From: Mobula hypostoma
Taxonomy: Eukaryota
Direction: 5' to 3'
DNA: 64,000 nucleotides
Assembly (NCBI RefSeq): GCF_963921235.1
Contig: NC_086097.1
Span: 26,662,001-26,726,000, forward strand
Shown here: positions 1-64,000 of the stretch, piece by piece
Layout: every line of letters begins with the position of its first letter
Position numbering within the stretch: the first letter of the stretch is position 1
Translations under genes and position numbers: made by a program
Notes under the pieces: generated by a model
Database searches by the model: none
What the model was told of the DNA's origin: nothing
What the model saw: the letters and a program-made list of their open reading frames with translations, nothing else

Positions 1-48
1 TGTTTACACCGAGCTAAGACATAATCAGACAGCTTGATGTCTACTTAC

Positions 49-330
49 ACTTCATGTCATGCTAAGATGGCTGTTGACGAACACAAAAGGATTTTTTTGC
101 AGCATTCGGGTCCCCCCCACCCGTCCGGGAAAAAAAGTGTTTATTTTTTTAAATAAAGGAGGGAGGAGAGAGTGATCGCTCAATAACGCTCGGATATCCC
201 CAGCCGTCGCCAAGGAGACGAAGCAGCCAGCCTCAACTCCCTCCGCCACGGGGGCGGCGGCCTCCAGGCTCTGACCTCCCCAACCCTTCCTCCAGCCTCC
301 CTAACCCACTTTCTACGCCCTCTTTCCGCA
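49..330 (-). other. Probable first exon (5' UTR, possibly ATG AAG T = Met-Lys, phase 1) of an unidentified gene continuing off the left edge
   Basis: Minus strand reads ...CATCTTAGCATGACATGAAGT|GTAAGT, a consensus donor at 48-43, directly downstream of a CpG island. The 5' boundary is a guess. Confidence 0.45.
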
Positions 331-660
331 CTTTTATGAAGTAAACCGCCCGCCTTTTGGGCCCGGCTCGCCCCGAAAACGGCCTGCGGGCCGCAAGCTT
401 CGGTGGGAGGCACGGGGCTGGTGGGAACGGCGCCCGATGGCACAGCGAGCAACCAATAGGGGCGGGAGCGGGCGGTGCCAGCCGCCATCTCGACGTCGGA
501 CGTTTTGGCGGTAATTTGCATGTGGCGGCGCCGTGCGCACGCGGGCCGGCACGTGCGACGGAAGGCGGTCGTGCGCGCGCGCGCGCTGCGCAGCCCCGGA
601 GTGCGCGCAGTGCGCACGCCGGCTGCGGGTGGCGAGTCCGCCTGGGGTCGGCCGGGAGCA
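180..660. promoter_or_regulatory. CpG-island promoter of housekeeping type
   Basis: Very high GC and CpG density in a CpG-depleted window. CCAAT 453-457, GC box GGGGCGGG 459-466, YY1-like GCCGCCATCT 481-490, CACGTG 550-555, NRF1-like TGCGCACGCG 534-543 and further GCGC runs to ~617. Confidence 0.85.
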
Positions 661-1060
661 GATTGAGTTTTATTACCATTTGTTTTATGTAATGTGAAAT
701 TTCACAATCACTGTCAATGACATAGGTAGTGAAATTTGTTCTTACAGTGCAAGACATAAATATACTGCAAGTTACAATAGGAAATATATAACAAAAAGTA
801 GTGCAAAAAGAGAGCCAAATAGTGAGGTAGTGTTCATGGATTTCATTGACAGTTCAGAAATCTGATGGCAGAGGGGAAGAAGCTGTTCCTGAAAGGTTGT
901 GTGTGTGGCTTCAGCCTCCTGTACTTTCTCCCTGATGACAGGATCCAGAAGAGGGCATGTTCTGGGTCACAAGGTCCTTAACAATGGATGCCTCCGACTT
1001 GACCACTGCTTCCTGAAAATGTCCTTGATAGAGGGGAGCGTTGTGCCTGTCAAAGCAAGC
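661..1060 (-). mobile_element. Rex1/Babar-type LINE 3' fragment
   Basis: TTCAGAAATCTGATGGCAGAGGGGAAGAAGCTGTTCCTGA is the reverse complement of the FRNSFFPSAIRFLN C-terminal motif that recurs throughout the window. Confidence 0.65.
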
Positions 1061-1144
1061 GCCAAGTTTATTGCATGCAATAGCATCACAGTGACAATAG
1101 ATAAATTGGTTTACTATTGTCACATGTACCAATGTACATGTGAG

Positions 1145-1306
1145 AATAATATTTATTTGTTATTGTGACCGAAGGTTCAGTCGCTCAGCATTCAAGATGA
1201 GGTAATAAATTAGATTAGACATTGGCTTTGTGGAAGAAGCCAGAGAGTATGAATAGATGACTGTTAGCAGATGTTAGTAGGAGGCCTGTAGCTGGTGGAG
1301 TGCCAC
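1145..1306 (+). repeat. 162-bp direct repeat, copy 1
   Basis: Identical to 1937-2098 by direct comparison. Confidence 0.9.
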
Positions 1307-2356
1307 AAGGATCGGTGCTGGGTCTGTTTTTGTTATCATCTGTATCGAGAATCTAGATGATATTGTGGCTAACTAGATCAGCAAATTTGCAGGTGACAAC
1401 AAGATTGGCTGTACACTGGACAGTGAGGAAGGCTATCATAGCTTGCAGAGGAATCTGGATCAGCTGGAAAAATAGGCTGGAAAATTGCAGATGGAATTTA
1501 ATGCAGGCAAGTGTGAGGCTTGGCACTTCAGAAGGACCAACCAAGGTAGGTCTTACACAGTGAACAGTAGGGCACTGAGGAATGCGGTAGAACAGGTAGA
1601 TAGGGTCATAAAGAATGCTTTAGGCACATCGGCCTTCATAAATCAAATAATTGGGTACAGGAAATGGGATGTCATGCTGAAGTTGTATAAAATGTTTGTA
1701 AGGCCTAATTTGGAATATTGTGTGCAATTTTAGTCATACCTGCAGGAATGATGTAAACAAGGTTGAAAGAGTACAGAGAAAATATCTTAGTTATAAGGAG
1801 TTATAACTCCTTATAAGGAAAGATTGAACAGATTAGGACTTTATTCGTTAGAACATAGAAGACTGAGAGGAGATCTGATAGAGGTATACAAAATTATGAG
1901 GGATATTGACAGGGTAAATGCAGGCAGGCTTTTGAAAATAATATTTATTTGTTATTGTGACCGAAGGTTCAGTCGCTCAGCATTCAAGATGAGGTAATAA
2001 ATTAGATTAGACATTGGCTTTGTGGAAGAAGCCAGAGAGTATGAATAGATGACTGTTAGCAGATGTTAGTAGGAGGCCTGTAGCTGGTGGAGTGCCACTG
2101 TGAAAAATGAGAAGTTTAAGGGGAACATGAGGGGACTTTCTTCATTCCAAGGATCATGAGAATGTGAAACGAACTGCCAGCACAAGTGGGGCATGCAAGC
2201 TTGATTTCAAGGGAAGTTTGGATAGGTACATGGATGATAGGAGTATGGCAGGCAATGGTTCCAGAGCAGGTCAATGTGAGTAGACAGTTTAAATGGTTTT
2301 AGCATGGACTAGATGGGCTAAATGACCTGTTTCTGTGCTGTACTTTTCTATGACTA
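1165..2356 (+). mobile_element. Degenerate CR1-type LINE, 3' part of ORF2 plus 3' UTR
   Basis: Remnants GVPQGSVLG, WQMEFNAGKCE and LYKMFVRPNLEYCVQF; ends ...TTCTATGACT. Confidence 0.8.
1937..2098 (+). repeat. 162-bp direct repeat, copy 2, inserted inside the CR1 fragment
   Basis: Identical to 1145-1306. Confidence 0.9.
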
Positions 2357-2560
2357 TTTATTTATGATTATCTCTTTTTGTATTTGCACAATTTGTTGTC
2401 TTCTGTACTCTGGTTGAACATCCCCGTTGGGTTGTCTTTCATTGATTCTGTTATGGTTATTCTACAGATTTGCTGAGTATGCCCACAAGCAAATGAATCT
2501 CAGGGATGTATAGGGTGACATATATGTACTTTGATAATACATTTAATTTGAACGTTGAAC

Positions 2561-2596
2561 CAGTCCTGATGAAGGGTCTCGGTCTGAAACATGGAC
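2561..2596 (+). ncRNA. Degenerate Penelope-type minimal hammerhead ribozyme motif
   Basis: GTC-CTGATGA-A-GGGT ctcg GTCT-GAAA-CATG-GAC. The core is conserved but the cleavage triplet is altered to ATG. Confidence 0.5.
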
Positions 2597-2965
2597 ATTC
2601 CCCTCCCCATCTACACAGATCATTTCACTACAACAGGATTGAGGTGGTCCCAATCCATCATTAAGGACTCCCGTCACCCAGGACATGCCCTCTTCTCATT
2701 GATTCCATTGGGGAGGATGTATGGGAGCCTGAAGATACACATTCAACATTCCAGGAACAGCTTCTTCTCCTCTGCATGTGGAAAGAACCCATGAACACCA
2801 CCTCATTATTTTCGCCTCTCTTTTTGCATTACTTATTTGATTTAATTTTTTAAATATATATTCACTGTAATTTATAGCTTTTATTATGTATTGCAATGTA
2901 CTGCTGCCACAAAACAACAATTTCACGACATATGCCAGTGGTATTAAACCTGATTTTGATTCTGA
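2597..2965 (+). mobile_element. Rex1/Babar-type LINE 3' fragment
   Basis: SIIKDSRHPGHALFSLIPLGR...RNSFF, then ATTAAACCTGATT..GATTCTGA tail. Confidence 0.7.
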
Positions 2966-3959
2966 ACAGAATGCAGAATGAAGTGTTGCAGTTGAAGAGA
3001 AAGTGCAGCGCAGGCAGCCAATAACGTGCAAGATCATAACAAGATAGATGGTGAGGTCCAGAGTCCATCTTGTTGTACAGAAGGCCGGTTGAACGGTCCT
3101 AGAAGTCGTCCTTGAGCCTGGTGGTATAGGCTTTTGGGGTTTTGTACCTTCTGCACGATGGGAGGAAGGAAAACAGAAAATGTCCAATGCACAGAAAGTG
3201 CCGGAGGAACTCAGCAGGCCAAGGAGCATCTATGGAGAGAAATAAACAGAAGTTTCTGGCCAAGATCCTTCAGAGACAAGATGGCAGGTGTTGCCAGAAT
3301 AAGAAGGTGGGAGTCAGCCTGTATTCCTTCCCCTCCCCATCTTCTTATTCTCGCATCAGGTTAAGAAGAGCAGTGGACTGAGTATGTGTCTGGAGAGCTA
3401 AAGTCTACATTTCCTTCCAGTCCAAGAAGAAAAAAAATCACTGTTCTGCTCATTTTCCTGTGACTTAGCCAATATTCTCATCATGCTGTCTCAGTCCTTT
3501 GTAGTCCATAGCCTTCGATATTGATAACAAGTCTGGGAACAGAGGCAATGCAATCCATGTCTGACCTGAACAGGCACACAGAGCAAACAATGCCCAGGCT
3601 TAACGGGGATGCAGGAAGTTCAGGCAACACAGAAACAGGGTCAATAATCTGTACACTCTAGACAGCAGAAACATGGTCAATGCAAACATACTCCAAGCCA
3701 TACAGGAAAATAATTCATGCAAAAACTAGGCGATATACAGGCACAAAGTCAATGCAAGTAAGAGTCCACACTGTACGGAAATAATGCCAATGCAAACAGT
3801 CCGGGTTGCAGACACCATTACTCAAGGCAGGGTGGGCACTGCAGAGAAACAAGGTGCCCCAAGGTGCAGTCAGAGTCCTGATTACTCATTCTGTTGGTTC
3901 AAACAGGACATTGCACAAACATATCCAACCAAGAGAATGAGTTTCCAACTTTTCTATCT

Positions 3960-4650
3960 AAAGTGAATGCTGAATCAAGCTTCTGTGTGGTAAGTGGAGA
4001 ATAGATAATACAGCAATATAGAGAGTAAGAAGGCTGATCCCAAAAGCAGATGAGTTTGGTTCTGAGGGATGATCATACTGCTTGGATTGGAGAGGGATCT
4101 TGGGGTCCGTGTCCATAGATTCCTCAAAGTTGCTGTACAATTTATAGGGTTATTAAGGAGGTGCATGTTGTATTGGCCTTCATTAGTCAAGAACTACAAG
4201 GTAATGTTGCACTCTGGTTGGAGCACACTTGGAATTTTATGTTCAGTTCTAATAGTTGCATTTTAAGAAGAATATGAAAGCTTTAGAGAGGGTGCAGAGG
4301 AGATTTACCAGGATGCTGCCTAGATTGGTTATCTTATGAGGATAAATTAAGCAAGCTAGGGCTTTCCTCTTTGGAACAAAAGAGGATAAGTGGTAACTTG
4401 ATAGAGGTGTACCAGATGGTAACAGGCATAGATAAAGTGGATTGCTAAAGACCTTGATCCCATGCTAGAAATGGCTAATATAAGGAGATTGGAGGAAAGT
4501 ATAGGGAGAATGTCAGAGGTAGGCTTTTTTTTACACAGAGACTGTAGGCGTAAGCATCGTGGTGCTGGAGGCATATTCATCAGAGACATCTAAGAGACTC
4601 TTAGATGGGCACATGGATGAAAGAAAAATGGAGGGTTATCTGGGAGGAAG
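3960..4650 (+). mobile_element. Degenerate CR1-type LINE 3' fragment
   Basis: RDLGVRVH and LERVQRRFTRMLP remnants. Confidence 0.7.
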
Positions 4651-4693
4651 TAACACAGACAAAATGTTGGAGGAACTCAGCAGGTCAAATATC

Positions 4694-5279
4694 TGTAAAC
4701 TTCAGGCTTGGCCAGCACGTGTTCGTCTTGGGGAAGACGGCCTCTGGCCCCGCCAACCTGAGAAATCTCGTTTGTGTGGATGCTGTGTGATCTGTTGCCC
4801 TGTTACAATTCCGAACTGCAAATTATCAGACAGTGCACCATATGCAATTAAATGATTACACTTTATAAATCTTGATCTGAGTACTGTATAGGGTTAGTAA
4901 AGAAAATAAGAAGCAAAAGGGCCCAGTTTAGGGAAAAAGTCAAATGTGCATTTTGGAGCTCACTGATAAGGCCATTCGTCCACCATTGACCTCCTCTGAG
5001 CGTCACTGACCTTTGGACCCTCGCTCCCCGTCAACTCTGTCCGGTGGTCTACCAGCTCTCTCCACACACGTCTTCTCTCTTCATCTCTCACTAACAAAAG
5101 ACCGCGAAATCCCTGCTCCCAGACCCACAAGAAAGAACAACATCTGCTCATTGGCTAACATACAATCCAAAGGCCCCATTATTTCTAGTCATAACCCAAA
5201 CATTGCTGCAACAGAGAAACCATTACCTTAGCAGTGGAGCATTACAGAGCGGCCGTTACATTAGCAGTGAAACCTTACA
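4694..5279 (-). mobile_element. Solo LTR, related to 47780-48484
   Basis: TGTAA...TTACA termini; interrupts a Penelope-derived repeat; shares ATCACACAGCATCCACACAAAC and other blocks with 47780-48484. Confidence 0.6.
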
Positions 5280-6487
5280 GCACATGACACATCTATGGAG
5301 AGGAATAAACAGTCGATGTTTTAACCCAAAACACTTCATCATGACTGAAAATGAAGGGGGAAGAAGCCAGAGATTTCCAGCATCTACAGAATCTCTCATG
5401 TTTTTGGCTATGTGGAAGGGAAGGGTTAGATTGATCTTAGGGCAAGCTAAAAGATTGGCATAACATCATAGGCCAACAGGCCACAACTGTGCTGAAATGT
5501 TCTATGTAACTTTACAGAACAAAGGCAACTTAGCAGAACCTTGCTGTAAAATAGTACAGATAAGGCAAACTTGGTGTAATAAATTAGAGGAATTTATAAA
5601 AAAGACAATTATCAGTAAAAGGTATAAACTTCACTTCTCAACATTTGATAAAGAATCTGTTAGAAACTACCACTGAAAGTTTGGTTAATATGTTACGACT
5701 TTCATAATTTCTGTTCAGTGCAGTGAATACAACCAGGATCCAGCTAAATGCCACAATGCAGCATACTGTATGAGGCTTTTTCTCAATGTTGCCAGTTATA
5801 AAACAACTAACAAGAACAGGGCTTCTGGAAAAACATCAGGTATCCTTAGCAAACACCACTCAGCAATTGATGATCTATCCTGCTGTCAAAAAACTATTGA
5901 ATGGTTCCCAATATGGCAAGATCGATTCTGACCTTACTATCAACCTCATTATGACTTACTTAATTACTGAACCCCATCATCCCTACTGGAGCCAACAGCA
6001 GCTCACCAGAGTCCTCTGTCCGGGGTCAGCCTTTCATGTTGTCTCTCCCAGGGATGAAGTCTTTGGAGCTTCTGTTGGTGTTTCTTTAGCTCTTGGTTTT
6101 CGTAGGATTGGCTTGCTATCACTCCCTCGCCCTCTAGTCGTAATCCCCCCAACCCCCATGCATGAAAAGAATAAGAAATCAAAAACTTGCAAACCCCAAA
6201 TATCCCCCCAACCTCTCCCTCTCACAAAACTAACAGATCACCCACATGAAAAAACAACAGCTAGAACATCAAACCTCAAACCCCCTGCCTGCCCATCAGC
6301 AAAAAGAAAGAATGAGCAAGAACATGGAAAAAAAAACATATAACTGAAAGAGGCCAATATGAACTGCGGTCCAATCCATAAATCTCAGAATTTCAATAAC
6401 ATCTCCGAGAGTATCGAGACCCAGTAGCCTCTCTGAGGGCAGCAACTCAAACCCAATGGCCTTTCCGAGGGTAGCGACACCAACCAG

Positions 6488-7030
6488 CTATATTCTTTCA
6501 ATCTTACTTACATCTTTCCTGTAGGTCAGTAACCAAAACCGCACGCAATACTCCAAATTAGGTGTTTCCATCAACTTCAACATAACATCCCTACTCTTGT
6601 ACTCAATACCTTGATTTATGAAGGCCAGTATGCCAAAAATTTTCTTTATGACCCTATCTACCTGTGACACCACTTTCAATGAATTATGGATCTGTATTCC
6701 TTGATCCCGGTGTTGTACTGAACTCCTCATGCCCTACTACTCACCCTTCAAGTCTTACTCTGGTCTGTCCTCCCAAAGTGCACACCTCACACTTGTCTGT
6801 ATTATATTCCATCTGCCATTTTTCCAGCTGGTCCAGATCCCACTGCAGGCTTTGATAGTCTTCCTCGCTGTCCACTACACCCCCAATCTTGATGTCATCT
6901 GTAAATTTGCTGATCCAGGTTACCACATTATCACCAAGATTGTTCATATAGGTGATAAATAACAATGGATCCAGCACCGATCCCTGCGACACACCACTAG
7001 TCCCAGACCTCCAGTCAGAGAGGCAACAGT
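6488..7030 (-). mobile_element. CR1-type LINE RT fragment with internal deletions
   Basis: SQGSVLDPLLF, SKFTDD, PNLEYCVRFW. Confidence 0.8.
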
Positions 7031-7163
7031 TGTGACTGTGCTCAAAGTCACCAGAGAGCCATTGAAGTTGGAGATAGAGAAGTCTTTATTCAGCACAACA
7101 AGCAGGCATCATTCATCATTGGAGACACTCTCAGTGGAGCTACCTGACCCAATGTTACATGAC

Positions 7164-7826
7164 ATCAGAATCAGAATCGGGTTTATTATCACCGGCATGT
7201 GATGTGAAATTTGTTAACTTAGCAGCAGCAGTTCAATGCAATACATAATACAGAAGAGAAAAATATAGTAATAATAATAAATAAATTTTATTCAGTATAC
7301 TTTATATAGTGTACATATATTGAATAGATTTAAAATCGTGCAAAAAACAGAAATACTATATATTTTAAAAAATGTCAGGTAGTGTCCAAGTGTTCCATTT
7401 AGGAATTGGATGGCACAAGGGAAGAAGCTGTTCCTGAATCGCTGAGTGTGTGCTTTCAGGCTTCTGTACGTCCTACCTGATGATAAAAGTGAGAAACATT
7501 TTCTATGTTTCCCTGGGTACTGGAGGTCCTTAATAATGGATACTGCCTTTCTGAGACACTGATCCTTGAAGATGTCCTGGGTACTTTGTAGGATAGTACC
7601 CAAGATGGAGCCACCTAAATTTACAACCCTCTGCAGCTTCTTTCGGTCCCATGCAGTAGCCCCTCCATACCAGACAGTGATGCAGCCTGTCAGAATACTC
7701 TCCACAGTACATCTATAGAAGTTTTTGAGTGTATTTGTTGATATACCAAATCTCTTCAAACTCCTGATAAAGGATAGCCGCTGTCTTGCCTTCTTTATAA
7801 CTGCATCCATATGTCAGGACCAGGTT
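7164..7826 (-). mobile_element. Rex1/Babar-type LINE 3' fragment
   Basis: KKARQRLSFIRSLKRFG...FYRCTVESILTGCITVWYG...FRNSFFP with (GATTCT)n tail. Confidence 0.85.
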
Positions 7827-8269
7827 TTTATATGCTAAAGATCAAAGGTAATGCCAGGACAATTCTATGGTTACAATGTACCCACAATGCTTGCTTTGAA
7901 ATACATGTAATTTTCAAACACCTAGATCTTCACACCAATACTGCAGACACCCAAAATGAATGACAATCATGGCTCTTTCTGAACTACATTCATAAATATG
8001 TATGCAGGCATCTCAGGTCAATGGGGGTATTTCCTGGTTTGCAATCGACCCCAGACTGCAGCTCCAAGAACAACATTTTAAACTGCATCTACAAGACAAA
8101 TTCAGATCTGAGGACTGGGTTGCTGTTGAAATTAATATCTGCTATATTCCATAACTCCAGAATATGCCCTAACAGCAACCCTCTACTATGACTCTCTGGC
8201 TTCTCCAGCAAAGCCAATGTCCTATCCAATTTACTACTTCATCTCATCAAGATATCAACTTCTGACTGA

Positions 8270-8865
8270 GAAGCGACTTGGATCCACTGCAATTTGCCTA
8301 CCGGAACATCAGGTCCACTGCAGATGCCATCTCATTGGGTCTTCACTCAACCCTGGAACATCTGGACAGCAAAGATGCATACATCATGATGCTTTTTATC
8401 GACTACAGCTCAGCATTCAATACCATCATCACCACAAAACTAATCAATAAGCTCCAAGACTTTAGTCTCAATACCTCCGTGTGCAATTGGATCCACGATT
8501 TCCTCACTTGCAGACCCAAATCAGTTTGGATTGCCAACAATAATATTTTCACCACAATCTCCATCAATACAGGTGCACCACAAGGCTGTGTGCTTAGCCC
8601 ACTGCTCTACTCACTTTACACTCTCAACCACGTGGCTAAGCACAGCTCCAATGCCATATTCAAGTTTGTTGACAAAACCACAGTTGTATGCTGAATCAAA
8701 GGTCATGATGAATCAGCACATGGGGGAGATTGAAAACCTGACTGAGTGGTGGCCATAAAAACACCCTTTTACTCAATGTCAGGAAGACCAAGGAGCTGAT
8801 AATTGACTTCAGGACAAGGAAACCAGAAGTCCATGAGCCAGTCCTCATTGGATGATCTGAGGTTT
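8270..8865 (+). mobile_element. Rex1/Babar-type reverse-transcriptase fragment
   Basis: [45 protein letters not shown]. Confidence 0.85.
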
Positions 8866-8869
8866 CTGG

Positions 8870-10585
8870 GGGCCCAATCCGCAGTGGGAGCGGAGCACAG
8901 TGATGAGGTTTTGCACAAGTTGGCGACGCTTGTTTAAAAGAAGAGCTTCACGGGCTTTCAGGCTCATTCCGGTGGCCCAACTAGTGGCAGAAGCAGAGCA
9001 CATTGTTGGGGTAGCCATTGCTGGGAGTAGGCCAGTGGTGAGAATAGGAGTGTCAAGCTTTGGGTCAAAGGAGCTTTGGCTCGAAAGAGGCGTTGGCTCT
9101 GGGTAAGTTCCTGTTAAGGTTCCATTTTTTCCCTCTTACTAGTGTAGTAAATGGCTGTTGTGTGCTCTTCATGCCGGATGTGGGATCCCGGGAGACCCAG
9201 AGTCTCCCAGGGAACTACATCTGTGTGAAGTGCATCCAGCTGCAGCTCCTTGAAGACCGTGTTAGGGATCTGGAGCAGCAGCTGGATGACCTTTGGCTTG
9301 TATGGGTGAGTGAGGAGATAATTGATCAGAGTTACAGGGAAGCTGTCACCCCTAAGTTACAGGAGGTGAGTAACTGGGTGACTGTCAGGAGAAATGGAAA
9401 TGTGCATAGGCACACCTGTGCCTATTCCCCTCAATAATAAGTATACTGTTTTGGATATTGTTGTGGGGGATGACCACCCAGGAGAATGCCACAGAGACCA
9501 GGTTACTGGCACTGAGCACGGGTTCGTGGTGCAGAAGGGAAAGAGGGAGAAGAGGGGAGTGAGAGTGATAGGAGACTCAATAATTAGGGGAACAGATGTG
9601 GATGTGAGTGGGACACCCAGATGGTCTGTTGCCTCCTAGGTGCCAGGGTCAGGGACATCTTGGATCACGTCCGCAACATCTTGGAGGAGGAGGGAGAGCA
9701 GCCAGATGTCTTGGTACATATTGGTACCAATGACATAGGAAGGAAGAGCAAAGGGGTCCTGAGGAGAGCTAGAACTAGGCAGAAAGCTGAGAAGCAGGAC
9801 CTCCTGGGTAGTAATATCTGGATTGCTGCCTGTGCCATGCATCAGTGAGGGTAGAAACAGGATGATTTAGCAGATAAATCGGACAGACGGACGGACTCAG
9901 AGTCCGCTGGGGTCGGGTGCTTCCAATGGTGCAGCATCGGCAAGTTTGCGGCGCTTGGAGGTTCATGGCAGGGAGAGCTTCTCCCTTCTACCGTCTGCGT
10001 GAGATGATGAGGCTATCAGAACTTGGAGACTTTTTTTACCGTGCCCATGGTCTACTCTTTATCAAATTATAGTATTGCTTTGCACTGTTGTAACTATATG
10101 TTATAATTATGTGGTTTTGTCAGTTTTAGTCTTGGTTTGTCTTGTGTTTCTTGTGATATTATTCTGGAGGAACATTGTATCATTTTTAATGCATGCATTT
10201 CTAAATGATAATAAACGAGGACTGAGTGTCCTCATAATCTAAATGCATGGCTGAGAAGCCGATGCAGGGACAGGGCTTCGGGTTCTTGGATCATTGGGAT
10301 CTCTTCTGGGGAGGTATGATCTGTTCAAAAGTGACGGGTTGCACCTGAACCTGAGGGGGACCAATATTCTCATGGGCAGATTTGTTAGAGCCATTGAGGA
10401 GAGTTTAAACTAATTTGGCTGGGGGGAGGGGCATGGGGTGGGAACTGGAGTGCAGGAGCTCAGGATAGGACAGATGGTAAAAAAGCAAAAATAGCGTGCA
10501 GTCAGGCTGTCAGGAAGGGCCGGCAGATAATAGGACAAAATTGCAGCCAGCAGGATGAGTGACTGTGCATAAGGGATGCAGAATC
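8870..10585 (+). mobile_element. CR1-type LINE 5' UTR and disrupted ORF1 (zinc-finger/leucine-zipper plus SGNH-esterase type)
   Basis: CVKCIQLQLLEDRVRDLEQQLDDL, VIGDSIIRG, HIGTNDIG and DGLHLN motifs; frameshifted and interrupted at 9880-10239. Confidence 0.75.
9880..10239 (+). mobile_element. 5'-truncated copy of the (AATCT)n-tailed non-coding retroelement
   Basis: Highly similar to the reverse complement of part of 51662-52350; flanked by a TAAAT duplication (9875-9879, 10240-10244). Confidence 0.75.
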
Positions 10586-12762
10586 AAAAAGAGTTGCCAC
10601 AAGAAAGCAGCATCCATCATCAGGGGCCCCTACCACCCAGTACATGTTGTCTTCTTACTGTTGCCATCAGGAAAAAGGTACAGGAGCCTCAAGACTCACA
10701 ACACCAGGTTCAGTTATTACCCGTCAACCATCAGGCTCTTCACCCAAAGTGGATAACTTCACAAGGCATCCCTAGTCCCATCATCAAAACGTTCATATAA
10801 TCTATGGACACACTTTCAAGGACTCTTTATTTCAGGTTCTCGATATTTATTGCTTATTTATTTATTTTATTTTTTATTTTTGTATTTGCACAGTTTGTTG
10901 TCTTTTGCACACTGGCCGAACACTCAAGTTGATGTGGTCCTTCATTGATTCTTTTATGGATTTATTCAGTTCTGGTTTAAGGTGGCACTGCCGAAAGCAG
11001 GCAACAACATTCTGGCGGTTCCCAAAGCCAGAAATACAACTAAATACTTGATTAATAACACTTTTTCTGTAAAAAAAATTCAGGTAAACGATCATCGTGA
11101 ACACTGAAGAGGTATGCGAAGGTGAGGCTGAGTCAAGGGTCAAAGTGCAAGGGTGTAAAATGGAGTCAGAGCAAGGTTGAGGCATGTTCAAGCCAGAGAT
11201 GGAGGTGTGCGAATCAGAGAAAGGAGGAGAGGCAAGTTTGGGGCTCGTCCACCTAAAAGGAGAGCAAGGTTGGATTGATCTAAGTGCTGGGCCAATTTGG
11301 AAATATTGAGTATGGGCCGAAACGTGGTGGTGAGGTCCAGACCCCGGGTCCGAGAGTGAGGAACAACACAATAGATTGTAAAGGCACAGTGTCGTGAGGG
11401 TCGGACCCATTCTGCTCACTGCTTTGCAATCTTTACTCTGCTCTTCACTGCACTGAAGCTGAGGCTGTGGGCCTGCTCCAGCTACTCTGGGCTCCGTGTC
11501 TGTGGGCTCCATGATGTTTACTCCGCTGTGTGCTGAACTAAGGCTGCTGGGGCTGAGGGCCTACTCAGGGCTTCGTGTCTGGGGACTCAGTTTCATTCTG
11601 AATGCTAATTGTTTGCTTTTGTTAACTTGCATGATTTGTTTTCTTTATCTCTGCACATTGGGCATTTGTCATTCCTTATGGGTTCTTCTCGGTTTCTTGT
11701 TTTGTGGCTACCTGTAAGGAGACAAATCTCAAAGTTGTATAATGCATACATACGTTGGTAATAGAATGTCCTTTGAACTTTAAAAATGAATCTCAGAGTT
11801 CTATATAGTGACATATATGTACTTTGATAATAAATTACAATACTTTGAACTTTGAATGCCAAGCAACTGAACCTTCTTGATCAACCACCCTTGCTGAACC
11901 TTGTCAAAGGACTTGCTAAAGTCCACGTAGACAAAATCCACTGCTTTGCCTTCATTGGCTTTCTTGGTAACTCCTTGAAAAACTCTATCGGATTGATTAG
12001 ACACACCTAACATGCACAAAGCCTAATCGGTCTCTATCTGTCACAACACTTACATATCCAGTCCCTTAGAATACTTTCCAATAACTTACCTGCTACTGAT
12101 GTCAGGATCACTGGCCTATATTTTCCAATATGTGACAATAACAAACGAATCGACAATTTACCAGAAAAACTGCAGATACAGCAGTCAGGCAGCATTTGTG
12201 AAGAAAGAATTAATGTTTCAAATTGACCTGTTGAGAATTTGCAACGTATTTTATGTGTGATTAAACTAACAAGTGCATTTGATATGCCTGTGTATAAAAG
12301 TGAACTTAAACGTACAGTATGTGCATATATCTGAAAGAATAAAGGAAGGTTAGGTGATCAGCAGGCATAGTGACTGATGATATATCAACATGCACAGTGA
12401 CAGGTAGGTGACTGGAAGATGGGCCCAGGCAATCAGCAGCTGAGTAGGCAGCGAACTTTAGTTTCTACCAAGCAACAATTCTTATCAGTGAATAGGAGAA
12501 TGGCTTGACCCAACTTGGCGAAAATGGGGTCGAATGATTCAAGAGGACACACAGAATTGCAGCCACTTCCATCAGGGGTTCAGTTTTCCACACCATCAAG
12601 AACATGGGTAAGAGGCCATGCCTCAGGGAGGCAACATACTTCACCAAGGACCCCAACCATATGGACCATGCCCTCTTATTGCTGCTGTCAGACACGTGAC
12701 ACTCAGGAGTCTGAAGACGCACACCTCACGGTTCAACAACAGCTTCTTCCCCACTGACATCG

Positions 12763-13390
12763 GGTATAGGAGTATAGGAGCAGAGATGTGATGTTGAGGC
12801 TCTATAAGGCGCTGGTGAGACCTCACTTGGAGTACTGTGGGCAGTTTTGGTCTCCTTATTTAAGAAAGGATGTGCTGACGTTGGAGAGGGTACAGAGAAG
12901 ATTCATTAGAATGATTCTGGGAATGAGAGGGTTAACATATGAGGAACGTTTGTCTGCTCTTGGACTGTATTCCTTGGAGTTTAGAAGAATGAGGGGAGAC
13001 CTCATAGAAACATTTTGAATGTTGAAGGGCAACGACAGAGTGGATGTGGCAAAGTTGTTTCCCATGATGGGGGAGTCTAGTACGAGAAGGTATGACTTAG
13101 GGATTGAAGGGCGCCCATTCAGAACAGAAATGGGAAGAAAATTTTTTAGCCAGAGGGTGGTGAATCTATGGAATTCGTTGCTATGGGCGGCAGTGTAGGC
13201 CAAGTCATTGGGTGTATTTAAGGCAGGGATTGATAGGTATCTGAGTAGCCAGGGCGTCAAAGGTTATGGTGAGAAGGCGGGGGAGTGGGACTAAATGGAA
13301 CAATGGATCAACTCATGATAAAATGGCAGAGCAGACTCGATGGGCTGAATGGCTGACTTCTGCTCCTTTGTCTTATGGTCTTATGGTCTA
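12763..13390 (+). mobile_element. CR1-type LINE 3' end, relatively young
   Basis: LYKALVRPHLEYCGQFWSPYLRKD...RGDLIETF; (TCTTATGG)n tail. Confidence 0.85.
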
Positions 13391-13519
13391 ATTGTAAAGG
13401 CATAAAAAACTCTCATTCTGACTCAGAATATATTTCCCTCAACTTCCTCTTATTTTCTTATGCCTATTTTTTTTGTAGGTTATGTATAATACTGTCTGGG
13501 TAGCCTCCAACCTGACAGA

Positions 13520-14321
13520 ATGAACCCCATGACTGTGTGGCTAGGCACAGCCCAAATGCCATCTATAAATTTACTGATGATATAACCGTTGAGTTTCAGA
13601 TGGTGACGAGAAGGCGTACGGGGATGAGATGTACCAACTAGTTGAGTAGTGTCACAGCAACAACCTTGCACTCGACGTCGGTAAGACCAACCAGCTGATT
13701 GTGACTTCAGAAAGGGTAAGACGAGGGAACACATACCAGTCCTCAAAGAGGGATCCGAAGTGGTGAGAGGGAGCAATTTCCTGGGTGTCAAGATCTCTGA
13801 GGATCTAACTTGGTTCCAACATACCTATGCAGCTACAGAATAAAGAAGGCAAGACAGTGGCTCTATTTCATTAGGAGTTTGAGGAGATTTGGGATTTGTC
13901 ATCTAAAACACTTGAAAACCTCTACAGATCTACTGTGGAGAGCATTCTGACTGGCTGCATCACCGTCTGGTATGGGAGGCAGGCTACAGCACAGGACGGA
14001 AGGAAACTGCACAGAGTTGTAAAACTAGTCAGCTCAATGATGGGCACTAACCTCCATCATATCCAAGGCAACTTCAAGGAGCAGTGCCTCAAAAAGGCAG
14101 TGTCTATCATTATGGACCCCCACCACCTAGGTCATGCCCTCTTCCCATTGCTACCATCAGGAAGGAGGTATGGAAGCCTGAAGGACACACTCAACGATTC
14201 AGGAACAGCTTCTTCCCCTCTGCCATCTGATTTCTCAATGGACATTGAACCCTTGAACACTACCTCACTACTTTTAAAATATTCTGTTTTTACACTACTT
14301 ATTTAACTATTATAGATATAT

Positions 14322-14354
<33 letters not shown>

Positions 14355-14475
14355 AATATATATACTTAATGTAATTCAGTTTTTAAAAATATTATCTTGT
14401 ATTGCATTGTACTATTGCCACAAATTTAACAAATTTCACGACATATGCTGGCGATATTAAACCTGATTCTGATTC
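13520..14475 (+). mobile_element. Rex1/Babar-type LINE 3' portion containing an (AT)n microsatellite (~14310-14363)
   Basis: STVESILTGCITVWYG...HALFPLLPSGRRY; GATTCTGATT tail. Confidence 0.8.
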
Positions 14476-14477
14476 AG

Positions 14478-14930
14478 ATTTCCCTAACTTTCTTTTCCAT
14501 TTCCCGTCCTAGTTCCACTCTCACCCCTTCACTTCTCCTCACCTGCCCATCACCCCCGTCTGTTGCCCCTCCTCCTTCCCTTTCTCCCATGGTCCACTCT
14601 CCTCTCCTTTATCAGATTCCTCCTTCTTCAGCCCTTCAGCTTTTCCACCAATCACATCCCAGTTTCTTATTTCATTCCCCCCTCCCCATCCATCTACCTT
14701 CCCCCTCACCTGGCTTCACCTGTCACCTGCCATCTTGTACTTCTTCCCCTCCCCCCTTCTTCTTGTTTTGGCTTCTTCCCTTTTTCATTCCTGTTCTGAT
14801 GAAGAGTCTATGCCTGTGACATCAACTGCTTATTCCCCTCCATAGATGCTGCCTGACGTGTTGAGTTCCTTCAGCATTTTGTACATGTTACTCTGGATTT
14901 CCAGTATCTGCAGAGCCTCTGGTGTTTATA
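14478..14930 (+). mobile_element. Penelope-derived terminal repeat fragment with decayed hammerhead motif
   Basis: Pyrimidine-rich tract, then CTGATGAAGAG..., ATAGATGCTGCCTGAC..GAGTTCCT; homologous to 29380-29765. Confidence 0.65.
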
Positions 14931-17584
14931 TAATTTACATTGCTACATTTACAATGTAGTGTGCTGCTGTTGCAAAAATCAAATTTTCATGGCATTTATA
15001 TCCAGGGTATGTATGCCATGACACTAAACTTGAAATTTATAAAAAGCTACATGTCTATGTGGCCTGTTACAAATCTATCCCTTCTAATTTTCTTATAAAT
15101 TCTTGTGGTTTGAAATTAAAACTACTGTGGACAAAGAGAATGAGGCAGTTTCATTTGGAGTGCAGCTTATTTTCTACCGAAGCCATCATATCTTTATCAT
15201 ATGCTCGTTTTTGATTTTTTTAAATCAGAAATACTGAAATGAGGCTGCCACAACAGAGTCCTGATGTAGGGTCTCAGCCAGAAATGTCAACTGTTTATTC
15301 CTTTCCACAGATGCTGGCTGACCTGCTGAGTTCCTCCAGCGTTTTCTGTGTATTCCTACATGAGGACAATTTACTGCAATAGACAGATATTTAGCTGTAA
15401 TCAAACATCCATACCTTCGGCATTTTACATTGTTAACGTGCCTCTTTGTTTCCTCTTTCTCCAATTGATTTTATTAGTCTCTGCTTTCTGAGACGTTTGT
15501 GCAGATTCAGCATGTCATCTAAAACTTTGCCAAACTACAGTGGAGAGTATACTGACTGGTTGCATCACGGCACAGAATGGAAACACCAATGCCCAAGAAT
15601 CAAAAAGCCAATAAAAAGTGCTGGATACGGTCCAGTCCATCACAGAAAAAGCTCTCCCCACAATTGAGCACATCTACACGGAGCACTGCCACTAAAAAAA
15701 ACAGCATCTGTCATCAAGGACCTCAGCAAACCAGGGCATGCTCTCTTCTCGCTGCTGCCATCAGAAAGGAGTTACAGGAGCCACACTATCATGCTTAGGA
15801 ACAATTATTACTCTTCAACCATCAGGCTCCTGAACCAGCGAGGATAACTTTACTCACCCTAACACTGAACTGACTCCACAACCTATGGACCCACTTTCAA
15901 GGACTCTACAACTCATGTTCTCAGTGTTATTTATTTACTTATATATTTATTCTTTTTGTATTTGCACAGTTGTCATCTTTTGCACGTTGGTTGTTTGCTA
16001 GTGTTTGTGTAGTTTTTCATTGTTACATTGCATTTCTTTGTTCTACTGTGAGTGAGAAAATGAATTTCATGGTAGTTTATAGTGACATATATGTATTTTG
16101 AGAATAAATTTACTTTGAACTTTGAACCCCTGGGCTCTGTTGACATAGGAGTAACCTAGGAAACCTCACACCAGTTATGGAGGCACAAGGGGATTGGAGG
16201 CTTCATAAATATTCCTCAAAATGATGGAAGACATGCAAGGGGTCCTGGATATAGATGGGAAGGGACTTGACATAGGGGAAACATATAGAGTCAAGGATGT
16301 TGCTGGGACTTGAGGACCTGTGTAATAAAGAAAGTCTGAAAATGTTTGGACCTTATTCCCTGGAGTGCAGGAGAGGGGAGGATTTGATAGGGGTGTCGAA
16401 AATTATGAAGGGTACAGATAAGGTAAATGCAAGCAGGCTTTTTCTACTGAGATTGGGTGAGAATAGAACTAGAGATTGTGGGTTAAGGGTGAAAAGTGAA
16501 ATGTTTAGGAGGAACTTCCTGATTCATAGGGCGATGAGAATATGAAACAAACCAGCAGCAGAAGTGGTGGATGTGGGTTTGATTACAAAATTTAAGAGAA
16601 GTGTGGATAGGTACATGGATGGGGGGGGTGGGGGTTATAGAGGGCTATGGTTCAGGTACGGGTCAATAGGACTAGGCAGAGTAACAGTTCAATATGGACT
16701 AGATGGGCTGTAGTTTTTGAGCTGTAATGCTTGGTTGGCTCTATGAACCCATGTCAGAATTAGAATCAGGTTTATTATCACCGGCATGTGTTGTGAAATT
16801 TGTATGAGACACCACCTTTGAGAGCATTTAATAGGTAGTGGAAGCTTATCTCTATTGCCTCTCCCAGCAGTAACAACCTTAAGGAACAAATCCTCCCCAA
16901 TTATCAGCCCGATATGGTATTGACAGACTTCAGGAGTAGAGAGTTCTCTTCTCTCCCCTCCTATCAGGCAAAACATATAAATACCTGAAAGCACCAGGCT
17001 TAAGGAGGATTTTAATCCTGCTTTTATAAGACTAGTGAGTTGTCCTCTAGTACATTAAGTCCTAGTACTCTTGACCTCACAATCTACTTTGTCATGACCT
17101 TGCACCACTGTCTGCCTGCACTGCACTTTCTCTACAACTGTAACACTTGATTGTGCATTCTATTATTGCTTTTCCTTTGTACTACCTCGATGTAGAGCTG
17201 TGGTGAAATTATCTCCATGGATGGCATGCAAAACAGTTTCTCACAGTACCAAAGTACAGGTGATAATACAACGATTTACCAATTCCAAGGATACACAACC
17301 CCTGGAGATACAGAAAAATATCTCCTGATCTCAGACAAAGGCCAACTCCTTGTGTGGAGATACAGAGGCTGCAGATGCTGGAATAAACAAACTGTTGGAG
17401 GAATTCAGCACGACTGGCAGCATCTGGGAAGGGAATGAGTCGAGAGCCATCTGGACTGGAGATCTTTTACCCTGAGATGATCTCCCACCCATCCTCCACC
17501 TTCCACCCTTAGAAAGCGGACGTGAATCTCAGATGTCTTAATCAGACCACCTCTCATTCCTCTAAACGCCACACTTCCGGTGCA

Positions 17585-17920
17585 CACAACTCACTAACCG
17601 TAACCCGTTCATCTTTGGAATGTGGGAGGAATCTGGAGCAGTGGAGGAAACCCACACAGCCATGGGGAGAACACACGGATAGCGGCGGGAATCAGATTCC
17701 AATCTAGCAGTTGGCACTGTAAAGATTGTGCGAACCACTGCGCCACCAAGTCATCTCACAACTGTACATCTTTGGAATGTGGGAGGAAACTGGAGCATCC
17801 AGAGGAAACCCATGCTTTCATGGGGAGAAAGTACAGATTTCTTACAGGGAGTGGCAGGAATTGAACCCTCATCTTCTAGCTAACTGCTGTAAAGCATTGC
17901 ATTAACCACTATCCTACTGT
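17585..17920 (-). mobile_element. Two tandem V-domain tRNA-SINE fragments
   Basis: Twice TCTTTGGAATGTGGGAGGAA..TGGAGCA...GAGGAAACCCA (reverse V-domain), followed by a B-box-like GGAATTGAACC. Confidence 0.65.
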
Positions 17921-18650
17921 TTCTCTGAAGAACAGTCTTCTTTGGAATTACCTTGGTAAACCCTGGTTGCCTGCCCCCAAGAATACCTTTGGAGATCAGG
18001 AGTTGTTAACTATGCTATTTAAATGCACTTTGTTTTACGTATTTTCTATTTATAATGAAAATGTAAACAGCATAAATTTTGTATTTATTATTAATAAGAG
18101 CCATTAAAATTCTTTCTTACAGTACAAATATTTTAGTTGTGTAAGGCCACTGAATAATTTCAGGTAATGAAATTTCAGGCAGTACCTGGTAATAATCCCA
18201 CTAAATAATTAAGGTTATACTTTTATATTCAGAGTTGGTATTTCAAGCTGTTTAAATCTTTGCGGAAATATTCCTAAATTGCCAATGGGCAGGCCTTGCA
18301 GGTGCCCCGTGGGCTTTTTGTGCTGCATTTCTATTATATTTTTGAAAGGAATTAACTTTTGACATGATCCTGTTAGGTACTGTACCAGTTCACAGACATT
18401 TGTAATTATAAACCTCATGAAGTCTCTCATATAAGAATCTTCAATGAAACTGTAATACTGACCTGTCTGGCAGGTGATACATTCCATAAGACCATAAAAC
18501 ATAGGAACAGAATCAGGCCATTTGGCCCATCGAGTCTGCTCTGCCATATCATGGTTGATTTATTACCCCTTTCAAGCCATTCTTCTGCTTTCTCCCCATA
18601 ACCATCGATGCCTTTATTAATCAAGAACCTATCAAACTCAGTCTTAAATA

Positions 18651-19397
18651 CAGTGGATTCTATTTAATTGGGACACATCAGGACCAGTACATTTTGACCC
18701 AATTAAGCGGCTACCCCAATTAGCCAAACTTTCATGGCAAAGGTTAAAAAAGTGTAAGGAAAAGACAAACTGAGCAACAAATTATGTATTTAAATAAATA
18801 CAAAACAAATTAGAACACTACCATTAATACTACAGTACTATACAACTTTAAAACTGTGTATTATTTCCTAATAGCTATTGACTGAGGAATTTATTCAGTG
18901 TTATGTGGCCATGTTCTTTTGATTGACAGTAAATGAACAAAATCAGTGCAGATTCCTAGTGCAGATAATGGATTACCTTAATTCAATGCTATTGATGATA
19001 GCATCCACCAATTCTTCCTTTCATTATAACATTCAAGATGATTGTTGATACGTTCGAATTCTTCATAGTGCCTAACTTGTTGAAGTAATGAAATTGTTTC
19101 ATTTTCATTCACATCTCCAAGCCTGAGTGAAACCGTAGTGAGCAAAACAGTTCTGAATTGTCTTACTGCTTATTTCTCACCAACTATCAGTAACAGAAAT
19201 CACTGCCTTTTGAACACAAATACACGCAACTGACGTTATTTAAAACTATTCACTCTAAGCATGGTGTAGTTTCAAATGGCCACCCAAATGCGGGTGACTG
19301 CACTAGTTTGGCAACAGTCTCCTGTCCTATTTAAGTATAGTGTCCCAAATAAGCAGCTGCCTGTTTAACTGATGGCCCAATTAACTAGTATCCGCTG
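18651..19397. mobile_element. Non-autonomous Tigger/pogo-type DNA transposon (MITE-like)
   Basis: Imperfect TIRs CAGTGGATTC..TTAATTGGG and CCCAATTAA..TATCCGCTG, TA on both sides; same family at 20290-21090 and 63616-64000. Confidence 0.75.
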
Positions 19398-19433
19398 TAG
19401 ATAGTAGAATATACCTGGAGAAAAAAATGTATA

Positions 19434-20285
19434 CAGTGGGATGCAGAAGTTTGGGCACCCCTGGTCAATATTTCTGTTTCTGTGAATAGCTAAGCGAATA
19501 AAAGATGACCTGATTTCCAAAAGGCATAAAGTTAAAGATGACACATTTCTTTCATATTTTAAGCAAGAAACATTTTTTTATTTCCGTCTTTTACAGTTTC
19601 AAAATAACAAAAAAGGAAAAGGGCCCAAAGCAAAAGTTTGGGCACCCTGCATAGCGGTACTTAGTAACACCCCCTGGGCAAGTATCACAGCTTGTAAATG
19701 TTTTTTGTAGCCAGCTAGGAGTCTTACAATTCTTGTCTGGGGGATTTTCACCGATTCTTCCTTGCAAAAGGCTTCTAGTTCTGAGATTCTTGGGCCTTTT
19801 TGCATGCACTGCGCTTTTGAGGTCTATCCAGAGATTCTCAATGATGTTTAGGTCGGGGGACTATGAGGGCCATGGAAAAACCTTTAGCTTGCGCCTCTTG
19901 AGGTAGTCCATTGTGGATTTTGCGGTGTGTTTAGGATCATTATCCTGTTGTAGAAACCATCCTCTTTTTATCTTCGGCTTTTTTACAGACAGTGTGCTGT
20001 TTGCTTCCAGAATTTGCTGGTATTTAATTGAATTCATTCTTCCCTCTACCAGTAAATGTTCCCCGTGCCACTGGCTGCAACACAAGCCCAAAGCATGATC
20101 GATCCACCCCTGTGTTTAACAGTTGGAGAGGGGTTCTTTTCATGAAATTCTGCACCCGTTTTTCTCCAAACATACCTTTGCTCATTGCAGCCAAAAAGTT
20201 CAAAGGAACATCTGAACAAGCCTGATGCATTTTGGAGACACGTCCTGTGGACTGATGAAGTTAAAATAGAACTTTTTGGCCGCAA
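19434..20285 (-). mobile_element. Tc1 (DD34E, IR/DR type) 3' half, defective
   Basis: TA+CAGTGGGATGCAGAAGTTTGGGCACCC end; WTDEVKIELF, KHRGGSIMLWAC and QDNDPKH transposase motifs. Confidence 0.85.
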
Positions 20286-20289
20286 CCCT

Positions 20290-21090
20290 GAAAGGGAAAA
20301 TTAAAGAATTTAAAGATGGACATAGAGCTGTTTCTGAAGATGCAAGTGAAGAAGTTGCTGTTTAGCGCCATCGTCACTCTGCTCTGCCTCCGATACTTTA
20401 AATCTTGGTGATCCAGCTTCTCAGCTAGCTCTTCTGATTTGATTTTTTTTCAGTATTGGTCCACTAACACACACACACCTCATCCAGTTACAATGGAAAA
20501 CCATTGACTGATGGGCTCTTCAATACCTGGATCCTTACATTCACACTTCCGTTTTCGGGATGTTCCCTGCTGTCCCTTGCACAATGCCCATTCTTCTCAC
20601 AGCTTATTTTGCTGATGTATCAAGCGTGAAATTGTAGATTTCGGCATCCAGTTATCTCTGCCAGCTAACGATGCGTGGTGTTAGGCCGATGGTCCAGTAC
20701 AGTAGCTTTTTTTCAGCTAGTGTCAAACTTTTTTGTGGCATCTTGGCAAGGATCTGAAATTTTTTAAAGTCAAAATAAAAAACAAAGTTTTCAAAAAGCA
20801 GTGAGTTTTGAATCAACATCCGACGGCATAAACGGATAATGTAACAATCACATGTAACTGTTTAAAAACTGTTCACTGTAAGCACGGGGTAGTGCACTGT
20901 CTAATGGCCACACAAGTCATGTGACTGCCGCCAGTTAGAAACTGTACGGCAACTGTCTCCTCTTCCAATTAAGTGGCACGGTGTCCCAAATAAATGAAAT
21001 GAAGGGAATCCTGGCCATTTTCTTGATTAGGTTTTGTTCGTTAAGAGCTGTAACAAATAAGCCGCTGCCCCAATTAACCAGAATCCACAA
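20290..21090 (-). mobile_element. Tigger/pogo transposon 5' part with decayed CENP-B-like HTH coding start
   Basis: Minus strand MPQKSLTLAEKK... at ~20741; terminus CCCAATTAACCAGAATCCAC matches the TIR of 18651-19397. Confidence 0.6.
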
Positions 21091-21095
21091 TATTT

Positions 21096-21720
21096 CAAAG
21101 TTCAAAGTGCAAAGATCAAAGTAACTTTATTATCAAAGATCATATATGTCACCATATACTACCCTGAGATACATTTTCTTGCAGGCATTCATGGTAAATA
21201 TGGAGGACACAATAGAATCAATAAAAAGCCGCATTCTAAACAGACAAACAATCAATATGCGAAAGATGACAAACTGCAAATACAAAAGAGAAAAATAATA
21301 ATAAATAAGCAATAAATAATTAGGACATGAGATGAAGAACCCTTGAGAGTGAGTCCATAGGTTGTGCGAACAGTTCAGTGTTGGGTGAATGAAGTTGAGT
21401 GAAGTTATCCCCTCTGGTTCAGGAGCCTGACGGTTAAGCGGTAATAACTCTTCCTGAACCTGGTGGTGTGGGTCCTGAGGCTCTTGTACCTCCTTCCTGA
21501 AGTTAGCAGCCGGATGGTGGGGCTCCTTAATGATGGATGCCACCTTTTAGAGGCAACACCTTTTAAAGATGTAATTGATGGTGGAGAGGCTAGTGTCCAG
21601 GATAGTGCTGGCTGAATTTGCAATCCTCCACAGCTTTTACCATTGTGTGCATTGCCAGACAGTGATGCCTCCAGTCAAAATGCTCTCCACCGTACATCTG
21701 TAGAAATTTGCTCAAATCTT
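21096..21720 (-). mobile_element. Rex1/Babar-type LINE 3' fragment
   Basis: SGRRYKSLRTHTTRFRKSYY; (GAACTTT)n tail. Confidence 0.75.
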
Positions 21721-23718
21721 AAGTACGGGAGTTGGGATGTTGTGTTGAAATTGTAATAGATTGTATGGTGAGGCCAAATTTGGAGTATTATGTGCAGTTC
21801 TGGTCTACCTATCTATAGGAAAGATACTGTATCAATAAGATTGAAAGAATGCGGAAAAGAATTATGAAGATTTTACCATATCTTGAGGTCTAGAGTAAAA
21901 GGGAAACATTGAATGATTAGGACTTTATTTCCTAGAGTGTAGGAGAATGAGGGGAGATTTGATAGAGGGCTTCAAAGAGAGATTTGGATAGGTACATGGA
22001 TGGGAGGGATATGGTTGAGGTGTGGGTCGATGGGACTAGGCAAATTGACAGTTTGATACAGATTTGAGTGGCCTGTTTCTGTGCTGTAGTGTGCTATGAC
22101 TCTTTGGTTACATAACAAATCTCCTCAAACTCCCAATGAAATGAAATATAGCTGCCGATGTGCTTTTTTCATGTTGGTCCCAGGATAGACCTTCAGAGAT
22201 GTTGACACCCAAGGATTCGAAACTGCTAATCATTTCCACTGCTGATCCCTTTTTGAGGACTTGTGTGTGTTCCCTCAACTTTCCCTTCCTGAAGACCACA
22301 ATCCATTCTTTTGTCTTACTGATGTTGAGTGCAAGACATTGCACAGGTTATTCTTGTAAGTATTTTCTTTATTAGGAATTAAGTTTATTTTGTTAAAATA
22401 AATGAGTGGCAATCAGTAGCGTAGAGGTTAGTGTTACACTATAACAGCACCAGCGACCCAGGTTCAATTCCTCCCCGTGACTGTGGGGGTTCCCCTCCCA
22501 CATTCCAAAGGTGTACAGATTAGTCGGTTAATTGGTCACACGGATATAATTGGGCAGAAAGTATCAGGGGAAATCAGAGGAAGGATTTTTACACAGAGTG
22601 GTTGGTGCGTGGAATGCACTGCCAGGAGTGGTGGCAGAGGCAGATACATTAGGGACAATTAAGAAAGTCTTAGATAAGCACATGGATAATTTAAAAAATG
22701 GAAGTCTTCAGGAAGGCACAAGGTCCCAATTCATAAATTGTGAGGTAGTGGAAAGATTTGCCAATTTCAAGTTTTCAGCGATGAACATCACTGAGGAGCT
22801 CTCTTGGTCTGTCAACACAACCCCGATAGTAGGGAAGGCATAACAGTGACTATAATACTTGAGGTGCTTAAGCAGAGCTAATCTGCCTCGAGAATTGCTG
22901 GCCAGCATTTATCAATGTGCAATGAGATCACACTGACATACGGAATGACTACAGCAAGACAGATCACAATGCACTCCAACGGGTAATTAGGATAGCTCTG
23001 CACATCACTGAAACTCAACTACTGGACCTGGAGTCAATCTACAACTCTTGATGCCTATGGCATGCTCGTAACTTTATTAAAGACCCATCTCATCCTAGAC
23101 AGTGTCTGTTCAATCTCTTGTCATCTGGTAGGAGATACAGAAACATCTTAGCCAAGACAGTAAGACTGAAAAACAGCTTCTTCCCGAGGGCAATTGTGCA
23201 GTGAATAATGCTACACCCTGGCTTGCTAATGGCCTTTGAGTGCTATGGACTATCGAAGTCACTTGTCGCATGTAAATATGGGAATTTTTAAAAATTAAGC
23301 TGTACTGTGTATACAGTAAATATTTGTTTTGCACAGACTGGAGTAGCACCAAATCTCATTGTCCTGAGCAACAACAATAAAGCTCTATTCTATTCTATGG
23401 AGGAGGGAAGGTTTAGATTAATCTCGGAGTACGTTAAAAGGCCACCACTACATCATGGGCTAAAGAGCCTGTATTCTGCTGTAATATGCTATAATCAAAG
23501 GTGTCAGAGAAATGTATACAATATACATCCTGAAATTCTTTTTCTTTGCAAACATCCATGAAAACAGAGGAGTGCCCCAAAGAATGAATGACATTTATAA
23601 TGTTGGAACATCAAAGCCCCCCCCCAGCTCCCCCCTCCCATGCACAAGCAGCAGCAAGGCAATGGCCCCCCCAACCCCACCCAGCAAAAAAGCATCAGCG
23701 CCCTCCACCGAACACTCA

Positions 23719-23940
23719 CTACTACGTCGACTCAGGCCTAGGGGGCTGGCATCGGGCACGATGATGGACTCTCCACTTCTCCCTCTCCCTCATCAGTGTG
23801 TTCAGTTCATCTACATTAGCCGCGCCGCTGTCTTCTAGGAGCGTGTTGACCATAGTCTTGGGAGGGTGCCCAGGGCTCACCCTCCCGTGCTTGGGCTCCC
23901 ATATGATGACTAGGCTGGCAGGTAGCTCGGGGTGGTGTAG
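23719..23940 (-). mobile_element. RTE-like LINE 3' end
   Basis: HHPELPASLVIIWEPKHGRVSPGHPPKTMVNTLLED...LMREREKWR resembles an RTE-clade C-terminus. Confidence 0.6.
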
Positions 23941-23966
23941 ACACACACACACACACACACACACAC
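23941..23966 (+). repeat. (AC)13 microsatellite
   Basis: Direct reading. Confidence 0.95.
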
Positions 23967-26926
23967 TTAATACAACACACAGTTTTCCCCCTCTCTATTC
24001 TCATATATCTCATTGTACTGCTGCCACAAAGTTAATGAATTTCATGACATATGCTGGTGATATTAAACCTGATTCTGATGGATTGGGAATTTCTGTGGTC
24101 TGTTGGTCAGGGCACGGCCTACAGCAAAAAGCAACAACACTCAACAATTTTACAGAGTAGCGAATTATGTAAAAATAAAGTTAGAAGTATGGATATGGGA
24201 TAAAATATGCAGAAATACCTGAACACCAGCAATGTAAACAGCTTTATAAAAAGTGGTTTAAAGTGTTTATGGAGCAGTACAGTGACTGAGGTAAAGGACT
24301 GAGGGAGGTGGCTAACCAGAATGGTTGACCAGATTACCTGCCATAATGAAGCTGTTTACAAGGATAAACTATGCAATGCCTTTTCATTCTTACGTACATG
24401 TACAATGCATTAAGTAGATTTCTATTACATTCCTTAAAACCAATAGGACTGGTCCACTCATGTGGTCCCCTGGGGTGGTACATGACTACAATAACTGAGG
24501 GGCTTCGTCATGCAACCCGGCCTCTCCCTCTCCAGTAGCAGAAGAACCCTTTTATGGCGTCTCGTATTGTTCCACATCCCCGTCAACTAACACATTATCC
24601 TTTGAGGAGAATTGGCTTGGAATGAAGCTTTACAGGCACAGTTCAAAGAAAGCCATGCATCAGGACGATGCCTAGAGGGGCAATTCATTGATTTATGTTT
24701 TAATGTTTGTATATCTGTGGCAAATTGAATGACTGCACCTATCTGTGATAACACTGGCCTCAAATTGAGCTGAACATAAAAAGCATTTGTGCTTCTCATC
24801 CAGTTGCACTTTGAATTAACATTTGCTGACTGTGCTCACGGCTGGATGGAGATCAAAGGCAACACAATAGAGAAGAGGTTCACATTCTGTTAGGCAGTTT
24901 TAATGGGAAAGGGAGCCTTGATTAAGTGCGGTAAACAATACTGCCACAGACCAGTAAGTAAGTGGACATTGTCCTTGTGTCAACACTCATAATGCAACCT
25001 CACAGAATGAACTACGCATTTGATGTACACAGTGACTTTTGGTGTTTACTGTTGAAACAGTGTCAGCGAAAAAAAAACAATCTGTGGACGATGCACAGAG
25101 CCAGATGACAAGGTAACCCAGTAAATATTACTGCTGGCCAAAATACAAGCAGTAGGTATCTGCAGTTGGACTTGTAACCTACGGAAACTCAAGAGCTTTG
25201 GCTTGCACTGTGTGGGTCAGTGTTTAAATTGTTAAACATAGAACAAAGAACAGAGCGGCACACTACAGGCCCTTCAGCCCACAATGTTGTGCTGACCTTT
25301 TAACCTACTCCTAAATCAATCTAGTCCTTCCCTCCCACAAAGCTCTCCATTTCTCTTTCATCTGCGTGCCTCTCGAAATCTCCTAAATGTCCCTCATGTA
25401 CCTGCCTGAGGCAGCGTGTTCCATGCACCCACTCTCTGTGTAAAAAACCTATTTCCGACATCCCCCCTACACTTTCCTCCAATCACTTTAAAATTGCCCC
25501 GTCTTATTGGCCATTGTTGTCCTGGCTGTCCGCTCAATTAGTGTTTCTTATCATCTTGTACACCTCTATCAAGTCACCTCTCATCCACAAAGCCTTAGTT
25601 TACTCAACCTTTTCTTATGAGACTTGCTCACTGATCCAGGCAGCATCCTGGCAAAGCTCTTCTGTATCCTCTCTAAAGCTTCCACATCCTTCCTACAATG
25701 AGGTGACTAGAACTGAACACAATTCTCCAAGTGTGGTCTAAGTCAGTAACTGTAAACTCCTCACCATAACAGAGGGTACGTCCTGGGATCAGCAGGTAAG
25801 TGTCACCACAAGGAAAGGCACAACAGCACTTCTATTTCCTGATTTGGCATGGCATCTAAAACTCTGACAAACTTCTATAGATGCACAGTGGAGAGTATGC
25901 TGAATGGTTGCATCTTGGCCTGGTATGGAAACGCCAATGCTCAGAAACGGAAAAAGTTTGCAGAAAGTGATGGGCGTAGGCCAGTCCATCACAGGAAAAG
26001 CCCTCCTCATCATTGAGCACATTTACAAATTGCACCGCCACGAGAAATCAAAACACACAGTGAAACGCATCATTTGCGGTAACAACCAACACAACCCGAG
26101 GATGTCATGGGGGCAGCCCGCAAGTATTGCCACCCATTCTGGCACCAATGTAGCACAACGTTCAGCAAGTTAACACAAGCAACAAAAACAACACCACCAA
26201 AAGTAAACAACTGCAAAACAAGCACCTTTCTACCCCCTCATCCTCCCACCCACCCTATGCTAACACATATGGACTTCCAACCTTTCTGTAACTTAAACAA
26301 AACTTTAGGGCTTGCACCGTACTGCTGTCACAAAACAACAAGTTTCACAACATACAGTACGTCAGTGATAATTAACCTGATTCTGATAACTGTATGATCT
26401 CAGAATGTTCCAAAGTGTTTACCAGTCAATTTAACTTTGTGGTCACTGTTTTAAAGTGGGAGAGTAGAGGACAGTTCACATTTACAAGGATTCCATGGGT
26501 ACGTCAGTGCTGAGGTGGAATGATGATCAAACAGTTCCTGGTGTCAATATCACTGAAGATCTATCCTGGGCCCAACATATTGCAGCAATCATCAAGAAGG
26601 CTTACTGGCAACTATATTTCATTTGGAGTTTGAGGAGATTTGGTTATGTTCCCAAAGACTCGAGGAAATTTCTATGGCTGTATTGTGGAGCACATTCTGA
26701 GTAGTTGCGTCAAGACTGGGAGAGTCAAATGAAAAAGTACGGTAGTGTTGGGGGGTTTTCAGGACAGATGGCAGTGGCGAAGAGCTGTCATTGATCCTTG
26801 AGGTGTGGTCTTTAGAAGAATCAGGTTTATTATCAATGGCATTTGTCGTGAAATTTGTTGTTTTGGGGTAGCAGTAGGGTTCAACACATTAAATTACAGT
26901 AAGTTATAAATTAGTAGTGCAAAAGT

Positions 26927-27767
26927 TGTGACAAGAATACACATAGATAAGATGTTAGCTGTCCTGTGTGATCAGCAGTTGGTCTGCCACCTGTCTTCAA
27001 GAGAGAGATAAGGAAAACAATGGAGCAGCATTGGGAGATGTGTAATGAAGGGACAGGAGAGAGAGCTGTCTAGAGCGGCTCCCCTTTGAACCCTGAACTG
27101 TTTGAAGTGATGGACAGGCGATACCCCAGCAGGGAGATAAAAAGGGACAGGTTCGCTAAGGCAGGACACACACGACACCCGAGGTAACGAGACCCTGGAA
27201 GCGGTGCGCCTCTCACAAGTTGGTGGGAAGTATCGGGCCATAAACGCACAGGGTGGAAAGGCACGATCGGCGGGAACCTGGTGTGTGTCCAGCCTTGCCT
27301 GGGTGCCAGGTTCACCGCAGGGAAACGATCGTATCTGAAAACGGAGGGGTTACGGTCGGTGACCTCAGATGACATCACAAAGGGCTCGCCCGAAAGCGGA
27401 CTGCGAAGGTCTGTGTGTGGAAGCTGTTTTGAATATTCATTTGTTTCGCTCTCCTCCTCCCCCCCCCCCCACTGTCCATCGCCACGGCAGCGATTACTGC
27501 GAACTGAACTAAATTGAACTGGACTTTGTGTCACTTTGAAACTGGTCATTTACCCCTAGACAACGATAGAGCTTGATTGAACCTGTTATCTGAATTCTGT
27601 GTACATGTATGTTTATCATTGCTGAACTGTTGCATTCATTATCCTTTTGATTAAGAGTACTGTGTTGCTTGTTTCTTTAATAAAACTTTCTTAGTTCTCG
27701 TAATCCAGACTCCAACTGAGTGATCCATTTCTGCTGGTTTGGCAACCCAGTTACGGGGTACGTAACA
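26927..27767 (+). mobile_element. Solo LTR (841 bp), CpG-rich and apparently young, inserted in a Rex-type fragment
   Basis: TGTGAC...GTAACA termini, AATAAA near 27678, flanks rejoin as a Rex 3' UTR; no exact TSD. Confidence 0.65.
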
Positions 27768-28261
27768 ATGTGTTCACAGATCATTCAGAAATCTGATGGC
27801 AGAAGGTGTTCCTAAAATGTTGATACCATCTCGTGAGTACCAGAAAGCACAGTGTTACAGGAATGAAAACTCGCTGCCACAGAACTTGTGTGTCAATTGT
27901 TATTTTATTTTCTGCTCCTGTTTTCTGACATAGGCACAGATGAGTGGCTTTGTGTTTTGGAAAGCTGCTATACTGATGACCTTCTAGACTGCAACCCACT
28001 CGCAACATGGGGTGTTCAATTTATTAGGAAAGATCACAATTTGCCTGGTGAAGCAGCTGTACAGGAATATTTGACTGTCAAACAACAACAACACAAGCGA
28101 AACACATTGACAGAGCTGAGGATCAGGATTAACTTTGTTTTCCATATACATTGACATGTGTTAGATACTTGCTGTGGTGTGTTGGCACAACATTCAACAA
28201 TGACAAGGATTTAAATCCAGTGGCCACTTTATTTGGTACACCTGTACACCTGCTCATTAAT

Positions 28262-28966
28262 AACCATATAACAATTACAGCACAGAAACAGGCCATCTCG
28301 GCCCTTCTAGTCCGTGCCGAACTCTTACTCTCACCTAGTCCCACCAACCTGCATTCAGCCCATAACCCTCCATTCCTTTCCTGACCATATAGCTATCCAA
28401 TTTAACGTTAAATGACAACATCGAACCTGCCTCAACCACTTCTGCTGGAAGCTCGTTCCACACAGCTACCACTCTCTGAGTAAAGAAGTTCCCCCTCATG
28501 TTACTCTTAAACTTTTGCCCTTTAACTCTCAACTCATGTCCTCTTGTTTGAATCTCCCCCATTCTCAATGGAAAAATCCTATCCACGTCAACTCTACCTG
28601 TCCCCTCATAATTTTAAATACCTCTTTCAAGTCCCTTCTCAACCTTCTATGCTCCAAAGAATAAAGACCCAACTTGTTCAACCTTTCTCTGTAACTTAGG
28701 AGATGAAACCCAGGTAACATTCTAGTAAATCTTCTCTGTACTCTCTCAATTTTGTTGACATCTTTCCTATAATTCAGTGACCAGAACTGTACACAATACT
28801 CCAAATTTGACCTTACCAATGCCTTGTACAATTGACATTACATCCCAACTCCTATACTCAATGCTCTGATTTATAAAGGCCATCATACTGAGAGCTTTCT
28901 TCACCACCCTATCCACATGAGATTCCACCTTCAGGGAACTATGCACCATTATTCCGAGATCCCTAG
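28262..28966 (-). mobile_element. 5'-truncated CR1-type LINE with ATTAAT TSD
   Basis: YKALVRSNLEYCVQFW, RGNFFTQRVV; ATATGGTT tail; TSD at 28256-28261 and 28967-28972. Confidence 0.85.
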
Positions 28967-29045
28967 ATTAATGCAAATATCTAAGCAGCCAAATCGTGTG
29001 GCAGCAACTCAATGCATCACAGCATGCAAATATGGTCAAGGGGTT

Positions 29046-29765
29046 GGTGAAGTGAGGCAACACTTCACTTCTGAGTCTGTTGGGGTCATCTATTGCATCC
29101 GGTGCTCCCGGTGCGGCCTCCTCTACATCGGAGAAACCCGACGCAGATTGGGGGACCGCTTCGTCGAGCACCTCCGCTCCGTCCGCCAAAACAGACAGGA
29201 TCTCCCAGTAGCCACCTACTTCAACTCTGCTTCCCACTCCCATTCAGACATGTCCATACATGGCCTCCTCTACTGCCATGATGAGGCTAAACTTAGGTTG
29301 GAGGAGCAACACCTCATATACCGTCTAGGTAGTCTCCAGCCCCTTGGTATGAACATAGAATTCTCCAACTTCCGGTAATTCCCTCCCCCTCCCTTCCCCT
29401 ATCCCTATATCACTCTGTCCCCTCCCCCAGCTGCCCACCACCTCCCTCTTGGTTCCACCTCCTACTACCCATTGTGTTTTCCCCTATTCCTTCTTCACCT
29501 TTCCTGCCTATCACCTCCCTGCTTCCCCTCCCCCAGCCCTTTATCTTTCCCCCTACTGGTTTTTCACCTGGAACCTACCAGCCTTCTCCTTCCCACCCTC
29601 CCCCCACCTTCTTTATAGGGCCTCTGCCCCTTCCCTCTTCAGTCCTGACGAAGGGTTCCGGCCCGAAACGTCGACCGATCTTTTCCACGGATGCTGCCCG
29701 ACCTGCTGAGTTCCTCCAGCGTGTTGTGAGTGTTGCTTTGACTCCAACATCTGCAGATTATTTTG
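29046..29765 (+). mobile_element. 5'-truncated Penelope-like element (GIY-YIG endonuclease C-terminus plus terminal repeat) with 13-bp TSD
   Basis: VIYCIRCSRCGLLYIGETRRRLGDRFVEH...LEEQHLIYRLGSLQPLGMN; TSD TGGTCAAGGGGTT at 29033-29045 and 29766-29778. Confidence 0.9.
29640..29677 (+). ncRNA. Minimal type I hammerhead ribozyme motif with complete core
   Basis: Stem I GTC/GAC, CTGACGA 29645-29651, stem II GGGT-tccg-GCCC, GAAA 29665-29668, palindromic ACGT stem III, GUC cleavage triplet ending at 29672. Confidence 0.75.
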
Positions 29766-30854
29766 TGGTCAAGGGGTTCAGTTGTTGTTCAGACCAAACA
29801 TCAAAATGAGGAAGAAATGTGAACTAAGTGACTTTGACTGTGGAATGATTGTTGGTGCCAGATGGGGTGGTTTGAGTATCTCAGAAATAGCTGATCTCCT
29901 GATATTTTCATGCACAACTCTCAAGTTGATTAAGAGAATGGTAAAAAAAAACAAAACAAACATCCAGTGAGTGGCATTTCTGTGGGTGAAAACACCTTGT
30001 TGATGAGAGAGGTCAGAGGAGAATGGCCGGACTGGTTCAAGCTGAAAAGGAGGTGACAGTAACTCAAACAACCACACATTACAACAGTGGTGTGCACAAG
30101 AGCATCTCTGAATGCACAACACATAGAATCTTGAAGTGGATGGGCTACAGTAAAAGACCATGAACATACACTCAGTGCTATTGGGTGTACTGTATATAAA
30201 AATAAAGTTTGAAGTATGGATATAGAATTAATGTGCATAAATACCAGCATGTATTTACAATGTAAACAGCATTATAAAAAGTGGTTTAATGTGTTTATAG
30301 TGACTGAGGCAACAAATTGAGAGGGGTGAGGGACTGACTAGAATGGTTGATCAAATTAACCGCCGGGGTGGGGGGGGGCAGGAAGAGAGAAAAGAAACTT
30401 TTAAGATCGTGTGAACTTTTTGTTTTCAATCATCCTGGAGCGCTTTCCAGAAGGGAGCTTTTGGAAAAGGCAGCTTGCAGAGTGGACAGTGTCCACAATG
30501 AGTGCAAAACAACAAATTTGACAGCATTTGTCAGTGATAATAAACCCGATTCTAATCCTTAAAGCTCTGTGCTCCTCCCACATTTAGTTGTGAGTTGCAG
30601 GTAAAGCAGGAAAAGGTTTGAAAGTGTTCCTCATGTGAAATGCCCTACAGGAACAATTGACGTGCCAGTGATTGGTGTTCAGTTTCCGTTGCTGTCTGTA
30701 ATCAGTTTCTACATTCTCCCTGTGACCGTGAAAGTTTCCTCTGGGTGCTCTGCTTCCCTCTCACATTCCAAAGACAAGCTAAGGTTAGTAACTTATGGAC
30801 ATGCCACACTGGTGCTGGAAGCATGGCAACACTTGTGGGCTGCCCCCCAACATA

Positions 30855-32221
30855 CAGTGGCATGCAAAAGTTTGGGCACCCCGGTCAAAATTTCTGTTAC
30901 TGTGAATAGCTAAGCGAATAAAAGATGACCTGATTTCCAAAAGGCATAAAGTTAAAGATGACACATTTCTTTAATATTTTAAGCAAGAAAACTTTTTTTT
31001 ATTTCCATCTTTTACAGTAAAGGGCCCGAAGCAAAAGTTTGGGCACCCCGCATGGCAGTACTTAGTAACACCTCCTTTGGCAAGTATCACAGCTTGTGAA
31101 TGCTTTTTGTAGCCAGCTAGGAGTCTTACAATTCTTGTTTGGGGGATTTTCGCCCATTCTTCCTTGCAAAAGGCTTCCAGTTCTGTGAGATTCTTGGGCC
31201 TTTTTGCATGCACTGCTCTTTTGAGGTCTATCCACAGATTTTCGATGATGTTTAGGTCGGGGGACTATGAGGGCCATGGCAAAACCATCAGCTTGTGCCC
31301 CTTGAGGTAGTCCACCATGGATTTTGAGGTGTGCTTAGGATCATTATCCTGTTGTAGAAGCCATCCTCTTTTCATCTTCAGCTTTTTTACAGACGGTGTG
31401 ATGTTTGCTTCCAGAAATTGCTGGTATTTAATTGAATTAATTCTTCCCTCTACCAGTGAAATGTTCCCTGTGCCACTGGCTGCAACACAAGCCCAAAGCA
31501 TGATTGATCCACCCCCGTGCTTAACAGTTGGAGAGGTGTTCTTTTCATGAAATTCTGCACCCTTTTTTCTCCAAACATACCTTTGCTCATTGCGGCCAAA
31601 AAGTTCTATTTTAACTTCATCGTTCCACAGGACTTGTTTCCAAAATGCATCAGACTTGTTTAGATGTTCCTTTGCAAACTTCTGATGCTGAAAAAAGCCG
31701 AAGATGAAAAGAGGATGGCTTCCACGACAGGATAATGATCCTAAACACACTTCAAAATCCACAATGGACTACCTCAAGAGGCGCAAGCTGAAGGTTTTGC
31801 CATGGCCCTCACAGTCCCCCGACCTGAACATCATCGGAAATCTGTGGATAGACCTCAAGAGAGCAGTGCATGCAAGACGGCCCAAGAATCTCACAGAACT
31901 AGAAGCCTTTTGCAAGGAAGAATGGGTGAAAATCCCCCAAACAAGAATTGAAAGACTCTTAGCTGGCTACAGAAAGCGTTTACAAGCTGTGATACTTGCC
32001 AAAGGGGGTGTTACTAAGTACTGACCATGCAGGGTGCCCAAACTTTTGCTTTGGGCCCTTTTCCTTTTTTGTTATTTTGAAACTGTAAAAGATGGAAATA
32101 AAAAAATAATCTTGCTTAAAATATTGAAGAAATGTGTCATCTTTAACTTTATGCCTTTTGGAAATCAGTTCATCTTTACTCGAAATTTTGACCGGGGTGC
32201 CCAAACTTTTGCATGCCACTG
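30855..32221. mobile_element. Tc1 fold-back element: two transposase 3' halves in inverted orientation, inserted in a V-SINE
   Basis: Both ends are CAGTGGCATGCAAAAGTTTGGGCACCCCGGTCAAAATTTC with TA TSD; minus-strand transposase 31690->31060 and plus-strand transposase 31691->32024. Confidence 0.9.
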
Positions 32222-33714
32222 TATATTCAGACTGTGTCAGTTGTTGATGCAAATGAGGCATGTCACTGTACATTCAAAGAATTAAAGGATTCAAAGTACA
32301 TTTATTTTCAAAGTATGTATAAATTATACAACCTTGAGATTTGCCTCCTTACAGGCAGCCACAAAACAAAACAATCTGAAAGAACCCACTGAGAAGACCT
32401 ACAACCAATGCATAAAGAAAGAGGGGGAAAGAAACACAAATCATGCAAACATTAAAGCAAGCAACAGTATTCCGAACCATAGACCCGAATCCCGAAGCAG
32501 CTGGAGTCGGCCCATAGCCTCAGTCTCAATTCCTCATACTGTGGGGCACATCGCTGCGAAGCTTGTGGACACGAAGCATGTGGCAGCCGGACCAGTCTCA
32601 CAAGCTCAGCGCCGAGGAGAGCGGAGTGAAACGTCGCAGGGCAGGACAGGTTCAATCTTTGCCCCCGGTCCAGGCACTCTGCCTTTTCAGTCCAGCTGGC
32701 CCGGTGTTTGAATTGTCCAAGTACCGGGTTGATCCCCCGCACATGTGACAATTAAAGCTAATCTTTATCTTTATTTTCATAAAGCCTCGTTATAAATGCA
32801 TTTTTTGTTACAGTCATTATTCGTTTGGTTAAGCCTTGAAAATCTCAGCTACAGTCCTTGTTCCCTGTGTGCTTTATCTGGTGCTGGTATCTATTTAAAT
32901 TTAGCATGAGCCGGGCCAATAATACCTGCAAGAGAATCATTATGTTTTAGGACCACATCGTAAAGCACTGGCATGTGGTTTGTAGTTGCTATAGTAACAG
33001 CTATTGCAGTCAGATTGTAAACATCTGGTGGAATTTAACACCTAGGTGGTGATCTGTGAAATTTCCAGCTACCTACCCGGCTCTGGTTATCTGTGAGCTG
33101 GCCAGTGTCTGCTTATTAAGGAGCTTCTGAGACTGCTGTTGCCAGCTGGTACAGGTCAGAAAAATCCCTGCACAAACACTATTCAGGCCATTGTCGAAAA
33201 GCAGTTCCTCAAGAAGACAGTATCCATCATTAAAGAGCCTCATGGTCCAGGGTCCACATGCCCTCTTCTCATTGCTACCATCTGGGGGGAGGTACAGGAG
33301 TCTGAAGACATACACTCAATATTTTAGGAACAGTTTTTTCTCCCCTCTGCCATCAGATTTCTGAATGGTCCCTGAACCATTGTATACTATCTTGCTATTC
33401 TTCTATTGCATTACTGATTTATTTTTTAATATTGTAACTTGAGTAATTTTTAAAAAGTCTTGCACTCCATTGTTGCTGCAAAACAATAAATTTCACAACA
33501 TATGCTTGTGATGATAAACCCGATTCAGATTCTGATGGATGTTGGAGCTCAGCTCCATAGGTAACAAGGGGATGGGAAAATCCCCATCCTAAACCATGTC
33601 ACAGCTCAGAATGGAAACAGGCCCTTCGGCCCAACACATCCATGCTGACCAACATGTTTATCCAAGTTAGTCCTATTTACCTGCATTTAGCCCTCACCCT
33701 TTCCTATCCATGTA

Positions 33715-36628
33715 CTGTGGTTATAAATGTGGAGCATTCACCTCCGCACCTCACCAGAAGTTTCATGTTTTATTGTTTTGCAATATTGAATCACAGTGGA
33801 TTTGGCTTTTTTGACACTGATCAACAGAAAAGACTCCTTCGTGTCAAAGTGAAAACAAATTTAAATTTATTGGTCTAAATTTATTAAACACAAAATATCA
33901 CTCACCCTCTTCAAGTCAATATTTAGTCGATGCATGTTTGGCAGCAATTACAGTTTTCAGTCTGTGCGGATATGTCTCTATCAGTTTTGCACATCTGGAC
34001 ACGGCAATTTTTCCCCATTCTTCTTTACAAAACTGCTCAAGCTCTGTCAGATTGCATGGGGATTGTGAGTGAATAGCCCTTTCCAAGTCCAGCCACAAAT
34101 TCTCAATTTGTTCTTAAGCCATTCCTGTGTAGCTTTGGCTTTATGCCTGGGGTCATTGTCTTGCTGGAAAAGAAATCTTCTCCCAAGTCGCAGTTCTCTT
34201 ACAGACTGCATCAGGTTTCCTCCAGGATTTCCCTGTATTTTGCTGCATTCATTTTACCTTCTACCTTCACAAGCCTTCCAGAACCTGCTGCAGTGAAGCA
34301 TCCCCACAGCATGATGCAGCCACCACCATGCTTCATGGTAGGGATGGTGTGTTTTTGATGATCAGCGTTTAGTCTGATGGCCAAGAAGCTCAATTTTGGT
34401 TTCATCAGACCATAGAACCTTCTTCCAGCTGACTTCAGGGTCTCCCATATGACTTCTGGTACACTCTAGCCGAGATGTCTTGTGAGTTTTCTTTCCAACA
34501 GTGGCTTTCTCTTTGTCACTCTCCCATAAACAGGGCCGGACTTTAGGCAGGGCTAGGCTGGGCAGCATGAGAGCATGACTTTGTGATTCCTGACCACAGA
34601 GGCCTCCGAACAATCAAGTCAGGCCACCAATAATGTTAACGTTACTGCTACTGAGGATCCTTACAGCACTGATCCTGCTCGCTGGGGAAAGGAAACTTTA
34701 GATGATTCAGTCCGAGCGTACTGGGCTAAGAAAGGGCTGGAGTCCTGCCAGAATAAGGATGTGGATATCAAAGCTTCGGAACAAGTATACAAACAGCAGA
34801 GAAGTTTTTTCTCCAAATTTCACTTCAAACGCAATCTTTTAAATGGTGAGTATATATCAAGGCAATGGCTCTCATATTCCCCTTCTACCAGCTGTGTGTT
34901 TTGTTTTGCATGCTGCATCTTCAGTGATGGTAACTGTCAGTCTATCTTCGAAACTGGCTTTAGCGACTGTAAACATGCCACTGAGCGCATAGGAGAGCAT
35001 GAAAATAGCGAACACCACAGGAAAACAATACTGACCTATGTTACACTAGCGTCTGACAGCGGAAGAATAGATACAGAACTGCAAAAACAGTTCCAGTCAG
35101 AGTGTGTCTACTGGAATGATGTATTGAGAAGAGTGTTGGTGGTTGTGAAGTTTTTGGTCGAGAGGGGACTGACTATCCGAGGCTCCAGTGACATATTTGG
35201 CAGGGTGATAACAGCAACTACAGAGGTTCAGATCCACAATGGGACAGGACAGGCTGAGTCATCTTACTCTGATGTCACTTGAAAGTGATCTTGTTTGGAA
35301 ACTGGATTTTAGTGATCTGATCAAGGACTTTGCTGCAAAGAAATCCAGAAGAACTAGGCTTTAATTTTGAAAAACAAGCATCTGACTTTGTAAATATCTA
35401 GGCTTGTGTGTCAGTGCTGTTCCTGCTTTTGTGGCAATAGGCTAATAGTTGACTGTTTACAAACTTAGTGAGTAATAAGTGGTCTTTACTCTGCAAGGCA
35501 CACAGTACAGCAGTAGGTTAGTATGTGCTAGATCTCATTTTTCAAAAAGATTGTTGGAGTATTGTCAAGTTTCCTAGTTTGCCACAGTGCCATCTCTCTT
35601 GGCCTTTTTGTCTCTCATTTCCATTTTACTTTCTCAGAACACACGGTTGAGAAAAATACCTCGATAAGAATGCTTTGGCATTGTTTCAGAAATAAGGCCT
35701 ATGGTATGCGCAGCAACAGCTAAATAAAGATTTATACATTTATGCATCATACTTCATCTCCCTCATAACTTTACTAAGCCAACTAAGCCTAGGTCAATTT
35801 TTGAGTGCTTTAGATGCTGTCCTTCAAACTAAGAATCTGCATTACTTTCTGCCCTCTCTCCTAAGGCCTGTAAGTTTATAGCCTACGTATTGTACTAAAC
35901 CAATGTCTTGGTCCACAGCTTTGATATTTAGACCAGTACGACCGTTGCTCGTTCTTGCCTTTTTTTGCTTGGTACAGCAGCATTTTATGGTGTCGGCAGG
36001 GGCCCATCAGGGCCTCCAGCCCAGGGGCCCCGACCCCACTAAATCCGGCCCTGCCCATAAAGCTGTGACTGGTGAAGTACACGGGCAACAGTTGTTATAT
36101 GCGCAGTCTCTCCCATCTCAGCCACTGATGCTTGTAACTCCTCTAGAATTGTCATAGGTCTCTTAGTGGCCTCCCTCACTCGTCCCCTTCTTGCACGGTC
36201 ACTCAGTTTCTGAGGACAGCCTGCTCCAGGCAGACTTACAGCTGTGCCATATTCTTTCCATTTCTTGATGATGGACTAACTGTACTCCAAGGGATATTCG
36301 GAGACTTTTTGTCTTCATGGTGTACTTTTTGCCAGAATACTGACTCACCAGCAGTTGGACCTTCCAGATACAGGCATATTTTTTTACAATCAATTGAAAC
36401 ACCTTGACTGCACACAGGTGATCTCCATTTAACTAATTATGTGACTTCTAAAACCAATTGGGTGTACCAGTGATGATTTGGTCATTTTGTAGAGATCTAT
36501 TTTCATTTTGACATGAGTCTTTTTCTGTTGATCTGTGTTAAAAAAAAACAAATTAAATCCACAGTGATTCAATGTTGTAAAACAATAAAACATTTCCAAG
36601 GGATGTAAAAAATTTTTTATAGGCACTA
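33715..36628 (-). mobile_element. Degenerate Tc1 element of a second family, inserted at TA in a CR1 3' fragment
   Basis: [38 protein letters not shown]; long imperfect TIRs; flanks CCATGTA|CCTGTCC rejoin. Confidence 0.75.
34531..36053 (+). mobile_element. hAT transposon internal-deletion derivative (TTF zinc-finger/ZMYM1-like, probably Tip100 group)
   Basis: TIR CAGGGCCGGA(C/T)TTA; 8-bp TSD CCCATAAA (34523-34530, 36054-36061); RQWLSYSPSTSCVFCFAC...HENSEHH and C-terminal DLIKDFAAKKSRR. Confidence 0.9.
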
Positions 36629-39600
36629 TACCTGTCCAAGTGTCTTTATTAACTTTGTAACTGTGCACTTTTGCACCTCTACCGCTTCTTTTGATAGTTT
36701 TATATATATATATCCATCATCCTCTGTGCAAAAAAATAGCTGACCCTCAGGACCCCTTAAACCTTTCTCCTCTCACTTTAAACTGGAGAATGAAGGGAGT
36801 TCTTATAGAGTTGTACAAATTACGAGGGGTATAGATATAGTGAATGTATGCAGGCTTGTGTCCAAGATTCTATAATGTCACGTCTTAAGAATTGCCTTGC
36901 ATCTGAATACATATTCCTCATAATTCAAATTTCAAGTTCAAATTTATTGTCATTCAACCTTACACATGTATAGTACTAAACGAGACAATGTTCCTCTGGG
37001 CCAAGATGCACAACACAGTACAAACAACTCATTTATGTTACTCATAAAGTAACATTACCACAAACAAATTAATAATAAGGTGCAAAAAGTCAGTAAGTAA
37101 ACAGTATAATGCTATGTATGTGACCTGGATGGTGGCAGGAGTTCAGTATCTTGTGGCCTGGAGAAAGAAGCTGTTTCCCATCCGAAGAGTTCTTGTCCTA
37201 ATGCTGTGGTACCTCCTGCCTGATGGTAGGGAGTCAAAGAGATTGTTGGATGGAATCATTGACAATGCTAAGTGCCCTGTGTACATAAATATCTCTGATG
37301 GGTGGAAGAGACACCCCAATGATCCTCGCTATCATTTGCAGGGATTTGCATTGAGATGTCTTGCAGTTCCCATACCAGACAGTGATGCAGCCAGTTAAGC
37401 CACCCTCCAAAGACTAGAATGAAGGTGCAGTATGTTTGGGAATTTCCAAATGTTAAAAATGCAACTGATTGAATGAAATGCAGTCCATGTGCAGTGACTG
37501 TCAAACACATGCAGAGCACTGCTGGGATGCTTATCTGATTGGAGAGACAAGAGGAGACATAGATTGAGTGTACAGCCAGAGACTTTTTCCTAGCCAACAC
37601 AAGAGGGCATAATTTAAGGTGATAGGAGGAAAATATAGGATACCTGAGGTAAGAATTTTACACGGAGGGTGGTAGGTGTGTGGAACGTCTGCCGGGGATG
37701 GTGGTAGAGGCAGATACATTAGGGACACTTTTGAAACACTCGGATAGGGATATGGATGAAATTAACATGGAGGGCTATATGTTAGATTGGTCTTGAGTAG
37801 GTCTGAAAGACAGCAAAATATTGTGGGCCAAAGAGCCTGTATGTGCTAGACTGTTTTATATTCTATGTTAATAGCTTTCCAATATAAAGAAAGGTATGAT
37901 TGTCTCATGAAACTAATCTGCCCTCCGTGCCAATGTTAATATTGTACATTATGGACCCTAAGGTATATAAATTCTACTATTAATTATTGTCTTATTTTAA
38001 TAGCACTCTGGAGAGAGGGGATCTGTACAGAAATTGTGTGTGATTTACTTTCTGTGATATTCAGTTGGCTCCCATAAGTAAAAGAGTGAATTTCTGATTT
38101 ACTTAATAGGTGATCGAATGTTATTTTCTCTCAATGCAGCATGACTGTCAGACAGAACCCTGACCAAATTGAGAAATTTGAGTGAATTAATCAAAGCAAA
38201 TTATTTTGATTTCATTACTTCTGAAATTCACCATGACAGCTGTCTTATAGTCCAAGTTGAAATGTTGTATTTAATTAGCAGCTTCTATGGCTAATAATAT
38301 AATTGATGCATTTCGCTGAATTAAAATTTACCCAGATTTGCATGTAACTTAATTAAGATAATTTCCATAGGTTTTGCCTATGTAACTGGAATGGGTGTGA
38401 AAATGCTTGTTTATCTAAGATTCCAGGTATTGGGTATTGATGATAGAACCTTGGAACTAACTGTGCAAAGAATCAGGATCAGAATTAGGTTTATTATGAC
38501 TGAAATGTCGTGAAATTTGTTGTTTTGCAGCAGCAGTACAGTGCAATATGTAAATACTATAAATTACAGTAAGTAAAATATAAAAGAAAATTAAATTAAA
38601 TAAGTAGTGCAAAAAGAGAACAAAAATAGTGAGGTAGTGTTCATGGGTTCATCGTAGGTTTGTAGATCAGATGGCAGAGAGGAGAAGCTGTTCCTAAAAC
38701 ATCAACGGTGGGTATTTCTGGTCCTGTAGCTCCTCCCCAATGGCAGCAATGAGAAGAGGGCATGTTCTTGGTGTTGGGAGGAAAGAATAGGGGGAATGTC
38801 AGAGGTAAGTTTTTTTATGCAGAGGGTGGAGAGTGTGGAATGCGCTGCCAGGGGTGGAGCAGAGTCAGATATATTAGGGACATGTAAGAGACTTAGATAG
38901 GCACATGGATGACAGAAAAATGGAGGGCTCTGTAGGAGAGAAGTGTTAGTTTGATCTTAAGAGTAGGTCAAAACGTCAACACAACATTGTGGGCCGTAGG
39001 ACCCAATCTGTGCTGTACTGTTCTCTGTTCAAATTCATATCATAGTTTAGTCTTAAATTCCACGCACACCCAGAGAGCTTGAAGGAACTTCATTGGACCT
39101 GACTGCATTGTTGCTTACCCCGACCAACTCTTGCCTTAACCCAGATTTTGTCTTAGGAAGAGAGTCTGCAGCTGGAAAGTATTTACACTAGTGATTACTC
39201 TGCGTTGTATTTATTACTGTAACTCTGCCCCACATAATTATACTGCATTAATCACCACGAGGATGTATCACTTTCTTCATTCATGCATGGGATGAGGGCA
39301 TTACTGGCAAGGCCACATATTATCCATTCCCGATTACCCTTGTGATGGTGCTAGGGTGATGCCTTCCTGAACTGCTGATGTCCTTCAGATGAGGGTGATC
39401 CTATAGGGAATTCTGGGATTTAGAACCAGCACCAGTGGCAAAATAATAAAAAAAAGTCATACTGTCTCCTCTCCAGAATCAGAATCAGTGCAATACATAA
39501 AATTCTCCTATCAGGCAGAATACGGACAAACTTGAGAGCAGGACCTCTTCTGGCCCACTATATCACACTCACATTAGCTGAAGATTGAACTCTTGAACTC

Positions 39601-39699
39601 CCAGTCGACCCTTTCAGGAACCTACTTGTCTACCTGTTGTGTTTTCTGTGTTTCTGTAACATTAATCTGTATTCTGTTATCTTGTTTACTATCTTGAAG

Positions 39700-39935
39700 G
39701 GTGACATAGTTAGCGTAAGGCTATTACAGCGCCGTCAAACTGGGTTCAATTCCCGCTGCTGTCTGTAGAACGTTGCACATTCTCCCTGTGACAGCGCACG
39801 TTTCCTCCGGGTGCTCTGGTTTCCTCCCACATTCTGAAGACATAGAGGTCATTAGGTCAATTGGTTACATTGGTGTATTTGGGCAGTGCAGTCCCATTGG
39901 GCTGTTACAGTGCTGTATCTCTAGATAATAGAAAT
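39700..39935 (+). mobile_element. V-domain tRNA-SINE
   Basis: B box GGTTCAATTCC, then TTTCCTCCGGGTGCTCTGGTTTCCTCCCACATTC. Confidence 0.7.
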
Positions 39936-42900
39936 GAAAATTATGTAAGGCATGATCTGTCTAGATAGCACACAAACAGAAGCTTTTCACTGTGTCGTTC
40001 TACATGTGACAATACTGAACCTAAAAGGATGGTATGTGTCTTAGAGGGAATTTGCAGGTAGTGGTATTGGTTGTAGACACAAGATTTGCAGATGCTGGAA
40101 TCTGGAGCAACAGACAATCTGCTGGGGGATCTCAGAGGATCGAGCAGTTTTACATATCCATGGTGCATGCTGCCTTGGTAGAACGCGATTCTGATTCTGG
40201 TGAAGTTTATGGGCCCAGGAGACACTGATGGAGTGACCTTGGCAAGTAAATGCAGTGCATTTTGTGGATGACAGACACTATGCTGCATTGGTAGATGGAA
40301 TGAAAGTTTAGGGTGGTGGATAGAGTAAGGTAGGGTCCTGAATAGCCTTGAGCTTCTTGAGTGTTGGTGGAGCTCCATTCATCTATCTAAGACCATCACA
40401 GGCACAACCTTCCCAAGGTGGTGCGTGAAGAAGGCATCATCCATTACGTATACACTCACCACCCAGGACATGGCCTCTTCTCCTTGTTATCATCAGGGAG
40501 GAGGTACAGGGGCCTGAATACACATACTCAATGTTTTAAGGACAGCTTCTTCCTCTTTACCATCAGATGTCTGGAAGGTTCATGAACACTACTTTGCCAT
40601 TCCTCTTTTCCACTATTTATATCTGTTTCTTTGGTTTTGTGTTTATTGTAGCTTATAGTAATTTTTACATCTTGCAATGCACTGCTGCCATAAAACAACA
40701 GGTAATAAACCTGACTCAGCAGTAAGACTGATATTCCAGTGCACATGGGATTTCCGTGGTGCCAGTCGTAGGTACTCTGAACTATTGTATGATATTTGAA
40801 AATCCACCAATACACCTTCATTCACATTTTTTAAGATGCTATTGGAATTATAATGATATTTTCTGGTGAGCCAAGCGAGTTTGAGGGGAACACAGGAATT
40901 GGGGTCTCGGGGAATGGGATGGGTGAGCCAGTGACCGAACCATCGGGATGTCTGAAGAGTCCAAGACCGGATCCTTGGTGACTTTACTTTATTAATTTGA
41001 CCTCCGTCAGCACCTGAGGTTCCTTTGACAGTGGTGGAGCCCAGAACATGAGTTCATAGCTGTGCAACTCCCGTATTTTTCATTACATGACTCACCGTCA
41101 AACTTTTCCCTGATGTTGACAGCTCCAAGGCTGACTCCTGGGATGCCACCATTGGCAGTTAAACATGGTGTGTGGGAGCAGGCTGCCAGGCTAACAGTGT
41201 GTGTGAGAGATGACCTGGAGCCAAAGGGCCCCTTTGGGCCCCATATCTAAGAAAGGATGTGTTGGTATTCAAGAGGAGATTCATGAAAATTAACCCAGGA
41301 ATAAAAGGGTTAATGCATAAGATGCATTTGCTGGCTCTGGCCTGTACTCATTGGAGTTTGGAAGAACGAGCTGGGGTCTCATTGAAACCTATCAAATATT
41401 GAAAGAGCAAGACAGCATGGACATGGAGAAGAGAACTGAGAGGGAAAATAAATCCAAGTCAATTCAAAATAAATTTATTATCAAAGTACATAATGTATAC
41501 CCAATGTCACTACACACTACCTTAACATTCATTTAAGACAATAAGACGTAGAGACAAAATTAGACTATTTGGCCCACTAAGTCTGCTCTGCTATTCCACC
41601 ATGGATGATTTATTATCCCTCTCAACCACCTGCCTTCTGCCTATAACCTTTGATGCCATTACTAAGCAAGAACCCTATCAATCTCTGCTTTAACTATACC
41701 CAATAACTTGGCCACCACAGCCACCTATGGCAATGAATTCCACAGATTTACCACCTTCTGGATAAAGAACTTCCTCCTCATCCCCTCATGGTTCTATTCT
41801 GTGGCTGTGCCCTCTGGGCCAGTATCCTCGACCACAGGAAATATCTTCTCCATATGCACACTATCTAGGTCTTTTTGCAGGCATTTGCAGGAAAATAAAG
41901 AAATATAACAGTATTTCTGAAAAGCTATATATGAGTAAAGACTGAGAGACAACCAATGTGCAAAAGAAGACAAATTGTGCACATGGAAAAATATGACACC
42001 GAGAACATGAGTTGTAGAGTCCTTGAAAATGAGTCTGTAGGTTGTGGAATCAGACCAGAGTTATAGTGAGTGAAGTTATCCTCGCTGGTACAGGAGCCTG
42101 ATGGTTGTGGGGTAATAACTGTTCCTGAACCTGGTGGTGTGGGACCTGAGACTCTTGTACCTCCTTCCTGATGGTAGCAGCGAGAAGAGAGCATGGCCTG
42201 GATGGCAGGGATACGTCAACCCTGATCGATTGGCAAGGCAGACTTGATGGTACAAATGGCCTCATTCTGCTCCTATGTCTTATGGCCAAAGCAGAAGGAG
42301 TTAAAAAAAGGAAATGATCTGTAAAAGTACACCCACACATGAATGTAAATGGTTTTCAAACAAAAAACAAATAATTAAAAAATGCCACGAGGAAAGGAAA
42401 AGTAGCATTAAGACCAATAGGATCCAAGGCTTTCATATGGAGATCAGAGTTACTGACCAAATTCACAGCCAGTCTCTCTGTCTGGCAGCCACAGGATGAC
42501 TGACAAAATCTGTTCACTGTATCCATTCCAATCCCTTTGAAGTTCACCAAGAATAAATGAAATCAAGTAACTTGGTGTTGCTGACAGCTGAAAAAAGCAC
42601 TGTTAAATCTGGATGGAGTGCAGTCTCTCCATTGCCTGGGTTGTCACGGAAATGAATTACTAGGGTAGTATCATGGGCAATGTTAGGTAGTACCAATGTG
42701 CAATGTCAGGGGAGAAAATATCGAGGGACGCAGTGGGTTAAGGTTCCTGAGTGTGGAGTGCACATGAGGTCCATCCTCCAGACTATCAATCCCATGGTAA
42801 GTGAGAGAGAGGGAAGGAGAGGGATCTGTCCATTTGGAAAGAATAGTCAGTAAGCGACAGGGAAACTAAGGACTGGGAGAGAGCCGGCCACAGAGAGAGG

Positions 42901-45594
42901 TATGAGGAGATATAGAACAAAGTGTTACTGTTTTCAAATGGAGGAGGGAGGAAGTGGGAGGAGGGGAGATTTCCTGATCAGTCAGGGCATCAAAGTATAT
43001 GGCGAGAAGGCGGGTATATGGGGTTGAGTGGGATCCGGGATCAGCCATGATTGAATGGTGGAGCAGACTCGATGGGCTGAATGGCCTAATTCTGCTCCTA
43101 TGTCTTATGGCCTTATGGAGAGAAGAAAGAGAGGAGAGAGAAGAGAGAAAAATTTTGAAAACAACTGTACAGGTCCTCCATAGAGCCAATGAGGTAATTT
43201 ACAAGAGTAGGCACTGCTGTGCACTATATATGTATGTATTTAATTATTTATGTTTGTAACTTGTAGTGATTTCATGTATCACACTGTTCTGCTGCCACAA
43301 CACAATAAATTTCACCACATATTTCAGGGCTACTAATGCTGATTCTGATTAATATAGTTCTTTCAGCATAGCAAGATCCCACAAACACCAGTGGGATAGA
43401 CACCAGGTAACTGGCTTCGATAACACTGGCCAAGTCACTGAATATTCTCCTGGTCTGGCCATTGACTCTCCTGGTTTCATGTATCCGTAAGGTGGAAGAG
43501 GCCATCAGCAGGAAATCAGACCCAAGACCGAGGCTGGGTGTGTGGGGTGTGGGGGGGAACATGGCCCAGGGCAATGTAAAGATTGTCAGGAAGGGCAGGT
43601 TGTCAGAGAGAGAAGCAGCCTAACTTGGCCGTGATGTGGTGAATATACTGGGCTGAAGGGAGGGCTGTCTTCCGAGACAAAGGATGACGCATCAGTTACA
43701 GGAACCAATTCTGCATCCGTATAACTGTTCTTTAATCTGTCAGGTAGCAGCACTTGCAGAGGAGTGCAACCATCATCAAGTGTGGAGTTAACAGGGAAAG
43801 CCTCCACCAACCCTTAATAGAATGCAGTAGAAAGAGAAAACATGAAAAAATATAAATAAATGTAGAAGCAATAAATAAGGTGATATTACGTTAGATTGGA
43901 GAACCTTCAGGGATACAAATGAGTGGGATCTCATTGAAGCCTACACTGGATATTGAAAGGTCTGGATATTGTGTACAGTACATGGATAGGATGTTGTCAA
44001 GAGCTGGACAGTCGAGGACCAGAGGGTACCGCCTCAGAATACAAAGACAACCCTATAGAACAGAGATGAGGAGGAATTTCTTTAGCCAGAGGGTGGTGAA
44101 TCTGCAGAATTCATTGCCACAGGTTGTGGAGTCAAATGGAGGTTGATAGGTTCTTGATTAGTAAGGGTGTCAAAGTTATGGGGAGGAGGCAGGAGAGTGG
44201 GATTGAAAGGGAAATGATTGAACGGCAGAGCAGGCTTGATGGGCTGAAATGCTTAAATCTGCTCCTGTGCCTTATGGATTGGTGGTCTATAGACCACATG
44301 CTGACAGTACTCAATTTGCGCTACATAGCTGCGATTTCCTCAGACAGGCTGGCTGTAAGTGGTATCCCTCCAGGAAACAGCAGATGGGGAAATCAACCGC
44401 ACAAAGTCATGGAATATGAATTACAGACACCACTGAGGGATGAAGTCCTTCTTGTCACACAGGCTTTATTAGTTTCCTACTGGTGGTCCATCACAGCCTC
44501 AAAATCCCTGAAGCTGACATGACCATCCGAATCCCGGTCCACTTCCCTGCAAAGAAGAGAACATGGATCAGTCGGCAGGAGAACAATGATCTTCCTTCAA
44601 TATAGCAACTTTCTAAATGTTGAGGATTCCTTTTCTCTGCTGGTTGGCAGACATGGCTGTACCTGAGTGGCCCGATACAAATGCTGGGTTTCCAGCGCAG
44701 CAACCCTCCAAGTACGCAGTGATATTGAGAATCAGAATTGTGTTGTAGTGGGAACTCCACAAGGTTGGCAGGCCACTTGCTAATTTCCTCTTAATTCACA
44801 AAGAACATAGACACAAGAATGTGAGGAAAATGGAAGGATATGGATTTTGCGCAGGTAGAAGAGATTTGTTTAGTTGGCCATTTGATTACTAATTTAAATG
44901 GTTTGGCACAACATTGTGGGCTGAAGGGCCTGTTCTTGAGATGTACTGTTCTACATCACAGTACAGCTCCTTCGGCCCATAATGTTGTGCGATCTTTTAA
45001 CCTAACAATCTAACCCTTCCCTCCCACAAAGGCCTACATTTATCTTTCATCCGAATGCCTATCCAAGAGCTAATCCCTTTAATCTTTAAAATAAATATTA
45101 TTACTACAGGGTAGAATTTATGGGCCACTGCATTAGCGGCTAAAAAAAAATCCTGTGCAAAGTAACTGCAGGGAGCAGATTCATCCCTTTTGTATCCGGA
45201 ATGATTTCTATGTTGGCAGCTGCATTTCCATCAGACCTGGCACCACTCTGAACATCAACTTAACTACCAGTGTTAAGGAATGGCTGACAGCCACACACCT
45301 GACAATTTTGTTAATGAGGTTCAGTTGCAAGAGGGCTGTTAGAAATGATTCGCTGATAATGGTGTGCTGTGGCCTCAGTGTTGGCTTATGCCCTGTGCCA
45401 ACGACACAGTGATGGTACCCACTCTGGGTCTACCCAGGTCCCTCACTTCATCAACTGTTACCAGCCAATGGGGCAATGAGTTCTCTGGGACTCGCCTGTA
45501 TCTCCCTGAAAAGGAGGAGGAAAAGAAAAGTAGACAACAAAAGACTGCACTGATATGGTGCCCTCAACGTAACGACCAACCCATGGCGGCACTG

Positions 45595-45890
45595 AGTGGC
45601 ACACTAGCAGTTAGTGTAAAGCTCTACAGCGCCCGCGGTCGGAAGATCAGGGTTTAATTCCTGCTGCTCTCTTTACCATCTCCCTGTAATTGTGCGGGTT
45701 TCCTCTGGATGCTCTGGTTTCCTCCCACATTCCAAAGATGTACAGGTTAGGGTTAGTAAGTTGTGGGTATGACGCCTGCCGACCACCCCTAATACATCCA
45801 CAGACTCAGTTGGTCGTTGATGCAAACGACACATTTCACTCTACGTTTCAAAGTTTCCATGTGTGTATGACAAATAAAGCTAATCTTTAC
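45595..45890 (+). mobile_element. V-domain tRNA-SINE with ...TGACAAATAAAGCTAATCTTTA tail
   Basis: tRNA-like head, V-domain and shared tail; similar copies near 30640, 51305, 52740, 54815 and 56690 (minus). Confidence 0.65.
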
Positions 45891-47779
45891 ACAAAAGACT
45901 GGGCAAGGGGGCATTCATCATGGAGTGTCATAAAATAAGGAGGGAGACTTAGGAAAGGAACTCCACTGGGTAGGACTTTGGAAGCTAGTGGGGCAATTAA
46001 ATTTGGTGACGATCAAGAAGGCAGGTATGCAGGAATGCAAACTCATAGTCATAGAGAGAAATAGCACAGAAAAAGGACTTTGGACCACCCCACTTCCCCC
46101 ACCAAGTCCACATGACCGTCCATTGTCCATTTAAGCAAATCCAACATTAATCCCATTTTATTCACCCTACATTCTTAATTGGAAAGGTACATTGATGGGA
46201 GGAGTACAGATGGCTATGGTCCAGGTGCAAGTCAATGGGACTAGGCAGAATAATAGTTTGGCATGACCTAGAAGGGCCAAAGGGCCTGTTTCTGTGCTGT
46301 AGTGCTCTATGACTCTATAACAATGCCCCTCAGATTCTACCACACACCAACACTCTCACAGCAACTTACAGAGGCCAATTAACTACCAACTTGAGTCATA
46401 CAGCATGCAAACAGGCCCTTTGCTCCAACAGGTCAATGCCGACCAAGACTGATACATAAGAAGGCAGCAGTTCTACTTCATCGAGAGTTTGAGGGAATTG
46501 TTATGTCACCAAAGACTCTATAGATGTAAGATAGAAAGCATACTGACTGGTTGCCTCACCGCCTGGTATGAAAAGTCAAATGCATAGGGTCACAAGAGGC
46601 TGCAAAGGGTTGTAGACTGGGCCACCTCTATCATGGGCACAATCCTCCCTGTCATTGCCGACACCTTCGAGAGCCAGTGCCTTCAGAAGGGGGGCATCAA
46701 TCATGAAGCATGTCCTCACCGTCCAGGACATGCTCTCTTCTTATTATTACTATAAGGGACGAGGAACAGGAGACTGAAGACCCACACTCAAAGATTCAGA
46801 ATCAGGTTCTTCCCCTCTACCATCAGGTTTCTGAACGGTCTCTGTACCAGTACAATTGCATCCTAGCCTGTGTTAGCAGTATCTGGCAAAACAGGGTGGG
46901 GGGGGTCATATTAACAATGAGGGCAGATGGGGGCTATCAAGACTATTCCACATTCACCAAGACGCCTTTGCTGATCTAATTTTCTAATTCAGTTCTAATA
47001 CTCTGCCCTGGATTCCCATCATAACAAATAAATGAGATACTGCCTTGCCTTTCTTAGAAGTTTGTGTTGATCACGCTCCGATATGTAAACACCAACGCCC
47101 AGGAATGGAAAAGCCTACAGAAAAAGGTGGACACAGCCCAGTCCATTACAGGCAAAACCCTCTCCACCACTGAGTGAGAAGAGCTTTGCTTACCTCAACT
47201 CTCAACTGATTCTACAACCTACAGACTCACTTTCAAGTACTCTACAACTCAGGCTCTCAATATTATTTACTTTTTATTTGCATAATTTGTCTTCTTTTGC
47301 ACATTGGCTGTTTATCAGTCTTCGTTTATGTAGAGTGTTTTTCATAAATTCAGTTGTTTTTTTTTATTTTCCTGTAAATGCCTGCAAGAAAATGAATCTC
47401 AAGGTAGTATATGGTAACAGACAGTATATGCACTTTGATAATAAACTTACTTTGACTTTGAGTAAATGTACATGGAGCACTGTCACAGAAAAGCAGCATC
47501 TATCATCAAAGACCCTCACCATCCAGGCCATGCTCTCTTCTCTTTGTTACTATCGGACCTAGGAGGTACAGAAGCCTTGGGTCCCACACTGTTAGGTTTA
47601 GAAACAGTTATTACCCTACAACCTTCAGGTTCCTGAATCGGCGTAGATAACTTCATTCATGGCTACCCTGAACTGATTCTACAACCTACAGACCCACTTT
47701 CAAAGACTCTTTACAACTCATGTTCTCAGTACTATTTTTATTTGTATTTTTTATTTGACTTTATTTGGTGGGGGGAGAG

Positions 47780-48484
47780 TGTAAGGGGGTTTCTTTTTTG
47801 TGTCACTGTGTAGTCTAATTAAAATGGCTTCTTTGTTATGTTATAATTGAAAGGGCTTCTTTGTTATGTTAACTGCTGAGAAAGTCCTTCCCGCTAGCAG
47901 TTTGTTTTGGATTATCTATTGATACGAGGACAAATGAACCAATTGCGATAGTTGTTATGCTTTTGGTGTGTCTGAAGATATTGTATGTGTGGGATTTTGG
48001 GGGAGAAGGCGGGAGAGAGAGACAGAGGATGGACCAGGTGCTGTGAGTCCGCTAACGGGGTCGGACCCCGAGCGGGGCGTTTGGCGAGGAGAGGAGACGG
48101 AGACGGACTTGTGTGGAGCATCTGGTCGACCACCGATGTTGGTCCCAGGCGGCCGGTCGAGGTGGTCCGAGGGGTCGCAGGGTGAAGAAGAAGGGTCCTG
48201 AGCTCCAACTGTTTGTGCATGAAGAGATTGACCTTTGATAAGTGTGGCGCCTTTTATTTTCCTTTTATATTTTATTCTCTATTAATTATATGGTTCCAGT
48301 AATATCTATAAACTGTAAATCATTTAATCGTATCTGGTGTATTGTCTGTTATTTGGGCGGGGTGGGGTACATCACACAGCATCCACACAAACTAACTACC
48401 CAGTTTGGTGGGGCCGAGAGCTGTTTCCCTAGACGACAGCGAGCCGTGCGACCCTGAGGTTGGCCGGGGGGTGGGGGGGCAACA
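47780..48484 (+). mobile_element. Solo LTR, related to 4694-5279
   Basis: TGTAA...CAACA termini, CpG-rich body, shared blocks with 4694-5279. Confidence 0.6.
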
Positions 48485-49869
48485 GAAGTATAACCATATA
48501 ACATATAGCCATATAACAAATACAGCACGGTCCTTCTAGTCCGTGCCGAACTCTTACTCTCACCTAGTCCCACCGACCTGCATTTGGCCCATAACCCTCC
48601 ATTCCTTTCCTGTCCATATATCTATCCAATTTAACTTTAAACGACAAGTACTTTTCCAAACTTCTCTTAAATGTTGCAATTGATCCCTCATCCACCACTT
48701 CCTGTGGAAGCTTGACACACACTTGCACCATCCTCTGAATGGTGAAGTTCTACCTTAAATATCTCACCTTTCTAACCCTCAACCTATGACCTCTAGTTCT
48801 AGTTTCCTCCAAGCTCAGTGGGAAAAGCTTCTTTGCTTTTACCCTACCTGTACCTCTCATAATGTTGTGTATATAGACAGTGTGTATAAAAGAGACTGCT
48901 ACTCTGGCAGAAGGCAGCAGCGTGGGGATTCCAGGCAGGTCTGCATGCAGATTTTAATCACCGCCTCGCTTTTCGTCCTGACTGATCTGTGAAACAGAAC
49001 ACATTAGACCGTGGGACCATCTGGACAAGTCTAAAATAACGCAAGGGGAAGGAGGGCAAGGTGGGGCAGAGTTACTGCGCCTCACCTGCCTGATAGGAAT
49101 GGTCAAAGATGAACACTGCAGACTTGTACTCTGGTGATGAACCAGCAGTAACAAAACAGATTGCACATGCTTGTACAACTCCCGAGGGTCATCATTGTTG
49201 AGAGCAACTCCTAAACTAAAATTCCTATTCTTGTTTTTAAATTCGTCCAGGGGCCTTGTCTCTCTTGGCAAACTCTTGTTGTCCTAAAAATCCTCTAAAA
49301 CCTCAGTGATCCTCTTTTCTTCTTCAGACCCTTGACAAAATCTACCTCATCATGGCTTTGCACCGTAATGTCTGCCTACACAGCACTTTCTCTATAATTG
49401 TAACACCTTATTCTGCATTCTGTTATTGTTTTCTCTTGCCTCTGTGCACTGTTGTAATGAATATTGATCTGTATGGATGCCACGCAAAAACAAACTTTTT
49501 CACTGTATGTCGCTACATGTAACAATAATAAATTCATTTACCAAGCAGTCTCTTTTTTTAATTTAGAGATACAGCACGGTAGCAGGCCCCTCCGGTCCAA
49601 TCAGCCTGCCACAAACAAGAGAAAATCTACAGACACTAGAAGTCAAAGTAACACATGCAATGCTGGAGGAACTCAGCAGGCCAGGCAGCATCTATGGAAA
49701 AAAGTAAACAATCAACATTTTGGGCCGAGACCCTTCATCAGGAGCTACGATGGTGCTTAACAACCACCCATTCAAGCTCATCTGTGGAAACACCTTAATT
49801 TCTACCTTTGATGTCTCTCTTTCCCCTTTTCAAGGTGGATGGGGTTCTGTCGGAGACCCTGACCTAGAA

Positions 49870-51075
49870 TTACACTCAGACTACAGTTCTCTTCTACTTC
49901 ATGCACGTCTACCCTCACCCCATCCACTCGCCACCCCACCAGGGAGAGGGTTCCTCTTGTCCTCACCCACCACCCCACCAGCTTCCGCGTCTAGCACATA
50001 TTTCTTCGTAACCTCTACCATCTCCAATGTAATTCCCCCCCTCCCCTCACTTTCTGCAGGGATTGCTTCATATGCGACTCCCTTGTCCCTTCGTTCCTCC
50101 CCACCGATCTCCCTCCTGGCAAGCGGAATAAGTGCCACACCTGCCCCTACACCGCCTCCCTCACTACCATTCAGGACCCCAAACAGGTGAGGCGACACTT
50201 CACCTGTGAGTCTGTTGGGGTCGTCTGCTGTATGGAAACATAGAAAACCTACAGCACAATACAGGCCCTTTGGCCCACAAAGCTAGGCATGTCCTTACCT
50301 AAGAAATTACCCATAGTCCTCTATTTTTCTGAGCTCCATATACCTGTCCAGGAGTCTCTTAAAAGACCCTATCATATGCGGTGGTCCTGGTGTGGCCTCT
50401 TGTATATTGGTGAGATCTGACGTAGATTAGGAGACTGCTTCTCTGAACACCTATGCACCGTTTGCCGGAAGAAGCAGGATCTCCCAGGGGCCACCCATTT
50501 TAATTTCACTTCCTATTCCCATTCCGTTATGTCAGTCCATGGCCTCCTCTACTGCTGTGATGAGACCACACCCAGATTGGAGGAGCAACACCTTATATTC
50601 CATCTGGGTAGCCTCCATCCTGATGGCATGAGCATCGACTTCTCTAACCTAGTATTTGCCCACCCCCTCTCCTTCACTATTCCCATTTCCTTCTCTCACC
50701 TTATCTCCTTGCCTGCCCATCACCTCCCTCTGGTGCTCCTCCCCCTTCCCTTTATTCCATGGCCTTCTGTCCTTTCCTGTCAGACTCCCACTTCTCCTGT
50801 CCTTTGTCTCTTTCACCCATCAACTTCCCAGCTCTTTACTTCACCCCTCCCACTTTCCCGGTTTCACCGATCACCTTGTGTTTCTCCCTCCCCTCTCCCC
50901 ACCTTTTAACTTTACTCCTCATCCTTTTTTTTCCTCCAGACTTGCTGAAGGGTTTTGGCCCGAAATGTCGACTGTTTACTCTTTTCCATAGACGCTGCCT
51001 GGCCTGCTGAGTTCCTCCAGCGTTTTGTGTGCGACTTTGATTTCCTGCATCTGTAGATTTTCTCTTCTTTGTGTT
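49870..51075 (+). mobile_element. Penelope-like element fragment interrupted by a short CR1 3' end (~50235-50372)
   Basis: MSVHGLLYCCDETTPRLEEQHLIFHLGSLHPDGMSIDFS, then the terminal repeat with a decayed hammerhead at ~50938-50975. Confidence 0.8.
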
Positions 51076-51661
51076 TCAGCTTTATTATCAAAGTATGTAT
51101 ACTATATACCACCTTAAGTTTCCTTGTAAAGATGGGATGTAATTTATGTTTTCATTGTGAATGCTGCTTGTGTGATGCTATGTGCCTGTGATGCTGTTGT
51201 AAGTTTTCATTGCACCTCTGCAGCATATACTCGTATATATGACAGAAAACTTGACTTTGATTTTGATCAAATACACACATCCCCACTCTGGATAAGAAGC
51301 TCCATAGTAGCTTAGTGGTTAGCGTAATGCTTTATTGCGCTGTGAGACTGGGGTTCATTTTCCTCTGCTATCTGTGAGGAGTTTGTACGTTCCCCCCATG
51401 ATCGTATGGGCATGCTATGTTGGCAGTGGAAGCTTGGCGACACTTATGGGCTGCCCAGCACAGTCCTCGCTGATTTGATTTGATGCAAATGACACATTTC
51501 GCTGTATGTTTCAATGTACATGTGACAAATAATTCTAATCTTTACCTGCACGTTTAAAGAGTTGTGCAATAATGTAGCATTCAAAGGCACTGAGGCACTA
51601 GCTTTTTAAACAGGTGACTAATATTACATTGGAAGCACAGGAGACTGCCCATGCCAGAATC

Positions 51662-52350
51662 TTAGATTAGATTAGATTATGAGGACACGCAGTCCTCTTT
51701 TATTGTCATTTAGTATTGCATGCATTAAGAAATGATACAATGTTCCTCCAGAATGATATCACAGAAACACAAGACAAACCAAGACTGAAAAACTGACAAA
51801 AACCACATAATTATAACATATAGTTACAACAGTGCAAAGCAATACTGTAATTGGGATAAAGAACAGACCATGGGCACGGTAAAAAAAAGTCTCAAAGTCT
51901 CTCGGAAGTCCCATCATCTCACGCAGACGGTAGAAGGAAGAAAAATTCTCCCTGCCGTGAGCTTTCAGCGCCGCAAACTTGCCGATGCAGCACCCTGGAA
52001 GCACCTGACCACAGCCGACTCTTGAGTCCGTCCGAAAACTTCGAGCCTCCGACCAGCCCTTCGACACCAAGCACCGAGCACCATCTCTGCTGAGCGCTTC
52101 GACCCCGGCCTCAGCATCAGGAAATAGGCAAAGCTGAGGATTTGGGGCCTTCCCCTCCGGAGATTCTCGATCGCACAGTAGCAGCGGCAGCGAAGCGGGC
52201 ATTTCAGACGTTTCTCCAGATGTTCCTCCATGCTTCTCACATCCGTCTCCATCAAATCAGGATTGTGCACGGTACTTACTTACAAATACAATATCAATTC
52301 GGAGCAGCCGCGCACGCTGTGTCGCACTGCCATCTTCTGCTCCCCTCCCC
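51662..52350 (-). mobile_element. Apparently full-length ~690-bp non-coding retroelement with 5' GAAGATGGC and 3' (AATCT)n tail
   Basis: Interrupts a Penelope-derived repeat (CAGAATC|TGGAGCAAC); second copy at 9880-10239. Confidence 0.7.
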
Positions 52351-55074
52351 TGGAGCAACAAACAACCTTCTGGAAGAACGCAAGTCGAAACATCAACAAT
52401 TCCTTTCCTCCCACAGATGCTGCTCGACCTGCTGAGCTCTTCCAGCAGATTGCTCATTGTTGAAGTAACACTGCCTACTTGTCTGGGTATGTTCAAACAA
52501 TCCAATGGCCCTCGAGGGGAAGGGTGGCTCTCCCGCAAAGTCCAAACCAATATGTGAACTTCAATCAATAACATTACCTCTTTGTCGCTCATGGGATTTG
52601 CTGTGTATAAATTGGATTCCAACATTACAATGGTGAGTCTTCAAACGTTAAACCACTTGGCTACCCAGGTCCCTAGGTACAGTTTAAAGAGCAGAAACTC
52701 TGCAGGAAAGAGTGATGACGTGACGTTGCTTTTTCAAGGTTAAGAATTAGCCCAATGCTATGACAGTGCCAGCAGCGTGGGTACAATTCTGCCGCTGTCT
52801 GTCAGGGATTTGAACATTCTCCCCGTTACCCAGTGGGCTTCCTCTGGGCGCTTCCGCTTTCACCCGCATTTCAGAGATGTAGGTTCGTTGGTCTCATGAG
52901 TGTAATTGGCAGTGTGTGCTCATTAGGCTGGAAGGGTCTGTTACTGTGTAACTAAATAAACCAAACTCATTGTCATTTGCACAAGTCCATGTATGCACAG
53001 GTGCAATGAAAACTTACTTGCAGCAGCATCACGGATGCATGGCATCAGATTACTCAAAATACACTGAAAAATACCATTCAAAATGACACATGGAAGAACA
53101 CTATTAGACCAAATAAAACAATGAGCATTGTAGTGCAAAATGTTTAAATGTTGTTGCTGCATGGGGGGAGTGATTAGGGTTGTGCAGGTTGGTTCAAGAA
53201 ATGGATGGTTGAAGGGAAGCAGCTGTTCCTGAACCTGGTTGTGTGGGACTTCAGGATTCTGTACCTCCTGCCCGATGGGAGCTGTGAGAAGATGGCACCG
53301 CCCGGATGACAGGGATCTTTGACGATGTATGTTGCCTTCTTGAGGCAGCAACTCATGGGGATACCTCCGACAGTTGGGAGGGCTTGCCAGTATATCGGGC
53401 TGAGTCCGCTACTCTCATATGTTCCTTGCATTACATCACTCAAAACATGGCAGCATAATGTCTTAAGCACTCCTGAGCAGTTGATTTCAGATTTCCTCCT
53501 CTGCTTTCAATGCTTTTAATAACTGCAAGGCCATGCCAAAGGTACCATGGCCTCGTGGTTATTAAAAGCATTCATAGATAAATCATGAGCATTTGTCCTA
53601 AGTCCAACATCTTAATAATGTTTATAGGCAACTTTTATGTTGTGTTTGGCAACTTGCTCAGCATCTGACAGGAACCTGCACGGTGGAACTATGCAGAGCA
53701 ACAGGCCCATCTGCTCGCAAACAAATTTAGCCAAATACACCTGTCGTCCCTCTGCTCTTGCCAGGATCAGCTCCTCAACAACAATGTGCGTTGATACAGT
53801 TATTGCAGTCAAACACTCCGAGGCTGCTCAAAGAAGCATTTTGGGATAAAAATTGATGTGCGAGGCCGTTTGACTCATTAAGAAGGCAGATTCAAAAAAC
53901 GTCTTAAAAGTGGAAAGATGGAGAGGCTTACTGAGCACATTCCGCACCTTAACTGCTAATGTGTGCCCACCATAGGTCAGACTAAAGTCAGGAATGGGCA
54001 AAAACAGCTAATGTGAGGGGTCTGGATGGCTAATAGAAGGAGACAAACTTTTAAAGTGACTGGAGGAAAGTATGGGGAGCATGTCAGGGTAAGTTCTTTA
54101 CACTGAGTGTGGTGACTGTGTGCAACACCCTAGCAGGGGTGGTGGTAGGGGCAGATACATTAGGGATATTTAAGAAATTCTCACATAGGCACATGGATAA
54201 TCGGAAAATGGAGGCTATGTGGGAGGGAAGGGTTAGGTTGATCGTAGAGTAGGTTATAAGGTTGGCACAACATTGTGAGCCGAAGGGCCTGTATTGTGCT
54301 GCAGTGTTCTATGTTCTCAGAGGCTACACTGTGAGAAGAGTTTGTGGTTGTAGTTGTAAGGCTAGTGGAGATCACAATAATTGGGAGAAGAAGGAAGACA
54401 GATACATTTGAAAATACGACTGAGAACTTGAAACAACATCTTGTATATATTCCAGCCTTTGGGAACCTGCATGAGTCCTATCTGTAACCATAGCTGCATT
54501 GTCTTTGAGCACAACACTTACTGCTGTTGACGGAAATCAAGAATGACAGGTACATATGGCTCACGTGGTTTTGTTCTTCCCCACATATGGATTTGCATTA
54601 GGTCATTCCTCCTGCCTCTCTTTCAGATTCAAGAGAAGCAGCCTGTTCATTCTTTCCTAATCAGTGTAAGCTTACAGGTCTGGTTTCTTCATAGAGTCTT
54701 TTTTTTCTTGTATTGTACCCTCTGCAGTGTCTCTGTACCCTTTTTGATAATAAAGTGACCCGGCATGGACATGGTACTCCTTGTGTAGTCTAATCAAAGC
54801 TTAACAGGATGGGACAGTAGCCTAGTGCTTATCTTAATGCTACTAAAGCACCAGCTACGAGATTGGGGTCCGAGTCCCACCGCTGTCTGTAAGGGGAGTT
54901 TGTAAGTTCTCCCTGTGACTGTGTGGGTCTCCACCCACATTCCAAAGACATAGGGTTAGGGTCAGTAAGCTGTGGGTGTGCTAGGTTGGTGCTGGAAGTG
55001 TGAAGACACATATGGGCTGCACCCAGCACAACCTCGGACTGTGTTGGCTGTTGAAGCAAATGCCACATTTCACT

Positions 55075-55447
55075 AACACGAGAAAATCTGTAGATGCCGG
55101 AAATCCAAATCAACACACACAAGATGGTGGAAGAACTCAGCAGTCCAGGCAGCATCTATGGAAAAGAGTAAACAGCTGATGCTTCAGGCCGAGACTCTTC
55201 ATCGGGACTGGAAAAAGAACGGAGAAGTCAGCGTAAGAATTGGCAAGTTGATTGGTGAAAGAGATAAAGGGGAATGTGATAGAAGACCATGGAAGAAAGG
55301 GAAGGGGAGGAGCACTAGGGGGAGGTTATAGGCAGGTAATGAGACATGGTGAGATGGAAACAGGAATGGGGAAACAGTGAAGGAGAGGAGGTGGGGGGGA
55401 ATTACCGCAAGTTCAAGAAGTCGATGTTCATGCCATCAGGTTGGAGG
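55075..55447 (-). mobile_element. Short Penelope insertion with 9-bp TSD inside a V-SINE
   Basis: TSD CATTTCACT at 55066-55074 and 55448-55456; PDGMNIDF codons; decayed hammerhead at 55173-55210. Confidence 0.8.
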
Positions 55448-55529
55448 CATTTCACTGTATGTTTTGATGTACATGTGACAAACAAAGCTTACAAAGGAAG
55501 GTGACAATGGAAACCATTATCTGTACACG

Positions 55530-56021
55530 TGGTCTGTACATACCGGTTATGTGGTGAAAAAGGCAAAACAGCGTCTCTTTCACCTCAGATGGTTGAAGAA
55601 GTTTGGTATGGGCTCCCAAATCCTAAGAACTTTCTACAGGGGCACAATTGAGAGCATCCTGACTGGCTGCACCACTGCCTGGTATGGGAACTGTACTTCC
55701 CTCAATCGCAGGACTCTGCAGAGAGTGGTACAGACAGCCCAGCGAATCTGTACATGTGCACTTCCCACTATTCAGGACATTTACAGAGACCTAAAAGCCA
55801 GGACCAAAAGGCTCCAGGACAGTTATTTCCACCAGGCCACCTGACTGATTAATTCACGCTGATACAATTATATATCTATGTTATATTGATTGTCCTGTTG
55901 TACATACTATTTATTACAAATTAATATAAATTGCACATTGCACATTTAGATGGAGATGTAACAAAGATTTTTACTCCTTATGTATGTAAAGGATGTAAGT
56001 AATAAAGTCAATTCAATTCAA
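55530..56021 (+). mobile_element. Rex1/Babar-type LINE 3' fragment with (CAATT)n tail
   Basis: KKAKQRLFHLRWLKKFG...FYRGTIESILTGCTTAWYG. Confidence 0.75.
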
Positions 56022-57540
56022 TTAAAAGAGAGTTGAAGGGCAGATTGAACCAGAAACAGATGGGGGTGAGGGAGAACTGGTGGGTGAAATGCACACATAG
56101 TAGATGGGAGACTCGATGGGCTGAATAACCTGCTCCTAGGTCTTATGGTCTTATAGATGAAACCAGGAGGGGAGGGGGACAAAATGGACGAAAATAAGTT
56201 GCAAGGCTCCTCTTTGACTGGCATGAACACAATAGACTGAGTGGCTTTCTGCGATGTAAAAGTTCTATGCTTCATGAAAAAGATAGCTATGATATCAAAT
56301 CATCGTGGAACATAAAGCAGCTAGTTTCGTTTCACAAACACTATGTGACTTGCTGACTCTTACAAGCATTTTCCAGTTTTGTTTCATATTTCCAGCATGT
56401 GCAGCGTTTTGCTTTTCCGCACATTTCCTGTAATGCGTAGTTCTGAAATAGACTCCTTGCTCTTATATTCTATCTCTCAACTAATATAGGAAAGAATCTT
56501 TAAAAGAGATTATCTTTATTTGCCACATGTCATTGAAACAGTGAAATGTGTCGTTTGCGATGTGCTGGGGGCAGACTGCCAGTTGCCATGTATCGCCATG
56601 AATCGGTGCACACTATGAAAGCTGAAAATCCGAGTTAAAAACAAAAGGAAGGTGCTAAGAAAAGAAAGATTTTAAAGATTGTTTTAAAGAATAGCTTTAT
56701 TTGTCACATGTACATCAAAATATATGGTGAAGTGCGTCGTTAGCATCGAGGAAATGCTGGGGGCAGCGTGCAAGTGTTGCCAGGTTTCTGGCGCTAATGT
56801 AGTATGCCCACAACACACTAACCCTAACTCGTGCATCTTTGGACTGTGGGAGGAAACTGCAGCACCTGGAGGAAATCCACATGGTCACAGGGAGAACGTA
56901 CAAACTCCTTACAGTGGTGGAAATTGAATCCTGATCTTCCTATCACCGGCACTGTAAAGTGTAATGCTGAGTGCTACGCTATCCTGTGTGCTTGCTCAAC
57001 CACCTCATCACTCAGCGGTGGAAAGAGTGAGCAGCCTTTTGTTCCCGGGTATCAGCATCTCAGAGATATTATCCTGGGCCCAACACTTCGATGCAACCAC
57101 GACAAAGACACATCAGCAGGAAATTCCTACTTCGTTAGGAATTTGAGGAGGTTTGCTGTCACCAAAGAGTCTTACAAGTTTCCACCGATGTACCTTGGAG
57201 AGCATTCTAACCAGCTGCATCACTGCTTGGTTTAGAGGCTCCAATGCAGGGGATTGCAAGAGGCTGCAAAGGGCTGTCGACTCAGGAAGCCCCATCAAGG
57301 GCACAAATCTCCTGTTGGATTTCTGAACCCATGTTATTCCTTTCCTTCATCTATTTATTGATTTTAATCATTTTTATGTCTTTGCACTGTACTGCAGATG
57401 CAAAACAACAGATTCCATATCATAAACACAAGAGATTTTGCAGATGCTGGAAATCCAGAGTAACACATACAAAATGCTAGAGGAACTCAACAGATCAGGC
57501 AACATCTATGGAGAGGAATAAAGAGCCACTGTTTCAGGCC

Positions 57541-57791
57541 TGATATGTTTTGTAACTCCAAAACATAAAACTAATCGAAAGAAAAACATGGGGAGATCGA
57601 GAAAAAACATGTACTCTTCATTTTAACTTTTAGTGAGATGCACACATATGACGTGGTGGTGTGATGACATATGGCGTTCATGTATTTTTACATATAACCC
57701 ATAATGAATTATTTAAACAAACAGGAATGTTTAATCAAGCAATATATTTATAATATTACTCAAACATTACTGAAATATTAAATGCACAACA
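57541..57791 (-). mobile_element. Short (~250 bp) solo-LTR-like insertion
   Basis: TGATATG...CACAACA termini; flanks AGGCC/GGGCC resemble a 5-bp TSD with one mismatch. Confidence 0.5.
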
Positions 57792-59009
57792 GGGCCAATG
57801 ATATAAGTCAGTGATAATAAATCTGATTTTTATTGACTTGTCCAGTTATCTTCAGGAATCTGTGCCCATAAACTCCAAACTCCCTCGGTTCTAAAAATCC
57901 TAGTTATTGTGTATTTCCTTGCATTTTTATATCCCTCTAAATGCATTGCCTCAGGCTTCTCTGATTAGATTCCACAGGCTACTTTTCTGTCCAACTGACT
58001 AGATGATCCAGACCTTCCTGCAGATTAAAGCTTCCCTCGGTATCATCTATATATAAAATTTTTGTATTAGCAGCAGACTTCTCTACGGAATCCAATGATG
58101 AATATATATTACAGGGATGGAGAACTTAGACTATTGGAATCTCACTGGTAACCGACTCTAAAGTCTCTGGAACAGCAGTCAACCAATTGCCTGCCCCTTT
58201 GCTTAGTGCCGCTCTGTCAATTTTGGATCCATAGGTTTTTAGTTTCTTGACCAACCTTATCGAGAGCCACATAGTCTACATCAAACACCTCATCAACCCT
58301 CCTTAAAACAAAATTGCTCAAGCTAACCTCTAACAAATTAATGCTGATTTCCCTTGATTAACCTGTGCTTTTCTAAATTAAGCTTATTCTCTCTCTTGGA
58401 AATAATACTTAACATTTGCTCACCACTGTCAGACTAATTGGCCGGTAATTATTTTGTATATCCCTTCTTCCCTTTTTAAACAACGCTGCAACGTTAACAT
58501 AGATTGTAGAACATCACAGCACAGTTCAGATCCTTCAGCCCAAGATGTTGTGACAACCTTTTGACCTATTCCAAGATCAATCTAATGCTTCCCTTTGAGG
58601 TAGCCCTCCATTTTGCTATTACCCATGTGCCTATCTAAGTTTCTTAAATGTGCCAAAGATATCTATTTTGATATGATCCACATATCCACCACTGTCTGTG
58701 TAAAAATCTAACTCTGACATCCCCCCCTATATCCTCCAATCACCTTAAAATTATAGCCCATCATATTAGCCATTCTCGCCCTGGAAAGATGTCTTTGGCT
58801 CTCCACTATATTTCTGCCTCTTATCATCCTGTACACCTCTATCAAGTCACCTATTAACCCCCCTTACTCCAGACGTAAAACTCTAACTTGCTCAACTTGT
58901 CCTCTCTAATCCAGGCAGCATCCTGATAAATCTCCTCTGCACCCTCCCTGAAGCTTCCACATTCTTCATATAATGATGTGATTAGAACTGAATACAATAT
59001 TCCATAAAA

Positions 59010-60080
59010 CCAGGAGACATAAGAGCAGAATCAGGCCATTTGGCCCATCGAGTCTGCTCCGTCATTCCATCATGGCTGATTTATTATCCCTCTCAACTTC
59101 ATTCTCCTGCCTTCTCCTCACGAGTTTTGATGCCCTGACTAATCAAGAACCTATCAATCTCCGCTTTAAATATACTCAGTGACTTGCCTCTACAGCCACC
59201 TGTGGCAATGAATTCCACAGGTTCACCATCCTCTGGCAAAAGAAGTTCCTCCCCATCTTCTTTCTAAATGGGCATTCCTCTAGTCTGAGGCTGTGCCCTC
59301 TGGCCCTAAATCCACCCACTATAGGAAACATACTCCCCGCAACCACTGTATCCAGACCTTGCAATATTCAATAGGTTTTAATGAGATCCTCCCCCATTCT
59401 TCTAAACTCCAGTGAGTAGCAGGCCCAGAGCCACAGATGCTCCTCATACATTAACACTTTAATTCTTGAGAACCTACTCTGGATCCTCTCATCTTTCATT
59501 AGACAAGGGGCCCAAAACTGCTCACAATACTCCACATGCAGTCTGACCAATGCCTTACAAAGTCTCAGCATTACATTCTTGCCCTTATAATCTAGTCCAC
59601 TCAAAATGAATGTTAACATTATATCTGCCTTCCTACCACAGACTCAAACTGCAATTTAACCTTTAGGGAATCCTGCACAAGGACTCTCAAGTCCCTTTGC
59701 ACCTCTGATTTTAATGTTCTCATTTAGAAAATAATCTACGCCTTTACTCATTCTACCAAATTGCATGACCATACAATTCCATCATCCAAATCATTGACAA
59801 ACAACTTGAAAAGAAGTGGTTTCAACACCCACCCCTGCAGAACACCACTAGTCATTGACAGTCAATCAGAAAAGGACCCTTTATTCCCACTCTTTGCTTC
59901 CGGTCAGTCAGCCAATCCTCTGTCCATGCTAGTACATGTCCAGTAATACCATGGGCTCTAATCTTGTTAAGCAGCCTCTTGTGCAACACCATGTCAAAGG
60001 CTTTCTGAAAATCTATGTAAAAAATCTTCACTGACTCTCCTTTGTCTATCTCGCCCGTCATTTCTTCAAAGAATCCTAAC
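59010..60080 (-). mobile_element. CR1-type LINE RT and 3' fragment with deletions
   Basis: IDFQKAFDMVLHKRLL, ALVRLHVEYCEQFW, NFFCQRMVNLWNSLP. Confidence 0.8.
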
Positions 60081-60354
60081 AGACTTCCAACAGATACCTT
60101 GCAATGAGCAGTCCTCCAGTCCTCTAGCCAGAGAGGGTTGAAAAAATGTCAAAGTTTCACGACTTCCCAACAGGGGTGGAAAATGGTGACTGCGTATTGA
60201 AGAGGGTGCTTGGCATGCTTGTCTCTGTCAGTCAAGGCATCGAGTACAAGAGTTGGACATCATGTTGCAGCTGCACAAGAGATTGGTGGAACCATACTTA
60301 GAACACTCACTTCACTCCACAACCTACAGACTCACTTTCAAGGACTAAATTCCT

Positions 60355-60601
60355 GCCCCAGCAAGTGCTGGACTTCAAGACGAAAGGTCCCGAGTTCAAA
60401 TCCAGCTGGGTCCCCTGCACGCTTTCCATCTGTGCTGGGTTACGAGCTGGTGATCTCTTTGGAAACTCACCCGGCAGAAGGCAATGGCAAACCGCTGCTG
60501 TAACTTGCCTCGTACGCGGTTCCCCACTACGTCAGGGAGGCGCGGAGGGAAATCGTCCAAAACCGGGGAAACTCCAGATGCGATGTACCTTTCCTTTCCT
60601 T
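60355..60601 (+). mobile_element. tRNA-derived SINE with RTE-like internal motif and (TTTCC)n tail
   Basis: B box GAGTTCAAATCC 60392-60403; GAAGGCAATGGCAAACC 60477-60493; CpG-rich. Confidence 0.6.
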
Positions 60602-61032
60602 ACCATCAGGAAAGAGGTACAAAAGCCTGAAGGCACACACTCAGTGATTCAGGAACAGCTTCTTCCCCCCTGCCATCAGAAGGACACCGCCTTCCTTGGG
60701 CATCGCTCCTTTAAGGAGTCTTGGATACTACGCACGCTAGTGCCCATGATGGAGCTGACTAATTTTACAACTTTCTGCAGCTTAATTCGATCCTGTGCAG
60801 TAGCCCCCGCCCCTCATACCAAAGAGTGATGCAGCCAGTCAGAATGCTCTCCACAGTACATTTGTAGAAGTTTTTGAGTGTTTTAGGTGATAAACCAAAT
60901 CTCCTCAAACTTCTAATGAAATATAGCCACTGTCTTGCTTTCTTTATAGCTGCATCAATATGTCGCAACCAGGTTAGATCCTCAGAGATATTGACACCCA
61001 GGAACTTGACGTTGCTCACTCTCTCCACTTCT

Positions 61033-62289
61033 CCACAATAGAATTTTTTGAGGATGTAACTAGTAGAGTGGATAGGGGAGAACCAGTGGATGTGGTATAT
61101 TTGGATTTTCAAAAGACTTTTGACAAGGTCCCACACAGGAGATTAGTGTGCAAACTTAAAGCACACGGTATTGGGGGTAAGGTATTGGTGTGGGTGGAGA
61201 ATTGGTTAGCAGACAGGAAGCAAAGAGTGGGAATAAACGGGACCTTTTCAGAATGGCAGGCGGTGACTAGTGGGGTACCGCAAGGCTCAGTGCTGGGACC
61301 CCAGTTGTTTACAATATATATTAATGACTTGGATGAGGGAATTAAATGCAGCATCTCCAAGTTTGCGGATGACACGAAGCTGGGCGGCAGTGTTAGCTGT
61401 GAGGAGGATGCTAAGAGGATGCAGGGTGACTTGGATAGGTTGGGTGAGTGGGCAAATTCATGGCAGATGCAATTTAATGTGGATAAATGTGAGGTTATCC
61501 ACTTTGGTGGCAAAAATAGGAAAACAGATTATTATCTGAATGGTGGCCGATTAGGAAAAGGGGAGGTGCAACGAGACCTGGGTGTCATTATACACCAGTC
61601 ATTGAAAGTGGGCATGCAGGTACAGCAGGTGGTGAAAAAGGTGAATGGTATGCTGGCATTAATAGCAAGAGGATTCGAGTACAGGAGCAGGGAGGTACTA
61701 CTGCAGTTGTACAAGGCCTTGGTGAGACCACACCTGGAGTATTGTGTGCAGTTTTGGTCCCCTAATCTGAGGAAAGACATCCTTACCATAGAGGGAGTAC
61801 AAAGAAGGTTCACCAGATTGATTCCTGGGATGGCAGGACTTTCATATGATGAAAGACTGGATGAACTAGGCTTATGCTCATTGGAATTTAGAAAATTGAG
61901 GGGGGATCTTATTGAAATATATAAAATCCTAAAGGGATTGGACAGGCTAGATGCAGGAAGATTGTTCCCGATGTTGGGGAAGTCCAGAACGAGGGGTCAC
62001 GGTTTGAGGATAAAGGGGAAGCCTTTTAGGACTGAGATTAGGAAAAACTTCTTCACACAGAGAGTGGTGAATCTGTGGAATTCTCTGCCACAGGAAACAG
62101 TTGAGGCTAGTTCATTGGCTATATTTAAAAGGGAGTTAGATATGGCCCTTGTGGCTACGGGGATCAGGGAGTACGGAGGGAAGGCTGCTGCAGGGTTCTG
62201 AGTTGGATGATCAGCCATGATCATACTGAATGGCGGTGCAGGCTCGAAGGGCCGAATGGCCTACTCCTGCACCTATTTTCTATGTTTCT
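61033..62289 (+). mobile_element. Young 5'-truncated CR1-type LINE
   Basis: Uninterrupted RT and C-terminal frame, 3' UTR ending TTTCTATGTTTCT, possible TTCT TSD. Confidence 0.9.
61068..62201 (+). pseudogene. CR1 ORF2 reverse transcriptase, C-terminal 377 aa (open but 5'-truncated, no endonuclease)
   Basis: YLDFQKTFDKVPH, GVPQGSVLGPQLF, FADD, LYKALVRPHLEYCVQFW. Confidence 0.9.
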
Positions 62290-63615
62290 GATCCTTCAAC
62301 GAGGATAGGTTTGTGTTCTCTCGTTCTCCCCTTTTTGAAGTTCACAATCAGCTCTTTCATTTGATTGACATTGGAGTGCAAGGTTGTTGCTGCAGCGCCT
62401 CTCAACCAGCTGGTATATCTCACTCCTGTATGTCCAGATGAGGCTGGACAAGCTGGGGCTGTTTCCACTGGAGGGAAGGAGGCTGAGGGTTGACCTTATA
62501 GACCTGCAGGGGTGGTGTGCCTATTTGAGAGCATGTTCCCAATATGTTTCTCATGCATGGGAATCTGAGCAGAGATTACCATTGATTAATGAACTAGTAA
62601 CAATAATTATGGACTTTTTTTTAGGGAAAAAGGATGTCCTGATGCTTATTACATGATTTTATTGTTTTACTATTAATAAAAGTGTAATAGAAACAGATTG
62701 AAATAAATAAAGCATTTTAGGAGCCCTGTTAAAATTAATATTAATCTTTGAAAACAACAATTATTAAAATAGCATAATTTATGTTCTCTGGTGAATGTTG
62801 CATTTCTAATGCTCTGTGCCTGTGATACTGCTCTAAGTAAGCATTTCATTGCACCTGTGCATACATATACTTCAGCACATGAGGATACACTTGACTTTGA
62901 CTTAATTCATCCTAGGAAGGGATAAAGGTTAATATCTCAGGTCTGAATGTTCTTAAGCAGGGTCTCAGATCTGCGACATTAACTCTGTTTCTGTTCCCAC
63001 TGGTAGCACCTGACCTGCTGAAAATATACAATGTTTTATGTTCTTATTGCCTCTGTGTATACCACAGATTAATAGGCACTCCTGTCTCCAAGTACTTTGT
63101 CCCCCTGATCTGGAAGCAGATACAATAATAATGTTTGAGAGACTTTCAGGTGGATACATGAATGGAGGGTCATGGATTACCTGCAGGCAGAAGAAACTTT
63201 GTTTAATTTGGCATTATGTTTGATACAGGCATGATGGAATGAAGGGCCTGTTCCTGTTCTATATATCCCTGGTGAAATCTCAGAACACCAATTTTCATTA
63301 CTGGCGGCCACAGCTCTCCACCTTTAAATCCCATGACTTGAGAAGCCCAGAGTACTCTCCATAGCTTGGTAACAGCGTTATCTTAGCGTTCCTGCAAAAT
63401 GACAATGCTTGAACTCAGATGCTGGCATGCAGGCAAACTGGTATGGAGGATCCATTGCACATAATCGAAGAAAGCTGCAGAGGGTCATAAACTCAGTTAG
63501 CTCTATCATGGGCACTTTGCTCCCTTTTGAGGATATCTTCAAAAGGTGGTGCTTCAGGAAGGCAGCATCCATAATTAAACATGCTCTCTATCCAGGACAC
63601 ACCCTCTTCTCATTA

Positions 63616-64000
63616 CGGTGGATTCTGGTTAACTGGGACACATCAGGACCAATACATTTTGACTCAATTAGGTAGCTGCCCCAATTAGCTGAAGTTTGAT
63701 GGAAATAATTAAAAAGGTATATAAAAAATGAACTACCATTTAAGTGAATGCCACTTACATATTTAAATGAAATAAAGAAGAAGTTAGAACACTACCAATG
63801 CTACTACAGTAAACTTTATATTAATCCCTAATGCTTATTGAAGGAGGAATTCATCCAGTCTATGCTGTCGTGTTCTTTCGATCGACTCTGAATGAACAAA
63901 ATCAGCGCAGACACCTATTGCAGATAATGGACAGCCTTCATACAATGACATTGACAACTGCATCCTCCAAACCTTCATTTTCATTGTAATATTCAAGATG
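63616..64000. mobile_element. Second copy of the Tigger/pogo MITE, running off the right edge
   Basis: TA+CGGTGGATTCTGGTTAACTGGGACACATCAGGACCA; colinear with 18651 onward. Confidence 0.75.

Follow-up and report, generated by a model that had tools for sequence, protein, structure and literature searches.

Minimal type I hammerhead ribozymes (min-HHRs) have been described from metazoan Penelope-like elements (PLEs) by Cervera and De la Pena (2014, PMC4209133). In the portions of that paper drawn on here, these motifs carry an additional nucleotide, located after position 9 and before 10.1, a G10.1−C11.1 pair and a palindromic segment at 15.2−16.2. Among fishes, they have been seen in elements of the Xena, Poseidon and Neptune groups, where most are solitary copies in truncated elements, and the aligned rows include motifs with a 3-bp helix I or II, with helices down to 2−3 bp. 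The min-HHR monomer was inactive, while the dimer and trimer were weakly active. PLE hammerheads with a palindromic, very short stem III that cleave as dimers were also reported by Lunse, Weinberg and Breaker (2017), as summarized in a review (PMC6765202).

Biochemical data are available for the Poseidon element of Anolis carolinensis (PAc; Frangieh et al. 2024, PMC11167929). According to the sections of that study used here, the PAc ribozyme cuts only in the presence of protein, insertion in vitro proceeds without it, and its cut site had no RNA-seq ends. Reverse transcription starts 111−118 nt into an ORF that begins at stem II, and the PAc protein, which is predicted to dimerise, required the initial 172 nt of the ORF. 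Related type I hammerhead repeats derived from PLEs are found in the non-LTR retrozymes of animals, including the one chondrichthyan sampled; of the frog retrozyme dimers, one of nine cut (bioRxiv 10.64898/2026.07.22.740005, in part). Domesticated hammerheads are depicted in Fig. 4 of PMC6155905.

The window, i.e. the whole 64,000-nucleotide stretch of Mobula hypostoma DNA that was analysed, contains a motif of this kind within a short PLE insertion. The coordinates of the insertion and of the parts of the motif are listed in Table 1.

Table 1. Features of the Penelope-like insertion and its hammerhead motif (window coordinates)
Feature	Position	Strand	Remarks
Target-site duplication, left copy	29033..29045	+	13 bp
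5'-truncated Penelope-like insertion, putatively Neptune-type	29046..29765	+	720 bp, one hammerhead
C-terminal GIY-YIG endonuclease remnant	29046..29378	+	PF01541, E 3e-5, above cut-off
Pyrimidine-rich 3' UTR/pseudo-LTR (pLTR) sequence	29379..29639	+	29618−29633 predicted to pair with core and stem II
Minimal type I hammerhead (min-HHR) motif	29640..29677	+	read from sequence; fits the Fig. S3 consensus of PMC4209133
Stem I, 5' arm	29640..29644	+	pairs with 29673−29677; A29641·C29676 mismatch
Core C3−A9, CUGACGA	29645..29651	+	extra A at 29652, between positions 9 and 10.1
Stem-loop II	29653..29664	+	29653−29655 with 29662−29664, three G−C pairs; U·G pair; 4-nt loop
GAAA box (G12−A15.1)	29665..29668	+	
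ACGU palindrome	29668..29671	+	helix III possible only between two copies
Segment ending in U16.1 and C17	29665..29672	+	GUC triplet, predicted to be cut after C29672
Stem I, 3' arm	29673..29677	+	
Element sequence downstream of ribozyme to insertion 3' end	29678..29765	+	
Target-site duplication, right copy	29766..29778	+	13 bp

The insertion is a young, little-decayed, truncated Penelope-like copy, and its CpG observed/expected ratio of 0.49, compared to 0.33 for the window, is as expected of a young copy. Its coding part is restricted to the GIY-YIG remnant, and RT sequence is absent from the 720 bp. The best relatives were predicted proteins of Hypanus sabinus and Mobula hypostoma with 76−88% identity (23 matches among 325 candidates), the remnant being 88% identical to a Hypanus sabinus protein. 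At one position the remnant reads Tyr where five of five close relatives have kept His. Upstream RT-like sequence and a PF26215 tag were present in the close relatives P0002, P0004 and P0006, and the loss of a PLE-type RT from the focal copy is explained by its 5' truncation. All five close relatives that were checked have the CX2-5CxxC linker, in a region lying outside the truncated focal copy. This linker between RT and endonuclease marks Neptune and Nematis elements (PMC8557442, in part). The comparison points to a Neptune-type PLE, with the linker of the relatives fitting Neptune or Nematis alike. The endonuclease sequence of the element also turns up in a number of predicted Hypanus sabinus isoforms that bear host-gene names (P0002, P0005 and P0022−P0024), which probably represent chimeric annotations or exonised repeats.

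The insertion sits inside a further repeat of high copy number, and loose ends at 29766 read the empty site of that repeat in four of four sequencing runs. The interrupted host repeat, with its nested insertions, spans 28216−30180 of the window and is presumably Tc1-like, a label for which three checks gave no confirmation. It also carries a 705-bp reverse insertion (28262−28966) with a 6-bp duplication, which we take to be CR1-like.

The hammerhead lies 267 nt downstream of the GIY-YIG stop codon, on the same strand and inside the insertion flanked by the target-site duplications. All 11 scored core bases were present, N17 is a C, and the G10.1−C11.1 pair corresponds to G29653−C29664. Stem I consists of three contiguous base pairs followed by the A29641·C29676 mismatch and two more pairs, and a U29639−A29678 pair can extend it. 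Helix II has 3−4 bp. Closure of stem III in cis is impossible, as it would leave a loop of 0 or 2 nt. The motif at 29640−29677 is a genuine copy of a Penelope-like min-HHR. The first-pass annotation had described it as a single hammerhead in a Penelope terminal repeat, with every core nucleotide, one extra A and a palindromic stem III that cannot close in cis and so needs a second copy. Each of these points agrees with the layout found here: 11 of 11 core bases with A29652, one ribozyme between the duplications, a pLTR position next to a GIY-YIG remnant, a fit to the published consensus, and a helix III that forms only between copies, the published monomers being inactive (PMC4209133, in part). 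Its description of the motif as ‘intact’, with short stems I and II, holds for the core but goes too far for stem I, whose mismatch had gone unmentioned.

Further copies of the family were sought in the window with an iterated profile, which identified 18 related stretches at E≤0.5, 15 of them at E<0.001. Fourteen were scored, and the four matching only downstream of the ribozyme were left out. All 11 core bases were present in two of the 14, and the ACGU palindrome together with a cleavable triplet only in the focal stretch, in a scoring where several old copies align poorly. In the second copy with a full 11-base core (2566), position 17 is a G and the palindrome is disrupted. Apart from the focal stretch, the 13 scored stretches included no competent partner, and when the focal copy was folded with four other + strand window copies, no double-hammerhead fold was obtained. 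Of seven other copies inspected for their upstream flank, three (2561, 15257 and 49745) start at or within the 5' arm of stem I and have no element-like pyrimidine tract upstream; such starts at the 5' edge of the ribozyme might mark where transcription begins or where the RT stops. The family is also represented by a longer relic of greater age at 49929−51059 (+), interrupted near 50236−50375, and an inverted copy of the ribozyme region (49626−49745, −) lies just upstream of it. Inverted 5' copies are a known PLE arrangement (PMC8557442, in part).

Variation across the family was assessed in sequencing runs. Part of the surrounding 2.8 kb was found in 20 of the 23 runs listed, and four of these (X1, X12, X16 and X17) were compared over 301 bases with a likeness cut-off of 85%. 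In X1, 58,056 contigs matched the 301 bases, host-repeat flank included, which makes this a very abundant family. The variant shares that follow are unphased and weighted by summed contig depth, a poor measure of variant share; they cover 41 of 52 variants, and the placement of contigs by likeness favours the focal copy's own variants. Among the variants listed, the large, subfamily-level differences were in loop II (48−50% in X1), at 29639 (46%) and at 29676. For position 29676, T accounted for 52% of X1, 95% of X12, 64% of X16 and 62% of X17. The mismatched C accounted for up to 48% of the depth in X1, a DNA run, 36−38% in X16 and X17 and about 5% in X12, and no compensating change at 29641 was seen among the variants listed. 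Differences at G8, G12 and the palindrome, again among the variants listed, amounted to 5−9% in X1 and were located in CpG dinucleotides. C11.1 and C17 likewise belong to CpGs, and T was present there in 23 and 27%, respectively. A lower share of G8-to-A in the runs guessed to be RNA (0.9% compared to 4.6−7.3%) was dropped as a signal, as other CpG sites were lower too. In some lineages, the mismatch of stem I mostly characterises a subfamily and is not private decay; it may therefore be tolerated. A lineage-restricted subfamily with a weakened stem I seems to have been amplified.

The folding of the focal copy was then predicted with nearest-neighbour energies, which leave out hammerhead tertiary contacts and protein chaperoning and therefore indicate direction only. 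The active double-hammerhead form had a predicted energy of −14.3 kcal/mol. This is 14.2 kcal/mol higher than the best co-fold and 10.4 kcal/mol higher than two free monomers. For the variant with U at 29676, the predicted active dimer was again 14.2 above the best co-fold and 9.9 above two monomers; the predicted penalty of the mismatch relative to this variant was 4.7 kcal/mol per stem. For the monomer on its own, the preferred predicted fold lies 4.0 kcal/mol lower than the open core and has the core paired to the palindrome and C17. When the native flanks were included, the predictions paired 29618−29633 with the core and with stem II at probabilities of up to 0.98, leaving stem II a probability of 0.01−0.05 in context and a predicted opening cost of 4.4−5.5 kcal/mol. 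When the upstream flank was shuffled (n=300), 20% of the shuffles masked the motif equally and 57% left stem II below 0.1. The pyrimidine-rich composition alone thus gives such masking, and the idea that the upstream hairpin is a designed off-switch was rejected. In these predictions, the core is masked in its context and the two-molecule active form is unfavourable.

A scheme for the family can be postulated. The min-HHR would belong to a Neptune-type Penelope-like retroelement of stingray-like fishes and lie in the pLTR of the donor element. Where copies are transcribed in tandem, the ACGU palindromes of two of them may base-pair and their stem I arms be exchanged. This would give a double hammerhead whose strands are joined by both stems I together with the palindrome of 4 bp, and in which the GUC of each copy would be cut by the core of the other. 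The element's own protein probably helps cleavage, as published for other PLEs. At the focal locus, 93 nt of element sequence are retained past the cut site, and we infer from this that the template RNA was uncut, or had been re-ligated, at this position. Its reverse transcription would have stopped early, producing the 5' truncation and leaving the 13-bp target duplication.

The focal copy itself is very probably an inert passenger that undergoes no cleavage in vivo at this locus and is not a conditional switch. We infer this inactivity from its being solo, from the want of a competent neighbour in the window, from the mismatch in stem I and from a core predicted to prefer other pairings.

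An alternative is conditional cleavage in trans, in which a dimer of the element's protein would hold two family RNAs so that a read-through RNA is cut by the core of the other copy. The first-pass annotation had likewise suggested a conditional cleavage site in read-through transcripts. The complete core and palindrome and the abundance of family sequence in two runs guessed to be RNA are consistent with this, as is the Anolis PLE, whose ribozyme is protein-assisted and whose protein is predicted to dimerise (PMC11167929, in part). However, the two strands would be joined by only a 3−5-bp stem I and a 4-bp helix III in a form predicted to lie some 10 kcal/mol uphill of two monomers, flanking sequence is predicted to mask stem II, and the window stretches scored include no competent partner. 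The 93 nt past the cut site also fall short of the first 172 nt of the ORF needed by the Anolis protein, and the sections of PMC11167929 used here report no RNA-seq ends at the Anolis site. For the focal locus, no + strand transcript was seen: no locus-specific transcript was found in the four runs, of which two are ‘RNA’ by guess and all are kept as contigs. No contig piece bridging the 3' junction of the insertion was present among the 32 listed of over 108,000, and given this small part the result is no evidence of silence. An opposite-strand joint at 29673 in one X16 contig, among the 15 joints listed of 63, was treated as chance. Conditional cleavage in trans at this site is therefore unlikely on the evidence against it, and the suggestion of the first-pass annotation found no support. 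Its general form, that any + strand transcript through a young copy is cut in trans when the element's protein pairs family RNAs, is very doubtful. If true, it would mean that a retroelement protein switches on dispersed cleavage sites in host RNAs, drawn from a very large pool of half-ribozymes with identical palindromes in rays.

A second alternative, in which the host has co-opted the copy for use as a regulatory ribozyme in an intron or 3' region, could draw on the focal copy being the only complete one among the 14 window stretches scored. Against this, that completeness is accounted for by the young age of the copy, as indicated by its CpG ratio, and the insertion lies within another repeat. 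A Pfam search of all 219 stop-to-stop frames of at least 75 aa, which would miss short exons, revealed no host-gene domain. The matches were to RT, DDE/Tc3 transposase and GIY-YIG domains, with three to ALKBH8_N and one weak match to Flp1_like below cut-off; the ALKBH8_N matches are presumably retroelement-derived. Domesticated hammerheads have loop-loop contacts and a stable helix III, neither of which is present in the focal motif. Co-option is extremely improbable. Among the other frames, the longest in the window (407 codons, 60978−62201, +) has an RVT_1 domain and is a LINE remnant. DDE transposase fragments were seen in an inverted repeat at 31056−31388 and 31691−32023 (333 nt, 92% complementary, 302 nt apart), with a third copy of that repeat at 19782−20056.

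The search against Rfam that the first-pass annotation had proposed as a check gave no hammerhead match in the window at gathering score, and at E≤10 on 501 bases it returned three matches, none to a hammerhead. An exact hammerhead pattern had no matches in metagenome contigs. The 38-mer folded no better than its shuffles (z=−0.43). In 10 window copies, decayed and with two out of register, the stems were paired in 71% of cells compared to 20−43% for slid controls, and two-sided changes were found at one pair compared to 2.2 in shuffles. Variants within the stems in the sequencing runs were one-sided only, and unphased. A generic min-HHR descriptor matched two sites in the window, of which one, the focal motif, had a palindromic helix III, while 300 dinucleotide shuffles gave a mean of 0.04 descriptor sites and 0.007 with a palindromic helix III per window. 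A chance match to a short descriptor, which the short stems, the Rfam and folding results and the lack of covariation above shuffles would allow, was ruled out by sequence context and has next to no probability, given the 0.007 palindromic sites expected per shuffled window, the location within the pLTR of a PLE and the agreement with the consensus in the literature.

What is seen here, namely the layout with its additional A and its palindrome, the need for a dimer and the occurrence of solo copies in truncated elements, was already published in 2014, and the focal copy adds an example from a ray. No published description of this ray family was found in literature searches directed at sharks and rays; most subscription papers and Repbase were outside the search, so novelty is not implied. 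The apparent amplification of a subfamily whose stem I is mismatched agrees with the view in the literature that transposition does not require cleavage; together with its matched counterpart, this subfamily offers a natural test pair. The focal copy is no easier a test of PLE hammerhead function than the published copies.

Compared to the retrozymes, which are tandem non-coding repeats, the focal motif is a single truncated copy with endonuclease coding sequence (bioRxiv 10.64898/2026.07.22.740005, in part). With the short-stem-III dimer hammerheads it shares a palindromic, very short stem III (PMC6765202, in part). As in PAc, the hammerhead is located in a pLTR and genomic copies keep both sides of the cut site (PMC11167929, in part). 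Counted from where stem II starts, the focal insertion ends after 113 nt, at 29765, which falls in the 111−118 nt at which reverse transcription starts in PAc, a parallel from a single copy and in another clade. The two differ in clade, the Cys-rich linker of the relatives pointing to a Neptune/Nematis type, and activity has been measured in PAc, whereas the focal motif is known from its sequence. In layout, the focal motif resembles the min-HHRs of PMC4209133, as far as the rows and supplement text of that source go. Shared with them are the type I topology, the CUGANGAH core with an extra nucleotide, the G10.1−C11.1 pair, the palindromic 15.2−16.2 segment without loop 3, the short helix I, the U-rich 5' flank and the occurrence as a solo copy in a truncated element. 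The tick and sea urchin rows have the CUGACGAA core and the C-G-U-C junction in common with the focal motif. The focal motif differs from the rows of that source in its host, a batoid ray, the supplement text searched containing no mention of shark, skate or Callorhinchus. It also differs in its helix II of 3−4 bp, which is shorter than in most rows, and in the A·C mismatch in helix I that characterises its subfamily.
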